In this document: in pieces, positions 1-64,000 of the stretch
How the letters are laid out: every line of letters starts with the position of its first letter
How positions within the stretch are numbered: the stretch's first letter is position 1
IMG/VR virus record: IMGVR_UViG_3300021426_000005
Source: a virus
Lineage: Duplodnaviria; Caudoviricetes
Length of the DNA stretch: 64,000 nucleotides
Reading direction: 5' to 3' (one strand)
The notes under the pieces: generated by a model
Database searches by the model: none
The model's input: the letters and a program-made list of their open reading frames with translations, nothing else
Told to the model about the DNA's origin: nothing
Position numbers and translations under genes: made by a program

Positions 1-805
1 GAATTTGAGCATTACTGTAGTTATCATACGTTACAGCAAACCTGGGTTCGGGCTCAACAAAATCAGCTGGTGATGTAACTTGGATCCACTGTGTAAGTAA
101 GAAGTCATCTGAGGATAGATTAGACTTTGCTTTTATCCATACAGCTGTAGTGTCTATATGCTGAGAAGGCAACTTGATGATATAGTTGTTCTTCTTCACA
201 TCAGCAACACTTACAGTTTCACTTCGTAATTCACCTTCGATAGCTACACGGGTCACAGACTCGCCGGGTGCTAGTGTGACCTGATCTGTGGTAGCGAACA
301 CATTTGTTCCTTCAGCGACCATACTACGTTTGCTTCTGGTATCTTGAGCACCGTATGAGTTTGTCATAGGTAGAATACTATATGTGATAACTCTAGGTTG
401 CTGGGTAATGTCCGTATAGGCATTCAAGGTCGAAAAGTTAGACCCATTAAAACCAAAATCTAGGGTTATGGATGATCCAGTTGATGAAGATTGAATATTA
501 CGAAAAGTCACTTCTGTTCTTGCAGCAGTATACCAACCCAAGGAATATCCGATAAGTCCGAATATCTTCTCAGCGTTCTTGCGCTGTACTACGGACGCAG
601 CGTATAGTTCATTTGCCAGTATATCTATGTTCACACCAAGCATATCAGCTATACTAGCAAGATACTTACCAAGGACAACACCAGGGTCAGCATCAGCTTC
701 CGGCTTCCATAGACTTGTTAGCTTTGGTACAAGATCCCAGAACTCAGCCACAATGGAATTATAATCACGACTGGTGTATTTAATTAAACCTCTTGACTGA
801 TCCAT
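1..805 (-). CDS. Baseplate wedge subunit (T4 gp6 / baseplate J-like); runs off the left edge of the window
   Basis: Not in the ORF track. ATG at 805 reads MDQSRGLIKYTSRDYNSIVAEFWDLVPKLTSLWKPEADADPGVVLGKYLASIADMLGVNID..., the YTxRD...DPG N-terminus typical of gp6-like wedge proteins. Follows the gp25-like gene. Confidence 0.8.
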   Translation of the reverse strand, partial: MDQSRGLIKYTSRDYNSIVAEFWDLVPKLTSLWKPEADADPGVVLGKYLASIADMLGVNIDILANELYAASVVQRKNAEKIFGLIGYSLGWYTAARTEVTFRNIQSSSTGSSITLDFGFNGSNFSTLNAYTDITQQPRVITYSILPMTNSYGAQDTRSKRSMVAEGTNVFATTDQVTLAPGESVTRVAIEGELRSETVSVADVKKNNYIIKLPSQHIDTTAVWIKAKSNLSSDDFLLTQWIQVTSPADFVEPEPRFAVTYDNYSNAQI

Positions 806-808
806 TTA

Positions 809-1246
809 TTAGCCCTCCGTATTGACCTTATCTCCGACATAGTTAATGATCGACTGCAAGTCAGAGAAATCTATTGATGTAGTATCTCCCAGCTTAGTTC
901 TGATAGATACGGTCATTTTCAATGTGTTGTATTCCATAGCATCAAGCTCACCGCCGGTAAACAGCAAACCGTCTGCATACTGTGTTTCATCAGCATCACA
1001 GCAAGGTTCATGAAGTCTTAGCTGCTCTGTTATCTTATCCCGAATGATAGACTTCTGATTTTCCGTATTATACTTGAAGAGGTATTCTTTCAGACCTACA
1101 CCAAAATCAGGCTCATTGTAAAGCTCTGTAGGACTTGAAAGGATAAGAAGTCGGGATCTGTTTACGATCGATTCATTGTCAGATATTACACCGACCTTAT
1201 TTCTCGCTACATCGAACATTGTGGGGAAAGATAAGCTATTAGTCAT
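809..1246 (-). CDS. Baseplate wedge protein, gp25-like
   Basis: LLILSSPTELYNEPDFGVGLKEYLF...LRLHEP matches the gp25/GPW pattern. Start reassigned to MTNSLSFP (1246, RBS AGGTGG), because the longer ORF crosses a terminator. Confidence 0.8.
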   Translation of the reverse strand: MTNSLSFPTMFDVARNKVGVISDNESIVNRSRLLILSSPTELYNEPDFGVGLKEYLFKYNTENQKSIIRDKITEQLRLHEPCCDADETQYADGLLFTGGELDAMEYNTLKMTVSIRTKLGDTTSIDFSDLQSIINYVGDKVNTEG

Positions 1247-1275
1247 GGAAACACCACCTATACATAGTCTTATAG

Positions 1276-1287
1276 TTATATAAGGTT
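1276..1287 (-). promoter_or_regulatory. Putative phage late-promoter motif AACCTTATATAA
   Basis: One of ~10 copies of this motif found upstream of structural genes. Confidence 0.6.
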
Positions 1288-1296
1288 TTTTGAAGC

Positions 1297-1330
1297 AAAA
1301 AAAGCACCGCCACATTTCTGTAGCGGTGCG
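1297..1330 (-). terminator. Intrinsic terminator
   Basis: GCACCGC...GCGGTGC stem followed by a T7 run on the - strand, just after the stop at 1335. Confidence 0.75.
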
Positions 1331-1334
1331 ATAC

Positions 1335-1628
1335 TTAAAGATTTGTAGCCCCGGAATAATAGCTTCCTCCGGTAAGACCGATGATAAGGAACTCATTATC
1401 TGCTGAATTTATTGAAGATAGAGCTACCACATCACCGTCATTCGGTAGGTGTGGAAGCAGTACAGACTGAAACCAAGGCAGATCCGAATCAAGTACATAG
1501 TTGTGAACAGTTCTTCCCCGGTAACTGCTCTGATCCCAAGCTCCGTGAATAGTAGGTATCCGGACTTGGACCATAAGTGTTCCGTCATTTGTATACTGAT
1601 AGCCTTTGGCATATCCATATGTTATCAT
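1335..1628 (-). CDS. Baseplate spike-related OB-fold protein (gp5 N-terminal / gpV-like)
   Basis: VQVRIPTIHG...LPW...P..GDVV...IIG pattern; located in the baseplate cluster. Confidence 0.6.
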   Translation of the reverse strand: MITYGYAKGYQYTNDGTLMVQVRIPTIHGAWDQSSYRGRTVHNYVLDSDLPWFQSVLLPHLPNDGDVVALSSINSADNEFLIIGLTGGSYYSGATNL

Positions 1629-3724
1629 AGTATACTACCTCCATTGATTATTTTCTTTACTGTCTTACCTTCCCAGCCACTAAGATCCGGTGGTGTCCTT
1701 ACATAGTTTCCGGTAGTTCCGTCAAAGGCTTCCCACTCAAGTACATTTATTCTACCACCTTGATTGTGTCCATATAAAGCTGCACCCGATGTTCCATTTT
1801 CCGTACCTTTAGCATCTGCCATTATAGCATTGATAACAGTACCGTCATTAAGGATAACTGACATCTTATCCCCTACTGTACCGAATATAGGCTTAACGGC
1901 TATCAGATAGTATCCATTGAGTGTGGCTATATGTCTGTTTGACTTCCGTCCAGCAGCATTCCACATATCAAATACCTTGCCCTGTTTATAAGCCCATTTG
2001 AAAGCAATGTAGTTTGTGTAGATAGCAGATATACCAGCCTGTATGATATTGCTTGGTATATCAACCGCATTACCGCTCATTATGCCAGCTCCTCCGGTTA
2101 CTGTAGATGAAGCCGTGGATGTGGTAGTCATTTGTATTACTATCTGTTTCCAAAAGCTCAGTGCAGTCTTTTGTCTATTCTGCGATTCTTCATCCACATT
2201 AGCTGGGATCTCAAACTCCCTGACAAATATATCAGCCGCATTTCTTACACCAGCTTCATTATTAGCTACAGCCATGAGCTTTGCAAGTACAGAACTATAA
2301 GCATTCTGTAATTCATACCAAAGGTATTCAAGTTGTCCGGATAAATTCCTATTCCAACCAGATCCAGCCATACGTTTCATGGCATCACCACGCCCATAAT
2401 GCCACTGACATATTCCGAATGATGTACCACCATCACCGATAGAAGCGGTATTGAAATTACTTTCATGCTCTATATTTCCAGCAATTCCGCATGAAGCGGC
2501 AGCATTCAAACCTTTCTCAATCAAGAAATCAATTACTATTTTAGCGTTCTTATTAGTTATACCATCAGTAATAACGTTTTCACCTACGTTACCACTATAT
2601 ACAGTAGGAACTAATAAGTCATCAAGAAAGGCTGACAACAGCGTAGTATAGTTTATTACAGATAGTTTAATATCAGATCTATTGGTAATCGGTTTATTTT
2701 TACTTACATAAGCTACTTCACGGATAGTTGCATCTTCTGAAGTATTTTCCGTATCATAGAATTTTCCGGTCTTTCCATAACCTATAGTCTGACCTACGGA
2801 ATTATCTACCTTACTCCACTTAGGTCTATAGTAACCACATATCTGCTTAGACCCTGATCTGTACTTCCCTAATTTGATGTAATTGAAATTATCTAACTGA
2901 ACTACTGTAGCTACATCACCATTGACTTCGCACACTATAGCCAGTCTATCACAATCAGTACGCTCCTTGAATTGTCTATAGAGTGAATTTCTAAGAAGCA
3001 TTATATCTCCCGGCTGGGGCTTAGGCTCTCTATTATATACGGGACCAGGCAGGAAGCCACCATACTTCTTCTGAACACCCACTTTAGCTATCTGACTGGG
3101 GCTATCAATAGGAGGTATGACTTCGCCTATAAGCCCATCTACCTTACTTGCACAGTATCTCACAAAGTCAGCAGAACAGGGCTTTATCAACGATAAGCCC
3201 AATAGAGAAGCTAATTTACCTACATGAGATTTAGCTTCTTCTATAAATCCTTGGATCTTACTTCCGTTAGCCTTTGAACCTTTAGGGTTATAGATGAAGC
3301 CCTGTAGTATATACAGACTACTCCATGTGTAATCTGGTGGATATAGTGTCTGAGTATAAAAGAATGTACTATTATACGCTGAGTTAGATGTAACTATAGA
3401 ACCGTCAGAATTTATCTGTTCCACTATAGCAACGTGTCCAGCAGCACCTGGTCTGCGCCAGCATATCACAGCACCCAGCTGAGGGGTTTGTCCTCTTTCA
3501 TAGCCATCCTGGGTATACCCAAACCATTCTCCGGCATTAGCTGTAGATAACTTACAAGATGTAGTTCTCATAACTTCCATAAATCGGCCATAAGAATACC
3601 CAACGCAGTTCGGTAGTACAGAATTGCCCCTTATGTATATACATGGGTTATATCCACCGCTTCCAACCTGTATCCAGTGTTTATCGGAGGAGCTGGGTGC
3701 TTCCAATCTTGGTATATATGACAT
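1625..3724 (-). CDS. Multi-domain virion peptidoglycan hydrolase (CHAP + degenerate CHAP-like + phage tail lysozyme + C-terminal domain)
   Basis: NCVGYSYGRF...GHVAIVE...SNS (CHAP); AASCGIAGNIEHES...GICQW..GR...QLEYLWYEL...FVREFE (Phage_lysozyme2). Confidence 0.8.
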   Translation of the reverse strand: MSYIPRLEAPSSSDKHWIQVGSGGYNPCIYIRGNSVLPNCVGYSYGRFMEVMRTTSCKLSTANAGEWFGYTQDGYERGQTPQLGAVICWRRPGAAGHVAIVEQINSDGSIVTSNSAYNSTFFYTQTLYPPDYTWSSLYILQGFIYNPKGSKANGSKIQGFIEEAKSHVGKLASLLGLSLIKPCSADFVRYCASKVDGLIGEVIPPIDSPSQIAKVGVQKKYGGFLPGPVYNREPKPQPGDIMLLRNSLYRQFKERTDCDRLAIVCEVNGDVATVVQLDNFNYIKLGKYRSGSKQICGYYRPKWSKVDNSVGQTIGYGKTGKFYDTENTSEDATIREVAYVSKNKPITNRSDIKLSVINYTTLLSAFLDDLLVPTVYSGNVGENVITDGITNKNAKIVIDFLIEKGLNAAASCGIAGNIEHESNFNTASIGDGGTSFGICQWHYGRGDAMKRMAGSGWNRNLSGQLEYLWYELQNAYSSVLAKLMAVANNEAGVRNAADIFVREFEIPANVDEESQNRQKTALSFWKQIVIQMTTTSTASSTVTGGAGIMSGNAVDIPSNIIQAGISAIYTNYIAFKWAYKQGKVFDMWNAAGRKSNRHIATLNGYYLIAVKPIFGTVGDKMSVILNDGTVINAIMADAKGTENGTSGAALYGHNQGGRINVLEWEAFDGTTGNYVRTPPDLSGWEGKTVKKIINGGSIL

Positions 3725-3729
3725 CTATA

Positions 3730-4818
3730 TCAACTCTTTTCCAGCATGAAGAACTCAGGTGTAAGTATCTGTTCGATTTCCGATATATCAGATATAGGAT
3801 CTATCAGCCACAGTAGGAACAGTTCTTGCCACTTTGACCAGGTTATCTTCGATAGTTGATCTCTAGTCACATAGAAGCCAACTTTACCCACCAATCCAGC
3901 AGATTTAAGCATATCATAGTAAGCTGACACTATCATATCATTCATAGATTTTCCGGAAGGTAATTCAAGTTTGAGCCATACACCTAATGGGGGAACATAC
4001 TTCTGAATGTATATCCTCAGCCAAGCCAGCTCCTCCCTTGCTTCTTCTACATTCTTAGCCCGCACTATTCCGTATAAGCCATAAAGGACTTTTGCCTTCT
4101 TAGCTGCGGTCACTTGTTCATCAAGTTTAGGGCTTCTATATGTATCGACCTTTATGTGACTGAGATTATATAGGTATCCAGCTTCTATCATAGTACCTAT
4201 AAGACCTATATCCTTTAATGCTTTATAATCTACAGTTGATTTGGTATCTCTATTGACTGATGTAATATAGCTTTTGATCTCCGTATAATCAGGCTCTACC
4301 GATGCTACTTCCCCCGATAGAGCATAATCATAGGCAGTTGGTGATGATAAAGGTTGTCCAGTATATTGTTCATTTTGATTTCGGTATCGTAAAGCACAAT
4401 TCCAAGGGAAATTATAATATCCACCTACACGGATCTCATTACCACTTGAATCACCTTGCCTACCGTCATAATCGCTGGATGCCTTCAAAAGCTGCTGTGG
4501 TCCTACAACTATTTCAGTGTGATCGGCATAATTCAGTACCACATCACCACGGATAAGACCTACACCATTACTTCTGTTCCAATTAGGAACTTCAATGAAA
4601 CCGCATTTTAGAAATGCGGCTTTCATATCCCAGGTACGTCCAGCTCCTCCTACTGATCTCACAGGTATACCAGCTTTTTCATATGCAGTTATGATCAAAG
4701 ATGAACAATCATAATCTGGTCCCCATCTAGTTGCTTCCTGATGTGTCCAGTCATAGCCGTGTGTGTTATCGGCAGCTATCATTTCACACCACTGCACAGC
4801 ATATTCAACTTTAGTCAT
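3730..4818 (-). CDS. NlpC/P60-type amidase fused to a degenerate GH25-like domain
   Basis: YDCSSL...RGDVVL...HTE at the N-terminus; the C-terminal half follows a GH25 layout (YGLY...AREE...VGFY...LWL). Confidence 0.7.
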   Translation of the reverse strand: MTKVEYAVQWCEMIAADNTHGYDWTHQEATRWGPDYDCSSLIITAYEKAGIPVRSVGGAGRTWDMKAAFLKCGFIEVPNWNRSNGVGLIRGDVVLNYADHTEIVVGPQQLLKASSDYDGRQGDSSGNEIRVGGYYNFPWNCALRYRNQNEQYTGQPLSSPTAYDYALSGEVASVEPDYTEIKSYITSVNRDTKSTVDYKALKDIGLIGTMIEAGYLYNLSHIKVDTYRSPKLDEQVTAAKKAKVLYGLYGIVRAKNVEEAREELAWLRIYIQKYVPPLGVWLKLELPSGKSMNDMIVSAYYDMLKSAGLVGKVGFYVTRDQLSKITWSKWQELFLLWLIDPISDISEIEQILTPEFFMLEKS

Positions 4819-5247
4819 TTAATCAACTCCGAACATCTTCATAGGGTCTTGCTTATAATATGTTTCAGTCCCTATCCTTACAGGCCATAAAGAAGTCCCT
4901 TTATCCTTGGAAACATATTCAAACCGAAAATACTTATGCACAATACCTATTACAAATCCAGCTTGTATTACATCACCAACTTGTACATCAGGTGATAATA
5001 GGTGTGTATATCTCAGACAGGATGTAGCATCATACTGCACGGTAACAGAATAGTATCCATCTAGATCTTGTCCTACCGTAAGCACAACACCATTTGCATA
5101 GCTGTATACGCTGTAACAGTATATATCTATTCCAGTGTTATATCCATACTGTTTGAATAAAGGATCTGACTTATCCCCTATCCATGGTCTGCGAACACCA
5201 CCGTAATTGAATACTGTGTCTGCAAGAAATGAAGGATCAAAAGTCAT
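4819..5247 (-). CDS. Peptidase M23-like fold protein, probably inactive
   Basis: NTGIDI...VYSYANGVV...YTHL...VQVGDVIQAG..IG...DP; lacks the HxxxD histidine and the HxH motif. Confidence 0.65.
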   Translation of the reverse strand: MTFDPSFLADTVFNYGGVRRPWIGDKSDPLFKQYGYNTGIDIYCYSVYSYANGVVLTVGQDLDGYYSVTVQYDATSCLRYTHLLSPDVQVGDVIQAGFVIGIVHKYFRFEYVSKDKGTSLWPVRIGTETYYKQDPMKMFGVD

Positions 5248-6698
5248 ATTGCAACTCCCATATGCTCAAAGTTGGGGTAAATGTCACCCAGCTCCACCTT
5301 GTATGGTGTGATGATATTCTTTGTTGTAGTCAAAGAACTACGGTTATATTCGCTGCTACCAGACACAAGAATATTCTGAGAAGCGGCTACCTGATTAGCA
5401 CTACTCATTACCAGTCTTTGCAGTTTCAGCGTGGTAATAAATGTATTAGCTACAGTATGAGTTACAGACATTATGTTGTATATTCCAGATATAGGTGATA
5501 ACGTACCGCCTGATAGTACCAGCAGAGATACAGGCTGTGCTATGGTGTATTCCTTGGTGCTTCCGGCTATCTGCACAGTGAAATCGCCACTGAACTGTGT
5601 AGCAAGTGCATTTATGTCATTTATTATATTAGCTGTCTGGAATACATCAGCAAGTGTAGAGCTCCAACTGTTGACTACTTCATAGCCTTGTGCGATAGAA
5701 TTACCACTGCCATCTACGATGAAGCCTACTTGCTTGAAATTCATATTTGACATATTATAGGCAACACCGTCATAGGATCCTGATAAAGTCAATACATTTG
5801 AATTAGATGTACCATACTGCAAAACATTTAGGCTTTCAGAAGTCTGTAGTCCAGCATTACTCTTATAGTGAATAATACCTGGCTGAGTCATAGAAGGCTC
5901 ATCTACCCAATATGAGAATGAGTTACATTGTGGTGTTGTATCGGTATTGTATGTTCTCAGATAGTTCTCTACAGGTGTATCTATCCGATTATTCATCACC
6001 TGACTGAGCTTCTTGTACTTAGGATCTAATCCTGTGCTTTCCCTTGCAGCATTATACGATTTAGACAAAGCAAGCAGACCGGGGAACTTCTCATAGTTAT
6101 CAGAAGCGGATATGTTACCTCTGACATACTGATTGAAACTGGTGGTCATAGCACCGTGATTGATCACAGTAGGTACATCATTCCTATCAATATCGAGCTG
6201 ATAGTAATTTGTAGCCTTAGATGCTTTAGCCAAAGCCACAACTACTGCTGAAGGCTGAACTACACCACTGATAGCCGGAACCCTTAATACAGGCATACTG
6301 CATTGTACAGCAAGAGAAGCATATCCAGTTATCTTATAATTCATGTATATGCCATTGGTGCTGACGGAAAACTTTATTGTGAAACCCTGGTATGAAAGAT
6401 ATTCAGATACATTTCCTCTTTCATCAAGCCAACCAAAATTGAAGCTGACTGGTATTCCACTTGAATTAGCGTAGGAGCTGGCTGACTGTGCTGCACTATA
6501 TAATAGAGCTTCAAAAGCGGCACTATTAGCTTTCTTTGATACATCTCCGCCGACAACACAGTTCAGTGTCCATGAAGTCATTGTAGCGATCTGGCTATTT
6601 CCCAGCTCTAATGATGAAAATGGACTAGGTATCAAAAGACCGAACTCTGTCAGATTAACACCTGCCAGTACAAAATTACAAAATGGTTGACGTTTCAC
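5244..6698 (-). CDS. Putative baseplate hub protein (gp27/gpD-like)
   Basis: C-terminal ISGIYNIMSVTHTVANTFITTLKLQR motif; position in the baseplate cluster. Confidence 0.55.
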   Translation of the reverse strand: MKRQPFCNFVLAGVNLTEFGLLIPSPFSSLELGNSQIATMTSWTLNCVVGGDVSKKANSAAFEALLYSAAQSASSYANSSGIPVSFNFGWLDERGNVSEYLSYQGFTIKFSVSTNGIYMNYKITGYASLAVQCSMPVLRVPAISGVVQPSAVVVALAKASKATNYYQLDIDRNDVPTVINHGAMTTSFNQYVRGNISASDNYEKFPGLLALSKSYNAARESTGLDPKYKKLSQVMNNRIDTPVENYLRTYNTDTTPQCNSFSYWVDEPSMTQPGIIHYKSNAGLQTSESLNVLQYGTSNSNVLTLSGSYDGVAYNMSNMNFKQVGFIVDGSGNSIAQGYEVVNSWSSTLADVFQTANIINDINALATQFSGDFTVQIAGSTKEYTIAQPVSLLVLSGGTLSPISGIYNIMSVTHTVANTFITTLKLQRLVMSSANQVAASQNILVSGSSEYNRSSLTTTKNIITPYKVELGDIYPNFEHMGVAI

Positions 6699-6733
6699 AA
6701 TATCACCTCAAGTTGGTTATATAAGCCAGCTCC

Positions 6734-7297
6734 TCAGTTAGTGTCTCTGTGTAGTCGGCTTTCGGTCGCACCCCACTGACCCTGATACTTTCCGTCATAA
6801 GGCTTTTCACAAAGTCCGGTCATCTGGAAAAATAGTATCTGTCCTATACGTCTGCCCGGTGCTACCTGTATCGGGAAATCACTTGCGTTATACAGTTCTA
6901 ACGTGATCTGTCCAGCATACCCGGCATCGATCACACCGGCGTTCTGAATGAACAATCCTCGTCTACCTACGGAGCTACGCCCCTCTACTAAAGCGGTGAT
7001 GTCCTTCGGCAGATTGATTATTTCGATCGTAGTACCCAGTAGGAATGAATGTGGCTTTATTATAATGCCATCTGGGGCATTGATTGATTCATATTCAAGG
7101 ATCTCATCAAAACCAGTATAGGCTTTGATTGCTGACACTGTTGGTCGCTTAAAACTTGTACCCAGCCGGACATCGTAGCTTCCGGGCTGAATAGATGGTT
7201 CATAGAGATCTACATTATCCAAATATGGTTTATTTGGTATCTCTATGAGTTTGTCACTGATTATTTTACTTCTAATATCGGTATCACATAAGACCAC
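6734..7297 (-). CDS. dcd: dCTP deaminase
   Basis: IQPGSYDVRLG, EGRSSVGRRGL, AGVIDAGYAGQITLEL, RIGQILF, YDGKYQGQ motifs. Confidence 0.92.
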   Translation of the reverse strand: MVLCDTDIRSKIISDKLIEIPNKPYLDNVDLYEPSIQPGSYDVRLGTSFKRPTVSAIKAYTGFDEILEYESINAPDGIIIKPHSFLLGTTIEIINLPKDITALVEGRSSVGRRGLFIQNAGVIDAGYAGQITLELYNASDFPIQVAPGRRIGQILFFQMTGLCEKPYDGKYQGQWGATESRLHRDTN

Positions 7298-7312
7298 GGT
7301 TTAGTCCTCCTA

Positions 7313-7355
7313 AATAAAAAATAAAAGGTGACAGCTTTACAGCTATCACCTTTAT
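7313..7355 (-). terminator. Intrinsic terminator
   Basis: AAAGGTGA-CAGCT...AGCT-ATCACCTTT hairpin with a long A run on the + strand, after the stop at 7367. Confidence 0.6.
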
Positions 7356-7366
7356 TTAAGGTTATA

Positions 7367-7786
7367 TCAGTCAAGATCCACAAAGGCTACAACATCGGCA
7401 CCATAGCCATTGTTGCCTAGCAGCACTTCACCGTAGTCATCACCATATTCATAGTTATTATCGCCTAGCAACAACACAGTACCATTATGGAAATTGTATG
7501 TAGATTTACACTGCTTGTAACGATCAAGAATTTCTGCTTCTGACATTGTATCAGTTACGTCCAATGCACTTGTTCCACTAAGCACTTCGTCTGTATACTC
7601 TCCATCTTCCCAAACATGGGAAGGATCAAGATAACCTCTGTCCAAAACTTCTAAATCTTCTTCATGCGCTCCACGCAGACCATAATGTCTGTACTTACCG
7701 TATTCCAGCTCCTCCATTAAATCTTCTACGGAAGTTATAGTGGGAATTGTTTCAGAACTTGATTTAATATATCTGTACATATGCAA
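7367..7786 (-). CDS. Acidic hypothetical protein with an M-x-R-Y-I-K-S N-terminal motif
   Basis: ORF with GGAGG RBS; no family recognised. Confidence 0.6.
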   Translation of the reverse strand: MHMYRYIKSSSETIPTITSVEDLMEELEYGKYRHYGLRGAHEEDLEVLDRGYLDPSHVWEDGEYTDEVLSGTSALDVTDTMSEAEILDRYKQCKSTYNFHNGTVLLLGDNNYEYGDDYGEVLLGNNGYGADVVAFVDLD

Positions 7787-7816
7787 TCCTCCTAAAATTT
7801 TTAATATTCATTAAAA

Positions 7817-7889
7817 TTTGTGCAATTTGCCGAAACCAGTTGTATTTCCCCTATAGGGAAATTCTTACTGAAATAGCAAATTGCACAAA
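7817..7889. repeat. 73-bp interrupted inverted repeat
   Basis: TTTGTGCAATTTGC / GCAAATTGCACAAA outer arms; inner CAGT/ACTG and ATTTCCC/GGGAAAT. Confidence 0.8.
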
Positions 7890-7892
7890 AGA

Positions 7893-8333
7893 TTACTCAT
7901 ATCCAAGGTTCAGTGACATTGCTGGAATACTTGCAAGCAGTTCACCTTTAGCGAAAAGATCAGTGAAATTATTGAAGATCCTTAGCTTCTGACCACCATA
8001 TACAGTAAATCCGTCTTCAATGCCGTTGTAATAGCTTAGTATCCAGCTATACTGTGCTGATCCATAGAACTTCTTAGCTATCAGATCCAGTCGGTTTTCT
8101 TCATACATCGGTACTTCGTACATGAAGTATGGTGCATTAGAGCTGATAGGATTTGTAGTCTCAAGGGCTATATATCTTTCTGATGTATCATGGGGATTGT
8201 GTACCACCTGTCTACAGCCCTTGTAGCGGCTTATATGACCGAAGTCACGGCATACACCATATTCTATACCGGTATGCTCTAGCTCCTTATATGGGGTCAG
8301 TGTGTTGTAATTTATAGGCTTACAATAGCTCAT
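7893..8333 (-). CDS. LysM-like baseplate wedge protein (gp53-like)
   Basis: ENRLDLIAKKFYGSAQYSWILSYYNGI...GQKLRI. Confidence 0.75.
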   Translation of the reverse strand: MSYCKPINYNTLTPYKELEHTGIEYGVCRDFGHISRYKGCRQVVHNPHDTSERYIALETTNPISSNAPYFMYEVPMYEENRLDLIAKKFYGSAQYSWILSYYNGIEDGFTVYGGQKLRIFNNFTDLFAKGELLASIPAMSLNLGYE

Positions 8334-9331
8334 CCTATTATTCCCCTCCTTAGCATAGTTGTATGTGTTACCGGAGCGGTAGCTACTTCTGTGATGCTAA
8401 GTGTCAATTCAACTACCAAGGGGAAATCATCTAGTCCTACAGGACCGTCATACTCAACCTTCACATCGGTCAAGATACCGCTTATCAGAGCTTTTCCTGA
8501 GATATACAGTGTTACTGTGGAAGTATTGACAGCAGCTCCATTGTAATCAGGATAGCAGTTAGCTTCACAGAAGCGTATCAAATCATTACATTTACCATCA
8601 CGATGATCCCCAGACCACATATCACGGTGCATCTTGAATACATAATCATTAGATCTGGGACCTGAGCCTTTATATGTATACCAAGGCTCATATTGGTACA
8701 GCATATCAGGCATCGTGTCATAATTCGCTTTATATCCGTCTGAATATGTTTCGGGGAATACCGGGAAATCGACAGATGTCCCACTCAAGGAAGAGTACAA
8801 TGAGATCTTTCCCCAAGGGATATTAAACCACTGTATCGGATTTCCACCGGAAGCAGTGTCGTATATCTGAGAACTTCTCCGCATATTATATGTGTTAAAA
8901 ATAATTGGGTCAATAGCCTGGTTATTCCGTAGATAGTTCATAGCCCTATCATAGACCAGCCTATCCACAGGAATATTAGTTCCACCTATAATGTCAGAAG
9001 CATCTGGAAGTGTGATTGTTTCCGGAATACGAAGCATACTAGGCATTGTCCCTTTGCTAGATAGTAGCTTCCAGCCGTTCTCATCAAGTAAAGCTGCTGT
9101 TTCAAATACATCAGCATCATTAGTCAAGGAATTCAACACAGTCATTTTGCGCTGACTATCTACGGTCTCGGTCATACTAATGGTATTATCATATAGTGAC
9201 TTTAGGGCTTTACCGATAGTAGGCGTTCTCGATAGGGAATTCAAGTTCAAAACACTGTCTAGGTTTCGTGTTCCTACACGTTCACGAAGGTTGCTTAGGC
9301 TCATTTTTTCAGGTACTTGAAGAAACTGCAT
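8330..9331 (-). CDS. Baseplate / tail-tube initiator-like protein (gp48/gp54-like)
   Basis: C-terminal tube-like fold pattern (YKGSGPRS...YPDY...GILTDVKVEY...LTLSITEV); gene context. Confidence 0.5.
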   Translation of the reverse strand: MQFLQVPEKMSLSNLRERVGTRNLDSVLNLNSLSRTPTIGKALKSLYDNTISMTETVDSQRKMTVLNSLTNDADVFETAALLDENGWKLLSSKGTMPSMLRIPETITLPDASDIIGGTNIPVDRLVYDRAMNYLRNNQAIDPIIFNTYNMRRSSQIYDTASGGNPIQWFNIPWGKISLYSSLSGTSVDFPVFPETYSDGYKANYDTMPDMLYQYEPWYTYKGSGPRSNDYVFKMHRDMWSGDHRDGKCNDLIRFCEANCYPDYNGAAVNTSTVTLYISGKALISGILTDVKVEYDGPVGLDDFPLVVELTLSITEVATAPVTHTTMLRRGIIG

Positions 9332-9335
9332 ATAA

Positions 9336-10022
9336 TCACCTACCTAATGATGCTTGCGAAAGGCGTATACTTTTAACTACATCTGGATCACCGAACATTG
9401 TTGGTGGACGTGAGATCAACCAACCATATCCCACACCGTGGATATGATTGGAGAAGTAAATAGAAGATAGTGCTCTACCATAGACATATCGCCTTCCCAG
9501 CTCCTCCAATATTTCCGGATAAGTAGTAGTATCGGCTTTGATATAGCTAGATGACTGAGTTCTATTGATCCAGTCATAGCTTGTAGAAAGGCAAGCTCTT
9601 GAACAATCCGCATTAAAATCATCATCTATATTGTCTACACCTAGGGGATATATCAGGTCATGAATATCCAGCTTATCACTATATACACTTATTGTAGATC
9701 CAAGCATATATGAATATATCCAATCAGGGAGCTTGAAATCCCTGTCAGACCCATATTGCATACATAATAGATAATACTGTATAGTCAATACCAACTGTCC
9801 GTATGCACCGCTTAGATCGTTGTCTGACCTATCTAATAGAGGGTAGTAGTCAAAAAACATACCGCTTCCAGGGTAATCTGGATCAACCGCAGCCCCAGGA
9901 TCGGGGTTGCGGCAGTCCATAAATGCGTTACACATTTCAGCATCTGAGATCATGTGATATGGATAGTTTGGCAGATAGCCCATGTCCACCAGCCGTATCT
10001 TAATTAAGTCATGAAGCATCAT
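9336..10022 (-). CDS. Hypothetical protein (tail/baseplate cluster)
   Basis: 228-aa ORF, tightly packed with its neighbours. Confidence 0.55.
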   Translation of the reverse strand: MMLHDLIKIRLVDMGYLPNYPYHMISDAEMCNAFMDCRNPDPGAAVDPDYPGSGMFFDYYPLLDRSDNDLSGAYGQLVLTIQYYLLCMQYGSDRDFKLPDWIYSYMLGSTISVYSDKLDIHDLIYPLGVDNIDDDFNADCSRACLSTSYDWINRTQSSSYIKADTTTYPEILEELGRRYVYGRALSSIYFSNHIHGVGYGWLISRPPTMFGDPDVVKSIRLSQASLGR

Positions 10023-10036
10023 ATTTGATCAGCCCC

Positions 10037-12757
10037 TTAAACTACAAAGGTCGTACCTTCAAAATAATGGAATGTACCTGGATCCCATGAATCTATAACT
10101 ACCGGATTAAATCTAGCGATATTGTAAGCATCTACCAGTATAGCCAGTTCGCCAGCTCCTCCTTCTGGTATGGTCAAATCAGGATTGTAGCGAGGAGTTT
10201 TTATTGTAAACTTAGTGTCCTGAATCATATAGCCTTCCGGTGTTTCAGTCGTATATGCGGATATAAAGCAGCCAGTAATGATTATATTATTAGCTAGTCT
10301 GGTCTTAGGGTAGTATAGGGCAGATCCCTGCGGAAGCTCAAATGTATCGGTTATGATAGACTTCCCTACTGATACATTTGACGTAGAGTTGTTTCTTACC
10401 AGCACACCGCACCCGGTTATATATCCGTTACTGCCAAAGGTTATGCTTTGCAGAGCTACGGCAAAGTGATTATCATTAGGGGTTTCGGAACTCCAATATT
10501 CTGTGAATGTGGCATTTATGCCGGGTATGTATTCCGAAGCCACAGAAGCTCTGACTGTCATACCTTCTACAACTAAATCGGGATCAGTAGCTGAATCATA
10601 TACAGCATACCACAAGGTCATATCCCTTATTGTAGACAGATAGTCAAGAATAGTTGCATCGTAATACAAGCAGGAGCGATACAGATTGATTACCGGCGTT
10701 CCGCCGATAACACTGTTGATTTTCACCCTAGCACAATCGCTGATATTGATAGTTACATTGCTTCCGGCAGTACCGAATACGTTGATACATACAGCAGTAT
10801 TAAACCTACTGTCGATATCGAATATATCTATCGTACCACCGTCTTCGTCACCAGTCAGATTGATATTGATATTGATAATATTAGGTGTATCCGAATTTTG
10901 AGATTGATTTACATTGGGAAATGCTATTCGCTGATTGACATATTCATCAAGGTATGTCTGAACTTCTGCAAGTGTCAGGCCAGTCGGTACTGTAAAATCT
11001 TCTCCCAACTGATATGCAAGTGTACCTGATCTCAGCAGAGCATAGTCCAGTAATCTCAGATGGCCTTCATCATCAAGGTAAACATATCCATAGTCTGTGG
11101 CGCTATCAGGAACATTGAGGAAGCCACCTACTAATGTCTGCTCCGCAAAAGGCAACTGTCCTGTAAGCTGTATAGGTGCTGAATATTCACGAACAGCAGT
11201 AGTTGTAGCTACCGTATAGTAATACTCAGTAACTACATCATCACCATTGACATCTTGTGTTGTAAATTCTAATGTGAAATAGTCCACATCAACTATACCA
11301 CGATATAGATTGTTCGATAGATCCCATAAAGTCGTATAATCCCATGGATTTGTAAATGGGCTATCTTCGCTATTCAGATACTTTCTATCGAGCTCCACAC
11401 CAGTAGGAAGTGTAGTCACACCACGGTTTATGCTCAAAACATATCCTGGTAGTACAACATATATGGTAGAAGGTGCGGTAAGGTTTAGCGTATCATTGTA
11501 TGAGCTAATGATAGTAGTATCCCTTGCTACCAGTATATAGTCACCAACAGACCAATTAGGATTTATTGGGGGAAGATCAGGCTTAGTTCCATCAGAAGTA
11601 TATGTCAGCTCTTCAATAAAGCCTACTTGTTTACCATTAGTCAGCTGATAGAACTGATTTATCTTACTCAGCACGTTCTTTACTGACTTGGTATACTCAC
11701 CGTTTACGGTACCGGCTGTATTGCTTGCGAAATCAGCTACCGGAAGATCCATAACGACCGGAGCGAAAAACTGCTGTACACCGCTGCTGTCTTCCATATT
11801 ATAGCCAGCAGTAGAAGTGGTAATCTGCTTATGGGGAACTATAAGCTGTGTTACACCGGCATCATTTGTAGTGAATACTGCCTTTTCTACAGTGGGCCTC
11901 TTAGTCACATACTCAGGAATCAAGTTGTCCCACACCATAAGACAATTGGTTGTATCACACCAAGTATCATATTCATCAACAGAAGATTTACCCCTTCCAG
12001 CAAAGGAATATATCCGCTTTGGATTTAGCCCCGTTTTCTTAACATACTCATCGGAGATAATGGAGTCAATTTTACCCACCCTACTAGCAGGGAACATCTG
12101 ACATTTGTCTGGGTAGTTATTGTGAAGGTTGGTAATGTTTCCTCCACTTAGATTGAATGTTGCCAATAATAGATGTGCTGTGACAAGTCCCTGATTTTCA
12201 GCTAAACCACAATCGACCTCTTCATCACCAGAAACAAACGTAGAAGTAGGCAACAAGAACTGATCCGTGGGAAGTATCACTACCTGTACACCGGCATACA
12301 TTTCTACACCATCCTGTGTAGTTTCTGCTTCTATTGATCCAGACATAGTTTGCTCTGTACTATAGAATACCCGCAGACCTATTGACAGATCGCCTGCAAG
12401 TGCTGTATTGCCTTGAGCTACAAGGTCAGCGTTTATTTCCGCAAGGTCTATTGTTACTGGAACAAGGCTCTGCACGAAGTGACCATTGACCACAGCTCTA
12501 CCAGGTAGTATCTCAAGTATGCTGGTGGAATTAGTCGCACTATCAGGGAAATAATCCATAGTGTCACCAAGGGTCCGTACATAGAAATCCTGTTCGCTAT
12601 GAGTGTATGACGGTCCAATCATATACTCTACAGACTCTGCGGTATATACACTATCCCTAGATCTCAGGTTAAATTCTGTTACCAGCTGACCACCCTTTGT
12701 GGTATTAGCCATCGGGAATATGTTAGTAGTCGCTACCGGAAATTTTATTAGGTTCAT
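10037..12757 (-). CDS. Large virion structural protein (baseplate/fibre-associated)
   Basis: 906 aa, T/N/D/V-rich and beta-rich; ILPGRAVVNG motif seen in tail proteins; late-motif copy at 12789-12799. Confidence 0.55.
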   Translation of the reverse strand: MNLIKFPVATTNIFPMANTTKGGQLVTEFNLRSRDSVYTAESVEYMIGPSYTHSEQDFYVRTLGDTMDYFPDSATNSTSILEILPGRAVVNGHFVQSLVPVTIDLAEINADLVAQGNTALAGDLSIGLRVFYSTEQTMSGSIEAETTQDGVEMYAGVQVVILPTDQFLLPTSTFVSGDEEVDCGLAENQGLVTAHLLLATFNLSGGNITNLHNNYPDKCQMFPASRVGKIDSIISDEYVKKTGLNPKRIYSFAGRGKSSVDEYDTWCDTTNCLMVWDNLIPEYVTKRPTVEKAVFTTNDAGVTQLIVPHKQITTSTAGYNMEDSSGVQQFFAPVVMDLPVADFASNTAGTVNGEYTKSVKNVLSKINQFYQLTNGKQVGFIEELTYTSDGTKPDLPPINPNWSVGDYILVARDTTIISSYNDTLNLTAPSTIYVVLPGYVLSINRGVTTLPTGVELDRKYLNSEDSPFTNPWDYTTLWDLSNNLYRGIVDVDYFTLEFTTQDVNGDDVVTEYYYTVATTTAVREYSAPIQLTGQLPFAEQTLVGGFLNVPDSATDYGYVYLDDEGHLRLLDYALLRSGTLAYQLGEDFTVPTGLTLAEVQTYLDEYVNQRIAFPNVNQSQNSDTPNIINININLTGDEDGGTIDIFDIDSRFNTAVCINVFGTAGSNVTINISDCARVKINSVIGGTPVINLYRSCLYYDATILDYLSTIRDMTLWYAVYDSATDPDLVVEGMTVRASVASEYIPGINATFTEYWSSETPNDNHFAVALQSITFGSNGYITGCGVLVRNNSTSNVSVGKSIITDTFELPQGSALYYPKTRLANNIIITGCFISAYTTETPEGYMIQDTKFTIKTPRYNPDLTIPEGGAGELAILVDAYNIARFNPVVIDSWDPGTFHYFEGTTFVV

Positions 12758-12802
12758 AAAGGCAACCCTCCATTAAGTTTACTCATTATTATATAAGGGC
12801 AT

Positions 12803-15800
12803 TTACTGTTCAACAATACCCAATGACAGACCTGCTATTGTTTCAGCTAAAGATACACCACCAACACCAGAACTTTGCTGATTGAGCATGGCATTTACTA
12901 CCTTGAGTATCTGAGATAGCAGAGCATTTGTCTGTACGGTAGGATCTAATAGTAGCTTAACATCATTTTCTGTCAGTGCATCAGCTAAAGCATATATAGC
13001 TGTTTCGGACTTATCCTTCTCAGCCCTGAGTATCTTATCTACAGTATCATGGGTATATGCACTGTTGTAAACTGTATGATTTATAAAGTAATCTTCCCAC
13101 TCCGATAAGTATGTCTTGAATACATCATGTATCTTACTAGAAGTATCAAGTATACTCTCAAGGAATGAATTGTTATCGGTGAGCAGGTCAACACTGTTTT
13201 TCCAGAAGGCTTCTTCCCTTTGTTCTCTATCCAGCTTTTCCTGTGCTGCTATCTGGGTCTGTAGTGATGTATACTGGTTTCTCAGCATATCATCAGTCAT
13301 TCCGGCATCTTCTATAGCATCGGAGAAGTTGGCTATACCAAATGACTTCGCCGTAGCTACCCAGGCTTCATAGTTTGAATCCTTGTTAGCATCTACAAAT
13401 GACTTCATACTGTCAACCATCTTCTGAACATTCTGGTTAGCCCTATCCTGAGCCATTTCAGAAGTGGTTTTTGCTATGCTTTCATTCTGAGCTAATGTAG
13501 ATATACCGGCTACAGCTGAACCTTGTGCATACTGTCCAGCTCCTCCAAGCATTGCCTGTACACTTTTACCAACGATACCATCTATGAAATTCCAACCGTA
13601 TTTGGAATTAGATGTCTGTGTCCCTATTTTTCTTGCTGTACCCCTAAATGCAGAATCAGATGATCCCTTGGTACCATAGAACAAGGAATTCGCAAGGGTT
13701 GCAAAAGGATTAGAGATCACACGGCTTAATCCAGTAATATATTGGGCTTTACGCATACCAGAACTATCAGCACCAAGCAATTCTGGTAGTGTATCTATCA
13801 GATCATACTGACGGTTGCGTTCCAATAGCTGAGTTCTTGCTATGCTATTACCATTACCGACCTTACCAGCGTCTATGACTTGCCGTATCTGACCTTCCTC
13901 TAAACTACCTTCTTTTGAAGAAGCGATCGCATTTATTCCCTTACCTATCAATTTAGCAATTCCGTAGGCTGGAACTAAAAATCCTAGAACATTGTCCACC
14001 ATCGATCCGAGATTTTCTAACAGTGACAATGCACTACCTTTAATCTCTACACCATAGGTAGCTTCCATAAGCTGACGGTCACGCTGTTCATCCCACATAT
14101 GCTGCTGAATAGCTCTAGCAGCTTCATTGTCAAGTACATATGCTAGACCTTCATCTATCATGTACTTGTTTATCTGCTGCATCTTGAGCATTTCAGCATT
14201 GGTTGTGGTTTCACCAGATACCAGAAGTTCCATATTATCAGCTAGTGCTGAATTAGTGGTATTCATTCCGGCAATTGCACTTGCAAGATAGTTGAAGTCT
14301 ATTCTTGCAAAAGCATCCATTGGTACACCGAATACGGAAGATAAGCCTTCTGCTACCTCCATAAAGGCATCAGGTGCCATTTGCTGACGTTTAGCCAGCT
14401 CCGAAAATAGCTTTGTAAATACAGACTGCGGATCTGTAGCAAGCTGTTTGAGGAATTCAGTATTGGAAGCATTTATACCAGCTAAGGATCTTAATGCTAC
14501 TATCTCTGTACTGTTTCCTCCGGTAGCGGCTTTATAGATAGCATCAGTCATGGACTGTGCTAAATCAGGAGCTATTGCACCAGTTACAGCAGATACAGCT
14601 GTCATTACACCAGCTATATCAGAAGGTGTACCTATCTTACTAGCCTGAGCTATCTGTGCTGACTGAGTGAATAATGCTTGTGCATCTTTCAGTCCGGTAG
14701 AGAATCCACCTGATAATTCTCTGCTTGCATACAGTACATTGCTTGCAAACTTCTCTATTTCACTGTTAGCATATGCTATAGCATCTGACTGAGATTTTCC
14801 ATTAGCAAGAGCATTAGCCGCTATAGAAGCATAGGTTTCAGCATATGTAAAGAAGTCTTGTGTTGGTACAGCTGCGTTTAACTTGGTAGCTTCATATGCA
14901 AACTCTTCAGCTACCTTACCACTCAGACCTTGTTCAAGGACCTTAGCAAGATTGTTTGATATATCCGAAGCAGATACTACGGAAGATAGATTTTCTGATC
15001 TTAGCCTATCAGCATATGCTGCCATAAGGTCTTGTAGATCAGCTTTGTTATATCCTTGTGTGGCTGTTATAGTTCTGAGGTTTTGATCCCAGGTATCATA
15101 CCAGGCTTGTGCTGCCGCAGTTAATATCTCAAAAGGCTTTTCTACCAGAGTTCTTACATCAGCTTCTAGTCGCTTCTGAGCTAATTCCTGATTTTTCTTT
15201 CTGCTTTCTACATCACGGTTGGCAGCTTTACTTAGACCACCCATAAGTTTAAGCACACTGCCTATGACATCAGTAATACTTGTCAATGCCATATCAAGTG
15301 TAAGTAGCGGTACAGCTATAGAACTTATTCCTGATATAGTAGCCTTCAAACCGGGTAGTCCAGATTTGACCGCAGTCCCTAAAGCAGTCATTACAGCATC
15401 AGCATTTCTGCCAGAAGCGGCCATATCGGTGAATATGTCACCAAGATTACCGGCAGTGCCTTCTATGATACCGGAAGCATCTACAAATCCGGAAGCTAGC
15501 TCCTCCGCTTTAGCCTTAGCTGAAGACAATGCTTCTTGCGGTACAGCGGAAGCTATATCTTCCATTAGGGATGTCCCAGATGCAGTTTCTGTAGCCTTGT
15601 TGCTGATATCAGATACAGTTCTACCGATAGACTGTTTCGTTACATTAGGGATCTTACCCCTATTGGGTTGCATCAGCTCATTGTATTTGTTAAATATGTT
15701 GCTAAATGTGCTTTGAGCTTTATCTTTGAATGGGGTAATGAGCTTGGCATCTATATCCAGACCCTTAGTCTTTAGCTTCTGCTTACCGATAGATGCTATC

Positions 15801-16234
15801 TGCTTTCCTAGTGCTTTACCTAATTCCTGCGGGACTTGTTCAAAGGGTACACCAAGATCTTTTTCTAAGGTATCTCTGAACTTATCCCGGACAGAGTTCA
15901 TTGACCTCTTGAAATCTTCTCCCAGAAGTCCATCCAGGATGCCTTCTTCTATGGCATCGGCTATAGACTTTGATGATCCGAATGAAGATCTACCGAATAT
16001 GCTATCCAGACCGGATCGTTTACTATTATAGTAGCCCTTCTGCTGGTTGTTCCTATTGTAAGGATTATTGTAGATCTGATTTCTCGCATTAGAGGCAGAT
16101 ACCTTATTCAGATTGTTCAATATCTCCTTTAGGTTCTTATCTATAGAGGATAATGTCTTATTCTGCATTTGGCTGGTTTGATTTCCAGACTGCACCAACT
16201 GCGACAATATATCCCAGCTATTGATTTCATCCAT
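12803..16234 (-). CDS. Tape measure protein
   Basis: 1143 aa, A/S/G/L-rich and helical; directly downstream of the tail chaperone genes. Confidence 0.75.
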   Translation of the reverse strand: MDEINSWDILSQLVQSGNQTSQMQNKTLSSIDKNLKEILNNLNKVSASNARNQIYNNPYNRNNQQKGYYNSKRSGLDSIFGRSSFGSSKSIADAIEEGILDGLLGEDFKRSMNSVRDKFRDTLEKDLGVPFEQVPQELGKALGKQIASIGKQKLKTKGLDIDAKLITPFKDKAQSTFSNIFNKYNELMQPNRGKIPNVTKQSIGRTVSDISNKATETASGTSLMEDIASAVPQEALSSAKAKAEELASGFVDASGIIEGTAGNLGDIFTDMAASGRNADAVMTALGTAVKSGLPGLKATISGISSIAVPLLTLDMALTSITDVIGSVLKLMGGLSKAANRDVESRKKNQELAQKRLEADVRTLVEKPFEILTAAAQAWYDTWDQNLRTITATQGYNKADLQDLMAAYADRLRSENLSSVVSASDISNNLAKVLEQGLSGKVAEEFAYEATKLNAAVPTQDFFTYAETYASIAANALANGKSQSDAIAYANSEIEKFASNVLYASRELSGGFSTGLKDAQALFTQSAQIAQASKIGTPSDIAGVMTAVSAVTGAIAPDLAQSMTDAIYKAATGGNSTEIVALRSLAGINASNTEFLKQLATDPQSVFTKLFSELAKRQQMAPDAFMEVAEGLSSVFGVPMDAFARIDFNYLASAIAGMNTTNSALADNMELLVSGETTTNAEMLKMQQINKYMIDEGLAYVLDNEAARAIQQHMWDEQRDRQLMEATYGVEIKGSALSLLENLGSMVDNVLGFLVPAYGIAKLIGKGINAIASSKEGSLEEGQIRQVIDAGKVGNGNSIARTQLLERNRQYDLIDTLPELLGADSSGMRKAQYITGLSRVISNPFATLANSLFYGTKGSSDSAFRGTARKIGTQTSNSKYGWNFIDGIVGKSVQAMLGGAGQYAQGSAVAGISTLAQNESIAKTTSEMAQDRANQNVQKMVDSMKSFVDANKDSNYEAWVATAKSFGIANFSDAIEDAGMTDDMLRNQYTSLQTQIAAQEKLDREQREEAFWKNSVDLLTDNNSFLESILDTSSKIHDVFKTYLSEWEDYFINHTVYNSAYTHDTVDKILRAEKDKSETAIYALADALTENDVKLLLDPTVQTNALLSQILKVVNAMLNQQSSGVGGVSLAETIAGLSLGIVEQ

Positions 16235-16253
16235 TATCTATCACCCCATTATG

Positions 16254-16285
16254 AAAACAGGGATATGTTTCTTGTCATATCCCTG
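16254..16285 (-). terminator. Hairpin / possible terminator or attenuator ahead of the tape measure gene
   Basis: CAGGGATATG...CATATCCCTG stem followed by TTTT on the - strand. Confidence 0.55.
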
Positions 16286-16290
16286 AATAC

Positions 16291-16560
16291 TTATTTGCGA
16301 GATCTACTCAGATTACGTTCACGCTCTTTGAGCTCTGTTGTGAAGGATTCTACATATTTCTTCCTGATAAATATAGGCTGATTCATCAACCACTCAGCTG
16401 ATACTGCACCTTCAGAAGCTCTTGATATGAATAATGCTTCATCAACTATATTTTCATACAGTCTTTGTCTTACTTCCTGCATTGTTTTCATCTGACCTTG
16501 CACTTCTATCCAGTTTCCACTGTTTGAGATCTCCCACGGTCGGACGAAAAAATCTATCAT
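16291..16560 (-). CDS. Small tail/baseplate assembly chaperone partner (gp51-like); start uncertain or reached by frameshift
   Basis: EALFISRASEGAVSAEWLMNQPIFIRKKYV resembles the small ORFs found between chaperone and tape measure genes; overlaps the upstream gene. Confidence 0.55.
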   Translation of the reverse strand: MIDFFVRPWEISNSGNWIEVQGQMKTMQEVRQRLYENIVDEALFISRASEGAVSAEWLMNQPIFIRKKYVESFTTELKERERNLSRSRK

Positions 16561-17275
16561 CGGCTAGTGCTATAAATGTAGCTTCCATATTTCCGCAGTT
16601 AGGACACTGTGTAGTACCACCGGCTCTTAGTCCATAGTTGGTAAGTTCACTTACTGCATTTTTCAGAAGAAGGAAATCAGCTGCACATAGGTCATGTGTT
16701 ATGATGTTCTTTACTTCCAGCGGTGTAAATCCTGTTCTGCTTCCGATAGCCTTTACAGAATAGCATAGTCTTGCAAGTTCTCTGTTTACTTCTCCGTTAG
16801 CTTGTTTGAACAGAGGATCTGCATATGCTGTCAGGATCTCTTTTATAGTTAATAGTTTTATCTTTATATCTTTATCATACTCGATGAACTCAGATGCTTT
16901 TACTGTTAGTTCATTAGTAAAGCCTTCTGGTAATGGAACACAGTTTATAGTGTTTAGGTTTACTCTGTATTCTCCGGAAGATACCTTACCGCACTTGTCG
17001 CAGAATATGTTTGATACTGTAAGATACGGACCGTAATTCAGCATTCTTAAACATCTGCATATATACTGATAGTCAATTTCCAGCAGATCATAGAAGTTTA
17101 TCTTTTCTTCTACCGCCTGTGGAAGTATCTTTTCAATCATGGTTTTATCGAAATCTTCGCTGCCTACATAATCAAGCTCTGATGACGTAGGTATGCTTTT
17201 CAGGTGAAGTACATCAGGTATTCCAGCATACAAGCCTTTACCTAACAGTTCAACTCGCTCTGAGATCGAATTCAT
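16454..17275 (-). CDS. Baseplate hub assembly / tail chaperone (T4 gp26-like)
   Basis: DLLEIDYQYICRCLRMLNYG, CDKCG and CPNCG zinc knuckles, FFRP near the C-terminus. Confidence 0.7.
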   Translation of the reverse strand: MNSISERVELLGKGLYAGIPDVLHLKSIPTSSELDYVGSEDFDKTMIEKILPQAVEEKINFYDLLEIDYQYICRCLRMLNYGPYLTVSNIFCDKCGKVSSGEYRVNLNTINCVPLPEGFTNELTVKASEFIEYDKDIKIKLLTIKEILTAYADPLFKQANGEVNRELARLCYSVKAIGSRTGFTPLEVKNIITHDLCAADFLLLKNAVSELTNYGLRAGGTTQCPNCGNMEATFIALADDRFFRPTVGDLKQWKLDRSARSDENNAGSKTKTV

Positions 17276-17420
17276 ATTTAATTCACGCTCCTAAAAGGTT
17301 TTTAGTTTCAATCCACGCCTTTTCACAAGAAAGACGACATTGCAGCTGAAAATGATTTATAAAACAAAAATAGTGAGAACAGGTTCTTCTGCCCTCACTA
17401 TTATATAAGGTTATTTTGTC

Positions 17421-17918
17421 TTATACATCTACAGCTTCATAGATGATTGGGATCAAATCTTCTTTATCATAATCATTCTTGGTAGTTAATATTGGGATCA
17501 TAGCTTCGATAAGATTTTGATATGCAGTGTATAAACGTTGAATAAGTTCAACCGTTACATCATATATAGGATACTGCTTATCAAATTTCCTTTTTCGATT
17601 ATCAACTAAAAATTGTAATAAATTGCATTTTGCATCCCGAGCATCATCACCGAAAGTCGCAAATAGCGTAGAAATAAAATCCGATTTCTTAGGTTTATTT
17701 GATTTTGGTTTCAAATACACTTCGTTAGCAATTCGTAAATAATCCGCTATTTCATCCTCCACCCAATGACTTAAATCGCCGGTAGAGTTTCCGTATGCTA
17801 CGCATTTAAGCACATGGTTTGAAAGGGTATCTGCATTCTTCCTTAAAATGGACAATCCCTTGGGTCTTTCATAAGCCATTCCCAAAATAGCTTCTGATCC
17901 ATGTATAAGCCGTTTCAT
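17421..17918 (-). CDS. Hypothetical protein (DUF29-like HxLK...W motif)
   Basis: Start MKRLIHGSE with GAGGTG RBS; NHVLKCVAY...HWVEDEI. Confidence 0.5.
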   Translation of the reverse strand: MKRLIHGSEAILGMAYERPKGLSILRKNADTLSNHVLKCVAYGNSTGDLSHWVEDEIADYLRIANEVYLKPKSNKPKKSDFISTLFATFGDDARDAKCNLLQFLVDNRKRKFDKQYPIYDVTVELIQRLYTAYQNLIEAMIPILTTKNDYDKEDLIPIIYEAVDV

Positions 17919-17945
17919 AAATGTCACCTCACAAAGTATTCAAGG

Positions 17946-18434
17946 TTAGATCCTATCCAGCCAATCTGTATTAAGCATTATCATCAGAACGGTCCCCTTA
18001 TCATTCTTCTTGGTGAAGATTATTCCTTTTTCTTCCAGGGCAATCACCGACTTACGGATATTCGGTATATGCCCGGACTTAGGTTTAGTAGGTCTACCCA
18101 AAGCTGCGGTCAGCGCTGAGTACCCTCCGACAAAAGCCCCACCTTCTTTATGAAGAAACAGCAGTATGTCAACATATAAGCTGCTGAGTTTATAAAATCT
18201 AAGTGCGAAATTCAGCTTATCTTGTTTATCCTCTGGATGCTGGATATCCATAGCTCTGCGGTATACTGAAGCTACAGCCTTAGCCTGACTTATCAGCTGA
18301 GGATCACTTGGCTTCTTCTTAGAAATAAAATCAGGGTTGTCACAACTATTCGGAACTTCAGCGGAGACAAATATCTCCGCTGATGATAATGAAGCCCGGA
18401 CACTGTGATGTTCATATTTACTTGTATCGTACAT
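17946..18434 (-). CDS. Winged-helix DNA-binding protein
   Basis: C-terminal YSALTAALG...NIRKSVIALEEKGIIFTKK wHTH pattern. Confidence 0.55.
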   Translation of the reverse strand: MYDTSKYEHHSVRASLSSAEIFVSAEVPNSCDNPDFISKKKPSDPQLISQAKAVASVYRRAMDIQHPEDKQDKLNFALRFYKLSSLYVDILLFLHKEGGAFVGGYSALTAALGRPTKPKSGHIPNIRKSVIALEEKGIIFTKKNDKGTVLMIMLNTDWLDRI

Positions 18435-18852
18435 CCAATCCCCCTCCTATCACGACTGTATCAGAACAGTATATCTTCCCATCCAGGAGCTGTTCGTAAA
18501 TCCTTGCATATCTGTCATGTTCGGATCCATCACTGTTCATCATAGCTTCTTTGAAGAAATCCATTGCTTCTTCCTTACTATCCCACTCACGAACCTGCCT
18601 ATAGCATTCAGTCGTATACTTTTCATTTATGATGATAGGCTTTGTAGCCAGCTGTAAGTATCTTTCGATAAGCTCAAACAGATCATAGTCAGTATCAAAA
18701 GAATCCATTGCCTTATCTAAGGTATCTGGATCAAGCGGATGCCCGATGTGATCAAAGTCAGGACCGTCATCAAAAGTGTAGAGGTTGATGTATTCCTCTA
18801 TGGTTATTGGATTGCCATTGAATATTATTTTCTGCATAATAGCCATAATCAT
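18418..18852 (-). CDS. Hypothetical protein
   Basis: Acidic ORF overlapping its neighbours, with RBS. Confidence 0.55.
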   Translation of the reverse strand: MIMAIMQKIIFNGNPITIEEYINLYTFDDGPDFDHIGHPLDPDTLDKAMDSFDTDYDLFELIERYLQLATKPIIINEKYTTECYRQVREWDSKEEAMDFFKEAMMNSDGSEHDRYARIYEQLLDGKIYCSDTVVIGGGLDVRYK

Positions 18853-19085
18853 TCCTCCTTATTCAATATATATATGATTGCATTAATCCAGCCATCATAA
18901 TCCACAGTTTCAAGTTCGATTTTGCGTATAGCCTTTTCACCCAGTTCCCCAGCATCAATAGGCTCTGCTGCTCTAAAGATATACTGCTTCCCCTTAAACA
19001 ACACAATTAAGTTATCGATAGAGTCTCTATCAATTACTTCGATGAAATCATTTACAGTCATCACAGCCACTCCCTTTACAAGCAT
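18849..19085 (-). CDS. Hypothetical protein (start possibly at 19061)
   Basis: ORF track; RBS precedes MTVNDF. Confidence 0.5.
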   Translation of the reverse strand: MLVKGVAVMTVNDFIEVIDRDSIDNLIVLFKGKQYIFRAAEPIDAGELGEKAIRKIELETVDYDGWINAIIYILNKEE

Positions 19086-19206
19086 ACTTGCTAATGTAGC
19101 TTAAATACTCAGATTCAGTAATCGCTTCCTTGTATATGGGTCGTCCAAGCATATCCGTTAATTCTCGATAGAACAACCCATCGAATTTGTAAACATATTC
19201 ATACAT
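19048..19206 (-). CDS. Small hypothetical protein (52 aa, MYEYVYKFDGLFYREL...CKGSGCDDCK)
   Basis: Below the ORF-track cutoff; GAGGAGG RBS; fills the gap in the operon. Confidence 0.5.
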   Translation of the reverse strand: MYEYVYKFDGLFYRELTDMLGRPIYKEAITESEYLSYISKYACKGSGCDDCK

Positions 19207-19209
19207 AAA

Positions 19210-19392
19210 TCATTCCTCCTCAGTAATATCAATTGCAATCAGATTGTCTATCTCAGTCTTTGAATATGACTTAGACAGATCAGCTTCTACCATATGCCAT
19301 GCAGCCACTTTGTTGGGTGCATACAGTTTATATGAATCAAACTGTACCATACCTTTTGCTGTGACCCCGTAAAGTTTAATATTGTACATCAT
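19210..19392 (-). CDS. Hypothetical protein
   Basis: First gene after a sigma70-type promoter. Confidence 0.55.
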   Translation of the reverse strand: MMYNIKLYGVTAKGMVQFDSYKLYAPNKVAAWHMVEADLSKSYSKTEIDNLIAIDITEEE

Positions 19393-19435
19393 AACAATGC
19401 CCCCTTAGTTGAGTTATTTGGTTTTCTTTATCCTT

Positions 19436-19464
19436 ATTATATCAGTTCATTACGGCAATGTCTA
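19436..19464 (-). promoter_or_regulatory. Host sigma70/sigmaA-type early promoter
   Basis: - strand TAGACA-N17-TATAAT with an extended -10 (TGn). Confidence 0.7.
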
Positions 19465-19511
19465 TTCGTATAACGACCAAAGTTTATATCTATTTACAGG
19501 TCGTTATGCAC

Positions 19512-19549
19512 AAAAATAGCAGCTCAGGTATTTAGCCTAAGCTGCTATA
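19512..19549 (-). terminator. Intrinsic terminator
   Basis: TAGCAGCT...AGCTGCTA stem with a T run on the - strand, after the stop at 19567. Confidence 0.7.
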
Positions 19550-19566
19550 ATTTGGTATTGTATAAC

Positions 19567-19911
19567 TCAAAGAAGGTTAGTATAGTTTTCTAAAGCGTCC
19601 ACATACTTACTGTATGCCTGCCTTATCAATCCGTCTACTTCCCACATAGCCTTCCTAAATGCTTCTGCATCATCAGGTCCGGAGAAACAATCCAGCTCCG
19701 TAACGTCCATGTTACCGGCTTCTAGATCTGCCCTATAATTACGGAGTTCATCGTGAAACGGGTCTATGTCATCTATGCAAGCATCCCATGCTTCATATGC
19801 TTCGTCAAGATTCTCATATCCCATATCGGAATACTGACCAGCTTTTATTGATCTCAGCTTTCTATCAGAGAAAGCTCCTGGTGTTCGGTTAGATTTGATT
19901 ACTTTCTTCAT
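19567..19911 (-). CDS. Acidic hypothetical protein (MKKVIKSN...)
   Basis: Start reassigned to 19911 (AGGAG RBS), just after the tail tube stop. Confidence 0.6.
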   Translation of the reverse strand: MKKVIKSNRTPGAFSDRKLRSIKAGQYSDMGYENLDEAYEAWDACIDDIDPFHDELRNYRADLEAGNMDVTELDCFSGPDDAEAFRKAMWEVDGLIRQAYSKYVDALENYTNLL

Positions 19912-19922
19912 AGCAATTCTCC

Positions 19923-20468
19923 TTATCTCAGATCCTCTGGCTTCAGATAGATAGCTCTTGAAATAACCAATGGAACTCTTACCTTTACAACATCTCCACC
20001 GGTCTGGTTCATATCGCCGTTGTTCAATGCACCGATCCATGTACCAGGACACTTGATAACATCACGCACATTACCCTGACCGTCATACTTGATGAAGTAT
20101 ACCAGCTTCATATACTCTGAAGGAAGTCCCATCTTCTCAGTGTCAGAATTGTAAACCAGCCTGCGCCATGCTCTAAGGTTTTCAAGGACATTGGGTTCGC
20201 AGTAGCAGTTCAACGTCCAGTCGACATCGGCGAAGGATACCTTAGAGGGGAACTTGATAACTCCGTTGCCGTAGTGGATCACGATGGTATCCTGCTCTTC
20301 CTCGATAGCACCTACTTCATCAGTTGAAAGGGTAAGCAGGTCAGAAAACTCAGTAGGCATAGATCCGTCCATATTGTACACTCTGATTTCAAAATTGTTT
20401 GTTGTCAGTGGTACAAAATTATCTACCCCGAGCATATGATTTGTACCCATATATAGTGGTGAAAACAT
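19923..20468 (-). CDS. Tail tube protein (T4 gp19-like)
   Basis: NNFEIRV...IHYGNGVIKFPSKVSFADVDWT...LRAWRRLVYN...G..GLPSEY...YDGQG...GTWI. Confidence 0.8.
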   Translation of the reverse strand: MFSPLYMGTNHMLGVDNFVPLTTNNFEIRVYNMDGSMPTEFSDLLTLSTDEVGAIEEEQDTIVIHYGNGVIKFPSKVSFADVDWTLNCYCEPNVLENLRAWRRLVYNSDTEKMGLPSEYMKLVYFIKYDGQGNVRDVIKCPGTWIGALNNGDMNQTGGDVVKVRVPLVISRAIYLKPEDLR

Positions 20469-20541
20469 ATAATCATCCTTTCATAAAAAGAATATGTTGC
20501 CGAAGCACTTTCATAACTATATATAAGGTTAGATATTTTGG

Positions 20542-20577
20542 AAAAAATAAAGGTGGCTATTATTTAGCCACCTTTGC
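20542..20577 (-). terminator. Intrinsic terminator ending the accessory operon
   Basis: AAAGGTGGCTA...TAGCCACCTTT stem followed by a T run on the - strand. Confidence 0.75.
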
Positions 20578-20582
20578 AAATT

Positions 20583-20888
20583 TCACCAATCAAATCTTAT
20601 CTTATTCACTTCATCAATCATTTTGTGTATTTCTTCTGGCGTTTCCACCACGAAGAAATGTCCCGCATCAACTCCCATATGAATAATAGAATAGTGTCCC
20701 TCGTCTTCTGAATTTGGGTTAGGTACTATAACAGATATGTGAGATGGGTTGACAAATATAGTGGATTGGTTCTTACGAATATTTACATGAAGTTCAATAA
20801 ATCTTGCCTGCTGCGTTCTTATAAGATCAATAATGTTAAGATTAAGATTATGAATTTCATCTTGTATATTAATTTCATTTTCATTCAT
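20583..20888 (-). CDS. FlbD-like small protein
   Basis: FIEL...IFVNPSHISVI...FFVVETPEEI pattern; start reassigned to the AGGAGG RBS. Confidence 0.5.
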   Translation of the reverse strand: MNENEINIQDEIHNLNLNIIDLIRTQQARFIELHVNIRKNQSTIFVNPSHISVIVPNPNSEDEGHYSIIHMGVDAGHFFVVETPEEIHKMIDEVNKIRFDW

Positions 20889-20954
20889 AATTATATCCTC
20901 CTTATTTATGTCCGTATGAACTATGGTGTTTTTATGGTACATACTTTTGTTTCA

Positions 20955-21287
20955 CTATTCCAACCTTTTAACAAATACATGATCAGTAACATCAGTGTCA
21001 TATAAATGTATGTACATTGTCGTACCGTGAGTTGACCCAACACCGAGATATGTAAATTCAACCATATTTAAGCCGGATGCTGAACATATATAACTCGGAG
21101 ACAATGACAAAGGTCCTATGTAGTTAAACGGATCGTAAACAACAAATATACATAAGTTTCCACTAACAAACTCCGAACAAAAACCAGTATGTTCCTTAAT
21201 GTCCCCTGAATCACAGTCCATTCTTATAGTATAGCACTTTCCGGGAACAACATAGCCGGGTTCAAGTACTGAATGGAAGTCACTCAT
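20955..21287 (-). CDS. Hypothetical protein
   Basis: Start reassigned to MSDFHSV; shares its leader sequence with the previous gene. Confidence 0.5.
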   Translation of the reverse strand: MSDFHSVLEPGYVVPGKCYTIRMDCDSGDIKEHTGFCSEFVSGNLCIFVVYDPFNYIGPLSLSPSYICSASGLNMVEFTYLGVGSTHGTTMYIHLYDTDVTDHVFVKRLE

Positions 21288-21442
21288 AATTACACCCCTC
21301 TCATTTATACCAGTATGAACTATGGTAGCCCATTTCTGGAACTGATTTACTTTCTCTTGTTGTACAGCTATCACCTATAAAACATAGAATGATTATTGCT
21401 ATAGCAATCAGACAGATTTTCAATTTTGAGTATTTCATAAGC

Positions 21443-21658
21443 TCATTCTGGTTTATATAGACTTGTGCTTGTTGGGTAAACATGACCTTGTGCTGCGAAT
21501 ATTCTTTTTACAACCCCTCGTTTTGTGGTTTGTAGGATAATGAGACTTGTATCTGGATATTTTTGACGGATAGCAAATTGAAGTTTTGCTATTCTGGCGT
21601 CCTTATAATGCCTATGTCCCATTCGGATTTTCATTTTCTTCTTAATGCGTTTATTCAT
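21443..21658 (-). CDS. Basic hypothetical protein
   Basis: MNKRIKKK start with GGAGG RBS. Confidence 0.55.
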   Translation of the reverse strand: MNKRIKKKMKIRMGHRHYKDARIAKLQFAIRQKYPDTSLIILQTTKRGVVKRIFAAQGHVYPTSTSLYKPE

Positions 21659-22122
21659 ACGTCCTCCTTTGGTTCAACTATTGCTCTAATCTTACTGATT
21701 GTTTCGGACACACCAGCACTACTATTCACAAAGTCACATACGAAATCTCTCAGATCGTATTCGTAATCTTGACGTAACCATTCATTGAAGTCTTTGATCT
21801 CCTTATTTGTGAATGTAATTCTTCTATCTTCATAGATACTCACTATCATCCTTTTGAGCACTTCAAATATAGCGTATACATCTTCTATGTATGATTCACC
21901 ATATCCACAGGATCTCCACAGCTTATCGAAAGCCCAATACGAACCAAGCTGACTTACCCGGAGATCAAAATTGAAGTGACTTTTCTTATTTCTCCGCATA
22001 TATGTAGTGAAGAATGATATATCGTCTTTAAGTAGCATTAGTTCTTCGTAGTAGCTATCCCCACAGAGTTCACGGGCCATAGATTTTACTTTAGCTAGAT
22101 TTAGTTCCGGATTCATATTCAA
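21655..22122 (-). CDS. Hypothetical protein
   Basis: ORF overlapping both neighbours. Confidence 0.55.
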   Translation of the reverse strand: MNMNPELNLAKVKSMARELCGDSYYEELMLLKDDISFFTTYMRRNKKSHFNFDLRVSQLGSYWAFDKLWRSCGYGESYIEDVYAIFEVLKRMIVSIYEDRRITFTNKEIKDFNEWLRQDYEYDLRDFVCDFVNSSAGVSETISKIRAIVEPKEDV

Positions 22123-22567
22123 CCCTCCTTAAAAGTGAATTTACTTCGTCTAAATGTTCCCACTTCCAAGTACAATTCGCACAATCATTAAAAGGCGTAG
22201 AACAATGTTCACAAGTTTGACAACTATGGTCAGCACAATCGGTGACTTCACTAAGTATCTCGACAGCTGACTTCAAGCAGGATATCGCTGTATTGAAATC
22301 TTTAGAAATTTTTGCACAAGTTGCATTGCTTTCCGCTATCAGCTTCTTTGCTGAAGCTAATTCTTCGCTCATGGCATCCATACAAACCATATATCCACAT
22401 AAGAAAGTCATTACTTCTGTATCGGTATAGCCGTAAGTATTTTTGATCCGTTCAATGAAACCTTGCAACTGAGTATGAATCTCATTCGCAGATAGTATTT
22501 TTGTATCCATATCATCACTCCTATTCTTTATCGAATTCAGGCAACTCAAGATCAGATATTGCATCAA
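22091..22567 (-). CDS. Hypothetical protein with a Cys-rich C-terminal module (start probably MDTKIL)
   Basis: LKSAVEIL...CQTCEHC...CANCTWKW; C-terminal module shared with the genes at 27987-29270. Confidence 0.55.
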   Translation of the reverse strand: MMQYLILSCLNSIKNRSDDMDTKILSANEIHTQLQGFIERIKNTYGYTDTEVMTFLCGYMVCMDAMSEELASAKKLIAESNATCAKISKDFNTAISCLKSAVEILSEVTDCADHSCQTCEHCSTPFNDCANCTWKWEHLDEVNSLLRRVEYESGTKSS

Positions 22568-22988
22568 ATACAGAACTGAGCTCTTTCAGCATCTGATATT
22601 TCTTAGTGAAAGCATTAAGCTCTGAATATGCAGAAGCAAGAAGTTCAGCATATTTGTCTTTGTGCTTCACTATAACATCTATACGTTCATATGTTTTATT
22701 TTCTGATGTAGGAAAGTAAGCCCTTATCGGAACTGCTTCTGATTCTTCTGTTTCTGGAACAACGCAGAGCATTCTGATGATCTGTCCAGCTTGATGAACT
22801 CTATATTTCTCAGCTGCAACGTCATCATTCCACTCAAATTCGTCATGCAACACTGCTCCAGCATCTCGGTTTGCTTCTAGAAGTGTTTTCGGCGTAAGCC
22901 CTACTGTATCTTCTAAAGCCTTAAACTGAGCTGCCGCAAGATTGGGATCTGCTTTGATCCCTGAGATTGATTTCCATTTATATACCAT
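22521..22988 (-). CDS. Conserved phage protein; accessory gene of the RAMP + GGY-NN array locus
   Basis: LTP..LL.A......LH.EFEWNDD.AAEKYR..QA..IIR motif; starts ~30 nt after the array, AGGTGG RBS. Confidence 0.7.
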   Translation of the reverse strand: MVYKWKSISGIKADPNLAAAQFKALEDTVGLTPKTLLEANRDAGAVLHDEFEWNDDVAAEKYRVHQAGQIIRMLCVVPETEESEAVPIRAYFPTSENKTYERIDVIVKHKDKYAELLASAYSELNAFTKKYQMLKELSSVFDAISDLELPEFDKE

Positions 22989-23015
22989 TTTGCACCACCT
23001 TAAATTAAATATTAT

Positions 23016-23693
23016 GCCTGACCTGCCATACCTTACCTTACCTCACCAAACCCCACACAAACAGAACATACCTTGCCTGCCACAATGGACCTCACCTAAA
23101 CTTGACTCGCCCTGCCGCAACCGACCTTACCTGCCATATCATGCCTTACATCACCATGACTCCCTAACCCAACCTTGCCTGCCGTACCTAACCCCAACTT
23201 AACGGACCGGACCAAAACGGACCTCACCTTGCCTGCCGAAATAGACCATAAGATACCACTCCGCACCCGAACTCACCTTGCCTGCCGTACTATACCATAT
23301 CCAACACTACCACGCCTTAACTAACCAATCCACTCCTGCCACAACATAACTCACCATACCTTAACATAACTCACCACACCTTAACATATGTCATCCTACC
23401 CTACCGTGCCTGCCATACCAAACCCTACACAACCGCACCATAGCACAACTTACCTTGCCTGCCAAAACCTACCACAACTTGACTAACCAAAGCGGACCAC
23501 ACCGAACCAATCCTGCCTCACCAAGCCAAGCCGGACCTAACCCCACCTTTACATACCTCGCCTGCCAAATCAAGCCAAGCCTGAACATACCGTACCTTAC
23601 CACACCACACCAAACCCCAACCCACCAAGCCTGCCCTAACAAAACCTACCACAACTTAACTAACCAAACCTCACCTAACCATCCACGCCTGCC
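23016..23693 (-). repeat. Non-coding array of 12 units GGCA-(GGY-NN)9-14; putative guide-RNA array (VIPR-like)
   Basis: CCTGCC anchors (+ strand) at 23022, 23076, 23130, 23178, 23232, 23281, 23335, 23409, 23458, 23512, 23561, 23630, 23688. Spacings are 54,54,48,54,49,54,74,49,54,49,69,58 (10 of 12 equal 5n+4). Interiors are NN-RCC pentamers. Confidence 0.9.
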
Positions 23694-23702
23694 ATAATCA
23701 GA

Positions 23703-23730
23703 GTAAAGGTAGAAATCAATCTACCTTTAC
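23703..23730 (-). other. Perfect 11-bp hairpin at the RAMP gene/array junction
   Basis: GTAAAGGTAGA-N6-TCTACCTTTAC; the stop codon lies in the loop. Confidence 0.75.
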
Positions 23731-24399
23731 ATGATACATACCGAATTGACCATCACACTCAGGTCTCCACTCGCCTACTCCGCAAACAAGACCTCCGGCG
23801 TTGATCATGTTAATGATGTTTTCCAGAGAATATGTGCCGTTATCATTGTACTTGAGTCTGAATGTAGCTGACCAGTTGCGGAATTCACCACGGTAACGGA
23901 TATCTGCTGTACCCATGCCGATTCTTACCATATCCTCCCTCATTATAGGAGTGTCAGATTCGATTTTCAGCATATCATCGTAATCACTTTCAATGAAGAA
24001 AGCACCTCTGAGCTCGGCCTTAGACTTTGACCAGCCCATACGATATGCGGCTGAAATAGCCGCCTGTTTGAATGCTGTGACAGGAAATCCGAATGTAGCC
24101 CCAGCTTCGATAGCCTTCGTAAAGGCATTCTCGCATTCTTCCTCAGAAGCACCGTCTGCCAGATCAGGCTTATTTGAAAGCCAGTACATGGACTGAATAA
24201 AGTCATCTACCGGATTCTTAGCAGCCTTCTGCTTTCCCTTGGCTTTGCCCTGCTGTGCTTCCAGCATCATACGCTTCGCTTTCTCAGACCAGGCGTGCAT
24301 GATGAGGGGTGAGTCTCCTACCAATGTGACTTCTACCGTCTTCATCTTGATAGGTCTGATCTCTACTACCTCTGATTTTGTTGTCTTTGTGGTTGCCAT
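23716..24399 (-). CDS. Solo Cas7/Csm3-like RAMP-fold protein (putative RNA-guided effector)
   Basis: VTLVGDSPLIMH (beta1 + SPL), GFPVTAFKQAAISAA (P..s.KG helix), RGAFFI, REDMVRI thumb, RYRGEF..W.ATF, and a C-terminal Gly-rich loop GVGEWRPECDGQFG. Confidence 0.75.
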   Translation of the reverse strand: MATTKTTKSEVVEIRPIKMKTVEVTLVGDSPLIMHAWSEKAKRMMLEAQQGKAKGKQKAAKNPVDDFIQSMYWLSNKPDLADGASEEECENAFTKAIEAGATFGFPVTAFKQAAISAAYRMGWSKSKAELRGAFFIESDYDDMLKIESDTPIMREDMVRIGMGTADIRYRGEFRNWSATFRLKYNDNGTYSLENIINMINAGGLVCGVGEWRPECDGQFGMYHVKVD

Positions 24400-24461
24400 A
24401 ATAATTTCCTCCTTGATAAATTTAGATATGTTTTGATAAGATATAAATTATCTTTCATATA

Positions 24462-25076
24462 CTATAACGACTTATCGTTCTCACTTTCCGATTTCTGGAT
24501 CTGATTATATATGTAAAGATAAAAGAAGTTGTCAATTGTATTACCAATAAGTGCCAATACGAACAAAGTTCTCAGGTTAAATGAAAACACCAATGCTAAT
24601 GCTGTACCTAATATCGTAGCTCCGGAACATATACTATTAGCATTGTTATCATATCTTTCTCTGAGTTCCTCTGTCGGATTTACCTTAGCCCGCATCTTGA
24701 TATTACCGCAACATAGGTTTCTGGTTATGATTGCAAATATCAATACGTTCAGCACAAAATAAAATTTTAGATCATTTCTAATTATCACATCTGCGAACAA
24801 TATAATATCGAATATGATCTCCAACAGCAGGATCTGTCTATAATAAGAAAACAGCTTACTACTGTACTTGTTCCATAATGTACCGAATATAATGGTTGAT
24901 ACACAAGATACTATCTGCTCAAATCCGATATATCCTTGAGTAACACACTTCATAAGCTCCGCATATATGTAAGGATAAGAAGCTGAATAGAATAATGTAC
25001 TTATCAGATTTGCAAGCAACATCAAATTTGATAGTCGCCTATAGTTGACTTTATTCATACCAACCGTCCGGATCAT
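24462..25076 (-). CDS. Membrane protein, half-MFS-like
   Basis: About 6 hydrophobic segments. Confidence 0.55.
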   Translation of the reverse strand: MIRTVGMNKVNYRRLSNLMLLANLISTLFYSASYPYIYAELMKCVTQGYIGFEQIVSCVSTIIFGTLWNKYSSKLFSYYRQILLLEIIFDIILFADVIIRNDLKFYFVLNVLIFAIITRNLCCGNIKMRAKVNPTEELRERYDNNANSICSGATILGTALALVFSFNLRTLFVLALIGNTIDNFFYLYIYNQIQKSESENDKSL

Positions 25077-25305
25077 AGTTACAGATATTGCTTGTTGATG
25101 ATTCTGTGGTATGTCTGGTCAATTCAACGTTCAATGCCTGCCAGAAATCGGAATCTGGATCTATGAAATCAGATAACCAAGGGACAATATCCCTTGGCTG
25201 AGGTGTGCTCCCTTTTCTACCGAGGTATCCCCCGAAATATATCTGGTGCATTGCTTCTTCAAAGTCAGCATCACATAATGTCTGCATAAATTCTCTGTTT
25301 GTCAT
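25051..25305 (-). CDS. Hypothetical protein
   Basis: MTNREF start, AGGAG RBS. Confidence 0.5.
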   Translation of the reverse strand: MTNREFMQTLCDADFEEAMHQIYFGGYLGRKGSTPQPRDIVPWLSDFIDPDSDFWQALNVELTRHTTESSTSNICNYDPDGWYE

Positions 25306-25317
25306 AAATGATCTCCT

Positions 25318-26148
25318 TTATAGCAGTATTGCTTGATCTGCACTAATTTTACCGCACGGTGTATCATAGCTGACTTCTTTCATCACCTTGGGGCTATAAT
25401 AGCCAGATCCGGTATCATAGTGGTTTTCATAGTATTCTAACGCTTCTTCTTCTGAGCTTGCAGCAACCACAGCATAGCCGCTGTAACCACCTATAGTAGA
25501 TCCGATTTCCGGATCTATATACAATGCAACCACATATTTACGAATGGGCGAGGGTACTGATGGCTTATACCCATTGGAAATCTTAGCATATGCGTGAGAA
25601 GATTCAAAATCAATAGCTGATTTCAAGCCAGCTACAGCTTCATTAACTGTATTTCCAACAACACACTCACAGTTACAATCCAGAATACCCTTCTGCCAAA
25701 ACTCAGCACACGAAATATCATCACCAGTCACATCTTCCGGTACACATTCTGGGTAGCAATTGAATGCTATATACGCTCCACCGGAATAAACACCACCATA
25801 TCGGTCTTTGATGATTGTAAGCGGATATATACCACTACAATCAACAGGCTTTTCTGATGATGGGGTTACAATGCCCCACTTTTGCATATATGGGGTAAGG
25901 TGCTCATACATCAACTTCAGAAAATCCTTGGCTGAATCAGCACACTCTTTCACACTTGCCTGGTAAGTGTCCTCTCTACAAGCTACACGGATATAGTTAT
26001 CGATCATGCGACTTGTGAGTTCTTTCCATTCTTCCAGGCTGTCAAGCGATTTTGCATCATAGTTCGTTTCACCGATAGGACTGATTGATCCGGTCAGCCT
26101 TTCAAGGACACCGAACATATCATATGTTTTACTCATTATCTTCACCAC
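25318..26148 (-). CDS. Hypothetical multi-module protein
   Basis: 276-aa ORF; IYPLTIIKDRYGGVYSGG module. Confidence 0.55.
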   Translation of the reverse strand: MVKIMSKTYDMFGVLERLTGSISPIGETNYDAKSLDSLEEWKELTSRMIDNYIRVACREDTYQASVKECADSAKDFLKLMYEHLTPYMQKWGIVTPSSEKPVDCSGIYPLTIIKDRYGGVYSGGAYIAFNCYPECVPEDVTGDDISCAEFWQKGILDCNCECVVGNTVNEAVAGLKSAIDFESSHAYAKISNGYKPSVPSPIRKYVVALYIDPEIGSTIGGYSGYAVVAASSEEEALEYYENHYDTGSGYYSPKVMKEVSYDTPCGKISADQAILL

Positions 26149-26347
26149 CTAAACTTGTCTTTTTGACTACATAAGCATTTATCAGCTTGTGCATACAGCA
26201 ATATGGGGTCTTAGCTGCGGTATCTCCGCTGGAATAGTATACAAAAGCTCCGTCTTCTGTAAGCCGTTTTATCTTACCGATTTCATATTTATCGCCGTTT
26301 TGGTAAATGATATACTCACCCACCTGAAAATCATTGTTCATCAACAA
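26129..26347 (-). CDS. Small SH3/KOW-like hypothetical protein
   Basis: FQVGEYIIY...EIGKIKR. Confidence 0.5.
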   Translation of the reverse strand: MLMNNDFQVGEYIIYQNGDKYEIGKIKRLTEDGAFVYYSSGDTAAKTPYCCMHKLINAYVVKKTSLGGEDNE

Positions 26348-26801
26348 TCTCCCTTTCTTTAAGTGTAGTTATGACATTAGACACTGCCTGCTCTGTTATT
26401 GTTGGGATTGGGACATAGTTAGGATTATATCTTATAACAACAGCATCATAGGATTCTTTCATGATGTCGGACCCGGATAGCTCATATAGATCTGAAATCA
26501 CATCTTGCTTAGGTAGATCAAGAATGGAAGAAAGAAATTCTGTAGCTACCTCAAGCATCTTTATAACTGCTTCAAAATCAGCATTAACGGCTTGTTGAGA
26601 AGTATAAATCACTTCTGTATCCGTCACAATTTTATTACCATATCCACATGGGGTAGAGTATACTACTTCATGATTCACCATCCGCCACCTCACTTTGAAT
26701 ATCATCTGGTATCGATCTCGGAATGCTTGAAAAAGGCATATAGACCTTACGACCAGCAATAGAAGCAATGATTTGACAATATAAATCAATATGATTGTCA
26801 C
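26331..26801 (-). CDS. Hypothetical protein (start probably MVNHEV)
   Basis: ORF track; internal GAGGTGG RBS. Confidence 0.5.
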   Translation of the reverse strand: MTIILIYIVKSLLLLLVVRSICLFQAFRDRYQMIFKVRWRMVNHEVVYSTPCGYGNKIVTDTEVIYTSQQAVNADFEAVIKMLEVATEFLSSILDLPKQDVISDLYELSGSDIMKESYDAVVIRYNPNYVPIPTITEQAVSNVITTLKEREIVDEQ

Positions 26802-27057
26802 CGTACCATGCTAAAGCACGTTCAGGCAATCTTGCCTGATACTTCTTTTTCCTTCCAGGGCACCACTCTTTCATAGCATCCTTGCATGAAGGGTAAACGT
26901 CAAATCCGTTCGGATCATGCGATATCTCCAGCTTCTTATCGCCTATCAGTGCATATACCATAACTTTCAGATCCTCTTCGATCTGAGGAAGTATTGCTTT
27001 GTCTATATACACTCTGGCTTTGTATTTAAGTTCATCTGCCGGTTTTGTTTTAATCAT
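26668..27057 (-). CDS. Hypothetical protein
   Basis: ORF track; fits the operon packing. Confidence 0.5.
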   Translation of the reverse strand: MIKTKPADELKYKARVYIDKAILPQIEEDLKVMVYALIGDKKLEISHDPNGFDVYPSCKDAMKEWCPGRKKKYQARLPERALAWYGDNHIDLYCQIIASIAGRKVYMPFSSIPRSIPDDIQSEVADGES

Positions 27058-27074
27058 AGAAAATTCCCCCCTAC

Positions 27075-27974
27075 TTAAAGCTCCACACGAATACCTGTAA
27101 TTTCTTCAAAAACATCTGCATCGAAATTTGGAATATCCTTAACCGCAGCCTTTTCAGCATTGGTCATATTATCCCACATAAGACCACAAGCCGTTTTGAA
27201 ATCAACGGTTTTCAGATAGCCACCAGTTGTCTCGTGTTCAGGATGAGCCACTTTTTCTTCATCGGTCATGTTTTCACTATATATCCACCAGTTGTTTTCA
27301 TACTTCCAATTCATGGCTCTTACAGCAAGGAGATTATTGAAATCATCTCTGCTCATATTAGTAGGGTTATTGAAGATATATAACGGCTGTTCGATAGAAT
27401 TAAAGAAGCCTGTAGAATAATTAGTTGAGTTCCAGTTGCCGGAGTTGCGGTTGCCGGAGTTCCAGTTGCCGGAGTTCCAGTCGCCGGAGTTCCAGTTGCC
27501 GGAGTTCCAGTCGCCGGAGTTCCAGTTGCCGGAGTTGCAGTTGCCGGAGTTGCGGTTGCCGGAGTTGCAGTTGCCGGAGTTCCAGTTGCCGGAGTTGCGG
27601 TTGCCGGAGTTGCAGTCGCCGGAGTTCCAGTCGCCGGAGTTCCGGTTGCCGGAGTTGCAGTTGCCGGTACAATCTTTTCCTGTATTGGCTAAATCAAGAA
27701 CTTCGTGCCAAGCAAGTTCCTTGATAATCGTGATTTCATCTGTGACAGACTTATCATCTCTTGTCTCCGTATGACCAATAGCTTCTACTTCTGCAACCTT
27801 ATTATTGCTGTTGAAATCATAATAATTAAAACAATCAGAAATCCTTTGACAGAAGTGAAAACCTGCACCACACATCTCAATGTTACCATTATGTTTGTAT
27901 GTCTTACCAACTTTATACTGAAACCCCATGCAAGTCCAGTCAGGATTAAAAACCTTATATCCTTTAATTCCCAT
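27075..27974 (-). CDS. Pentapeptide-repeat (G[ND][CRW]NS)16 phage protein
   Basis: KGYKVFNPDWTC..FQY.VG...C..GFHFC N-terminal domain, 16 pentapeptides, conserved C-terminus (PNFDADVFEEITGI). Confidence 0.8.
   Translation of the reverse strand: MGIKGYKVFNPDWTCMGFQYKVGKTYKHNGNIEMCGAGFHFCQRISDCFNYYDFNSNNKVAEVEAIGHTETRDDKSVTDEITIIKELAWHEVLDLANTGKDCTGNCNSGNRNSGDWNSGDCNSGNRNSGNWNSGNCNSGNRNSGNCNSGNWNSGDWNSGNWNSGDWNSGNWNSGNRNSGNWNSTNYSTGFFNSIEQPLYIFNNPTNMSRDDFNNLLAVRAMNWKYENNWWIYSENMTDEEKVAHPEHETTGGYLKTVDFKTACGLMWDNMTNAEKAAVKDIPNFDADVFEEITGIRVEL
27428..27667 (-). repeat. 15-bp tandem repeat x16 (GGC RAC YGS AAC TCC), coding
   Basis: Directly visible; encodes the pentapeptides. Confidence 0.9.
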
Positions 27975-27986
27975 AATTACTTCTCC

Positions 27987-28481
27987 TTATTCACTAATCA
28001 GCCCTGAGTATTCCTTTGGCTCTTGATATTCATATGATTTTTTAGCTACTTCTGATGCAGTAACATCCGATGTTTGTCCAATTCCAAGCTCATCATAAAT
28101 CTTATCTACGGCTTCCGTAATAGGATCATACAATTTCTTGAATTCATCAGCATATCGCCATTCGTATTTATTACCCCGACAACCCTTGCACACATTGTCA
28201 AGTCCAGTCTGCTGATACTTACAGTTCCGACACTGACTCTCAAAGTTCAGATCATCAACGGCAGCTTTCAGAAGCTGCTTGGCTTTGTATAGTTCTTCAA
28301 CGGTGTCCCTTAGCATTTTATCTCGTTTCTCAAGTGCTCCCTGATTATCCTTCGATGCTTCCATCAATCCAAGCAAAAACGCTTCGATTTCATAGTCAGT
28401 ATCAAAATGATACTTTGATGCAATCTGCATTCTTACAGATTTTGAAAAATCATTAATATTCATATCAATGCTCCTTTCCAC
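27987..28481 (-). CDS. Hypothetical protein with an LLK.AV.D/CxxC/W module
   Basis: AKQLLKAAVDDL...CRNCKY...CKGC...YEWRYADE. Confidence 0.55.
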   Translation of the reverse strand: MERSIDMNINDFSKSVRMQIASKYHFDTDYEIEAFLLGLMEASKDNQGALEKRDKMLRDTVEELYKAKQLLKAAVDDLNFESQCRNCKYQQTGLDNVCKGCRGNKYEWRYADEFKKLYDPITEAVDKIYDELGIGQTSDVTASEVAKKSYEYQEPKEYSGLISE

Positions 28482-28824
28482 TACATCCTATCAGAGTTAG
28501 AGCTTCGGCTTCATGCCTCCAGGTGCAACACTTTGAATTAGAGTGATTAAGTGGACAATTCAAGCAAGTACGTTCACCGTGAAGTATACAATTACCGTAT
28601 TCATCGTCTGAATGCGATTCCAGCCAACGAAAATCCTCTACCGCAAAGCTCAGAAGTTTCTTTGATTGATTTAGTTCATTTTGACACAGTTCAATTTGCT
28701 TATCTGCTAATTTAAGCCGCTCTTCAGCACCTTTATGCAAAAAGCGTTCAATCATACCCCAAATACTAATACAAAGGTCTGTTATAAGAATTATAATAAA
28801 TATCACAGCTTGTACAGATGTCAT
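28465..28824 (-). CDS. Hypothetical protein, N-terminal TM segment + Cys-rich module
   Basis: KKLLSFAVEDF...CLNCP...WRHEAEALTLIG. Confidence 0.55.
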   Translation of the reverse strand: MTSVQAVIFIIILITDLCISIWGMIERFLHKGAEERLKLADKQIELCQNELNQSKKLLSFAVEDFRWLESHSDDEYGNCILHGERTCLNCPLNHSNSKCCTWRHEAEALTLIGCSGKEH

Positions 28825-29270
28825 TCTATATCACCGTCCTCCCCGATAAGTGTGAGAGCTTCCGCTTTGCCACTCCATTCCTGTGAGCATTGTCCGTTCA
28901 CATACCAATCGCAGCGTTCAGCGCAATCTCCCCACTCACATACGAAAGGCCATTCACTAATGGCGGATTTCAAAAGTCGCTTTGCTTCTTTATACCTTTC
29001 ATTCAATATTTCACCCTCTCGGAAAAGCATATCATACCGTTCAAGATCTGAAATATGTTCGACCTCATACTGTGCGCACCACTCTCTACGCTGTAACAGT
29101 TCCGTCAACCACTCAGCAAGCTGTCTGTGGTCTGCGGCACACTGTTTGCAAGATTCAACGTCCAGTCCATCAAGTATATCAATTAACTCTGCACTATCGG
29201 CTCTTTCTTGCTGTTCTCCTGCCACTTCAAGGCAATGCTTTATAGCCTCATCTAATGTAAGTTTACTCAT
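28821..29270 (-). CDS. Hypothetical protein
   Basis: LTLDEAIKHC...CAADHRQLAEWLTEL (common in Bacillota phages), plus the Cys-rich module. Confidence 0.6.
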   Translation of the reverse strand: MSKLTLDEAIKHCLEVAGEQQERADSAELIDILDGLDVESCKQCAADHRQLAEWLTELLQRREWCAQYEVEHISDLERYDMLFREGEILNERYKEAKRLLKSAISEWPFVCEWGDCAERCDWYVNGQCSQEWSGKAEALTLIGEDGDIE

Positions 29271-29730
29271 TTTCAGTCCCCCTTTCGCACGCTTTGAATG
29301 CTCGGATGAATTGTTCCAGAGTATTCAGCTCAGAAATGTTCGTAGTTAGCGCTCTACCAAGGTGATAGAATTTGTACCAGCCAACAAATTGATTAGAATT
29401 ATGGTCGGTGATCAGGATGTCATCATCTTCGGTACTGACCACAAAGTTCCCTACACTACCATATTCAACATCATCAAAAAAGTCATCCTCGTTTGTATAA
29501 ACAGATTTAACAATATTACACAGGTGGTCACGGGTTAGTGGTGTTGTACCTTGCTTGTGATAGGTGATATAAGCCGTGTCGGTAAGACTCATAAAATTTC
29601 GCTGTTGAGTTCTGCCGACAACTTCGTAGTCGGGGTGTTCTTTCAAAAACTCTGAGATTTTGTGCTGTATCTCCGCCGGAGTCCCAATATAAGTGTCACA
29701 CAACTCATTCATAATCATTCTCCTCCCCAT
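29263..29730 (-). CDS. Hypothetical protein
   Basis: ORF track; fits the operon packing. Confidence 0.5.
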   Translation of the reverse strand: MGRRMIMNELCDTYIGTPAEIQHKISEFLKEHPDYEVVGRTQQRNFMSLTDTAYITYHKQGTTPLTRDHLCNIVKSVYTNEDDFFDDVEYGSVGNFVVSTEDDDILITDHNSNQFVGWYKFYHLGRALTTNISELNTLEQFIRAFKACERGTENE

Positions 29731-29733
29731 TTA

Positions 29734-30252
29734 TTAAGTTTCATTTTGTCTCGCCTCTTTTGTGGCTTCTTCATACTCATAAACTTTACTTGTATCCATT
29801 TTTATGCCACACCTAGGGCAGTATTTAGATATTCTGCTATACCCAATATAACTACCATAAATATCACAGTTTCCACAATGATAAGGATCGACACAACGTT
29901 CTTTATCTCTTTCAATCCACCACTTACCAATTCTTTCAGGCTTGTTAGCTGTATTATTGTAATACCTCGATTTGTTAGTGGATATAATCTTGATACCCAT
30001 AATGCAGTAACCGTCCTTGACATATTTGGAATCACGCAAGATATATGTAACATCTACTTTCATCTCTCGACCTGTATAACCCAAACCGTCCGGTGTAACT
30101 GTCTCTTGTAACAATAACGTGTCACCCTCTTGAAAGGGTCGATCGTCTTTTCTCACCTCAAATGTCTTTTTGCCTTGTAGTATAGCGGCATAATATTCCG
30201 ACAATATTTTTAATTTATGTTCCATTTGTATCACCACCCATTCTTGCACCAC
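29734..30252 (-). CDS. ASCH/PUA-like (DUF3850) domain + zinc ribbon
   Basis: HKLKI..EYY.AI..GKKTFEVRKDDRPFQEGD.L.L.E...YTGR; C-terminal CGNC...CPRCG. Confidence 0.75.
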   Translation of the reverse strand: MVQEWVVIQMEHKLKILSEYYAAILQGKKTFEVRKDDRPFQEGDTLLLQETVTPDGLGYTGREMKVDVTYILRDSKYVKDGYCIMGIKIISTNKSRYYNNTANKPERIGKWWIERDKERCVDPYHCGNCDIYGSYIGYSRISKYCPRCGIKMDTSKVYEYEEATKEARQNET

Positions 30253-30667
30253 AGTTAGGGCAGAACTTAGATAGAATATCCTCTGTAAATGTCTGACACC
30301 CTACATTGACAGTTTCAGTATGCGCCCTGCAACCACAATTCGTGCAATGACACGGTACAGGGTTTCCATGATCATCACGGTAAGACCACTCCGCTTCACC
30401 CTGGACCACAGTATTCTTTACTTCGACATTCTTTACTTCGACACTATATGATGCAATTGATTCGTTGATAAGCATTGCCTGTGCCTTGTCTGCAAAATCT
30501 AAGCACTCTATTGCATCACTTATGGCATCTTTCATCTGCTCTGTCAGATAATATTTGTTGAAATGATAAAACTCTACAAGTAACTCCCTATGTCTCGAAT
30601 GCTCATTCCACCTCAAGGTAGCTATTGCCTTGGCAGATGCCTTATCTTTTTCATTGTTTATATACAT
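30215..30667 (-). CDS. Zinc-ribbon phage protein
   Basis: CTNCG...FCPNCGARM. Confidence 0.6.
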   Translation of the reverse strand: MYINNEKDKASAKAIATLRWNEHSRHRELLVEFYHFNKYYLTEQMKDAISDAIECLDFADKAQAMLINESIASYSVEVKNVEVKNTVVQGEAEWSYRDDHGNPVPCHCTNCGCRAHTETVNVGCQTFTEDILSKFCPNCGARMGGDTNGT

Positions 30668-30671
30668 ATTA

Positions 30672-30851
30672 TCACTGTCCCATCTTTTCAGGAGAATCTC
30701 TCCAAGAATTTTCGTATTCGAGCTCTTCGACCTTTTCTTTTAATCTCTTGTTTTCGTCAAGTATCTTCATTAACTTACATTCTCTTATGTGCTCACAAGT
30801 CATATCGATGGAATATTCTAAGCACATTCTGCATACTTCGTCCTTCGTCAT
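30672..30851 (-). CDS. Small Cys-containing coiled-coil protein (59 aa, MTKDEVCRMC...)
   Basis: Below the ORF-track cutoff; ATGA overlap with the upstream gene. Confidence 0.5.
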   Translation of the reverse strand: MTKDEVCRMCLEYSIDMTCEHIRECKLMKILDENKRLKEKVEELEYENSWRDSPEKMGQ

Positions 30852-31159
30852 TCTATATCACCACCCTTTATCATTCTTGCACCGCAACAAGGGCAAAAAT
30901 CAGTACCACTTATACCAAAGCTGTATATGATATCAAACCCACATTCTGAACATATTCTATCGTTTACCCATTTTCCAAATCTCACAAGCTGTACGTCTGC
31001 GGCTGGTACTTCCCCTATATCATCAATAGCATTTTCAATAGCACTACGCATAATATCAAGTTCGTGCCAATTCATGTTCAAATAAGACATCTGCGAAATA
31101 CTATCAAGTCTAGATTGGAGAATTTCAAATGCAGCTTTTCTGCTTATATATTCATCCAT
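30848..31159 (-). CDS. Zinc-ribbon phage protein
   Basis: MDEYISR.AA...PAADV...GKW...CSECG...FCPCCGARM. Confidence 0.65.
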   Translation of the reverse strand: MDEYISRKAAFEILQSRLDSISQMSYLNMNWHELDIMRSAIENAIDDIGEVPAADVQLVRFGKWVNDRICSECGFDIIYSFGISGTDFCPCCGARMIKGGDIE

Positions 31160-31314
31160 AATTCTTTGTCCTCCCTATTTACTGGCTGTTCATCAAACTC
31201 CATTTAACTCCTACTCGTTGGTATGCTCAAAGCCGACTATTAAGCCCTTTACGGGCGGCTGCCTCCACATCGTAAACGTTATTGATGTAGTCATAGCTGG
31301 AGCACCAGTAAAAA

Positions 31315-32271
31315 TTATTCTTTTATGTGGTTTAATGCAATTAACGAATTACCACAAGTGATACGATCCTCATCTTCTTCTTTTGACGGAACAAATACAA
31401 TAACGTCCCAACCGTCCTCTACTAAAGGTTGTTCAAATTTTTCATACACATCAAAATCGGTTACGATTTCGTATCCATTATCGTTAGCCTCTACTGTTTC
31501 ATGAATAGGTGTGATTTTGACGATACACTTTTTCTTATCGAAAAACTTATTCATCAATGCCACATCTAAATTAGACTTAGAGGTTGTGGCAAAATTCAAT
31601 GTGTATTTTCTGCCAACTGGCATAGGTAAATCATCTATAATTTTACCAATTTCCGCTAAGGAAAGGGACTTGTTCCTAAACATTCTGTTCCTATCCTCTT
31701 CGTCCAGTGTATTTATAGAAAACTGTAGGCCAAGTCCACCATTCCATGTGGCTGTTTTCATTAGATCCGTCCACTTAGAAAGAAAGGAAATAAGGTTTTT
31801 GTTACTCTTAGGCATCATCGTGGACACTACAGGGTGATATTCATCAAACACTGTATTGGCATATTCACCTATAATCTTCGTTGCTGTTATGACATCAGGA
31901 TTGAATGTGGGTTCACCCATACGAGCATAGTGTACATTTAACCTTTTGCCATGAGTCACACCGCTGAGAGATACTGCTGTACTAATCTCGGAAATCAATT
32001 CCCATGTATTTACATTGCCGTGAAAGCCAAGTTTAGGGCAATCACAAAAATCACAGGACATAGGGCACCCCTTTTGGGTAGATACGGTAACAACGAGCTT
32101 ATCGGTTAGCTTTACGGGTCTATGCTCAACCTTTTCTATTCGTTTGTTATACCCAAGAAACGAGGCTTTAATGTTATTCTCTTTCCCATAGTCCCCGACA
32201 TATAAGTATTCTATCCCAAGCTCTGTATCAGAGACAATTTTACCTGTTCTTGTATCTGTTATTTTTCTCAT
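31315..32271 (-). CDS. Radical SAM enzyme, RlmN/Cfr-like
   Basis: VSTQKGCPMSCDFC, MGEP, LQFSIN...R..M, and C-terminal ITCGN. Confidence 0.8.
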   Translation of the reverse strand: MRKITDTRTGKIVSDTELGIEYLYVGDYGKENNIKASFLGYNKRIEKVEHRPVKLTDKLVVTVSTQKGCPMSCDFCDCPKLGFHGNVNTWELISEISTAVSLSGVTHGKRLNVHYARMGEPTFNPDVITATKIIGEYANTVFDEYHPVVSTMMPKSNKNLISFLSKWTDLMKTATWNGGLGLQFSINTLDEEDRNRMFRNKSLSLAEIGKIIDDLPMPVGRKYTLNFATTSKSNLDVALMNKFFDKKKCIVKITPIHETVEANDNGYEIVTDFDVYEKFEQPLVEDGWDVIVFVPSKEEDEDRITCGNSLIALNHIKE

Positions 32272-32313
32272 TTGTATTCCTCCTCATAATAAGACATTTA
32301 ACTCTTCTTCGTA

Positions 32314-32574
32314 TTATTCATATACAGTAAATTTTGTAGAATCCTCTATAAAACTATCATCATCTGTAAATATAAATACTTCATCTGGATTTTTAGTTGT
32401 ATATACCCTAATAGGTTTAGCAATATGAGCTCCGGCATAACCCCCTTCTGTACAAACAGAAACTCGTTTATCTTTAAGCTCTGGATGCTCATGGAGAATA
32501 GCAACCAATTTTTTGGATAACTCCAACAATGTAACTTCATGATTATTCATTTTATCTTCTCCCTTTCTAATCAA
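32314..32574 (-). CDS. Hypothetical protein
   Basis: ORF track. Confidence 0.5.
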   Translation of the reverse strand: MIRKGEDKMNNHEVTLLELSKKLVAILHEHPELKDKRVSVCTEGGYAGAHIAKPIRVYTTKNPDEVFIFTDDDSFIEDSTKFTVYE

Positions 32575-33020
32575 GTGATTTCATAAATATGATAACAATA
32601 AACGGTATCTATATGTACATCATTATAGATATATTCATGTTGTGGGCTTTGAGTACCAATGTATGGACCCCAGCCACTCCATCTCCAACCACCGTCATCA
32701 GGTTGATCCTTGCGATTTACAGTGGACAGCCCAATAACATAACTTTTATTTGTGTCATTTAGTAGTTCTTTATGATATTCAAGTACCTGCTTGTAATTAT
32801 CACAAACTCCGTATGCCGTCCACTTATCCTTTATGCGATTTAGGCAGTTCTCTTCGATAAAGCAATCGAAATTGAATTTGAAGCCATCATGTCTATATAC
32901 TCCGGTTTCATAATGACTAAACATAGAATCAGCATCAGTAATATCCACATTGTGCATTGGTGCCAACATAGCCATTATACCTGATGGTATAATCGATATA
33001 ATATCGAGATCTTTTAACAT
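32571..33020 (-). CDS. Hypothetical conserved phage protein
   Basis: YGVCDN..Q...GGWRWSGWGPYIG motif. Confidence 0.6.
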   Translation of the reverse strand: MLKDLDIISIIPSGIMAMLAPMHNVDITDADSMFSHYETGVYRHDGFKFNFDCFIEENCLNRIKDKWTAYGVCDNYKQVLEYHKELLNDTNKSYVIGLSTVNRKDQPDDGGWRWSGWGPYIGTQSPQHEYIYNDVHIDTVYCYHIYEIT

Positions 33021-33046
33021 AATATTTACCTCCTTAAAAACATTAT

Positions 33047-33244
33047 TTATTTTATTATCTCAACGCTAGTTAAGACGATTGGCTCAGTAAGCTCCACAGA
33101 TTCACCGTTGACCTTGGCTAAAATCTTGACATTCCGTTCGTCAACTTCTTTGTTCTTCTGTGCAAACATCTCAGCAAAGGTTTCATTGATTTTCCTACAA
33201 ACTCTATCATAGGCATATACCCATTTGAAATCTTTGTCATCCAT
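33047..33244 (-). CDS. Hypothetical protein
   Basis: First gene of the accessory operon; AGGTGG RBS. Confidence 0.5.
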   Translation of the reverse strand: MDDKDFKWVYAYDRVCRKINETFAEMFAQKNKEVDERNVKILAKVNGESVELTEPIVLTSVEIIK

Positions 33245-33286
33245 AGATCACACCACCTTTCATAGACATATAACGATTTGTCATAT

Positions 33287-33325
33287 AAAAGAAAAAAGCA
33301 GAGGACGTTTAATCCTCTGCTTTAT
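33287..33325 (-). terminator. Intrinsic terminator after the sheath operon
   Basis: AAAGCAGAGGA...TCCTCTGCTTT stem followed by a T run on the - strand. Confidence 0.75.
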
Positions 33326-33343
33326 TATAGTCAATATTTACGT

Positions 33344-33718
33344 TTAGTCATTAAGATCCTCAATTCGGCTATATGCTTCATCTAGTGCTTCCGAAGCCTC
33401 AATAATACCGTCAACAAGTGCTTCATATTCCGCATTCTGGAAGTAGAATTTATCCCACATATCATACAGTGCATCAGCATCTTCATCACTTATAGACATA
33501 AACCACGGATAATTGTCAGGATTATCAATGACAAACTCAGGAGACTGCTTACCGTCTGGAAGGTCTTTATAAAACTGATTGATTGTGTCATATATCGAAC
33601 TGATACGGGCTTCAAGATCCGATTTTGCCACATTAAGATCAGCCATAATCTGATTCAGCTTATCAACATACTCAGCCATTGAAGAAATGCTTTCTGCTGC
33701 TTTGATATACTTTTTCAT
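33344..33718 (-). CDS. Acidic helical protein (MKKYIKAAE...)
   Basis: Directly downstream of the sheath gene. Confidence 0.6.
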   Translation of the reverse strand: MKKYIKAAESISSMAEYVDKLNQIMADLNVAKSDLEARISSIYDTINQFYKDLPDGKQSPEFVIDNPDNYPWFMSISDEDADALYDMWDKFYFQNAEYEALVDGIIEASEALDEAYSRIEDLND

Positions 33719-33731
33719 CTGAACACCCCCA

Positions 33732-36002
33732 TTACTGAGCGAACTGACTCAGATCAGTTCCAGGTGGCAGAGCGATCAGATCAATGGTGATATCATTGAT
33801 CACACCGTTGATGATGAGGTAGATCTTACCGATAACACTGTTCGCATTTACCTGATCCAGACCGTTAATGTCAGCTGCCATCTTGACATAGTAATCTTCG
33901 ATCGCACCGACATTTTTCATCGTGTCAAGTAGTGGTGTTACACCTGAGTAAAAATTGCCATATGCCTGCTCGTTATTGTATTGGAATGTTATACTCAATC
34001 CGCACTTGTAAGCTACATTCTCTACAGCGTTCACAAGATATCTGGTAGAGAGATTTGCAAGTGCCTGATAAGTAGCCGGAGGTACTTCAAACAGTGTGCT
34101 GTTGCCCCAGAGGTTTGTTCCCAGATCAGGAATTCTGGTGATAACATTTACGCCGACACCTTCCAGCTTCTGCCATACGTCAAGGAGCTTCTTAGGAACA
34201 ACGTAGTCCATCTTGCCGATATTGAGGTTATGTCTGCGATTTGTAGGCAAAGCCCACTCATACTGCGCAGGCTGATTGAGTATCTGTGCTCTCTGGATAA
34301 GCATTGCAAGGAATGAAGGTGAAGCAGTTCTCATTTTGCTTGTTCCCACATATCTGTACTGTCCCCAAGGTGCAAACAGTGTTGAATGGCTTGTATAGAG
34401 GACTGAATTTACATCGTTTCCACCTACAAAGGGTGTCATTCTTGCAAGCAACTGAGCATAACCAGGTGTGCTGTCGGAAGCATCGTAAACAAGTCCTCTT
34501 GGACAAGATCTTGGAATATCAATCAGACCAGTTGCACATCTGCTGTAGTATGCTATGTGCATAAGGATCTGATGGATCGGGGATACCTGAGACAGCGGAT
34601 ATTCAGCTGAAGCACCGAACTTAGTTCCGCAGATAACTTCGATATTCTGATCATCCCAACCAGCGCTCATTACTCTCTGAGGATTATAATTGAGCTTATC
34701 GACCAGAAGCTGATATGTCAGGAATGCGGCATTATATACCCACTCATTATGCGCAAGTGCGGCCAGCTTAACAGGATCTACCACAGAACAGTTAGTCCAT
34801 GCTGTAATGTAGGGTGTATCAGCTTCGGTAGCTCCGGCAATACCAGTATAGTAGCCACCAGGGGTAGAAGCTGGGATTCCGTTTGGTGTATCGGTGCAAC
34901 CATATCTTACTGTAGCATAGTCTTTAGCTACAGCCTTGAGGTTGTTAGTTACGGTAGTTACTGCTGAAGCATCACCATTAGCCAGACCGATAGCTTCCAC
35001 AGTTTCAAACTGCTTGAATATCGTACCTACAGTGAAATCTTCATTGGTTACAGCCTTGAATGTCCACTTAGTTACACCAGCTGTTACAGTGGTGGAATCT
35101 ACAACATAGTAAGAAGTCTTCGATGTAGCCCAATCGCTTGGCTCTACATATACAGTTGAGAAGTAGTATTCAGTAGAACCTGAACCAACTGTACCCTTAT
35201 GGAAATCCCCACCTACGCCTGTAGCATCATCAGCCGTTGTACCATAAAGCTGTGTAGGAACAGTAAGTGAATCTGTACCGCCGACAAGTGCAGTTATAAG
35301 ATCTGCTGTCTGTGATCCGTTGATAGGTGTAACTGTAGGCATAGAACCATCGGACTTACTATCCTTGATCGTACCATTGATAGCAAATGTTACATAGTTA
35401 GATTCTACTTCACCTACATATGGTACGGTTTCTGTTGCATTATTTTCATCAAATACGAATGAAAGGTTTTCAACTGCGGTCCGTGTTCCAGTATTCGCAT
35501 CAACAATGTATACGATCAGAGACCAATAGTTGAAATTACCGGAGGTATATCTGTTAAGTACACAACGGAGATTGTTTCCGAAAGTACCGACATACTTGGC
35601 ATTGATACCAAACAGAACATCACCATTTCCAGAATTGATCATATATCCGCCGGAAGCCTTTGCACCAGGGCATACACGACATACCAGAATATCATAACCA
35701 GATGTCAGCAGTGTCATAGCCATCTGATATGAATAATCATTTGCCAGCTTATAGTTGGATTCTGGACCACGATATGTAGCCACGAAAGACTCAAGTCCAG
35801 CCTGTGTAGCGGGGAAATGTGTCCAGCCAACTTCCTCAAGCATCATATCGATGCCATCAGCACTATCACCATATACAGACTGAGGATCCATGTAAGCTGG
35901 TCCCCAAGCTGCTGTAATAGGAAGTGCGATCGTAGCATATGAATTAGTTCCTATATTATAGGTGTAGTTCTCAGATATCTCATTAATAACTATCTTAGCC
36001 AT
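33732..36002 (-). CDS. Tail sheath protein
   Basis: IVINEISENY, WGP, AKYVGTFGNNLR, LWGNSTL, LSTRYLVN.VE, FQYNNE, GAIEDYYV C-terminal sheath motifs. Confidence 0.9.
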   Translation of the reverse strand: MAKIVINEISENYTYNIGTNSYATIALPITAAWGPAYMDPQSVYGDSADGIDMMLEEVGWTHFPATQAGLESFVATYRGPESNYKLANDYSYQMAMTLLTSGYDILVCRVCPGAKASGGYMINSGNGDVLFGINAKYVGTFGNNLRCVLNRYTSGNFNYWSLIVYIVDANTGTRTAVENLSFVFDENNATETVPYVGEVESNYVTFAINGTIKDSKSDGSMPTVTPINGSQTADLITALVGGTDSLTVPTQLYGTTADDATGVGGDFHKGTVGSGSTEYYFSTVYVEPSDWATSKTSYYVVDSTTVTAGVTKWTFKAVTNEDFTVGTIFKQFETVEAIGLANGDASAVTTVTNNLKAVAKDYATVRYGCTDTPNGIPASTPGGYYTGIAGATEADTPYITAWTNCSVVDPVKLAALAHNEWVYNAAFLTYQLLVDKLNYNPQRVMSAGWDDQNIEVICGTKFGASAEYPLSQVSPIHQILMHIAYYSRCATGLIDIPRSCPRGLVYDASDSTPGYAQLLARMTPFVGGNDVNSVLYTSHSTLFAPWGQYRYVGTSKMRTASPSFLAMLIQRAQILNQPAQYEWALPTNRRHNLNIGKMDYVVPKKLLDVWQKLEGVGVNVITRIPDLGTNLWGNSTLFEVPPATYQALANLSTRYLVNAVENVAYKCGLSITFQYNNEQAYGNFYSGVTPLLDTMKNVGAIEDYYVKMAADINGLDQVNANSVIGKIYLIINGVINDITIDLIALPPGTDLSQFAQ

Positions 36003-36207
36003 CTACTTCTTCCTCCTTGATAAGTTTACTTCTACCCTTTCTTGTAGGCTTAGAAGTTGTTGAGGTAACAGCAGGCTTAATGATCGTATTCTTAGTCTGC
36101 ACAAATCCCTCAGCATTGATAGCGCCTGGAACACTATGCACATCACCCGGCTTGAATTCAACACCGTAAAATGTCATTGTGCGACCAGACATATTCTTAT
36201 AAACCAC
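35995..36207 (-). CDS. Small virion protein
   Basis: Follows the late motif at 36239-36250; N-terminus homologous to that of the LRR protein. Confidence 0.6.
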   Translation of the reverse strand: MVYKNMSGRTMTFYGVEFKPGDVHSVPGAINAEGFVQTKNTIIKPAVTSTTSKPTRKGRSKLIKEEEVDG

Positions 36208-36248
36208 AATATCACCTCACAGAGATTATTTACTAATCATATATAAGG

Positions 36249-36872
36249 TTAGAGATCAGACTTAACGGATGGGTCAGCTATCTCAGTTTCAAATACGGTA
36301 CGTTTCAGATGCACTGGTGTATAGGTAACAAGAACACAACCTTCTGTCTTAAGCTGAAGAACCGCCTGATACAGTTGACCACTTTCTGCATATTCTGATG
36401 ACCCAGAAGACTGTTCTATCTCAGTATCACTATTTATAGCAATGCCAAACCTAATCACCCTATTTCCTTCATATGGAAGTCTGATTGGAAGAAAGTACAT
36501 AGATAAATATTTGAACATCAATTCTCTCATTATTTCATCAAGGTCTGCCTGAGTAGCGGTCAATACAGTAAGCCTATATGTCAGTGAAATTGGGATAGCC
36601 TTTTCATAATATAATTCATTAGTCTCCGGATCAATGACAGTTGAAACCCCAATATGTGCTCTACTGAAATTCATCCTTTCAGAATCTACTTGCGTATTTG
36701 GATCCCTAGATAGAGCTACTATCGGTAATTTTATTTCATCATTCTGTATCTGTGCAGCTACACCGATGATTTGTTCTGGACTGATGACCTTTACTACAGG
36801 ATTCGCTACCGAATCAGGATTAAAACTTTGTTCTAAGTCTTTAACTATGGCTTCATCATACTTATAGATCAT
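36249..36872 (-). CDS. Tail terminator / sheath stabiliser (gp15-like)
   Basis: KLPIVALSR...IPISLTYRLTVLT..QADLDEIMREL. Confidence 0.65.
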   Translation of the reverse strand: MIYKYDEAIVKDLEQSFNPDSVANPVVKVISPEQIIGVAAQIQNDEIKLPIVALSRDPNTQVDSERMNFSRAHIGVSTVIDPETNELYYEKAIPISLTYRLTVLTATQADLDEIMRELMFKYLSMYFLPIRLPYEGNRVIRFGIAINSDTEIEQSSGSSEYAESGQLYQAVLQLKTEGCVLVTYTPVHLKRTVFETEIADPSVKSDL

Positions 36873-37426
36873 TTCAAATCAGCCCCCTTATCATCAAGAT
36901 AATTCCCACGATAATCAGTATTGCCCTTGAGAAATGTATTAGATTTGTTGAATTTTTTACGCTCTTCAACCGGTGTCCTACCAACAATGTTCTTGTCATA
37001 CACCGGAACTACTTGTGCTATAATATGATCTGGTGCTTGCATAGCGGTAGTAAGTTCGACTACACGAAATATCCGATTCCCCAAGCTGGTGTACTGACCG
37101 GAAATGTGGAATAAGCAATCCCTCTGTAATGATTTCAGATTGAAGCTACAGTGTATAAGAAATGGGAGGTTTTTGTCATTTTCAACAACCCAGCCTAATC
37201 GCTTATACGTCTTAACGGTAGGCGTTCCGTCAAAGAATATGTGAGTATCGACTACATCAGAATAACTATCTACAACTGATTCCCCTTGTGCATTAGTTCC
37301 GGGCAGAAGCGGATATTGGTATCTGCAAGATATACCTTGCATTTCCAATGCTTCATCATACCGCTTCCGCATTATGAGTATATCGTCACCGATCAAATTC
37401 ATGCTCATAATATCACCACCACTCAA
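36869..37426 (-). CDS. Neck / head-closure protein (gp14-like)
   Basis: EALEMQGISCRYQYP...RLGW...FRVVEL; gene position. Confidence 0.55.
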   Translation of the reverse strand: MSGGDIMSMNLIGDDILIMRKRYDEALEMQGISCRYQYPLLPGTNAQGESVVDSYSDVVDTHIFFDGTPTVKTYKRLGWVVENDKNLPFLIHCSFNLKSLQRDCLFHISGQYTSLGNRIFRVVELTTAMQAPDHIIAQVVPVYDKNIVGRTPVEERKKFNKSNTFLKGNTDYRGNYLDDKGADLK

Positions 37427-38037
37427 GAATAATTATTCTCAGATAGAATATCTTCTATATTTGCTACAAATGTCAGCCAACTCCAATTCCATTTGTGAGT
37501 CTGGGATGATGCTGACAGATTAACAACGCTACCGTTTCTCAGAGATTCTGTAAATTCTTTCTCAGAAGGACTATAGCCATTATTGATCCATGTCGGATTT
37601 TCTGATATCTTGAATACAACGGCATAGGTTTTGAACTGCTTTACACCGTTAGATATATTCCAGACAGTAACCAGTCGGAGCTTATCGTATTCCAACCCCA
37701 AAAGTGATGCAAGAAACTCCAGCTGATCATGTGGTAAATTCCGTTGCTGATCATAAGTCACCAAGAAGCCATACTTACTGAGCGTTTTAAGTATTTCATC
37801 AGTAGAAGGTTCAAAATCAATTACAGATGGATCTTCTGACACAAGACTACCCTCCGCACCAAGTACACAAGTATACAAATCACCATACTCAGCATGATAG
37901 ACCCTGATCCTCAATCCGGTCAGTATAGGTGCATTGAGAATATCAGACACTTTTATACTCAGCTTGGTGCTAATATTTGATTTAACATTTATAAGCTGTC
38001 GCCAATCAGAAATGTTGTACCTTAGTTCTTTTCCCAT
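37423..38037 (-). CDS. Hypothetical protein (neck region)
   Basis: ORF with GGAG RBS. Confidence 0.55.
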   Translation of the reverse strand: MGKELRYNISDWRQLINVKSNISTKLSIKVSDILNAPILTGLRIRVYHAEYGDLYTCVLGAEGSLVSEDPSVIDFEPSTDEILKTLSKYGFLVTYDQQRNLPHDQLEFLASLLGLEYDKLRLVTVWNISNGVKQFKTYAVVFKISENPTWINNGYSPSEKEFTESLRNGSVVNLSASSQTHKWNWSWLTFVANIEDILSENNYS

Positions 38038-38094
38038 AAATTACCATCTCCTATAAGAAATGCACCCCACTTCATGCAGAGTGCATTTGCTGTA

Positions 38095-39417
38095 TTATCC
38101 TAACCAATTGATTGTGACCTTTGATCCGGTAGCCCCCCAAGGAGCACCAGAAATTGAACCAGATGACTTGTGAATGTTGATGGTGCAATCTTCCTTGACA
38201 CCTCTACCAGAAAACGCTCGGGCATTGATCGCTGTTACTGTACTTGGAATATCAATGACACATGATTCTGCAAACTCCGCACCAGCACGACCGCCTACTT
38301 CAAATGCGTTTTCACCAATAGACGTTACACCAGACTTTAATGTAATAGAAGTGAGTAGATTGCACCGACTACACATTCCCCGTGGAATAATTGATACAGT
38401 ACCAGGAATTTCTATTTCAGTAAGTCCAGAAGGCATATCCGATGATCCAGCAAAAGCAAATTCCCCAATTTCAGTAACAGTATCTGGAATTGTCACAGTG
38501 TTCAATGAGCTACAGCTGTAAAATGTATATGGTGTGATCTTAGTTATAGATGTATCTTCTAAATTCACAGATTGCAGTGATTGACAGAAGCCGAATGTAC
38601 CATAAGTAGCATTACTCATACTAGGGTTGTCAGAACCCAATGAAGTTAAAGATGAAGGTAGTTCAACGGTTTCAACACCAGAGCGCATGAAGCATCCGGC
38701 TTCTATTGATATCGTACCTTCTGGTATAGATACCGATTTCAAGGAACTACACGCACTAAACACATGATCTCCTATTACACTTAATCCAGATGAAAACGAA
38801 ACTTCACTCAATGCAGTACAACTAGCAAATGCAGATGCACCGATAGTTTCGACACTGCTAGGAATATCTATGGCAGTAAGCGATGCACAACCATTAAATG
38901 CACCAGATGGAATAGCTTTTAAGTTGGCAGGTAAGTTTACACTTTCCAAACTTTTGCAACTCTGACAAACACCACCGCCCAAAACGGCATTGTCTGGAAA
39001 ATCTATGGTTCTTAAAGCGCACTTAGAAAATGCACTCTTACCTATAGAAGTGCAAGTGTCAGGAATATTAATCGTAACCAATCCGGTACATTCAGCAAAT
39101 CCATAATCACCTATACTGATGATTCTCGCAGGGATAGACACAGTAGTGATCAAATTTCTACCGTAAAACCCATAATTACCTACCTTTGTCACACTCTTCG
39201 GAAATTCAATCGCAGTTATAGTGTTTTCAATCATCTTAGCCAGTGCATCTGTGTTATCATCAGGAACATCAGCATCAGGAGCTTTACTTATCTGCAAAAA
39301 ATCATTCGCATTTATAGGTCCAGGAACTGACTGAACGACCCCTGGCTCCATATCCTTACCGTAAAAAGTCTGATTCTCAGATGACATATTGATATAATTC
39401 ATAGCCACAACAATCAC
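38095..39417 (-). CDS. BspA/TpLRR-type (LRR_5) leucine-rich repeat protein
   Basis: Repeated L..I.IP.SV..IG..AF..C units. Confidence 0.9.
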   Translation of the reverse strand: MIVVAMNYINMSSENQTFYGKDMEPGVVQSVPGPINANDFLQISKAPDADVPDDNTDALAKMIENTITAIEFPKSVTKVGNYGFYGRNLITTVSIPARIISIGDYGFAECTGLVTINIPDTCTSIGKSAFSKCALRTIDFPDNAVLGGGVCQSCKSLESVNLPANLKAIPSGAFNGCASLTAIDIPSSVETIGASAFASCTALSEVSFSSGLSVIGDHVFSACSSLKSVSIPEGTISIEAGCFMRSGVETVELPSSLTSLGSDNPSMSNATYGTFGFCQSLQSVNLEDTSITKITPYTFYSCSSLNTVTIPDTVTEIGEFAFAGSSDMPSGLTEIEIPGTVSIIPRGMCSRCNLLTSITLKSGVTSIGENAFEVGGRAGAEFAESCVIDIPSTVTAINARAFSGRGVKEDCTINIHKSSGSISGAPWGATGSKVTINWLG

Positions 39418-39758
39418 TCCATTTCGGATTTACTTTCTGTTATATAGTTGATCAACTCTAACTGAAATGGTTTAAGTTCATCAATTGAAGCCGCCGGATA
39501 GCTTGCAAAAAATCGCCCAACCATATCAAGTTTTAACTGATAATAGAGCATTCTGAGCATAACATCGGGTATCTCAGGGTGCTTCTCTACGAAGATGAAA
39601 TATCTGGTTATCGTACTACTGAATGCCTTGATATCATCAGGTCTAGCTTCAGATAGGTTTGCTTCTTTCAAAGCTCTGAAATTTCGACCATTATATTGTT
39701 TAAGCTCAGTGAAAAACTGAGTTGCTAAAGATGTATTAGAATCCACCAGGAGCACCAC
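39414..39758 (-). CDS. Hypothetical protein
   Basis: Overlaps the portal stop. Confidence 0.55.
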   Translation of the reverse strand: MVLLVDSNTSLATQFFTELKQYNGRNFRALKEANLSEARPDDIKAFSSTITRYFIFVEKHPEIPDVMLRMLYYQLKLDMVGRFFASYPAASIDELKPFQLELINYITESKSEME

Positions 39759-41235
39759 CTTCCGTTGGTTCTTCCGTTACGTCAATATCCCAGCCGGAAG
39801 CATCTGCACCCATTTGAGGGAATGCTTCAGTAAGAATCTCGGTAAGACCCTTACGGAATGTATCTGCATCAACAATTCCGGCATCTTTAAGGAGCTGTAC
39901 AAGGGTTGTAGCCTGATTGAGTGCAGAATCACGCTTCTCAAACTGAACTGTAGACTGAGTAGTTACTATCGGGTTCATATGAAGTGTGAACTTATCCACA
40001 TACCCACTCATATTCTTAGCTCTGAAATACTTATTCAAACCCTCAGTCCAGCCTTCGATATATGCTGTCATAAGTCTTTGCAAAATATTAGCATATAGTG
40101 CAGATCTCTGAGACATTACGGTACCAGCCGCACCAAGTCCCTCAGCAGAAGAGAAGTTCATTGCTTCTTTAGGTATACCTAATACTGACAGCTTTTTATT
40201 CTGATAATAGTCAAGCAGCTTGTTGTCTGCTTCTGTAGTATCCGACATATTGAGATCAGTTATGGATATAGCATCTGCACCATTCACCTTTGGAAGATAA
40301 ATCAAGTTATTAGGTGACTGAGGATTTAAGAAACTTTCTGCACCACCGGTAGAAGTATTCATGGACAATTGCTGTTCAATAGCATTCTTCATCTGAAGAA
40401 GTGTATCTGCAATTTCCTCTTCCTCTGCACCAGAACAATCGACATTGATGAATTTTACCACCCGGATCAAAGAAGATAAAAGCATACTATCTTCCAAAAG
40501 CCCCAGCGTTTGTGTGGGGACAACTACGTTACCCATAAGTGGCTCTGCAAACTGTATGTCATAAGTAATTGGGTCTCCGGTACGTTTGTCGGTACCCTCA
40601 ATCGTATATTCACCAAGCAGACCACCCAGCGAAAAATGAATAATTGCGGAATCAGGATATATATTATACTCACGCACATTGGCATCCGGCTGATAGATAT
40701 ACCCTACCGGATTACCCATTTCCCAGATATGAAGTACATCCTCTGGTGGTATCTTATAGGATGGAATAATATCATATTCCTTATCCGGAATGGTATTATT
40801 ATCCAAAGCAACGCCACGCTGTACAGTTTTACTTGCCGAATCCTTATACATATCTGTAGTCGGTATATACAGATTGCCTATAGTAGCAAGTTCTAAGATA
40901 TGGTCACGAACATATGAATTGATCTTCCACTTCTTGAACAGGGTATTTATGAGATCAGCAAGGTCAGGATCATCCGATGTAGCCCATATAATCTGACCTG
41001 CGGAATTAGCAGTTGTAGAATCCGTAGCATAATATGAAAGTGCGGTACTGATTTGAGAATCAGCAGCAACGTTACGCATTGTTTCTATCTTCGATTTAAT
41101 GTCCAGAAGAGCAGTATTTCCTCGCATATCAGACATACGGATGAATGAGCCAGAAGCTATAAATCTAAGATATGATGTATGATGCTTCGGCTTCTCCATC
41201 CAAGAGCGTAGCCGCTTGATCAATTTATTTTCCAA
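39736..41235 (-). CDS. Portal protein (T4 gp20-like)
   Basis: L.LLEDSMLL..L.R, DYYQNKKLSVLGIPKEAM, helical architecture; downstream of terminase. Confidence 0.8.
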   Translation of the reverse strand: MENKLIKRLRSWMEKPKHHTSYLRFIASGSFIRMSDMRGNTALLDIKSKIETMRNVAADSQISTALSYYATDSTTANSAGQIIWATSDDPDLADLINTLFKKWKINSYVRDHILELATIGNLYIPTTDMYKDSASKTVQRGVALDNNTIPDKEYDIIPSYKIPPEDVLHIWEMGNPVGYIYQPDANVREYNIYPDSAIIHFSLGGLLGEYTIEGTDKRTGDPITYDIQFAEPLMGNVVVPTQTLGLLEDSMLLSSLIRVVKFINVDCSGAEEEEIADTLLQMKNAIEQQLSMNTSTGGAESFLNPQSPNNLIYLPKVNGADAISITDLNMSDTTEADNKLLDYYQNKKLSVLGIPKEAMNFSSAEGLGAAGTVMSQRSALYANILQRLMTAYIEGWTEGLNKYFRAKNMSGYVDKFTLHMNPIVTTQSTVQFEKRDSALNQATTLVQLLKDAGIVDADTFRKGLTEILTEAFPQMGADASGWDIDVTEEPTEGGAPGGF

Positions 41236-41257
41236 ACTATCGCCTCCAAACTAACCA

Positions 41258-42796
41258 CTAATATACAAGGTTATTCAGGTCAGCATCGATGCCGTAAGCG
41301 GCAAAGAAAGCTACTTCATTAGAAATTGGAATTCCTATGTTCTTAGCGGCATTTATTGACTTTCCGTCAATATTCTCATTGGTACCACCGATAAGCACAC
41401 AATCTACAGAATTAGTGAATACGGATGTCACCTTAGCCGCATAGCTTGTAAGAATTTCAGCTATGTCCTTGTGGATAAAACTGCCAGTGATGTAAATAAG
41501 TTTATTCCGAAAAATAGGAGCACCGTCAAAACGCTTTTCAGATTCAACGATAGTAACATTTTCGGATTCCATTATAGTGATAAGTTCAGACACATTGAAT
41601 CCGTCCTCAAACCACAATATCAGCTTATCAACTTCTGGACCATGCAGATTGAGGTCAGATGTTATGAGACCAGGATTGTTGGCATAATATTTCACAGTTT
41701 CAGGATTAGATGCACAAGCCACTACGAAATCATGAATTGGTCTTGCATTTGGGAGAACTGAAACCGGTACAAGGGAGCGGATAATAGAAGATAATGAAGC
41801 TGTAATTTCAATACCACTAACTTTTTCTACAAGCAAAAAGTCTGATATAGAATTAAGTCTATCACCATACACTATATCTCGGATAGATGTTGAAGGCATA
41901 GGAAGATTAAGGACGGTCATAAAATGAATGATCTCCGGAATCAGCTTTGACCCACAATGTTTATTCTGACACTGAACAGTACCGTCCGTAGGTACATCAT
42001 AATACTTACCGCAGAACGGACATATCAAATGACTTTTATACTCAGACAGATCCCCAAATTTTGAATAAAAAATCTGGTGATGCTGATCCAGATATAGAAC
42101 AGTTCCGGCTGTCACACCGTACTTAGCTGCTTCGGTATAATGAAGATACATCTTGGAATCATTATCGGATAAAAGCACTTCGATCTTAACGTAGCCATTG
42201 TCATCTACATACTGTTTCTTCGACTTCACAATACACTGAGAAATACCCATACTACTTACTTCTATAGCTTCTCCACGGAAGATGACCATATCTGTAACTA
42301 TAGGGTTGAATGTAAATGTGGGATCACTCATCCACTGAGTAACCATGCTATCGGTTATAGCCGCTGGAACAAACCAACCAGGAAGTACATTGAACTTAGA
42401 AATCCTCAGATATTGACGAATATGCACATGACCGCTGAACCTCAAAGAAGTGCATTCAATGTTATATGCAAAGAAGTTAAAAGCATTAGGGTTGTCCAGA
42501 AAAGCTGATTCAAGATCAGATTCAATTGCACTTGGAAGTACACCGAATTTCTTGATCGTAGCATTGGTATACAGCACACCAATTACCCAGCTCGTCCCCT
42601 TCTGTAGAGAAATCCTTCCAGGTACTTTACCACTATCCAGCAGTTTGGTCATACAAGAAGCTGTAATATCTCTGCGGTTACTTGTGTTGCCAACAAATAC
42701 CTTTTCCAGATTTCCAGAGATATTGTACTGCAATGTCATGGGAAGTCCCAATGGTACCAGAGTAACAAAATCTCCAGGTTTAAGATTTTTGTTCAT
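41258..42796 (-). CDS. Degenerate NAD-dependent DNA ligase-like protein (adenylation-like, OB, Cys4 zinc finger, BRCT)
   Basis: GLPMTLQY..G.L......RDIT, CPFCG...CQN.HC, C-terminal BRCT (NKLIYITGSF...YAAKVTSV...AKNIGIPI..E). KxDG is replaced by VPLG. Confidence 0.7.
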   Translation of the reverse strand: MNKNLKPGDFVTLVPLGLPMTLQYNISGNLEKVFVGNTSNRRDITASCMTKLLDSGKVPGRISLQKGTSWVIGVLYTNATIKKFGVLPSAIESDLESAFLDNPNAFNFFAYNIECTSLRFSGHVHIRQYLRISKFNVLPGWFVPAAITDSMVTQWMSDPTFTFNPIVTDMVIFRGEAIEVSSMGISQCIVKSKKQYVDDNGYVKIEVLLSDNDSKMYLHYTEAAKYGVTAGTVLYLDQHHQIFYSKFGDLSEYKSHLICPFCGKYYDVPTDGTVQCQNKHCGSKLIPEIIHFMTVLNLPMPSTSIRDIVYGDRLNSISDFLLVEKVSGIEITASLSSIIRSLVPVSVLPNARPIHDFVVACASNPETVKYYANNPGLITSDLNLHGPEVDKLILWFEDGFNVSELITIMESENVTIVESEKRFDGAPIFRNKLIYITGSFIHKDIAEILTSYAAKVTSVFTNSVDCVLIGGTNENIDGKSINAAKNIGIPISNEVAFFAAYGIDADLNNLVY

Positions 42797-42812
42797 AGTA
42801 GATTTCCTCCAT

Positions 42813-44738
42813 TTATTTGAATTTATTATACATTAGAGAAAATGCACCGCCTAAGCTGCTTGGGCTTCCAGGGTTCATTTTCTTTGATAATCCATTTACA
42901 GCAGCAATAGCCGATACTTTTGCTTTGACCGGAACAGGAACACCAGGATTGAGTAAAATAGCATTCCAAACACTTCCTGCCACAGAATCACTCATATCCT
43001 TACTACCACCAACTTCATGATCACAGATACCTGTTCCTGGATCACGTTTTAGGTGAGTAAGTTCGGTTTCAAGCAATTCCACATGAAGTAGGTCTATACG
43101 TTGTTCAAGAATAGCGGATTTCAAAGCATCGTAGCCATCAGATGTGCGATCCAGTGATATTTTTGCAGTATTAAATCCCTGTGCTTCCAAAAGCTGTGCC
43201 ATATATTCGCTCTGAAATTGATCTCGGCTAACACATGAAATATTAAACTTGCAGACGTTTCTCAGCCAGCAGATGAATTGATTGATTTTCATATAGGATA
43301 TTTTGTCACCTCTCGGAGCTTGTACAGCAATTGAGAACACATGACTGAAAGTTGGGACTGAAATCACTTTTCCTTTAAGGTCAATGTCTTTTCGTCCAGA
43401 TATCACTATTCCAGAAATACCGGATCTATCAGTAGTAAGCGATAAGTCAAGATGAATAAACATCGGCATATGTATCAAGCGAGAATCCACACATTCAAGA
43501 TGAAAAAACTCTTCTATCGACAGCTTGTCCTGAGTACCAACTTCAATAATGTCTTTGTAAAATGGATTTTTACGTTCACCTATAGCCTGATCAAGTAAAT
43601 CCTGCGTAATGAAGCTGAAAGAACCTTGGACAGTAATTCCGGCTATATCCCTCAATGCAACATCAAAATCAGACAAAAACCTAGTTTTATTATCTTCTGG
43701 AACATCCAGCAGTCTATATCCAGAATTTCGTAATTCCTCAAGACCTTCGGGCGTATTCATTTCATCACTTACAACAAAACTGCGTAGATGTTTTCCACCT
43801 AAAGCAATCTTGAAGGTTTTACTAGAAGAATACTTAGACTTTGGCCATACTTCCCACTGAGGTTTATCAAACACATACATATGTTGATTCCCAGCTTCTC
43901 TTTGAGACCTAACATATTCTTCCATAAAGTCAGAATCTTCACGCTTAGAGCTGATGACATAGATTTTACCGAAAACTTCTCCATTCTTGACAAAAGTACC
44001 TGTAACACGGGCTACCAGTGTATCGTACTTCTCTTTCATGGTTTTCTTTGCTTTAAGTACGTCCTTAACGCCAGCGTTTCCAAAATTGACCTCATCGAAG
44101 ATAACACAGTATGTGGCTTTTCCTAACGCATGACTTGCAGCGGATCCATATACGATTTCTATTAGTCCACCCTCTGGGATGTATGCCGGATTGGTTTCAC
44201 TATCAGTAAAATGTCCATGGCGTGCAAACCACTTACTTGTCTGCAAGGTCGATATAAATTCCTTGTATGCGACACCCTTAGCAAGAGTTTCCGTAAGATT
44301 GAAAAAGAAAAATGAAATTCGTGTAACTTTCTTCAAACCAAAGTATTCTTGGGGATTTCGCAAACACATTATCCTATATAGCTGGTATGCACCATCTGAG
44401 ACCGCCGTACTGGTTTTTCCTGTTCTTGTAGCACCAGTAAAAACTATCTCATAATACTGATTTCCAGTTTGTTCTAGCTCCTTCATAACATCAAGCCACA
44501 CTGGATATATAGATCTACCACAGTCATTGGAAGCACCTAAGAATTCTTCAGAAGTCAGAAATGTTTCCTTATCAACCGGAATTTCCTTATAATCAGCAAG
44601 CCATACATCTTCATAGGTTTTGGAATAGCCGGTTTCCGCAAGCTCTTTTAGTATAGTTCTAAGAACTTTCTGTTCATCCGGGGTACAGGTAGAGTATATG
44701 GCTTTAATTCGCTCAGGAATAGAATTGATATCTGTCAT
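42813..44738 (-). CDS. terL: Terminase large subunit
   Basis: GATRTGKT Walker A, VIFDE Walker B, HLDLS..DRSG nuclease, DQFQS, KDMSDSVAG. Confidence 0.92.
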   Translation of the reverse strand: MTDINSIPERIKAIYSTCTPDEQKVLRTILKELAETGYSKTYEDVWLADYKEIPVDKETFLTSEEFLGASNDCGRSIYPVWLDVMKELEQTGNQYYEIVFTGATRTGKTSTAVSDGAYQLYRIMCLRNPQEYFGLKKVTRISFFFFNLTETLAKGVAYKEFISTLQTSKWFARHGHFTDSETNPAYIPEGGLIEIVYGSAASHALGKATYCVIFDEVNFGNAGVKDVLKAKKTMKEKYDTLVARVTGTFVKNGEVFGKIYVISSKREDSDFMEEYVRSQREAGNQHMYVFDKPQWEVWPKSKYSSSKTFKIALGGKHLRSFVVSDEMNTPEGLEELRNSGYRLLDVPEDNKTRFLSDFDVALRDIAGITVQGSFSFITQDLLDQAIGERKNPFYKDIIEVGTQDKLSIEEFFHLECVDSRLIHMPMFIHLDLSLTTDRSGISGIVISGRKDIDLKGKVISVPTFSHVFSIAVQAPRGDKISYMKINQFICWLRNVCKFNISCVSRDQFQSEYMAQLLEAQGFNTAKISLDRTSDGYDALKSAILEQRIDLLHVELLETELTHLKRDPGTGICDHEVGGSKDMSDSVAGSVWNAILLNPGVPVPVKAKVSAIAAVNGLSKKMNPGSPSSLGGAFSLMYNKFK

Positions 44739-45247
44739 TCAACATCACCCAATGCTTCAAGTACCGCCTGAGCTGTAGATCTAACCTTATCCCGGCTTTC
44801 AGAAGTCAGTAACTTAGAAGAAATCGAAGAATCTATAGTAGTGGCAGTAGAATCTACAAGGTCCACTACATTGAAACCTTGAAGATCTAGATATGGCTGA
44901 AGCAGTTTATGGGACTCAATCATGGCTTTCTGTAGCTTTTCCTGAATCCCTATCAACAAAGTAAGGGTATTCACATCACCAACATTCGCATTATCAATCT
45001 GATATTCAATGGAAGCATAGAGCTTATCTTCCAGCTTATCCATTAACTCAGTATATTTGATAATTCTAGTTAGCTGATGGTATACCCTCATTACAGTAAT
45101 ATTCTGAATGGCTCTTAGTGTAGGAATCCCATTTTCATCTGTGCATGACAATAAAGAGGTACGCATTTTTGCAACATCCTCTTTTTGCTTTGCTATCATA
45201 GGATCGACCATGACTTCTGCTGAGTTATCGAGGGTTTCAATGCTCAT
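44735..45247 (-). CDS. Possible terminase small subunit
   Basis: Helical protein overlapping the terL start; positional inference only. Confidence 0.4.
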   Translation of the reverse strand: MSIETLDNSAEVMVDPMIAKQKEDVAKMRTSLLSCTDENGIPTLRAIQNITVMRVYHQLTRIIKYTELMDKLEDKLYASIEYQIDNANVGDVNTLTLLIGIQEKLQKAMIESHKLLQPYLDLQGFNVVDLVDSTATTIDSSISSKLLTSESRDKVRSTAQAVLEALGDVE

Positions 45248-45261
45248 TCAAAATCAGTCCT

Positions 45262-45474
45262 TTACTTTAGATCAAACATCACAACACCAAGGTTGGCAAT
45301 AGCTTCCTTAACTACAGGATCGCCATCTAAGGCTTCCTGACCAAGAGAACTAATAGCACACTTGATGTATTCTATAGCTTCATCTCTGTTCTTAGCCGCA
45401 TGAATTGACTTCTTCATGGGTCTTTTGTTGCTCTTTATAGGCTGATTACCATTCTTAGAAATTTTCATATTCAC
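45262..45474 (-). CDS. Hypothetical protein
   Basis: Contains IKSN and IHAA motifs. Confidence 0.55.
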   Translation of the reverse strand: MNMKISKNGNQPIKSNKRPMKKSIHAAKNRDEAIEYIKCAISSLGQEALDGDPVVKEAIANLGVVMFDLK

Positions 45475-45776
45475 AGTTCTACGACCTCCTTAAATGTTTC
45501 AAGATTTGCATAAATGGAATCGATTTCCTCTATAGCTTCATCGAAGGTTTCAAAAGCTCTGCGCAAATCATCATCTTCTGTATAAGCATCGGTATTCGAT
45601 ATTTCGGATCTCAATTTATCAAAAGCATGAGTTACTTCTGATAAATCTGGAAACCTCTGATATACTGCAATCTCAAAATCTGCAAGTAGCTCAACTGTTG
45701 TGTAATCCCAAATATATAGCCGCATCTGGGTATATATCTTTACATACAGATTCTGCAATTCTGTTGCTGAAGTCAA
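45471..45776 (-). CDS. Hypothetical protein
   Basis: ORF track; 4-nt overlaps with neighbours. Confidence 0.55.
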   Translation of the reverse strand: MTSATELQNLYVKIYTQMRLYIWDYTTVELLADFEIAVYQRFPDLSEVTHAFDKLRSEISNTDAYTEDDDLRRAFETFDEAIEEIDSIYANLETFKEVVEL

Positions 45777-45985
45777 CTCTTCATCACCCTTTCCAATGTG
45801 TTGTATATCAACTGCTGATATGCAGTTAGTCCTACCTGATTATATTTAATCAAATTATGAAGCTCACGCTCTATATTTCTGTCCTGTACATCAAAAGTAT
45901 ATGATAGAAAATAATCATCGAACGGTGGCAATATCGCCATACTATCTATACACTTACAAATGTTATTTAGCATTGTAAACCTCAC
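45773..45985 (-). CDS. Hypothetical protein
   Basis: ORF track. Confidence 0.5.
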   Translation of the reverse strand: MRFTMLNNICKCIDSMAILPPFDDYFLSYTFDVQDRNIERELHNLIKYNQVGLTAYQQLIYNTLERVMKS

Positions 45986-46295
45986 GAATTTTAGCCACTA
46001 TACCTTCAATCTTTTCAGATATCAGATAAGGCTCACATGATTTAGTTAGCTCCACATGATAGAAATACTTTAGTGCATCAATAGAATCGGACAATTCTTC
46101 CAATGTTGGAATGTGAATAGACTCACCGCCAGCATATTTACAGAGCTTTATTAGAGATTCATAACCGACAATAGAAAACAATTCCGGAAGCCAAGCGAAT
46201 TCTGAAACTTCAAACAATGGCGGAAGTAAACTCAGCAAGTAATGAAAGTCTAGTTCCTCTGATACCGGCAGCTTAGATTTCATCTTCATCACCAA
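45963..46295 (-). CDS. Mor-like regulator N-terminal domain protein
   Basis: IVGYESLIKLCKYAGGESIHIPT pattern. Confidence 0.5.
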   Translation of the reverse strand: MVMKMKSKLPVSEELDFHYLLSLLPPLFEVSEFAWLPELFSIVGYESLIKLCKYAGGESIHIPTLEELSDSIDALKYFYHVELTKSCEPYLISEKIEGIVAKIREVYNAK

Positions 46296-47025
46296 CTACT
46301 GTAGCAGTATCATTAAGAGCTAAGGTAAATACCATAGCATTATCAGTTCTCGCTAAACGGTTGAACAGCAGATAGTTATATCCAGCAGCATTCAGAAGAT
46401 CAATTACTGTAGGCATTACATTATTCAGATTGATTGAATCATTATAATATAGCCACAATTCATCATCTTTAACAGCTGCCCGGATTACACCAGCGGTAGA
46501 CGATCTTGCATTTAGGGTCCCCTTTAGTTCACCAGCAAGCTGATCTATTGACGCATGAACTCCGGCACAAGGATTTACAGATGTGGTTTCTGCGACAATT
46601 CTCTTCTTAGCTTTAGGCTTAGTAGACGAATTAGGTGTGGTCTCATCCGCAGTACCAGAAGTAGAGTCATCGTCCCAATCATCATCAGGGTTAGTTGCAT
46701 CGAAGTCAGCTTCACCTTCAGCATCTAAGTCATCACCGAAACGCTCAGACAGTTTTCCGCCACCAGAGGGAACACTACGAATAGGTGAAGGTCTATCCAC
46801 ATCCGATGTAGGTTTTGACTCGGTAGTTTCTGTAGGTTCAACGTCCGAATCATCAGAATCAGCAGGATCGATCAGCGGTTTATATTCATCACCTATATAC
46901 TCGTCAAGCTGCTGGACTAATTCAAGATTAATAGGATCAGACATGGCAGCAAGAATCTTCTTCTTGCGTGAACTTGCTTTGTACAGCTTAGAAGCAGTAA
47001 TTCTGTTTATACAACGTATTGCCAT
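46273..47025 (-). CDS. Hypothetical protein with an acidic disordered linker
   Basis: D/S/T-rich middle region. Confidence 0.6.
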   Translation of the reverse strand: MAIRCINRITASKLYKASSRKKKILAAMSDPINLELVQQLDEYIGDEYKPLIDPADSDDSDVEPTETTESKPTSDVDRPSPIRSVPSGGGKLSERFGDDLDAEGEADFDATNPDDDWDDDSTSGTADETTPNSSTKPKAKKRIVAETTSVNPCAGVHASIDQLAGELKGTLNARSSTAGVIRAAVKDDELWLYYNDSINLNNVMPTVIDLLNAAGYNYLLFNRLARTDNAMVFTLALNDTATVVGDEDEI

Positions 47026-47038
47026 TTTAAGGTCCTCC

Positions 47039-47440
47039 TTAGTGATCTTTCATGTATATGTATGGGCGCTCAGGTGTATTTGTCTGAACCTGATACCCAA
47101 AATATAAGCAGAAGTCATTATCCAGCTTTGAATTGCTAAATGTCAACTTGTACAGATGAAATCCAGCAGATGTATTTAGTATGCTTGTATCAACCTTATA
47201 CCAAATTCTATTGGTATCCTGAAATATGTAATCAGAATAATCTATAGCTTCCACATCCATAGTTACTTCTGAAAAGTCAGACAGTGTAAGTCCTACTGAT
47301 AGTCCGGCAGGCAGTTTCAGCCAGATAGCATCTTCAATCTCATTGAGGTTTAGCACCCGGATATTAGCTGTAGCATCACTATATGACACTAAATCAAAGT
47401 GGTTAGGGTAATTTTTATCAAACAAAATAATCACTTCCAT
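47039..47440 (-). CDS. Hypothetical protein
   Basis: Follows the late motif at 47453-47464. Confidence 0.55.
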   Translation of the reverse strand: MEVIILFDKNYPNHFDLVSYSDATANIRVLNLNEIEDAIWLKLPAGLSVGLTLSDFSEVTMDVEAIDYSDYIFQDTNRIWYKVDTSILNTSAGFHLYKLTFSNSKLDNDFCLYFGYQVQTNTPERPYIYMKDH

Positions 47441-47463
47441 ACTACTTTAATAATATAAAAGGT

Positions 47464-47494
47464 TAGCGGTGCAACTATTACAATTGCACCGCTA
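47464..47494. terminator. Hairpin between the replication and packaging modules
   Basis: TAGCGGTGCAA...TTGCACCGCTA stem. Confidence 0.6.
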
Positions 47495-47499
47495 TGTTA

Positions 47500-48627
47500 T
47501 TATATTTCGATTGACAGCCCATTCACATCAACCTGTGCATCATCTGTACTTAGCTTAATCGCTCTCTGACCATCTTCAATTGCTGTCCTAATCTTTTCGA
47601 TACCAACGGCAGGGCTGAATGATACAGAATATTCAGAAGTTTGCAGTTTGATCTTATTGTCGATAAGGTTTAACAAATGTAAATCTGAATCAAATGTTAT
47701 CCCATATATCGTCTTAAATCTTGCGATTTTTTCCGGATCACATTTTGTGGATGCCAACAATTCGGCTATAGCATCGGCATCGATCATCACAGGCTTGGTA
47801 TCATCTTTGAACGTATCGTACATATCACTGAGCATATCATTAAGTATATACAGCAGGGAGAAATCAAGATCTTCACCGAAAGCATTCTTGAGAGTCTGCT
47901 TAAATAACTCTGTTTCGGTTACGGAACTGAGCTGCGGTTTGCAACCTAATACGTTTTCGATGAATGATAAATTGGGGCTATCCGGCTTGCTAAGATAATA
48001 TATGACTGAATTTACGTCTGCACTTCTATCATTGAAAGCTGGAAACATAAAACCGTCCGTAGGAGTAGGCTTTACATATAAGTGATTCTCTGTGCTGGTA
48101 GACAGCTGATTTGTACTGAAGTCAAATGCAAATCCAGAATCGATGAACACCACCGGACATATAGCACACACCACAAAGTTATAGTCTTCTCTCCGATATT
48201 TTTCATCAGAACCAGCCGCATTGCGATAAGCGACACTATATGTGAAGTGACCCATTACGACTGCATACGGTCCGGTATAGGATAAATTGTCGGAGATATG
48301 TTCAACATATTCATTGATGATATGATCGGTATTGAAGTTGTCTGTCAGCAAACTATACAGTTTCGACTGTTCGCCACCAGCTTCATAGGCTTCATTCGGG
48401 AAATCATATTCTACAAACTTCTTGCAGAGCTTTGTCGAAATGATCTGACGAAAAATCTTATAATACATATCAAGCTCACGATCCGTAAGCAAAGCAGCCG
48501 AACGATTCTGAGTTGTGCGGATATTTGCTTCAGCATCGACCACAGAAAAGACTACACGATTGAGTACGCAGTAAGGACTATCCACCTTACACACTCTACG
48601 AATTTCTGTAACTTCTTTTTTATTCAT
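47500..48627 (-). CDS. DUF4317 family protein
   Basis: MNKKEVTEIRR...Y.F..CAICPV...P.DGFMFPAFNDRSADVN.V.YY...F.E.VLGC. Confidence 0.8.
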   Translation of the reverse strand: MNKKEVTEIRRVCKVDSPYCVLNRVVFSVVDAEANIRTTQNRSAALLTDRELDMYYKIFRQIISTKLCKKFVEYDFPNEAYEAGGEQSKLYSLLTDNFNTDHIINEYVEHISDNLSYTGPYAVVMGHFTYSVAYRNAAGSDEKYRREDYNFVVCAICPVVFIDSGFAFDFSTNQLSTSTENHLYVKPTPTDGFMFPAFNDRSADVNSVIYYLSKPDSPNLSFIENVLGCKPQLSSVTETELFKQTLKNAFGEDLDFSLLYILNDMLSDMYDTFKDDTKPVMIDADAIAELLASTKCDPEKIARFKTIYGITFDSDLHLLNLIDNKIKLQTSEYSVSFSPAVGIEKIRTAIEDGQRAIKLSTDDAQVDVNGLSIEI

Positions 48628-48629
48628 AT

Positions 48630-49043
48630 TTATTTTCCTCCACTGAAATGGTCAAAGTCCTCTGAATTAGCGTTACCACCATTGATCATGAAATGTGTGT
48701 GTGCGAAATTTAGCTCTTCCAGATGTTCTATAGGTCTCGAAGTAGCATCATATCGAATATGTATGCCTACCGGTAAATAATACGCATCTGTAGGACTTAG
48801 CTGATTATCTGTATACCGTGACCCTATGATTGTTATATCACGACTAAGCAGAAATCTAATGACCTGATTAAAGCCTTCACTTATCTGAGACACATCATCC
48901 GCACAGATTGATGTATCTGAATCGGAATACAAATTGGTACCTTGTGAAATAGTACCTGAATCTATGGACATATCCCCGTCCAACACAGATTCAATCATGT
49001 GAAACAATATCTGCTTCACCTGAATCTTAACATAATCTTTCAT
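48630..49043 (-). CDS. Hypothetical protein
   Basis: ORF track. Confidence 0.5.
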   Translation of the reverse strand: MKDYVKIQVKQILFHMIESVLDGDMSIDSGTISQGTNLYSDSDTSICADDVSQISEGFNQVIRFLLSRDITIIGSRYTDNQLSPTDAYYLPVGIHIRYDATSRPIEHLEELNFAHTHFMINGGNANSEDFDHFSGGK

Positions 49044-49047
49044 GCTA

Positions 49048-49821
49048 TCACGCTCCGTACTTTATAGTCATCAGCAGTTTACTTAATGCCGCATGGTCTG
49101 AAACCCGACTATATGTCATATCATCAAGGCAATTGATACACGGAATAGCCCACCCCGCATGATTAGCCATCATGTACCTAATCACAATCGGTAATGGAGT
49201 AGGTGTTGAATCTGGATACTTTTGTAGCTTCCATACTATAGATGATATCGGATCTTTCAGAGTAATGAATGACATAATTGAAGATAGGTAGTTGAGCTTA
49301 TCTATACTTAAAGAAACCATCAGATCTACATCAGCAAATGATTTCAGGCAGGAACTAAACTTCTGTTCAATCATTCCCGCATTGGGACAATTCGTACTTC
49401 TGAGGTATGATAAAATATCTGAAGTCAACATTGGTGGAACTGATATTCTTATAGATCTGCTGAGTATCGTATCCGGTATCTGACGTATGTTTCTACAAGT
49501 AATCACCACATAAACGTTTTCTGGTGGCTCTTCCAGAAACTTCAACATAGCATATGCTACTCCAACAACACCGCAGTCTAAGTTTTCTATACTCAGCACC
49601 ACATCATTATCCACGCTGTAACAATTATCAATGGCTTCTTTTACGGCATCAACTTTAGGTTCTATAGATAAAAACGCTTCGACCCCCAGCTTGCTTGCAA
49701 AATATCTGGAAAGATAGGATTTACCTACGCCCTGACTACCATCAATTAGTATTGAATGGCTTCTCGTTCTTGCAAGTTCATCCAGAGCTTCTATTGCCGA
49801 TCCCTGATTAATAAGATTCAT
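49048..49821 (-). CDS. holB: Clamp-loader delta-prime-like subunit
   Basis: HSILIDGSQGVGKS, AMLKFLEEPPENVYVVI, IPDTILSRS. Confidence 0.8.
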   Translation of the reverse strand: MNLINQGSAIEALDELARTRSHSILIDGSQGVGKSYLSRYFASKLGVEAFLSIEPKVDAVKEAIDNCYSVDNDVVLSIENLDCGVVGVAYAMLKFLEEPPENVYVVITCRNIRQIPDTILSRSIRISVPPMLTSDILSYLRSTNCPNAGMIEQKFSSCLKSFADVDLMVSLSIDKLNYLSSIMSFITLKDPISSIVWKLQKYPDSTPTPLPIVIRYMMANHAGWAIPCINCLDDMTYSRVSDHAALSKLLMTIKYGA

Positions 49822-50738
49822 TACACCACCCCTAATGCCGGTATCGGTGCATACTGCATTAATGAAAACAGATACACCAACCGATCATAAACGTTGTAAC
49901 CTGTCAGATTTCTGGATTTCTGTAAATCTGCATATATGTGATTGAACATATTGTGTACAGAAGATATATCCCAATCCGATACATACCGACTTAAATCACT
50001 TTTCTGCTTAGAAGATAGAAGTTTTTCCAAATCTAACAGCGTAGACAACATCACATAGAATATAGATTCTTTACTACCGGTATAGTTATCAAGTATGTGA
50101 ATGCAGCTACTATAATTCTTTGCAGCGAAAGCATATCTGAGTTGCTTGTCTACATCTGGCTTGATTGTACCAAACGATTGACCTATCATAGCATCGGTAA
50201 TTCGACTGATCGTCTGTCCGTCCTGAATGTAACTGATAAGCTGACAGATATTATATGCTGACATATAGCTATCCGTAAACTTAACTGCGGAATCTATAAT
50301 ACCATCTGGAAGATCGGGATAATCATTCCTAAGATACTTCCGTATGTAATCCTGACTGATAGTGTCGAAGGGTACAGTGTATTCAGGAAACTGCTTCTCA
50401 CACTTCTTAGCCGCTTTATCGGACTCATATATACAAACAACAGTCCCGATAATCTTCAGTTTCTTTATATCATCGACAGATATACCAGAAGTAAGAAAAC
50501 TATCATCATATCGAACTATATAGAGCTGTGGGGTAAGCGGAGGAAAATGCTTTGTTCGCATAATACTCATGACCTCAGCCATTGTGTCAAATTCTGTGCA
50601 TTTACCATAGTATCGGAAAAGATGTGCTAAATACTTGTACTTAACACCATATTCATTACCTATGAATATGTAAAACGGTCCCGGATTATCAGTAAGAATC
50701 TGAGATCCGGCGGTCTGGATACTAAGCACAGCAGTCAA
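49821..50738 (-). CDS. holA: Clamp-loader delta-like subunit
   Basis: PFYIFIGNEY N-terminus typical of HolA; degenerate AAA+; adjacent to holB. Confidence 0.55.
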   Translation of the reverse strand: MTAVLSIQTAGSQILTDNPGPFYIFIGNEYGVKYKYLAHLFRYYGKCTEFDTMAEVMSIMRTKHFPPLTPQLYIVRYDDSFLTSGISVDDIKKLKIIGTVVCIYESDKAAKKCEKQFPEYTVPFDTISQDYIRKYLRNDYPDLPDGIIDSAVKFTDSYMSAYNICQLISYIQDGQTISRITDAMIGQSFGTIKPDVDKQLRYAFAAKNYSSCIHILDNYTGSKESIFYVMLSTLLDLEKLLSSKQKSDLSRYVSDWDISSVHNMFNHIYADLQKSRNLTGYNVYDRLVYLFSLMQYAPIPALGVV

Positions 50739-51013
50739 CTCCTATCTTCATAATAATCATCCTCTTCATAATCATCCTCTTCAGCAGAATCTGAGCTATC
50801 GAGTAGATGATATATGTGTAATGGGATACAAATTATCTGAAAAGCAACCCACAAAGGGAGCAGTATAGGATAAAACCAAGCAATGCCTACTATATCTTCA
50901 TCTTCCAAATCTAACTTGTGACACACTACTGTTGTAATACATACACCAAGTAGATATATGAAAACAACAATTCCTACAAGTACCGGCTTACTCAAATTAT
51001 CAATTCCAAGCAT
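50735..51013 (-). CDS. Small membrane protein
   Basis: Two hydrophobic segments and an acidic tail. Confidence 0.55.
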   Translation of the reverse strand: MLGIDNLSKPVLVGIVVFIYLLGVCITTVVCHKLDLEDEDIVGIAWFYPILLPLWVAFQIICIPLHIYHLLDSSDSAEEDDYEEDDYYEDRS

Positions 51014-51290
51014 ATTTTTGCCTCATTTCACGAATTTTACGATCAGCTAGTCTTAAAATCTTCAAAGAAAGTGCATAAGGTAGAGTCTGCTGGGTACCGT
51101 CTGGATTAGAAAGTACATGAACACATTCGACATAAGTATCATCTGACCCATGATATATGCGAAGTTCTATGTGTCCAAAATGTTCTATCATAACATACAC
51201 TACACCATATTCATCTTCGGAAATCTTTGCATATCCATGAGATTTCAGTTTGTTATCAATAGAACTAAGCATCTTCTGACCGCCTATCAA
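51000..51290 (-). CDS. Hypothetical protein
   Basis: ORF track. Confidence 0.5.
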   Translation of the reverse strand: MIGGQKMLSSIDNKLKSHGYAKISEDEYGVVYVMIEHFGHIELRIYHGSDDTYVECVHVLSNPDGTQQTLPYALSLKILRLADRKIREMRQKYAWN

Positions 51291-51795
51291 TAAATTCCTT
51301 GAAGTAAGCTAAGGTCATGAGCATCAAGGCTTCCCCTTCTATATACAACGACCCATATCCCCCACACTTCATAATAGCATGATTTTTAGCATGACTGAAT
51401 GAAAAGGATTTTGCAGATTCTCTTAGCTGACAATTTAGTTCTGTGTCAGGAAGATCTTCATACTTCGGCTTACGAATAATAGCATATGTGTCCGGAATCT
51501 TCTGGGATCCGTTATCTACAAATAACACAGGTTTACGCATCTTAGAATCGGCTTCATTGGATAGCTTCTTCCAAACAGACTTACTTATAGTTATCTTATC
51601 TCGGATTTCGGTATGTGTTTTACATTCACACAACCAAGTTGTTGATTGTACATCACCCGGATTAAATGGTCTTGCTCCACTGGCAGATACCACCGACCAC
51701 CCAAGGTGATCGGCGATTCTGCTTTCCTGCAAAGAGCTATAATACTTAGTCGGCTTCTTCTGATTCATCCTTATCAGCTCCGTTAATATCATCAA
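51265..51795 (-). CDS. PD-(D/E)xK nuclease, Holliday junction resolvase-like
   Basis: QE..IA..LG....SGA....GDV....LCECKT. Confidence 0.7.
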   Translation of the reverse strand: MMILTELIRMNQKKPTKYYSSLQESRIADHLGWSVVSASGARPFNPGDVQSTTWLCECKTHTEIRDKITISKSVWKKLSNEADSKMRKPVLFVDNGSQKIPDTYAIIRKPKYEDLPDTELNCQLRESAKSFSFSHAKNHAIMKCGGYGSLYIEGEALMLMTLAYFKEFIDRRSEDA

Positions 51796-52912
51796 GAATA
51801 AACTTCTTCAGCTTAGTATAGTATTCAGCATTGGCATTTAGGTAGTCATATACCTTACCTAAGCCATTTACCTTGATAGGCTTTCCGGTCTCAGCATTCA
51901 TGAGGACTTCCCCGGTTTCGGGATCAACGAAACCATACCAACCAGCAGACTTCTTGATAAGATTATACTTATTGATAGCAAGTGTAGCATAGTCAAAATC
52001 GGGTCTGATACCACTCTGGAACATAAGATAGTATGTACCCAGCTTTCTGTCATTGGGTGCTGTTTTCTGCTTTGTAAGAGTAGCATGAATAAGACAACCA
52101 GCTGGATTTTCAGTGTTCTGAGGAAGTTCATTTCCCAGGTAATCTACAGGCTTACCCTTTCGCATATATAGTCTCAAAGATGAAAAGAATTTATTCGCTT
52201 TGCCACCAGGAGTATTGACCACATAAGGATTGTCCAGATTATCTCTAATCTGGTTTATAGTTACCAAGGTGCACCTATATCTTGCAAGCAGAGGTACCAC
52301 AAGCGTGTCGAAGTTGGTGATGATACCGGCAAGTGCAGCTACAGTCCGTTCTCCTACTTTCTTCTCAAGTACAGATTTCGGAATAATTGCAGGTATTGAA
52401 TCTAGAACTACCATTCCAACTTCCCCAGTCGCAATCAAATCCCTTACTGTCTGCAAAATATCCTCACCCATAACATTTGGGGGCTGCATTACATCCAGCT
52501 TTGAAAGATCAACCCCAAGGGTTTCAGCCCACTTCACATCAAAAGAATGTTCAAGATCTACATAGAGAACTTTCTTTGGTCCCAGCTCTTGCAATTCTTC
52601 CAATTCATCTTCGGCATCATGATCTCCGGAAGATAATTTCTGCTGAAGCTGTTCGATTTTTTCATTATACTCAGCTTCAAACAGCTGATAGGCATTCTTA
52701 CAAAGGTCTAATGAAGTTGTGGTCTTTCCACTACCATTATCACCGTATATTTCAATAATACGATTTCTTGGTATACCACCGTAGGTAAACCAATTCATGA
52801 GTGGAGAAGAAAATGGAATCCTTTCACCAACCACTTCATATACTGAGTTCATGAGATTTTTGCAATCCCACTCCTTTGCCTTCTTCTTGAGAATATCTGC
52901 ATAGCTCATCAA
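51746..52912 (-). CDS. recA: RecA/UvsX recombinase
   Basis: GGIPRNRIIEIYGDNGSGKTT, YVDLEH, VVLDS, INQIRD, TPGGKA.KFFSS.RL. Confidence 0.93.
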   Translation of the reverse strand: MMSYADILKKKAKEWDCKNLMNSVYEVVGERIPFSSPLMNWFTYGGIPRNRIIEIYGDNGSGKTTTSLDLCKNAYQLFEAEYNEKIEQLQQKLSSGDHDAEDELEELQELGPKKVLYVDLEHSFDVKWAETLGVDLSKLDVMQPPNVMGEDILQTVRDLIATGEVGMVVLDSIPAIIPKSVLEKKVGERTVAALAGIITNFDTLVVPLLARYRCTLVTINQIRDNLDNPYVVNTPGGKANKFFSSLRLYMRKGKPVDYLGNELPQNTENPAGCLIHATLTKQKTAPNDRKLGTYYLMFQSGIRPDFDYATLAINKYNLIKKSAGWYGFVDPETGEVLMNAETGKPIKVNGLGKVYDYLNANAEYYTKLKKFILDDINGADKDESEEAD

Positions 52913-53430
52913 TAGCCACCCCCATATATAGGTGTTTTCTTATTGGGATCAATAGGTGCTACTGGATTGCTTTGCTCAGATCTTCTCCGGGCATCCCACA
53001 CCTTTTTCGCACCCATAATCAGTTCTCTGGAAAATGATATTTCACTTTCTATCCTATCTAGTAGCCCTTGATATGAAACAAGAAAAATCTTATCCTCTAT
53101 GGTAGACATACTTGCTTCTTCTTTCTTTGCTGCCGCTGATTTCTCCGTAGAATTTTTCAGGGCTTCATGTTCCAGTTGCTTTACACGAAGTTTTCCAACT
53201 TCGGCAGCTGTACGGAGATCACTGACCTTACCGCTGACATCGAATAAGGTCAAAGGTAATGATATGAGAATCCAATTGAGCTCGTCATCGGTTATTGGTC
53301 GTGCTTTTGACTTCAACCTATCGAACAGTTCTCTGGTCTCCCGGAAATATGGTGCGAATTCTCTATCATAATAATCGTGACAGAATTGATTGACTTCTGA
53401 CACATAATCCGGCATTTTCACAGCAATCAC
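52909..53430 (-). CDS. Helical protein, possible UvsY-like recombination mediator
   Basis: Coiled-coil protein next to recA; positional inference. Confidence 0.4.
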   Translation of the reverse strand: MIAVKMPDYVSEVNQFCHDYYDREFAPYFRETRELFDRLKSKARPITDDELNWILISLPLTLFDVSGKVSDLRTAAEVGKLRVKQLEHEALKNSTEKSAAAKKEEASMSTIEDKIFLVSYQGLLDRIESEISFSRELIMGAKKVWDARRRSEQSNPVAPIDPNKKTPIYGGGY

Positions 53431-53431
53431 C

Positions 53432-54484
53432 TCACTTTGTTACGGTACACAGCCGGGTCAGCACTACCTCTTGTAGATAATTAGTGGATCTAAGATCCTG
53501 ATTGATCTGCAAAAGAATATTGGCCAGCTTCAAACACACGTTGAAATGTTTTATATTATACTTTGACAGCTTATCTTCATAATGAGCTGGAATTGTGGTT
53601 CTGTTGATATCATGAAGCATAATGTACTTCACAATGTTCATCACAAAGGAATGGAAATCCTCAAACCACTTAATGAAGTTCTTTCCTGAGTTGTAAACCT
53701 GATCTACTGTCTGTGTGATTGACTCGTTATCACGCTTTGCTATAGCGGATAACAGAGCGAAATAATCATCATAGTTTGACAGCCCCAAGGCTTCCGATAC
53801 TGTAGTTGAAGTAACTTCTTTAGAGTATATCAAAACCTTATCAAGCAAGGTCAGTGCATCACGCATACCGCCATTGGCTAACTTAGCTAAGAATCCAACG
53901 CCGGTATCATCATACTTGATATTAGCACCTTCTGCATTTTCCATATCGATAACTGCCTTGATCCTCGATGTGATACCAGAAAGGCTTATCTTTGAAAGCT
54001 GAAACTGCTGAACCCTAGAAGTAATAGTCTTGGGAATTTTCTCAGGATTTGTGGTACATAAAAAGAAGCAAGTTCTTGCTGGACCTTCTTCCAAGGTTTT
54101 GAGTAGGACACCCCATGCCTGGGAGGACAACGCGTGACACTCATCTATAATTAAAATTTTGAACTTACCAACCAGAGGATAAGTCTTAGCCTGTGCAACA
54201 ATGTCTCTCATCGAATCAGCTCCACTGTTTGAAGCGGCATCTAATTCAATGATCTCACCTTCACCATTATTAAGTTTGTTACCCATCATCCTCGATAGAC
54301 TCGTCTTTCCGCAGCCAGCGGGACCGGTAAGCAAAAAGTTCCTATTGGATATTTCCTTAGCTTCACAGATACTTTTCAGTATCTGTACTGTAAGGCTCTG
54401 TTCGACCATATCTTCCCATTCTTTAGGTCTATACTTAGTAGCTAATGACATTTCACCACTCCTGACATTTGAGCCGATACTCAC
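53432..54484 (-). CDS. dnaX: Clamp-loader ATPase gamma/tau-like subunit
   Basis: LATKYRP, GPAGCGKTS, ELDAASNSG, IIDECHAL, LLKTLEE, TITSR, GGMRDALTLLD. Confidence 0.92.
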   Translation of the reverse strand: MSIGSNVRSGEMSLATKYRPKEWEDMVEQSLTVQILKSICEAKEISNRNFLLTGPAGCGKTSLSRMMGNKLNNGEGEIIELDAASNSGADSMRDIVAQAKTYPLVGKFKILIIDECHALSSQAWGVLLKTLEEGPARTCFFLCTTNPEKIPKTITSRVQQFQLSKISLSGITSRIKAVIDMENAEGANIKYDDTGVGFLAKLANGGMRDALTLLDKVLIYSKEVTSTTVSEALGLSNYDDYFALLSAIAKRDNESITQTVDQVYNSGKNFIKWFEDFHSFVMNIVKYIMLHDINRTTIPAHYEDKLSKYNIKHFNVCLKLANILLQINQDLRSTNYLQEVVLTRLCTVTK

Positions 54485-55217
54485 AGTTCCGGCACATATA
54501 ATCTGTAGCTGGCAGCCTTTCTGGAGCTATGCTCTTTTCAGCACAATCCTGAACATATTCCATATCCGACTTCACTTGTTGCATTTCCGGAAGGGATATG
54601 GTAGATTCATAACACTTCAGTCCACCGTATTGCCGATCTACATACAGGGTGAGTACCTTAGAGATATTCAGTATAGTGCTGTAAGTCCTTATCTGATCTT
54701 TATGATGTTGCTTTGTTTCCACAAGAGAATCCCAGCTACTATATTCAGAACTCTTGATTTCAAGCAAATAGTGATTTCCAGATAGCTTTAATATTCCATC
54801 ACAAGCAAACTTCATAGGTGGATTTTTGATACTCACCAAGGTTTCGTATCCCTTTTTAGATAGAGAATATTCATAGGGGATCGGATTTTCTTTTAAGTAG
54901 TCTTCTACAGATACCCAGTCAGCACCTAATGCTGTAGATAATGTTTCTTGCACAAGCTCATGAATAGCTGTGCCGATTTTTGCCGTGAAATCCAGCACAA
55001 GATCTGGATTAGATAGAAAATCCGGCTGTGTACCCCTCAACCGAAACCAGGATTTGCGCTTACATCGAATCGAAGAGGGGGCAAATGTGCAAGAACTTGG
55101 TCTTGCACATTCACTCTGAATTCTCTGCTGAGTAGCGGTTTCGTATATGGATATCAGCTTGTTGCTTGCATCGGAATTGAATTTTGCTAAATGGGCGAAA
55201 TCAATCTCACGAAACAT
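54453..55217 (-). CDS. Cas4-like PD-(D/E)xK exonuclease
   Basis: PSSIRC, GTAIHE, CDGIL, LLEIKS, Q..TY, CRNCEY...C. Confidence 0.8.
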   Translation of the reverse strand: MFREIDFAHLAKFNSDASNKLISIYETATQQRIQSECARPSSCTFAPSSIRCKRKSWFRLRGTQPDFLSNPDLVLDFTAKIGTAIHELVQETLSTALGADWVSVEDYLKENPIPYEYSLSKKGYETLVSIKNPPMKFACDGILKLSGNHYLLEIKSSEYSSWDSLVETKQHHKDQIRTYSTILNISKVLTLYVDRQYGGLKCYESTISLPEMQQVKSDMEYVQDCAEKSIAPERLPATDYMCRNCEYRLKCQEW

Positions 55218-56331
55218 CTACATCATCTACCTTGCTGCCAAGAACAGTTGTAAAGCTATCACCCACGATTGTGATACCTACAATCGCACCCTCAGAAACT
55301 GATGGGTATACGGTGATCTTGTTATCAGGAGACTTATTGATTACTGACTTAAAAATAGTCAGATCGAATGTCAGGCTGTAAGGTTCAGATACTTCACCTT
55401 CGGCAGCAATAGTAGAATCTACATTACTATCCTTGATCCGAAGTTCGTTAGTCTTAACTTCCACACCGATTTCAGGTTCAACTGCGGAAGTCAGTAGGGT
55501 AGCCTGATTCAATGCAGCGTTCAGCTCACCGATCTCAAGGGTTACACCATCAGCATCATTACCGGTCATTAGTCCGAGGATTACTTCGTGGGGATACGCA
55601 GATACAGTAGCTTCATCCGTTACGAATTCAAGCTGTGCGTAATAGTCATAGCTGTCAGCCTTTACTACTACGGTGTAAACATCACCTATCACGAACTTAG
55701 CGTCCGCAGGCATTGTAGCCATAAGGTTTACGATGAATGAAGACACAAGGCAATTCTTATCCAGCTGACCATTCTTGCTGGTATTAAACAGCGAATGCAC
55801 ATAATCTCCGGAAATAACATCAGAATCTTCGCCGAAGAAGAAATATGTATATACAGGAGATGGTTTAGTTACTTTGGAAAGAGCATAAGCCTGGTGATCC
55901 TTAACATACTTCCAACCGGCCACATCTACATTATCAGCTGATTCAATAGCTTCTGCGGAAGGAACTACCGGAGCAGCAAGTGACATACCATCCCAGTTAT
56001 CATCACGTTCTACAGAAAGAGTTGTCTTTCCAGCCTTGATTTTCAGACAATTCTCTTCAAAACAAAGAGTAACCTGAGCAGCACTGATTGAGTTGATAAG
56101 TGACTTAAAAAGATTGATATCAGCAAGGAAAGAAGCTGATTCATCAGTCCCTGTACCATGAAGCCTAACCTCGGCCTTGATGCCGGTAGACTGGGTATTC
56201 AGCTTCAGCATAGTCTTATCAGCTGTAAGCTCGATGATCATACTTCTGGGATTAGCATTTGTAATATTACCACCGATAACAGACATTGATACTGCCTGCT
56301 TCAATGGCTTCGTACTCAGTGTAAATTCCAT
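55207..56331 (-). CDS. dnaN: Sliding clamp, beta-like
   Basis: 374 aa, MEFTLSTKPLKQAV N-terminus, YP..., EL.AAL.QA.L pattern; sits between polA and the clamp loader. Confidence 0.7.
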   Translation of the reverse strand: MEFTLSTKPLKQAVSMSVIGGNITNANPRSMIIELTADKTMLKLNTQSTGIKAEVRLHGTGTDESASFLADINLFKSLINSISAAQVTLCFEENCLKIKAGKTTLSVERDDNWDGMSLAAPVVPSAEAIESADNVDVAGWKYVKDHQAYALSKVTKPSPVYTYFFFGEDSDVISGDYVHSLFNTSKNGQLDKNCLVSSFIVNLMATMPADAKFVIGDVYTVVVKADSYDYYAQLEFVTDEATVSAYPHEVILGLMTGNDADGVTLEIGELNAALNQATLLTSAVEPEIGVEVKTNELRIKDSNVDSTIAAEGEVSEPYSLTFDLTIFKSVINKSPDNKITVYPSVSEGAIVGITIVGDSFTTVLGSKVDDVDVS

Positions 56332-56342
56332 AAAAACACTCC

Positions 56343-58919
56343 TTATTTTTGATTTGGTGCAAAACCTGTGTGTACTTTGGTTTTGATATGATAGAGAAAA
56401 TCACTTCTCGGTATACTATAACGATTACAGTAATCAGCAATATGCGATTTATAATCCTCTGTCACAATACCATTGACACCGAGGGCTTCATCACCTTCTG
56501 GCTTGCTACCGTCCGGATTCTTGAATACTGGAAGATCATATCCTACTTCAAATAGATGATACTGTATATACTTAACCTCATCAGGATCTTCTGTATCAAC
56601 ATTGTCGGTTTCCTTGTATGGACAAGGATATTCAAGTCCATACCAGCGGTATGAAGTAGTTACATCACACTTAATAGTGAATGGGAGAAAACTTGCAGCT
56701 TCGCACATTAGTTGTGAAAGTCGTTCCCCACCTTCTTTCCAGTGTTCGATTGGAACTTCACCTACAAGCTCATCATGTATTTGTAGAATAACCCTGCCAC
56801 CAAGTTCATTCCATATAGGGTCGTTTTCTACCTCTATCATAGCTAACTTTGTAAGATCAGCCGCTGATCCCTGCACACAGGAATTTACACATTGCCTAGA
56901 TGCTTCTGAAATCTTATGACTGTTATTGATAACCTTAATATGATAATTTTCTGCAAGTTCCTTTATGCGCTTCGCTTTCTGACCGAAATACTTATAGGAA
57001 GTAAGCTCTTTATAGAGCTTATCCTGTATTCGTTTAGGTATTCCGTCATTCCCAGTAAAAGTGGAAGGATCCAAAGGATCTATATCTGGATTTACATATC
57101 CAGGCATAGGCTGAAATTCAAACTCCGGAAGCATCATATCTGGGATATGTCTTCTACGACCAAGTATAGTTTCCACATAACCCTTATCATGTGCCATTTT
57201 CTGACTACTTATCATAAATCGCCGTAATGCGGGGAAAGCATTAAGAACCGAATCATATACGAACTGAGCTTGCTTTACTTTCTTTTCATCATCCCAATCT
57301 TCATGACTATATAGCTGATCTGCGATTGAAGGAATAGATCTACCATAAAGCACGCCCAATACGATTGATTTTGCTGAAGTTCGTCTGGCTTTTCCATCAG
57401 GGTTATATTCACCTGTCGGTGTAAACTCCTTACATTCTTCATAAGTCTTATTAAAGGCAATACTTGCTATAAAAGAATATATATCCTTATTTTCCTGGAA
57501 TGCCTTTATCATATCAGGATCTTGAGATATGAATGCGGTTAATTTTGGTTCCTGCTGACTGTAATCTGATGACAGCATAATATATCCAGGCGTGGCTCTA
57601 AACATATGACGAATATCGTTCGATTTGGATGGGATATTCTGCATATTTGGATCCGAAGAACTAAGACGACCGGTTCTTGCCCCTAGCTGCTTGAAGGTAC
57701 AATGTATTCTACTATCATCAGTAGTACCGTCAGGTAACTTATCGACAAAAGTACCAATCAATGTTACAAGACTTCTGCATTTCAGTATCTGTGCAATCAA
57801 AGGGTGATTATATGTACTGAGAACAGACTTGTCTGTGCTATTGGTCTTACCATTACCAAGTCTCAACCAGTCATAACAAAGCCATTTTACATGAGGTGTG
57901 CTGTTAGGGTTGAAATCTTTTGCGGTTTTGAATGGTCTTTTACTTGTTGAAAAATACTTTGGATCATTCAGAACGGCATCTAACAGCGAATACATCTTTT
58001 TATACTCAGCATCAAGGAGACCATGATACTTTGTACGAAGCATAGCGGCTACTGATTTTTCAAGATATATCCCTCGTCTGTGCATCAGCTGACATATCTT
58101 TGTCAGAGGAAATTCAACTCCCCATACAAGATCTGCTATTGCTTCAAAATGATGCTTCTGACACTTAGGATTATCTTTTTTGAGATATGGTAGCTGCCAC
58201 ATACACAATTCATAGGTATACTTGGCATCAGCTGCCGCATACAATTTAGCGACTTGTGGGTTACAGTATGGGAACAGATCTGCGGTGAAGAAATCGCTGA
58301 ACTTCATTCTATCCATCTGACCTTTAAGCGGATACTTAGTATAAAGACCTTTAAGAGAATTATCCTTTTCATCTTCTTTGATACAGCGCCATGCGATAAT
58401 AACGTCATACCAGAATACCGGTAACAGATCTACCTTTAGATCTTTGAATATCATAGCTAAGTCGAAGTCTGCATTTGCGAATATCAGCTTGATATTGCTA
58501 TCCGCTAATCTCTGCAATTCAACAGCTACTTGTTCGTAGGTAAGCTGATCCTTGTAAGGTTCATCAAATAAAGGTACGATATGCTTTATCGGGATATATA
58601 CTTCTACACCACCAGGATAGTATAAAGAAACGCCAACAATGGTATCCTTTATTTTATCCAGTCCAGTAGTCTCGGTATCAATTGCACCGATACCGGCTTT
58701 TAGCATCTTAGATATATAATCATGTAATGCATCCGGTGCAGTTATCAGTTCTGCCTTTGAATCTTTGAAGTGTTCAACTACCTTTGCAGAAATCTCATTG
58801 ATCTTAGCAGACAGATTCTTAGCATTGACCTTGGTTTTGGGTGGTGGCTCTTCTAGCTGCTTGCTCTTTTCAGCAGAGGCCATTATCTGAGCCATTTGGA
58901 CTTTGCTGAATAGCCCCAT
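56343..58919 (-). CDS. polA: Family A DNA polymerase with 3'-5' exonuclease
   Basis: AIDTETTGL, NADFD, TGRLSSSDPNMQNIP, DYSQQEPK, AKSIVLGVLYG, VQGSAAD, QIHDEL. Confidence 0.95.
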   Translation of the reverse strand: MGLFSKVQMAQIMASAEKSKQLEEPPPKTKVNAKNLSAKINEISAKVVEHFKDSKAELITAPDALHDYISKMLKAGIGAIDTETTGLDKIKDTIVGVSLYYPGGVEVYIPIKHIVPLFDEPYKDQLTYEQVAVELQRLADSNIKLIFANADFDLAMIFKDLKVDLLPVFWYDVIIAWRCIKEDEKDNSLKGLYTKYPLKGQMDRMKFSDFFTADLFPYCNPQVAKLYAAADAKYTYELCMWQLPYLKKDNPKCQKHHFEAIADLVWGVEFPLTKICQLMHRRGIYLEKSVAAMLRTKYHGLLDAEYKKMYSLLDAVLNDPKYFSTSKRPFKTAKDFNPNSTPHVKWLCYDWLRLGNGKTNSTDKSVLSTYNHPLIAQILKCRSLVTLIGTFVDKLPDGTTDDSRIHCTFKQLGARTGRLSSSDPNMQNIPSKSNDIRHMFRATPGYIMLSSDYSQQEPKLTAFISQDPDMIKAFQENKDIYSFIASIAFNKTYEECKEFTPTGEYNPDGKARRTSAKSIVLGVLYGRSIPSIADQLYSHEDWDDEKKVKQAQFVYDSVLNAFPALRRFMISSQKMAHDKGYVETILGRRRHIPDMMLPEFEFQPMPGYVNPDIDPLDPSTFTGNDGIPKRIQDKLYKELTSYKYFGQKAKRIKELAENYHIKVINNSHKISEASRQCVNSCVQGSAADLTKLAMIEVENDPIWNELGGRVILQIHDELVGEVPIEHWKEGGERLSQLMCEAASFLPFTIKCDVTTSYRWYGLEYPCPYKETDNVDTEDPDEVKYIQYHLFEVGYDLPVFKNPDGSKPEGDEALGVNGIVTEDYKSHIADYCNRYSIPRSDFLYHIKTKVHTGFAPNQK

Positions 58920-58988
58920 ATGAACATCACTCCTTACCGTAGATTAGAATAGCCTGCCGTACTTGTATACAGCAGGCTAAACCGAAAA

Positions 58989-59690
58989 TTAGTCGAAATC
59001 GGGTGCTTCTTCGATTTCTTCCAGAGCATCATCAGCCGACACAAGAACGTCTACACCGTTGAGATCCGGACCCCCAGTAGTGTCCACTGTCACCCTTGGT
59101 GCAGGTGTGTAGTCAGGAAGTGTAGACAGGTTTTCAGCACTTGCAGAATTGAGCCAGCTGTTCATTACAGTGGCATCAGCTGACTTACAGATCATTTCAT
59201 AGGCATCAGGCATCTTAGTGTTTACACTAGCAAGGATCTCATCATAGCTCATATGATTGCTTCCTACCAGCGTAAAACTGTAAGTAGTATTGATGTCATG
59301 ATAAGCACCGTTCCTTGTGATACGGTAAACATACTCCGAAGGATTAGCGATCGAATTGAATACCTGAGCATTGAGCTGCGGTTCAAACTTCATTGTTCTG
59401 TCCCAGAACAATAATTGATTGACCGGCTTACCTCCGATGTTCTGAACATACATCGGTACAAACAGCTTTGTCTGAGTTCTGATACCTCTTGCACAGGCAG
59501 GGCAGCCAGCGCCAAGGCAATGAGCATATCCGTTGTACGCATTACTCTTGATGTAATGTACATCCGCAACCAGCACGTCCTTTGTGCTGCGATAAAGCAG
59601 TATTACATCAGCATAGTCCTTATCATTCTGAAGGACAAATTTACCTTCATACTTCTCTTCTCTTACTTCCTCTGCGGTTCTAAATCCCAT
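58989..59690 (-). CDS. Single-stranded DNA-binding protein (gp32-like)
   Basis: HY...C...CPAC, YRITRNG....TTY, acidic C-terminal tail. Confidence 0.65.
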   Translation of the reverse strand: MGFRTAEEVREEKYEGKFVLQNDKDYADVILLYRSTKDVLVADVHYIKSNAYNGYAHCLGAGCPACARGIRTQTKLFVPMYVQNIGGKPVNQLLFWDRTMKFEPQLNAQVFNSIANPSEYVYRITRNGAYHDINTTYSFTLVGSNHMSYDEILASVNTKMPDAYEMICKSADATVMNSWLNSASAENLSTLPDYTPAPRVTVDTTGGPDLNGVDVLVSADDALEEIEEAPDFD

Positions 59691-59784
59691 AAAATCAACT
59701 CCTTATTTTGATATGATATATAAACAGCGCAAGGGATCGGCGCTATCCACCTATAATAACGATTGCCCTAATCTAAATATTTTA

Positions 59785-60783
59785 CTATTCCAAGTCTAGA
59801 GCATTAAACTCTTCTTCGGTAAGATCATTGATGTCTTTCCCCAAGGGAATACCAGTAAACTGCCATACAATAGCTACGTTGTGTAGTGCCTTTTTGAGCT
59901 TTACTGTAGCTTTCTGTCCGGCCTCATCTGGATCAAAACCTAAGATGAATTCCTTGACACCAAGCTCTTTAAGCTGCTGTATCTGATATGAATTACCAGT
60001 ACCAAGCAAAGCAACTGCGGGTCTACCATATCTCCATGATGTCAAAGCATTGAAACAACTTTCGCATATGACTACAGACTTAATATCCTTTGGCAATTCA
60101 TATAAACCGTACACAGGCTTAGTTACACCTTGAGGGTAGTTAAACAATTTTCCTTGTATAGATCTTCTACAGAAGAATAGTGTCTTTCCAGATCTATCCC
60201 TAACTGGAAATGTTATACACGGAACTGGCTTTTTTCGACCCGGAGGTATCCAGTTTGCATCATATCCTATATCAAACTTTATGATCAGTTCATCAGTCAG
60301 CTTTCGTTCATACATATACGGTACCGTAAATCTATACTTGGCAAGCTCTTCCTCAGTCACATAAGGTATCTGAGCAGATTTGAAACTTGAAATATAATCT
60401 ACGGCATAGCGATTGATCAACCCTTCAAACATACCAGAGGGTAGGAGCATATCGGCTTCACCAGCTTCATACTCATACCCTGGTATATTCTCGGTCAGCC
60501 ATTCAACAGCACTTTTTTCGATATGATGAATTTTCAGAAGTTCATTGACTGTCTGTTCTATAGGCTTTGCAAATCCACATGAGAAGCAGTGCGTAAATCC
60601 AGCCGGATATAATCTTCCACCACGCATTTCATCTGTAAGAAGTACACCACATGAGGGCTTCTTTTCATTACCGTCATTGTGAAACGGGCAGTAGATTTGC
60701 ATATAGTTACCTACTTGCTTACTCTGTCTCAATAAGCCGAATGCTTCCAGTTTATCAAGAATGATCGGCATATCCAGAGCCAT
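59785..60783 (-). CDS. dnaG: DNA primase
   Basis: CPFH...CFSCG zinc finger, ITFPVRD, TOPRIM (ICES...ALLG...FDPDEAG...KDIND). Confidence 0.9.
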   Translation of the reverse strand: MALDMPIILDKLEAFGLLRQSKQVGNYMQIYCPFHNDGNEKKPSCGVLLTDEMRGGRLYPAGFTHCFSCGFAKPIEQTVNELLKIHHIEKSAVEWLTENIPGYEYEAGEADMLLPSGMFEGLINRYAVDYISSFKSAQIPYVTEEELAKYRFTVPYMYERKLTDELIIKFDIGYDANWIPPGRKKPVPCITFPVRDRSGKTLFFCRRSIQGKLFNYPQGVTKPVYGLYELPKDIKSVVICESCFNALTSWRYGRPAVALLGTGNSYQIQQLKELGVKEFILGFDPDEAGQKATVKLKKALHNVAIVWQFTGIPLGKDINDLTEEEFNALDLE

Positions 60784-60797
60784 TACATCACCACCTA

Positions 60798-62147
60798 TCA
60801 GAATTCAATATCATCATCAGCATTAAGATCTGTGTCATCTACAGTCGGCACATCAACGGTAGGAATATCTATATCAGGAGAAATTACCGGTGTCACAGAA
60901 GAACCTACCGAATCATCACCATTCGGAAGATATTGCAGATTTCCTGTATTGATATCCCATGCGTATGAAAACTCAGGCTTCTGGTTATTCGCATTTCGTG
61001 ACTTTTCCAGACGAATATCCAGAACGTGCTTGTCAAATATCTGACGTACTGCGAATACCTGGGTTGCAATTCTTGCCGGATGATCTGAGCCTTCAACGTT
61101 ATAGATATTGGGGAATACTTCACCTTTATCATCTTTGTTGTCTTTAGTAGCTCTATTTGCCTGCATAATAACAACTACTGCACAGCCGCAATCTTTACTC
61201 ATTTTGAACAGTGCGGTACAGAGATTCTTGTACTTGACGTAATCCGTATCACCACGTTTACCGTCACTATCTTCCATATAAGATAAACCATCTATGACAA
61301 CCAGCTTTATTTTATTTTTCCGAACAAAACGTTTCAGAACTGGTACATTTACAACTTCATCAGGGGCATCTTTATCCTCAAGGACAAAAGCACTAGTTTC
61401 TTGTTCTTCCAGATCTTTCAGATATTCATAGTATGCTTCAGTATAATTACCTTGGTGGAGCTTGCTGTTTTCAAAGTTACCTCTCCAGGTATCAAAACGT
61501 GTACCTAAGAAGCTGGCCTGCATTTCGGGCGAATAGTACAACACTGGAAACCCATTCTTTTGAGCAGTTTCCATCATGCGTACACCAATCCAGCTTTTTC
61601 CAGAGTTAGTACGGGCTATCAACAATAACAATTCTTCAACAGTCGAAAGGCCACCATACATGACTTTATCTATTTCAGAAAAACCAGTAGGTATTCTCGC
61701 TTGCTGACTATACTCAATTACCTGTCTACTACGCTTCTTAGCATCCTTGATAAGATCCAAAGGCTGAGTAGATGATAATGCACCGACCTTCTCACATTGC
61801 TTCTCAAGATAAGCCCAAGCATCATCTACATCACCAGCACCTAAGTCTTTGAGCTTATTGAAAGTATCAATGAGCATTATATGACGTTTATTTCGTCTAA
61901 TCTCTTCGGTAAGATATGCTAGTGACTCTCTGACATTTACAAGAGTTACATCTTGAAATTCTGTCTGAAAAGTGAATGGATCAGGTACATTACCATACTG
62001 ATCCTTGTGATGAAGTATGAACTCAATATGCGGTCTAAATATAGAATAATAGGATCCGTCAAATTCACATAAAGTCTCTACTTCAGCAGCATTGTCCGAT
62101 GTAAGGATTTTTGATATAACTTGTAATTCGATTGATGTTACACTCAT
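60798..62147 (-). CDS. dnaB: Replicative helicase (DnaB-like)
   Basis: IPTGF..ID..MYGG, ARTNSGKS, SPEM, VIDGL, QANR, LEKSRN. Confidence 0.9.
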   Translation of the reverse strand: MSVTSIELQVISKILTSDNAAEVETLCEFDGSYYSIFRPHIEFILHHKDQYGNVPDPFTFQTEFQDVTLVNVRESLAYLTEEIRRNKRHIMLIDTFNKLKDLGAGDVDDAWAYLEKQCEKVGALSSTQPLDLIKDAKKRSRQVIEYSQQARIPTGFSEIDKVMYGGLSTVEELLLLIARTNSGKSWIGVRMMETAQKNGFPVLYYSPEMQASFLGTRFDTWRGNFENSKLHQGNYTEAYYEYLKDLEEQETSAFVLEDKDAPDEVVNVPVLKRFVRKNKIKLVVIDGLSYMEDSDGKRGDTDYVKYKNLCTALFKMSKDCGCAVVVIMQANRATKDNKDDKGEVFPNIYNVEGSDHPARIATQVFAVRQIFDKHVLDIRLEKSRNANNQKPEFSYAWDINTGNLQYLPNGDDSVGSSVTPVISPDIDIPTVDVPTVDDTDLNADDDIEF

Positions 62148-62731
62148 ACTGAGATCACCGCCTCTTCAAACCTAGTTTTTATCCGGTTAAAGAACACTCC
62201 GGATCCAACAAGTGTTGATAGTTTAGGTGAAACCACAATCGTAGTCAGACCGTTGGACATTCTGTCATGTATGATATTCAGTAAAGTCTGAGACTGAAAA
62301 TCCTGAAATTTTACGAAATCCAGATTAGATATAATCAAGATTTTCGCAGTATTGATCCATATCTGAGTATACTCAAGTGATTCTGGTATATCTTTCAATC
62401 CCCAACTCCGTTGAACACTATCTAGATATGCCGAATACTTCAAGTGATAGACATTACAGTGTAATCTATTACCTTGCCAATTTTCACATATACCACAGTA
62501 TGTAAGAAGATTAGCAAGTGTTGAAGTATCATCCGCTATAGTAACCTTTAGCTTATTATCTGCATGAAGAATACGTTGAACTTTGAGAATGTCTTTAGCG
62601 GAACTACCGGGGACATTCCCCTTCAATGAACAGCCATTCCGCTCAAACAGATATGAGGTCTCTACCAGTGACGGACAAGCCTTATCGCATATTGGTAATG
62701 TGCAGAATGGAGCGAAAATACAATTATCCAT
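62144..62731 (-). CDS. Degenerate DnaC/IstB-like helicase loader
   Basis: AKILIISNLD...LLNIIHDRMSNGLTTIVVS...RI matches the DnaC C-terminal half; no intact Walker A. Confidence 0.6.
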   Translation of the reverse strand: MDNCIFAPFCTLPICDKACPSLVETSYLFERNGCSLKGNVPGSSAKDILKVQRILHADNKLKVTIADDTSTLANLLTYCGICENWQGNRLHCNVYHLKYSAYLDSVQRSWGLKDIPESLEYTQIWINTAKILIISNLDFVKFQDFQSQTLLNIIHDRMSNGLTTIVVSPKLSTLVGSGVFFNRIKTRFEEAVISV

Positions 62732-63878
62732 GTCCTATGCACCGCCGTATGATTGGATTTCGGGACCTTAGAAAAGATACCCTCGCAGATATCAACGATT
62801 TTCCAAGTTCAACAGGATCATACCCCCACGAAGCATACTGTTCCGGTGTTGTGAATAAAGTAAGAAACTTCTCAAGAGTACCGTACATCGGATACTTGTG
62901 CTCAATACCAGAATCACGTTCAAGCAACCATCTGCGAACTACATACTCCTTGATAAATTCAGAGGATCTGGGGATAAATTTACTATCAGGAAGTTCATCC
63001 CAGACTGACATGGTATCAAATAATTCTCCGTCAATTTCTATCTGACCATAGAAGCTATTAGCCTTATCATTCATAAATCGAATGAGCTTGTAAAAGTGCG
63101 GATATTCTATGATGTTCTTCCGCACTTGATCTTCTGTATACCCAGAAATCGGCAGTATCACACCTAAATCCGAATCAAAGGATAAATCCCCACATGGTTC
63201 ATACATGATAGCTTTTCTTGTACGGATAAACCTATTTGGGTACAGATTCATGAAGTCTGATTCTGTAAACTTGTTGATGTCGGTGGTAACAGATATTTCG
63301 TTCTGTACTGTGGGGATAATCGGCAATGTAGTGTATATCGTATAACGTTCACCGTCTTTTACCATATCAAGCCAGGGCTTTGTAGGATCAAATCTTGGTA
63401 TGATCGGAGGTCTGAGATATAAATCTTCTTTTGGAGTTTCCACAACAGTAGATACAGAATGCTTCTGATTTATCTTTTCAGAGTTTCCCCCGGATTTAGA
63501 TGTAGTAGAAGATTTCACCTTCTTGGGGATAGAAGTAACCGAAGTTGATGTAGGTGTTGCATTTGATATGTCCCATTCTATCCTTGAAACTGGAACATAT
63601 TTATCACCAAGCATAGTATCTAAGTCATCATCATTTAGTGTCTGAATCTCGTCATACGGTAAGGATAAATCCATATCGCAGGATTCATTAAGCAAAACTA
63701 TAGCTGCGGCTGTATTAAGCATCGAAGCAATTTTCAGCTTAAACGACCTGGAGTTCACATAATGAGCTACCGCATAATCGATAATATCGCTGTGCATTGT
63801 AGATAATTTAGCCTTAAACTTTATGGGATAGTCGAACTTATCCATAAACTGAGAGATTTCAATTTTAGAGCATGACAT
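62724..63878 (-). CDS. Hypothetical protein (replication module)
   Basis: 384-aa ORF with an S/T/K linker. Confidence 0.6.
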   Translation of the reverse strand: MSCSKIEISQFMDKFDYPIKFKAKLSTMHSDIIDYAVAHYVNSRSFKLKIASMLNTAAAIVLLNESCDMDLSLPYDEIQTLNDDDLDTMLGDKYVPVSRIEWDISNATPTSTSVTSIPKKVKSSTTSKSGGNSEKINQKHSVSTVVETPKEDLYLRPPIIPRFDPTKPWLDMVKDGERYTIYTTLPIIPTVQNEISVTTDINKFTESDFMNLYPNRFIRTRKAIMYEPCGDLSFDSDLGVILPISGYTEDQVRKNIIEYPHFYKLIRFMNDKANSFYGQIEIDGELFDTMSVWDELPDSKFIPRSSEFIKEYVVRRWLLERDSGIEHKYPMYGTLEKFLTLFTTPEQYASWGYDPVELGKSLISARVSFLRSRNPIIRRCIGHG

Positions 63879-64000
63879 ATGTAAATTCCTCCATATTCTT
63901 CATCTCACCAAGGCCAATCCTATCAAGCACTTCAAGATGATCTCTAAAATCATCATAGATGCTGTATATATCATAGTCCATTACTTCCATATAGGACGCC
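63865..64000 (-). CDS. C-terminal fragment of an upstream gene
   Basis: Open frame ASYMEVMDYD...EEFTYVML* entering from the right edge. Confidence 0.5.
   Translation of the reverse strand, partial: ASYMEVMDYDIYSIYDDFRDHLEVLDRIGLGEMKNMEEFTYVML

Follow-up and report, generated by a model that had tools for sequence, protein, structure and literature searches.

What is the G/T-rich tract that lies between two minus-strand genes of an uncultivated phage? We analysed a stretch of 64,000 nucleotides from a virus (Duplodnaviria; Caudoviricetes; IMG/VR record IMGVR_UViG_3300021426_000005), hereafter the window. It is part of a large contractile-tailed phage, and all of its genes lie on the minus strand, including those for the tail sheath, tape measure, portal, terminase, family A DNA polymerase and a DnaB-like helicase. 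The non-coding tract at 23018–23693 contains, on the minus strand, 42% G and 31% T, with a GC skew of −0.50. It starts 22 nt past the stop codon of a gene for a 227-aa protein and ends about 30 nt before a gene for a 155-aa protein. The original prediction, made from the letters alone, described the tract as 5-nt steps nested in units delimited by GGCA, in which repeat and spacer are interleaved. Our analysis makes it very likely that the tract is a guide-RNA (vrRNA) array of a phage VIPR system, with tail-less guides in the 'staggered array' layout and a presumed role in silencing.

VIPR, which was first reported in preprints of 2026 (10.64898/2026.04.26.720920), is a CRISPR-related system for the RNA-guided silencing of DNA. 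It consists of a minimal phage RAMP protein (Vipr) and of vrRNAs built from GGY/NN pentamers. The NN letters read double-stranded DNA with one target base skipped per pentamer, and the targets are mostly wobble-aligned coding sequence of competing elements (10.64898/2026.04.26.720920). Seven VIPR types have been distinguished; among them are 'staggered arrays', where each vrRNA shares 1 nt with its neighbour (10.64898/2026.04.26.720920, fig. S18). Small-RNA sequencing confirmed the hammerhead-interspersed and single-guide architectures, not the staggered one (10.64898/2026.04.26.720920). Two further preprints deal with the wobble-escape logic and with filament and triplex structures, in which there is one protomer per pentamer (structures: 10.64898/2026.04.26.720927).

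To describe the array, we used the hexamer GGCAGG as an anchor. On the plus strand it reads CCTGCC, and it occurs 14 times in 22989–23715 and eight times in the remaining 63 kb. The anchors are spaced 54, 35, 19, 48, 54, 49, 54, 74, 49, 54, 49, 69 and 58 nt apart, and 10 of these 13 spacings equal 4 modulo 5. The anchor at 23111 is a GGCAG pentamer that lies in phase inside one 54-nt unit (35 + 19 nt). The array proposed originally is there; its count of 13 anchors was one too low, since the spacings of 35 and 19 nt had been merged into 54. When counted from each anchor (GGCA, then pentamers), the 12 units hold 121 pentamers. Of these, 87% have G at position 1, 92% have G or T at position 2 and 85% have C or T at position 3; the letters at positions 4–5 are near random. 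The in-phase pentamer score is 0.882, as against 0.53 ± 0.022 (maximum 0.61) in 2000 within-unit shuffles and 0.32–0.61 in the other four phases. When both strands of the 64 kb were scanned, runs of at least four perfect G[GT][CT]NN pentamers were found only at 23018–23680 on the minus strand. The longest of these runs reach 12 pentamers, and the tract as a whole adjoins the gene of the 227-aa protein, in line with the neighbouring non-coding tract of at least four tandem YNNGG (GGY/NN) repeats that marks VIPR. A Fourier test of the whole region gave a weak signal, because the 4-nt GGCA step resets the phase at each anchor; the anchor-phased test was used instead. Thus, the two-level periodicity is real and phase-locked, and the unit quoted as an example (23237–23184) reads exactly as quoted. 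The features of the locus are listed in the table.

Table. Features of the predicted VIPR locus (positions in the window; NN strings are those of the minus strand)
Feature	Position	Strand	Description
155-aa partner (vap-like, predicted)	22521–22988	−	phrog_15946; homologue in 23 of 24 related loci, 28–95% identity
Staggered vrRNA array (predicted)	23018–23693	−	14 GGCAGG anchors; 12 units, one with an internal in-phase anchor; G-G/T-Y-N-N pentamers
Guide unit U11+U12 (predicted)	23082–23135	−	19 + 35 nt, one in-phase 54-nt unit; NN AA-CG-GC-AG-GA-AA-TA-GA-CC-GT
Guide unit U9 (predicted)	23184–23237	−	NN AA-GA-CC-TT-CC-CC-AA-GG-TA-AC; predicted target, 3' ends of DUF2188 genes; conserved in L023
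Guide unit U8 (predicted)	23238–23286	−	NN AA-GA-CG-GC-GT-AT-AT-CT-TC
Longest unit U6 (74 nt)	23341–23414	−	in-phase 20-nt tandem duplication inside
Guide unit U5 (predicted)	23415–23463	−	NN AA-AA-GT-AT-GC-TG-AG-TT-AT; target ambiguous
Perfect 11-bp hairpin	23703–23730	−	contains the vipr stop codon; the first anchor follows after 10 nt
vipr (predicted)	23716–24399	−	227-aa minimal Cas7/Csm3-like RAMP; phrog_4652

A periodic tract of this kind could also be a slippage microsatellite, an unrecognised coding region or a CRISPR array. TRF reported only periods 5, 10 and 20 in the array, and the short period-5 and period-10 runs are what a microsatellite would show, but the copies are not identical and the variable positions are fixed in phase. 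An actinophage counterpart of the array is annotated as protein-coding (Pipp gene 43), but coding is incompatible with a 5-nt period that a 4-nt step resets, and the region holds only short, out-of-context reading frames. As for a CRISPR array, we found neither 20–40-nt direct repeats with spacers nor cas1 or cas2 nearby, and a search of the array against Rfam gave no match. Together, these three readings have next to no chance of being correct. A tRNA scan and a blastn search against cultured phages also found nothing, and a scan for promoters and terminators gave no more sites than shuffled sequences. The RNA of the array has no stable fold except the hairpin at the vipr stop codon, which is present in both the MFE and the centroid folds. 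This hairpin occurs only in the window and in the relative L023, whose Vipr is 98% identical, and is absent from more distant loci. Therefore, it is a feature of this lineage and not of the family. At the GGCAGGC junctions the units abut, and no conserved sequence or stable structure lies between them.

The 227-aa protein has no Pfam match. Its relatives fall into 6,232 metagenomic clusters at E ≤ 1e-3, with 2,954 representatives at 50% identity. A model from the single sequence was unusable (pLDDT 39) and was replaced by an AlphaFold2 model based on an 83-sequence alignment (pLDDT 95.6). In a Foldseek comparison of this model with the PDB, the top chains were only of the Csm3, Cmr4 and Cas7 type (E 2e-6). 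The profile of the 83-member family matches PDB 36pp, 'SUSP1 Vipr protein', with an E of 1.3e-13. The profile alignment sets the G-loop GVGEWRP against GVGDWRP and RYR against SYR, and R170, E210, W211 and R212 of the window protein align with R138, D177, W178 and R179 of SUSP1. R170 and R212 are invariant across the family; the N-terminal 60 residues are unaligned with SUSP1 Vipr. In SUSP1, the four residues hold G1 and G2 of the GGY triplet and contribute to the Y3 pocket (10.64898/2026.04.26.720927). Judging by sequence and modelled fold, the 227-aa protein is a Vipr, that is, a RAMP homologous to SUSP1 Vipr.

The 155-aa partner has no significant Pfam or PDB sequence match, and in the ESM Atlas it is related only to unnamed viral clusters. 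Weak matches to TEBP-OB2 and Cpf1-REC2 were below the cut-off and were not used. The gene follows the array on its 3' side in 22 related loci; in L022 it stands between vipr and the array, and L007 ends earlier. In L022 (46–1950) the gene order is vipr, then the vap homologue (515–988), then the array (1476–1950). We take this conserved partner to be an accessory, vap-like protein. Seven genes around the locus gave no Cas, Pfam or PHROG defence matches. In the window, the vipr locus lies among the early genes of the phage.

We compared the window with 24 related loci, namely 22 from IMG/VR (Vipr 47–75% identical) and two Logan contigs (98% and 80%). All 24 carry a pentamer array downstream of vipr on the same strand, and clear clusters of GGCAGG anchors were seen in 21. 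Among the 163 units of these loci and the window, 77% have a length of 4 modulo 5, and unit lengths range across loci from 44 to 99 nt. The information content at pentamer positions 1–5 is 1.18, 0.76, 0.56, 0.08 and 0.07 bits (1065 pentamers, 24 loci and the window); position 2 is G in 66–69% and T in 22–26% in this clade. Turnover of the guides is best seen in the comparison with L023. Here the vipr DNA is 92% identical and the partner (vap) DNA 89%; the arrays, 727 nt in the window and 946 nt in L023, align at 60% and have only about four units in common. In these units the NN string is retained and the triplets drift among GGT, GGC and GGA. In U8, for example, the NN string is kept and three triplets differ (GGT/GGC, GGA/GGT); in U11+U12, the first eight NN recur in a unit of L023. 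Retained NN with drifting triplets is the pattern expected if the NN letters carry information. Among related phages in general, it is the GGY-type triplets that are conserved and the NN that vary.

The same pair of genes was found in cultivated actinophages. The Gordonia phages Pipp, ODay and Ecliptus (37% identity) and many Mycobacterium phages (36%) have both vipr and the partner gene, with the partner downstream. In Pipp, an array of GGC-NN pentamers anchored by GGCAGG lies between the two genes. Pipp gene 43 (L180 2114–2383; MN234179.1 33093–33362), annotated as a CDS for a 'hypothetical protein', is in fact this type of pentamer array, and the same annotation error is probable in related phages of Mycobacterium and Gordonia. 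In Pipp (L180 1–724) and in the 80%-identical relative L024 (63–2047), the vipr locus stands beside an integrase and HTH regulators; this is the immunity region of temperate phages.

The original prediction proposed searching for the concatenated NN letters with gaps of 0–3 nt between the dinucleotides, and checking whether a skipped base falls on codon position 3. For the gap test, we took 91 guides that had not been used in fetching and compared them with 1.1 Mb of fetched target neighbourhoods, at an NN match of at least 88%. Gaps of 0, 1, 2 and 3 nt gave 1, 196, 6 and 1 matches, respectively, and ten shuffles of the NN order at gap 1 gave 1–7. Thus, only the 1-nt gap stands above the other gaps and the shuffles. 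The matches of these independent guides lie on conserved motifs in an exonuclease (phrog_69), an SSB (two sites) and a family A DNA polymerase (phrog_17, two sites). Guides from two loci read one motif of the exonuclease from opposite strands, as expected for DNA targeting and not for RNA targeting. The guides of L003–L012 and the arrays of L004, L013, L018, L023 and L024 converge on one replication module of other phages, made up of the exonuclease phrog_69 (KPQGKPTLV, both strands), a gp2.5/Enc34-like SSB and a family A DNA polymerase. When all guides were compared with the window and the related loci themselves, there was no signal at any gap size, and hence nothing to indicate that the loci target themselves or one another. 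Neither the DUF2188 C-terminal motif nor the Enc34-type SSB motif is encoded in the window.

Among the guides of the window itself, U9 gave the clearest result. Its last nine NN, read as NNxNN, match one IMG/VR provirus, in which the first NN, left out of the scan, also matches. The full 20-letter 1-nt-gap pattern occurs in 12 GTDB species-representative genomes, with about 1.1 expected (596 Gb). It turned out that at all 13 sites (12 in GTDB and the one provirus) the pattern is in frame with a DUF2188 gene (PF09954, phrog_3220), on the C-terminal (N/K)DPFPPKG-stop of its product. Codon position 3 is the one that is skipped, and the base there varies among the matches. The matches are spread over many phyla because the DUF2188 motif is conserved. 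The viral match lies in a real prophage, beside an ArpU-like activator, a primase and an SSB. In that prophage the DUF2188 gene (L025 1344–1562) stands alone on the opposite strand, next to the ArpU-like late activator. This moron-like placing hints at a role of the family in phage conflict.

A second clear case is the guide TA-GC-AA-GT-TG-GA-SC-AA-TC-AW, which is conserved in seven related loci. It matches at least 118 viral contigs, with at most 0.2 expected: a 16-letter scan with U11+12, which gave 14 matches, sets an upper limit of about 3e10 nt on the size of the viral collection, so that a 19-letter pattern would have at most 0.2 chance matches. All of these matches, at least 118, fall on YANVW[DE][PA]KSI of the Enc34/gp2.5-like SSB (PF10991, phrog_112), and the wobble positions are freely variable. 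The skipped base coincides with codon position 3 at both the DUF2188 and the SSB sites, as had been asked of a 1-nt gap. Failure of every gap model against shuffles, or NN invariance in relatives, would have told against the prediction, and we observed neither. The RAMP neighbour, the variation of the NN, the gap test and the codon position of the skipped base together bear out its central idea, which is that repeat and spacer are interleaved and that each unit is a guide of about 18–28 informative letters.

We also considered whether the tract could be a site that a protein wraps, as RNA or single-stranded DNA, without a guiding role, or a DNA-level iteron, origin or packaging site. The TRAP 11-mer binds 11 (G/U)AG triplets. 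With its period of 5 and its roughly 11 triplets, a 54-nt unit resembles such a binding site, and the strong strand asymmetry of the tract would suit a wrapped or DNA-level site as well. However, the range of unit lengths across the loci does not fit a fixed ring, and the neighbouring gene encodes a RAMP with a guide-binding homologue of known structure. Nor does wrapping call for hypervariable NN which, only at a single gap size, spell out conserved motifs of foreign genes. Given the RAMP fold and the target matches, we dropped a TRAP-like ring-binding RNA, and we regard the whole group of non-guiding sites as extremely unlikely.

For the remaining units of the window, the search gave no clear target. 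In the scans of exact patterns, one of about 11 usable window guides, U9, has a statistically clear target. The 18-letter pattern of U5 occurs in 10 viral contigs that form two unrelated groups, one in the C-terminal domain of a tape-measure protein (in phase) and one in a DnaB-like helicase (out of phase); chance alone would give about this many independent groups. U5 also has a position-consistent match of 14–15 of 18 letters within SSB genes. These matches are within reach of chance and of homology among loci, and we claim no target for U5. The 16-letter core of U11+12 has its 14 viral matches at about the chance level. Three of the 14 fall on KRARENYD in giant proteins, where the next four letters miss, and this candidate was rejected; in metagenomes the 20-letter form had no matches in the exact 1-nt-gap scan. 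By the same kind of exact 1-nt-gap scan, U8 and U13 have no match in viral contigs, and U4 has none in viral contigs or metagenomes.

Several units bear traces of change. U6 was lengthened to 74 nt by an in-phase duplication of 20 nt (four pentamers) at 23343–23388, where TRF finds 2.3 copies of period 20 with 96% matches; this shows that in-register slippage is one way in which units change length. The units of 48, 58 and 19 + 35 nt contain frame slips or degenerate pentamers and may be dead. An NN core, TT-TA-AA-GT-AG, recurs in U1 (23636–23693), U4 (23464–23517), U7 (23287–23340) and the first unit of L023, although its register and the surrounding triplets differ from unit to unit. Such recurrence points to several overlapping guides directed at variants of a single target.

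It is conceivable that the array does not guide anything and acts as a decoy or sponge, its G/U-rich RNA titrating the Vipr of a rival phage, or that it is mostly a decayed relic with units that have ceased to direct binding. The frame-slipped and degenerate units, together with the majority of window guides without an identified target, fit such a reading, and solo and decoy vrRNAs have been described in print (10.64898/2026.10.15.759431). But the array adjoins its own intact and highly conserved vipr, with the partner gene. The NN strings of the units held in common with L023 are kept while the triplets drift, one unit corresponds along its whole length to a conserved gene motif, and the guides of relatives give a strong 1-nt-gap signal. 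We consider a decoy or relic very improbable.

Working guides remain our preferred reading, and for them we propose the following course of events. Transcription, the strand used, processing, filament assembly and silencing are all modelled here on the SUSP1 work, which concerns a different VIPR type. By analogy with the SUSP1 system, the array would be transcribed together with the minus-strand genes. Each tail-less guide would span the interval between two successive GGCA-GGC junctions and share one G with its neighbour; in the frame of the unit itself, the closing pentamer is GGCAG, whose last G also opens the following unit. Each pentamer would then be bound by a single copy of the 227-aa Vipr RAMP, which would bury the G-G/T-Y triplet and thereby present the two variable bases. 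A unit of 9–14 pentamers could in this way read double-stranded DNA as NN-x-NN-x, with every third base skipped. Because the skipped base falls on the codon wobble position, the guide would in effect spell a short conserved peptide motif of a gene of a rival element. Binding is expected to silence the targeted gene, and the 155-aa partner would act as an accessory.

A joint reading, which we put forward tentatively and hold to be somewhat doubtful, is that the tail-less guides of this clade are defined only by the GGCA-GGC junction with its one-base overlap, and that they serve as broad, family-level silencers. In each of two full-length matches, all 10 NN of one inter-anchor unit match, which supports guide ends at the junction and indicates that the guides of staggered arrays comprise whole inter-anchor units. 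If so, the guide ends of this clade, which is large and mostly uncultivated (about 6,200 protein clusters), would be set by a cutting or measuring mechanism unlike the tail and pseudoknot of type II. As far as their predicted targets show, the guides are written against deeply conserved peptide motifs, namely the DUF2188 C-terminus, SSB YANVWEPKSI, and motifs of the exonuclease and the polymerase. They may therefore silence the replication modules of rivals family-wide and not act as strain-specific spacers. DUF2188 would then be marked as a gene that matters in conflicts between phages.

What does the locus add to what is known? It is a well-documented, uncultivated example of a system known only since 2026, and the picture of how VIPR works is unchanged by it. 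The published gapped code receives independent support from fresh guides and fresh targets, and the exonuclease, gp2.5-like SSB, family A polymerase and DUF2188 are candidate natural targets of the clade. The new points are modest: footprints of full units in a staggered array, DUF2188 and a replication module as targets, and an array annotated as protein-coding in a Gordonia phage. With the Pipp array and the vipr–vap pairs of Mycobacterium phages, tractable laboratory models may exist.

We compared the locus with known systems, the first of them class 1 CRISPR. The RAMPs Csm3, Cmr4 and Cas7 work with a 6-nt period and one flipped base, whereas here the period is 5 nt and three guide bases would be buried. 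The repeat-spacer arrays of CRISPR contrast with the interleaved repeat and guide letters of this array. Of the class 1 genes, none of cas1, cas2, cas5, cas6, the large subunit or the nuclease lies nearby, so the locus does not belong to CRISPR-Cas.

The type II VIPR system of Escherichia phage SUSP1 comprises Vipr, vap1 and four vrRNAs, with the structure PDB 36pp (10.64898/2026.04.26.720927). Its Vipr is homologous to that of the window, with the (D/E)WR of the G-loop and the thumb arginine conserved. In both, one pentamer per protomer is expected, and both use the GGY/NN code and wobble-aligned targets in competing elements. In contrast, SUSP1 vrRNAs are about 100 nt long with a conserved 3' tail and a pseudoknot, whereas the units of the window (44–74 nt) abut and have no tail. 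The partner also differs: homologues of the window partner occur in actinophage and cyanophage records and in none of the vipr-carrying Escherichia phage records, and SUSP1 has vap1. With neither the 3' tail and pseudoknot nor a vap1 partner, the locus falls outside type II.

The best fit is to the staggered VIPR arrays. Here, too, a phage-borne, minimal stand-alone RAMP is accompanied by one accessory gene and an adjacent GGY/NN pentamer array, successive guides share 1 nt (the G of GGCA-G|GC), the NN are hypervariable, and the 1-nt skip is aligned to codon wobble positions. Pentamer position 2 differs in being relaxed to G or T in the window, and the likeness is one of layout, not of a type number from I to VII. 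The sequence features that characterize VIPR are present: a homologue of Vipr with its contact residues, the pentamer tract, conserved GGY with hypervariable NN, a 1-nt skip with mostly wobble-aligned targets, and a minimal locus with a single accessory gene. Both the mechanism and the gapped-code test are already in print (10.64898/2026.04.26.720920). Thus, the view that this locus is an example of VIPR, and not a new kind of system, is well supported.

Follow-up and report, generated by a model that had tools for sequence, protein, structure and literature searches.

The window analysed here, a 64,000-nt stretch of DNA (IMG/VR record IMGVR_UViG_3300021426_000005), is a phage; around a locus in which two minus-strand genes are separated by a non-coding gap (22989-23715), with a plus strand very poor in G (71 G per 728 bases), lie genes for replication, terminase, portal, tape measure and baseplate. 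The same upstream gene, vipr, also occurs on a 147-kb contig, and related prophage copies were found in Clostridia and Lachnospiraceae genome bins. The features of the locus are as follows.

23716-24399, minus strand: vipr gene (P0001, 227 aa), encoding a lone Cas7-like RAMP, a putative guide-RNA coat (profile, AF2 model, Foldseek).
23703-23730, minus strand: 11-bp hairpin across the vipr stop codon, at the array head (minimum-free-energy and centroid folds).
23028-23693, minus strand: staggered vrRNA array of 13 units, each GGCA plus 9-14 GGY-NN pentamers (Viterbi parse).
23636-23693, minus strand: unit 1, guide, with the shared block at 23641-23670 (parse); belongs to the first-unit guide family found across the clade.
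23464-23517, minus strand: unit 4, guide, with the shared block at 23464-23493 (parse).
23287-23340, minus strand: unit 7, guide, with the shared block at 23307-23331 (parse).
23184-23237, minus strand: unit 9, guide that served as positive control, NN AA GA CC TT CC CC AA GG TA AC (gapped match to a DUF2188 gene).
23014-23027, minus strand: degenerate terminal unit GGCA GGTCA GGCAT, continuing into the vap ribosome-binding site (parse; conserved in all close relatives).
22521-22988, minus strand: vap-like accessory gene (P0002, 155 aa; synteny, AF2 model).

The locus is a VIPR system, a kind related to CRISPR and already described in 2026 preprints (bioRxiv 10.64898/2026.04.26.720920). In the passages of these preprints that deal with its make-up (bioRxiv 10.64898/2026.04.26.720920 and 10.64898/2026.04.26.720927), a VIPR comprises the protein Vipr, an accessory vap gene and vrRNAs in which GGY and NN alternate; there is one Vipr protomer per repeat, with GGY buried and NN presented, and the mechanism has been solved experimentally for the family. 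According to the same passages, the NN pair with DNA while skipping every third base, transcription is silenced on binding, and natural targets, called at an 80% NN match, lie mostly in coding sequence, the skipped base falling at the codon wobble position.

The protein encoded upstream of the array has no Pfam or NCBIfam family; it has 6232 homologues in one collection and 2954 clusters of homologues (50% identity) in another. Entry 36pp, "SUSP1 Vipr protein", was returned at E=7e-7 when PDB chains were searched with the single sequence, and a profile of 68 homologues matched this entry at E=8.8e-14 over residues 67-220, which is most of the protein. The AF2 model (pLDDT 95.6) gave its best Foldseek matches with Csm3/Cas7 of type III and VII CRISPR complexes (E ~3e-6, probability 1.00, TM 0.45-0.51). 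Residues H35, R170 and E210-W211-R212 of P0001 align with the SUSP1 RNA-contact residues H17, R138 and D177-W178-R179, which hold G1, G2 and Y3, and among the 68 homologues R170 and R212 were invariant and position 210 was always E or D. An array punctuated by GGCAGG follows the vipr homologue directly in 20 of 22 IMG/VR loci, down to approximately 50% protein identity, and was present in all close relatives that were fetched. Once Vipr had been identified, several candidate readings of the locus were dropped: RNA wound round a TRAP-like 10-11-mer ring, iterons or a replication origin, an R-loop/class-switch-like region, and a telomere-like repeat suggested by a sub-threshold TEBP_OB2 Pfam match on P0002 (E=0.0028).

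A homologue of P0002 lies directly 3' of the array in 37 related loci, in the order vipr-array-P0002. Its AF2 model (pLDDT 89.6) had no Foldseek match at E <= 0.001, and the best hit of a wide VIA-align search (Z 5.3) was within noise. The N-terminal half gave weak winged-helix-like structural matches only; a winged-helix-like half, if the model is read in this way, would be in line with vap proteins that bind DNA in some VIPR types. A Cpf1 REC2 match on the protein was sub-threshold (E=0.022, 15.2 bits vs a cut-off of 27). Residues R41, H48, F51-E52-W53, A58-A59 and R63 were invariant across 16 homologues; the protein belongs to no family. In two sister loci (L042 and L048) the array is short, and after its third unit a YopX gene follows in place of the accessory gene; in L048 the latter is found further downstream.

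The array was parsed on the minus strand by a Viterbi procedure with a cyclic five-state model, independently of the units proposed in the sequence-only reading, and units 1, 4 and 7 were recovered at exactly the same coordinates. Across the 13 units there are about 130 pentamers with conserved GGY and variable NN beside vipr, where a VIPR requires at least four. Information at pentamer positions 1 to 5 was 1.51, 0.85, 1.12, 0.15 and 0.15 bits; position 1 is G in 93% of pentamers, position 2 is G in 70% and T in 25%, position 3 is T in 80% and C in 16%, and positions 4 and 5, the NN, are nearly unconstrained. Unit lengths are mostly 5k+4 (49, 54, 69 and 74 nt), and the register is thus moved by one base at each GGCA. 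Unit 1 contains one 4-nt token, GGAT, and the only element constant across the array is GGCAGG. Unit 6 is stretched to 74 nt by an in-phase 20-nt tandem repeat (23343-23388, 2.3 copies, four pentamers per copy), and in-register slippage or recombination therefore acts on the array.

In both the minimum-free-energy and the centroid fold of the array transcript, nothing was stable except the hairpin at 23703-23730, whose stem sequence is mostly retained among close relatives. Neither the parse nor the transcript folds revealed a structured or a conserved tail between units; searches of Rfam, a tRNA scan and blastn against phage records returned no matches, and a scan for promoters and terminators stayed at background level. 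Arrays of the clade are mosaics in which units have been gained, lost and recombined. Two sister-phage arrays are interrupted (L045:2927-3150 and L046:945-1785, the latter by a stretch with a 105-aa ORF inside), and arrays are therefore broken and rejoined by recombination. Elsewhere in the window, a 15-nt tandem repeat of 16 copies (27427-27667) lies inside the ORF 27075-27974 (DUF7666 plus pentapeptide repeats); this repeat is coding, and its periodicity has nothing to do with the array.

Compared with type II VIPR, as represented by Escherichia phage SUSP1 and a Pseudomonas fulva prophage in the relevant parts of three preprints (bioRxiv 10.64898/2026.04.26.720920, 10.64898/2026.04.26.720927 and 10.64898/2026.10.15.759431), the locus shares a lone RAMP homologous to SUSP1 Vipr, guides made of pentamers in which GGY is conserved and NN vary, an accessory gene downstream, carriage by a phage and, for unit 9 only, a gapped match with 1-nt skips at codon wobble positions. 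The vrRNAs of the SUSP1-like type are described in these parts as ~100 nt each with an invariant structured 3' tail, a pseudoknot, whereas here no structured tail or pseudoknot follows each guide, and units of 49-74 nt stand head to tail, parted only by the 4-nt GGCA step. The present system differs further in that a quarter of pentamers have T as the second base of the triplet, the hosts are gut and rumen Clostridia, and the accessory protein is without a detectable family. With neither a structured tail between its units nor an Rfam match, the locus falls outside type II. The architecture that it fits is that of staggered VIPR arrays as the legend of one figure outlines it: in staggered arrays, each vrRNA shares 1 nt with its neighbour and ends where the following one starts (fig. 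S18 of bioRxiv 10.64898/2026.04.26.720920), and the 5k+4 unit lengths found here are those expected of a 1-nt overlap (GGCAG/GGCAA sharing one G). The locus thus adds a well-sampled clade, from Clostridia phages of about 150 kb, to the subtype with staggered, tail-less arrays.

With the Cas7/Csm3 backbone of class 1 CRISPR systems, Vipr shares its fold (RRM core, G-rich loop and thumb) and the use of one protomer per RNA repeat step, but the period is 5 nt instead of 6, and three guide bases are buried per step, compared with one flipped out. No CRISPR repeat is present, and none of the ten neighbouring ORFs matched a cas family above threshold. Unlike CRISPR-Cas loci, the locus shows no identical repeats of ~23-50 nt with unique spacers and no cas1/cas2 or effector operon.

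To see the published code at work on a target, unit 9, the most conserved NN string in the clade, was searched against IMG/VR under the 1-nt-skip rule with 18 specified bases. There was one match (L054:1536-1564), and it agreed at 20 of 20 NN bases, including the two left out of the query. The matched sequence comprises the last eight codons (NDPFPPKG), the stop codon and the next two bases of a 72-aa DUF2188 gene on an IMG/VR phage contig (L054:1344-1562), with every skipped base at a wobble position. Chance would explain this match with a probability of a few per cent, allowing for the four guides tried. When up to two mismatches were allowed against 401 Clostridia genomes, four matches were obtained, three of which were 3' ends of DUF2188 genes (18/20, in three genomes); these are homologous to the first match and are therefore not independent evidence. 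The sole NN change in unit 9 among ten arrays falls beyond the target stop codon, and no second guide matched the regions near the DUF2188 targets. Judged by this one guide, the match supports the published VIPR code as working in this array. The proposal that the units are guides and that the NN are their selected, target-specifying part is supported by the mechanism given in the preprint passages, by the wobble-aligned match of unit 9 and by the slower change of NN in guide bodies described below. The conserved DUF2188 C-terminus offers a concrete candidate target for experiments in Gram-positive hosts. For the array as a whole, self-targeting within the 64-kb window did not rise above background, the best guide match being ~75% at every skip length.

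Units 1, 4 and 7 share part of their code. Read in the RNA sense, their blocks are GGTTT GGTTA GTTAA GTTGT GGTAG GTTTT (unit 1), GCTTT GGTTA GTCAA GTTGT GGTAG GTTTT (unit 4) and GGATT GGTTA GTTAA GGCGT GGTAG (unit 7), with the common NN run TT-TA-AA-GT-AG (CT-AC-TT-TA-AA on the plus strand) and a sixth NN (TT) common to units 1 and 4. The observation that the three units carry an identical dinucleotide series while their triplets drift was reproduced: there are no NN differences among the blocks and five substitution events, all in triplets. The further statement that the series sits at a different offset in each unit holds for unit 7, in which the block lies three pentamers closer to the 5' end, and not for units 1 and 4, in which it begins at the same token index after the GGCA marker. 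When NN were shuffled among the pentamers of the array, a shared run of at least five arose in 30 of 2000 trials and one of at least six in 2 of 2000, compared with three shared runs of that kind in the real array. Beyond the core and its TT neighbour, the NN of units 4 and 7 are unrelated to those of unit 1, and units 4 and 7 look like mosaics made from part of the first-unit guide.

The four-dinucleotide core TA-AA-GT-AG was found with perfect NN in nine distinct contexts within the clade, including the first unit of most arrays. Its triplets vary at three of the four pentamers (GTT/GTC, GTT/GCT/GTC/GGC and GGT/GGC/GGG), and the NN that flank it vary among contexts. Outside the array, the shared core is absent from the 64-kb window; a search with the core in a G-K-N pentamer context matched one IMG/VR locus, which is not an array.

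These similarities might have arisen by plain neutral duplication, in which part of a unit was copied twice recently and the changes fell in triplets by chance, with no selection on NN and no common target. The 5:0 split between triplets and NN is by itself weak evidence to the contrary, since it involves five events only and has a probability of 0.078 (0.6^5); in-register duplication does occur in this array, and the core is restricted to this clade, no array outside it having been found to carry it. Against neutral duplication, 5 of the 15 triplet sites but none of the 10 NN sites differ between units 4 and 7, the triplet figure being approximately that of unrelated pentamers, and the core has been kept in its nine contexts across phages whose vipr genes have diverged by ~0.2 at fourfold sites. 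Together with the slower change of NN in orthologous guides described below, these observations make neutral duplication an unlikely account.

The availability of ten or more sister arrays permits a direct measurement of guide evolution. Arrays from phages with Vipr at least 90% identical (the window, L023 and L040-L052) were parsed and compared, ten phages yielding 45 phage pairs and 127 pairs of orthologous guides, defined as units of equal length and at least 78% overall identity, with all five pentamer positions treated alike. Pairwise divergence in guide bodies was 0.013 at the first G, 0.072 at position 2, 0.117 at position 3 and 0.039 at NN, compared with 0.201 at fourfold sites of vipr and 0.217 at the NN of the last two pentamers. 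Among the ten related phages, the rate of change at body NN was therefore about one fifth of that at synonymous sites and one half to one third of that at triplet positions 2 and 3; the 78% identity rule depresses all guide rates relative to the synonymous yardstick but cannot produce the contrast between NN and positions 2 and 3. Minimum events in guide bodies at positions 2 and 3 combined versus NN numbered 50 and 31 at an identity threshold of 0.78 (p = 0.045), 43 and 20 at 0.85 (p = 0.005), and 36 and 11 at 0.90 (p = 0.0003).

Pooled over all pentamers, NN were not slower than triplets: minimum events at positions 1 to 5 were 6, 23, 37, 29 and 32 in 157 pentamer columns, or 66 triplet versus 61 NN events. 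NN events per site were 0.36-0.47 in the last two pentamers as opposed to 0.04-0.12 in the rest of the unit. The comparison supports purifying selection on NN in guide bodies and near-neutral change at guide 3' ends. The sequence-only reading, which had selection acting on NN and equal divergence of NN and triplets as the mark of neutral duplication, is thus supported for the bodies, where equal divergence fails, and not for the last two NN, where it holds. The passages of three VIPR preprints that we consulted contain no rule of fast terminal NN and slow bodies.

We lean towards the reading that units 1, 4 and 7 aim at variants of one conserved site. The array would be transcribed together with vipr from the minus strand and, by analogy with SUSP1, its RNA would be cut into units at the GGCA steps, with neighbouring units overlapping by one base. 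One Vipr protomer per pentamer would then coat the unit, burying G-G-Y and presenting NN; the NN would pair with double-stranded DNA in which the matching bases are parted by one skipped base, and the bound target would be silenced. For the E. coli phage SUSP1 system, the coating, pairing and silencing steps are reported as demonstrated in the corresponding parts of the preprints (bioRxiv 10.64898/2026.04.26.720920 and 10.64898/2026.04.26.720927). The three units would share a core of 4-6 dinucleotides because they belong to one guide family, that of the first-unit guide of the clade, whose copies may have arisen when part of a guide was duplicated in register or recombined. Selection for target pairing would keep the core NN, and triplet positions 2 and 3 would drift within the tolerance of Vipr (G, G or T, T or C). 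Since the flanks disagree, the three guides cannot tile one contiguous site and would have to address variants of a site; with different flanking NN, every copy would pair with its own variant of a single conserved site. The likeliest kind of site would be a codon-aligned protein motif in competing mobile elements.

Target scans of IMG/VR and the JGI metagenomes were carried out with exact matching and a 1-nt skip, whereas published natural targets, according to the preprint passages, were accepted at 80% NN; because these large collections were scanned by exact match only, a real target of units 1, 4 and 7 may have been missed. In these scans the expectation that matches to the three units would fall at homologous positions of one gene family or motif was not borne out, no credible target having been obtained. 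Units 4 and 7 had no match in either collection, and the 8 matches of unit 1 represented 2 independent loci, neither of them wobble-aligned. A merged first-unit pattern of 17 bases gave 31 heterogeneous matches, of which two, from a metagenome rich in vipr relatives, were non-coding or out of phase. Guides searched against related vipr loci outside their arrays gave no match.

Read as antisense codons, unit 1 spells [N/K]-L-T-[F/L]-Y-[N/K]-S-Y, unit 4 [N/K]-L-T-[F/L]-Y-[N/K]-G-T-[D/E]-[N/K] and unit 7 V-[I/M]-[I/M]-[H/Q]-L-T-[F/L]-Y-[N/K]-T, which combine to [K/N/Q/H]-L-T-[F/L]-Y-[N/K]-[S/G/T]. The differences in the flanks appear conservative in this antisense reading and not in the sense reading (K/N vs Q/H; S, G or T), which counts weakly in favour of the preferred reading. 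No peptide of the LTFY or FYKVS type was found in long ORFs of the window or of related loci. The first eight NN of unit 4 had more than 120 IMG/VR matches (L096-L215) in 12 independent clusters, and the best full-guide scores among them, 19/20, were as predicted by chance. Six of the 12 clusters lay in one antisense wobble phase, spelling T-[F/L]-Y-N/K-G-T-D/E-N/K, where chance expects one in six; the six fall in unrelated proteins, among them a marine outer-membrane-like family, two tail fibres and a LAGLIDADG intein in a terminase.

The shared core could alternatively be a leftover of guide building, older guide blocks having been recombined into new guides with unrelated targets, in which case it would be uninformative about what the three units address. 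That the arrays of the clade are mosaics agrees with such an origin, as does the size of the core, which with 5-6 of 10 NN falls short of the 80% NN at which targets are called in the VIPR preprint passages. A block without function, however, should drift like the unit ends (0.22 per site), and the core NN are invariant in nine contexts; we regard unrelated targets as improbable, slightly more so than neutral duplication. Finally, we consider it very improbable that the array holds no guides and serves instead in protein binding or replication, as iterons, an R-loop origin or RNA around a TRAP-like ring. Such a role was suggested by the 5-nt period, the 49- and 54-nt units and the G-rich coding strand, but the protein next to the array is homologous to Vipr and has its RNA-contact residues conserved, the NN of unit 9 spell a gapped target without mismatch, and the mechanism of the Vipr family, in the preprint passages, has been solved experimentally.

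A broader and more tentative proposal, which is possible though we would not expect it, is that the guides of staggered VIPR arrays become diverse with no machinery for acquisition, as NN blocks are duplicated in register and recombined, and that the arrays so build mosaic panels of guides covering allelic variants of one conserved protein motif, with the first eight or so NN as the selected body and the last two approximately neutral. The selection on NN in guide bodies, the near-neutral 3' ends and the part-shared guide codes provide testable hints as to how VIPR repertoires evolve and which guide positions are important. Several guides with overlapping specificity in one array resemble multiple CRISPR spacers directed at one protospacer region; unlike such spacers, the guides examined here share only part of their code and seem to have been internally duplicated or recombined and not acquired from the target.

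What the first reader, a model, noticed from the sequence alone, without database searches (positions are those of the whole stretch)
23716..24399. Minimal stand-alone Cas7/Csm3-like RAMP in a phage
Seen: motifs in RAMP order, namely VEVTLVGDSPLIMH, FGFPVTAFKQAAISAA, RGAFFI, MREDMVRIG, RYRGEFRNWSATFRLKY and the terminal Gly loop GVGEWRPECDGQFG. Established: these parallel the Csm3/Cmr4-type t.sPl.iG, P.IPGSSlKG, thumb and G-rich loop (lGg..s.GyG) elements. Inference: a compact, possibly ancestral, filament-forming RNA-binding effector with no obvious nuclease partner.
Basis: partly seen in the sequence, partly recalled or inferred. Interest (0 to 1): 0.85.

Follow-up and report, generated by a model that had tools for sequence, protein, structure and literature searches.

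The report
Phage VIPR guide-RNA system (Vipr protein)
The gene is real and encodes a Vipr protein, the small Cas7-like protein of the phage VIPR RNA-guided DNA-silencing systems first described in 2026.

Summary
ORF 23716-24399 (-), 227 aa, is confirmed. Its predicted fold matches only Cas7/Csm3-type RAMPs (Z up to 11.1). A profile of the family hits the solved SUSP1 Vipr protein (E 1.2e-13), and both belong to phrog_4652. The residues that hold the GGY bases in the SUSP1 cryo-EM structure are kept here.

Directly downstream on the same strand (23693-23028) lie 14 head-to-tail units. Each is a 4-nt GGCA junction followed by 3-14 pentamers (mostly 9-14) with conserved GGY and free NN, and there are no tails. 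This fits the "staggered" vrRNA array named in the VIPR preprint. A 155-aa gene (22521-22988, phrog_15946) follows.

All 22 viral relatives carry vipr plus an array. All 21 that reach far enough also carry the 155-aa gene, in otherwise unrelated backbones.

Read by the published 1-nt-skip rule, two guides gave exact matches. All of them fall in one gene family, in frame, with the skipped base at the wobble position:
- Guide 9 matches the 3' end of DUF2188 genes (13 of 13 hits).
- Guide 2 matches codons 23-32 of an HU-CCDC81/SPOR gene (6 of 6 hits).

Verdict: a new member of a known kind, not SUSP1-type (type II). RNP assembly, array processing and silencing are inferred, not shown, for this locus.

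The parts
23716..24399 (-). vipr gene: 227-aa minimal single-RRM RAMP (Vipr)
   Evidence: ORF. phrog_4652 E 3.5e-29; SUSP2 Vipr hits the same phrog at 1.4e-96. Family profile vs PDB 36pp 'SUSP1 Vipr protein' E 1.2e-13. hhalign probability 98.2. AF2 pLDDT 96. Csm3 matches at Z 11.1. GGY-contact residues H35, R170, E210, W211, R212.
23703..23730 (-). perfect 11-bp hairpin spanning the vipr stop codon, 10 nt before the first array unit
   Evidence: Inverted repeat I2. The 22 nt between the stop codon and the first unit are the same in the close relative L027. Function unknown; no U-tract and not called as a terminator.
23028..23693 (-). staggered vrRNA array: 13 well-formed units plus a degenerate 14th (23027 to about 22989) that runs into the ribosome-binding site of the next gene
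   Evidence: Units start with GGCAGG; their lengths are mostly 5n+4. Pentamer positions: G 0.83, G/T 0.90, T/C 0.81, then two near-random positions. It is the only such array in the 64 kb.
23567..23635 (-). unit 2 (13 pentamers); the first 10 form a guide matching an HU-CCDC81/SPOR gene
23184..23237 (-). unit 9 (10 pentamers); guide matching the 3' end of DUF2188 genes
   Evidence: The unit is kept in the close relative L027.
23415..23463 (-). unit 5 (9 pentamers); possible guide against a phage tape-measure gene, not beyond chance
22521..22988 (-). candidate Vipr-accessory (vap) gene, 155 aa, phrog_15946
   Evidence: Present in all 21 related loci that reach far enough, directly after the array in 20 of them, while no other neighbour is shared. 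phrog_15946 E 1.7e-17. The same phrog lies next to vipr in Gordonia phage Pipp. Model pLDDT 91.6; only weak winged-helix-like matches.

Best explanation
The ORF is the Vipr protein of a phage-borne VIPR (Viral Interference Programmable Repeat) system. The module is vipr, then a tail-less 'staggered' array of about 14 vrRNAs, then a conserved 155-aa accessory gene, all on the minus strand. They are probably transcribed together. By homology with SUSP1 VIPR, one Vipr protomer binds each pentamer of a vrRNA. H35 and E210 hold the first G, R170 and W211 the second, and R212 the pyrimidine. The two free bases of each pentamer are left exposed. The helical filament then pairs those dinucleotides with double-stranded DNA, skipping every third target base, and blocks transcription of genes in competing mobile elements or possibly in the host. 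Shown here: family membership, fold, conserved contact residues, array anatomy, conserved three-part synteny, hypervariable NN, and in-frame wobble-skipping matches for two guides. Inferred: transcription, cutting of the array at the GGCA junctions, RNP assembly, DNA binding, silencing, and the role of the 155-aa protein.
For: Protein family:
- The profile of 75 family members hits PDB 36pp 'SUSP1 Vipr protein' at E 1.2e-13, with no other significant hit.
- hhalign to SUSP2 Vipr gives probability 98.2.
- Both proteins fall in phrog_4652.
- The fold matches Csm3/Cas7 only (Foldseek E 1.7e-6; Z 11.1, 153 residues, rmsd 3.6).
- SUSP1 residues H17, R138, D177, W178 and R179, which bind GGY, map to H35, R170, E210, W211 and R212. 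R170 and R212 are invariant in 75 of 75 sequences.

Array:
- Pooled over the window and 21 related arrays that use this junction, 104 of 138 junction spacings are 5n+4. The pentamer logo is G 0.94, G 0.78, Y 0.93, then 0.11-0.12 bits at the two free positions.
- All 22 IMG/VR relatives carry such an array downstream of vipr on the same strand (next to it in 21) and nowhere else within 4 kb.
- 64 of 70 parsed guides have distinct NN strings.
- A relative with 94% nucleotide identity has 8 units instead of 14. Whole units are missing or replaced.

Targets:
- Guide 9 gives 1 viral and 12 genomic exact matches. All sit at the stop-codon end of DUF2188 genes and read N/K-D-P-F-P-P-K-G-stop.
- All nine skip positions vary among those hits and the flanks have diverged.
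- Guide 2 (first 10 pentamers) gives 6 exact metagenome matches. All are in frame in the N-terminal HU-CCDC81 domain of a SPOR protein, 66 nt after the start codon.
- Both guides have the same sense as the mRNA, so they can pair only with the template DNA strand.
- No guide matches the window itself above the shuffled-guide null.

Published mechanism.
Against: Nothing was measured on this locus. No RNA data exist for it, so transcription and processing of the array are unproven. The discovery preprint states that staggered arrays were not among the architectures it confirmed by small-RNA sequencing. The system lacks the 3' tail and pseudoknot that cap SUSP1 vrRNAs, so filament capping may differ. 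SUSP1 K33, needed for silencing there, maps to Q69 here. Five other guides tested gave no match clearly beyond chance, and only exact matches could be searched. The accessory protein has no recognisable domain.
Confidence: 0.88

Rival explanations
1. Same RNP, but it acts by destroying the target rather than by silencing. The 155-aa protein, or an unlinked host or phage nuclease, would be recruited to the bound DNA, as proposed for VIPR types III-V.
For: The preprint reports nuclease or helicase vap genes in types III-V. The accessory gene here is strictly linked to vipr and its function is unknown.
Against: The 155-aa protein matches no nuclease or helicase family in Pfam, NCBIfam or PADLOC. 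Its weak structural matches are winged-helix domains and a helical hairpin. The preprint places phage-borne systems with DNA-binding vaps among the repressing types.
Confidence: 0.07
2. An RNA-targeting Csm3-like backbone: the filament binds or cuts complementary transcripts, as type III CRISPR Cas7 does.
For: The best structural matches are Csm3 subunits. An Asp at residue 29, after the first strand, is present in 38 of 75 family members. Whether it sits where the Csm3 catalytic Asp does was not tested.
Against: Guides 2 and 9 have the same sense as the mRNAs of their matched genes, so they cannot pair with those transcripts. D29 is not conserved: it is T, I or K in many members. SUSP1 VIPR binds dsDNA and silences from either strand.
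Confidence: 0.03
3. An anti-CRISPR decoy: a phage Cas7 mimic that soaks up host crRNAs or poisons host type III complexes. The GT-rich tract would then be an unrelated DNA element such as a packaging or replication site.
For: The gene is phage-borne and Cas7-like. The array lies inside a structural-gene region of the genome.
Against: The array travels with the gene through otherwise unrelated phage backbones. It keeps GGY while NN is free. Its NN strings decode to conserved peptide motifs of other genes in the wobble register, which a DNA site or a decoy would not do. The GGY-binding residues of Vipr are kept.
Confidence: 0.02

Closest known systems
SUSP1 / P. fulva type II VIPR (Vipr + vap1 + tailed vrRNAs); bioRxiv 10.64898/2026.04.26.720920, .720927 and 10.64898/2026.10.15.759431
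   Same: Homologous Vipr (same phrog, profile E 1.2e-13). Conserved GGY-contact residues. Pentamer vrRNAs with 9-14 repeats. A small linked accessory gene. Guides that match coding DNA with the skipped base at the wobble position. No self-targets.
   Different: Only about 34% identity over the C-terminal third, and an extra lysine-rich helix-loop of about 25 residues after the first strand. The vrRNAs are head to tail with a 4-nt junction and no roughly 40-nt tail or pseudoknot. The accessory gene is phrog_15946, not phrog_5926, with no detectable similarity between the two. There are 14 guides rather than 4.
Vipr loci of actinobacteriophages (Gordonia phage Pipp gp42-gp44; Mycobacterium phages Donkeykong, Florinda and others)
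   Same: Full-length 36-37% identity. In Pipp the order is the same: vipr, then an overlapping-register pentamer array, then a phrog_15946 gene.
   Different: Different host phylum and phage backbone. In Pipp the array is annotated as a protein-coding gene (gp43). Those phages are temperate, with an integrase nearby.
CRISPR type III Cas7 (Csm3 / Cmr4)
   Same: RRM core, thumb hairpin and glycine-rich loop. Backbone subunit that polymerises on a guide RNA. Best structural match (Z 10-11).
   Different: About 12% identity and no hit to any Cas7 HMM. No CRISPR repeats or cas genes nearby. Period of 5 nt with three bases sequestered, instead of 6 nt with one flipped. DNA rather than RNA target, by homology.

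Membership tests
VIPR system (Vipr protein) | Sequence homology to an experimentally characterised Vipr | tested here: met
   Family profile vs PDB 36pp SUSP1 Vipr E 1.2e-13. hhalign probability 98.2. Shared phrog_4652.
VIPR system (Vipr protein) | Minimal single-RRM RAMP fold with thumb and glycine-rich loop | tested here: met
   AF2 model pLDDT 96. The top 50 structural matches are all Cas7-type RAMPs covering residues 15-227. G-loop columns are invariant. The thumb was assigned from the long hairpin at 152-173, not from a residue-level superposition.
VIPR system (Vipr protein) | Residues that recognise G1, G2 and Y3 in the SUSP1 cryo-EM structure (H17, R138, D177, W178, R179) | tested here: met
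   They map to H35, R170, E210, W211 and R212. D to E is conservative: the family has E in 57 and D in 18 of 75. The H17-H35 pairing was made by eye from the shared G-x-x-P-x-x-x-H motif, because hmmalign left the SUSP2 N-terminus unaligned. K33 of SUSP1 is not kept (Q69).
VIPR system (vrRNA) | Adjacent RNA locus of tandem GGYNN pentamers (4 or more; typically 9-16) with conserved GGY and hypervariable NN | tested here: met
   13 well-formed units, mostly 9-14 pentamers. NN information is 0.09-0.14 bits, against 0.63-1.08 bits for GGY.
VIPR system | Linked vipr-accessory (vap) gene | tested here: inconclusive
   A strictly co-inherited 155-aa gene is present. It is not vap1. Whether it is one of the published vap2-6 could not be checked, because their sequences are not in the held text.
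VIPR system | Guides match DNA by the 1-nt-skip rule, usually with the skip at the codon wobble position; no self-targets | tested here: met
   Met for guides 2 and 9. No self-match above the null. The other guides gave no clear target under exact-match search.
VIPR system | Vipr-vrRNA ribonucleoprotein that binds dsDNA and silences transcription | not testable with these tools
   Needs small-RNA sequencing, pull-down, binding and reporter assays.
Type II VIPR (SUSP1 clade) | Each vrRNA ends in a conserved tail of about 40 nt (pseudoknot); vap1 accessory gene | tested here: not met
   Units abut with only a GGCA junction, whereas SUSP2 repeat tracts are followed by non-repeat tails. The accessory gene is unrelated to vap1. 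The array fits the 'staggered, 1-nt overlapping' architecture of the preprint's fig. S18 legend.
CRISPR-Cas Cas7 (Csm3/Cmr4) | Match to a Cas7/RAMP sequence family model | tested here: not met
   No hit in Pfam, NCBIfam or PADLOC.
CRISPR-Cas Cas7 (Csm3/Cmr4) | Encoded with other cas genes and a CRISPR repeat-spacer array | tested here: not met
   The neighbours have no cas family hits. The only repeat structure nearby is the pentamer array.

The most novel reading that the evidence does not exclude
Guide 2 is aimed at a host chromosomal gene, not at a rival mobile element. Its 20 informative bases exactly match codons 23-32 of a Bacteroidota-type HU-CCDC81/SPOR protein gene. In the one large contig examined, that gene is flanked by ruvC, ferrochelatase and sugar-metabolism genes. 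If so, a large gut phage would use VIPR to silence a host nucleoid or division-associated gene during infection. The text read from the three preprints does not describe that use. A second open point is how a tail-less staggered array is cut and capped.
Probability: 0.22. Interest if true: 0.7.

Novelty: new member of a known kind. Interest (0 to 1): 0.45.

Why it matters
VIPR is a very recently described kind of RNA-guided DNA recognition, proposed as the ancestor of CRISPR RAMPs. This locus extends it to a large tailed phage of animal guts; a near-identical relative sits on a 132-kb contig.

It gives a clean example of the staggered, tail-less array, which the discovery preprint did not confirm experimentally. 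It also ties that architecture to a specific accessory family, phrog_15946, shared with actinobacteriophages.

Two guides decode to invariant peptide motifs: the C-terminus of DUF2188 proteins and the N-terminal motif of the HU-CCDC81 domain. This shows directly how wobble-skipping lets one guide cover very divergent alleles. One of those guides raises the testable idea that phages also aim VIPR at host genes.

For genome annotation, phrog_4652 can now be named Vipr. ORFs called across the arrays, such as Pipp gp43 and the short ORFs at 23455-23697 here, are probably spurious.

Tried and rejected
**Searches that found nothing**
- blastn of the locus against 50,697 phage records: no match.
- Rfam: no family, no hammerhead.
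- Promoter and terminator consensus scans: nothing above shuffles.
- No whole genome is held for this window.
- No RNA holder is listed among public runs. The DNA occurs in animal gut metagenomes.

**Accessory protein**
- Complex prediction of Vipr with the 155-aa protein: no verdict.
- Fold searches: Foldseek found nothing at E<=0.001. VIA-wide best was Z 5.2, below the noise level stated by the tool. The winged-helix reading is therefore only a hint.

**Target scans (exact matches only)**
- Guide 4: none in viral or metagenome contigs.
- Guide 13: none in viral contigs.
- Guide 2, full 13 pentamers and first 10: none in viral contigs.
- Guide 3: one viral hit inside an amidotransferase-like gene with the skip off the wobble position, taken as chance.
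- Guide 5: ten viral hits. Seven are one helicase-gene sequence with the skip off the wobble position. Three are tape-measure genes in the wobble register, antisense. The total is about what 18 informative bases give by chance, so this is left open.
- Guide 13 at 16 of 20 near the DUF2188 site of the Enterococcus asini contig: within the null.
- Guide-2 target in 401 Bacteroidia genomes with up to 2 mismatches: 8 hits against 12 for the reversed control, so no enrichment.

**Ideas dropped**
- A virion structural protein, suggested by its place between the portal and tail-tube genes.
- A TRAP-like or CsrA-like RNA-binding regulator for the 5-nt period.
- G-quadruplex DNA.

Full report
**The observation**

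All six quoted motifs are present in order.

It is a real, widespread gene:
- 6232 relatives in the 90%-clustered protein collection.
- 2954 representative clusters at 50% identity.
- No name in Pfam, NCBIfam or PADLOC.
- One clear viral family, phrog_4652, matched end to end at E 3.5e-29.

The window is a tailed phage read entirely on the minus strand. It carries a T4-type portal, family A DNA polymerase, DnaB-like helicase, tail tube and tail lysozyme. No whole genome is held for it. Its DNA is found in animal gut metagenomes, and a near-identical relative sits on a 132-kb contig.

**What the protein is**

A 75-sequence alignment (A1) gave an AlphaFold model with mean pLDDT 96.
- Foldseek against the PDB returned 63 matches at E<=0.001, and the listed ones are Cas7-type subunits: Csm3, type VII Cas7, Cmr4, Cas7-11.
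- The second-look aligner gave Z up to 11.1 (153 residues, rmsd 3.6, about 12% identity) over residues 15-227. All 50 listed entries were of that kind.

At the level of sequence it is not a Csm3 or Cmr4, because no Cas7 model in three libraries matches it.

The A1 profile has one significant hit among solved structures: 36pp, "SUSP1 Vipr protein", E 1.2e-13. That led to three 2026 preprints from one laboratory.
- Discovery paper (10.64898/2026.04.26.720920). It defines VIPR systems: a small Vipr RAMP, vrRNAs made of 9-16 pentamers with conserved GGY and free NN, usually one accessory gene (vap), and seven types. Recognition of double-stranded DNA uses the NN dinucleotides with one target base skipped per repeat.
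- Structural paper (10.64898/2026.04.26.720927). It shows one protomer per repeat in a right-handed helical filament and names the residues that hold G1, G2 and Y3.
- Third paper (10.64898/2026.10.15.759431). It shows phage-against-satellite conflict.

SUSP2 Vipr falls in the same phrog_4652 at 1.4e-96 and aligns to A1 with hhalign probability 98.2.

The contact residues map onto the window protein as follows:

| SUSP1 residue | Window residue | Note |
|---|---|---|
| R138 | R170 | invariant in 75 of 75 |
| D177 | E210 | family has E in 57, D in 18 |
| W178 | W211 | |
| R179 | R212 | invariant in 75 of 75 |
| H17 | H35 | paired by eye from the shared motif after the first strand; 68 of 75 |
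| K33 | Q69 | not kept |

**The RNA array**

Ten bases after a perfect 11-bp hairpin that spans the stop codon, the minus strand becomes a 670-nt G/T-rich tract.
- Cut at every GGCAGG, it gives 14 units of 58, 69, 49, 54, 49, 74, 54, 49, 54, 48, 19, 35, 54 and 39 nt.
- Each unit is a 4-nt junction plus whole pentamers.
- Pentamer positions 1-3 are G, G/T and T/C, carrying 1.08, 0.63 and 0.63 bits. Positions 4-5 carry 0.14 and 0.09 bits.
- A simple pentamer caller finds this array and no other in the 64 kb.

The same holds for all 22 IMG/VR relatives of the protein (47-75% identity). Each has one array on the vipr strand downstream of vipr, right after it in 21 of them, and none elsewhere within 4 kb.

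Pooled over the window and the 21 related arrays that use this junction:
- 104 of 138 junction spacings are 5n+4, with modes at 44, 49, 54 and 59.
- The logo sharpens to G 0.94, G 0.78, Y 0.93 and two free positions.
- One relative uses GGCAG followed by TT instead.

Because the junction is one base short of a pentamer, successive guides are one base out of register. This fits the "staggered arrays, 1-nt overlapping" of the preprint's figure S18 legend. SUSP2, by contrast, has separate repeat tracts, each followed by a non-repeat tail. This system is therefore not type II.

The guides are hypervariable: 64 distinct NN strings among 70 parsed guides. A relative with 94% nucleotide identity in the flanks has 8 units instead of 14. 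It lacks units 2-7, keeps units 8-12 and has a different unit in place of 13. Three units (1, 4 and 7) share five consecutive NN dinucleotides at different offsets, with different flanks (patterns).

**The accessory gene**

Of sixteen window ORFs around the locus, only two recur in the related loci: vipr itself and the 155-aa ORF at 22521-22988. The latter is present in all 21 loci that reach far enough, directly after the array in 20 of them.
- It belongs to phrog_15946.
- It has no similarity to SUSP2 vap1, which is phrog_5926.
- It recurs next to vipr in Gordonia phage Pipp, where the array lies under the annotated gp43.
- Its model is confident (pLDDT 91.6), but the fold searches give only sub-threshold winged-helix-like matches for residues 10-105 plus a C-terminal helical hairpin.

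I treat it as the vap of this VIPR type, function unknown. A DNA-binding role is a weak guess.

**Targets**

I turned each well-formed unit into a pattern of NN joined by one wildcard, as in the preprints.

No guide matches the window better than shuffled guides do.

*Guide 9* (20 informative bases):
- Exact scans gave one viral contig and 12 genome contigs from 12 widely different taxa.
- All 13 sites are the last eight codons plus the stop codon of a DUF2188 gene, in frame, with every skipped base at the wobble position.
- All nine skip positions vary among the hits. The flanks are 47% (upstream) and 25% (downstream) identical.

*Guide 2* (first ten pentamers):
- Six exact metagenome hits with three distinct nucleotide sequences.
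- All are in frame at codons 23-32 of a protein with HU-CCDC81_bac_1, HU-CCDC81_bac_2 and SPOR domains. In the full-length copy examined (L055) the site begins 66 nt after the start codon.
- The last three pentamers of that unit do not match (21 of 26). Two of them recur at the 3' end of unit 3. They may not be guide positions.

A single hit would not be significant in databases this large. What chance does not give is every hit landing on one conserved peptide motif in the wobble register.

Both guides have the sense of the mRNA, so pairing is possible only with the template DNA strand. This agrees with DNA targeting and argues against RNA targeting.

The other guides gave nothing clear (see Tried and rejected). 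Only exact matches could be searched, whereas the preprints accept 80%.

**How it most likely works**

1. The minus-strand transcript carries vipr, the array and the accessory gene. The last degenerate unit runs into the ribosome-binding site of the 155-aa ORF.
2. Vipr protomers load one per pentamer, burying GGY and exposing NN.
3. The 4-nt junction breaks the register and marks where units are separated. The nuclease that cuts there is unknown.
4. Each filament of 9-14 protomers then reads 18-28 bases of double-stranded DNA, skipping every third base, and blocks transcription.

Steps 1-4 are inferred from homology. The anatomy, the conservation and the target register are shown here.

**Novelty and score**

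The kind of system is published, so this is a new member of a known kind. New here are:
- the gut-phage setting with a 14-unit staggered array;
- the link between this architecture and phrog_15946, from actinophages to gut phages;
- guides that decode to invariant peptide motifs;
- a guide whose exact matches lie in what looks like a chromosomal host gene. A terminase-like gene lies 2.2 kb upstream in that contig, so a mobile-element context is not excluded.

The earlier notes of this scan on the same stretch describe the array, the shared dinucleotide strings, the 20-nt duplication, the hairpin and the accessory gene. I re-derived each of them independently.

Noticed in passing
L024:3614-3883 (Gordonia phage Pipp, MN234179.1 33093-33362, gp43): The annotated 89-aa 'hypothetical protein' gp43 coincides with overlapping-register GGY pentamer runs between the Vipr homologue gp42 and the phrog_15946 gene gp44. 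It is probably a vrRNA array and not a protein gene.
   Followed up: partly
window 23518-23635 (units 2 and 3): Both units end with the same two pentamers (GGCTT twice). In unit 2 these positions do not match the target that the first ten pentamers match exactly. They may be a short non-guide 3' element in some units.
   Followed up: partly
window 23287-23693 (units 1, 4, 7): Three guides share five consecutive NN dinucleotides at different offsets, with different flanks. This looks like several guides against diverged alleles of one conserved motif. Unit 4 had no exact hit in viral or metagenome contigs; units 1 and 7 were not scanned.
   Followed up: partly
window 23341-23414 (unit 6): An in-register 20-nt (four-pentamer) tandem duplication, 2.3 copies at 96% identity, makes this the longest unit. 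This suggests guides also change by slippage.
   Followed up: partly
window 22942-23697, both strands: Several 44-86-aa ORFs are listed across the array. They are artefacts of the repeat. Gene callers in related contigs also extend the accessory gene's start into the array.
   Followed up: yes
L055:2686-4014: A terminase large-subunit gene lies 2.2 kb upstream of the HU-CCDC81/SPOR gene matched by guide 2. ruvC lies between them and housekeeping genes lie downstream. The target may sit beside a cryptic phage-like element.
   Followed up: no
window 27075-27974: A 299-aa protein (phrog_14105) carries a long run of short Ser/Gly/Asn-rich repeats in its middle. Function unknown.
   Followed up: no
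window 24462-25076: The gene just upstream of vipr encodes a 204-aa hydrophobic, membrane-like protein with no family hit. It is not conserved next to vipr in any related locus, so it is not part of the module.
   Followed up: partly
window 38095-39417: A BspA-type leucine-rich-repeat protein (LRR_5, E 2.4e-73) lies in the structural region, typical of gut anaerobe phages.
   Followed up: no
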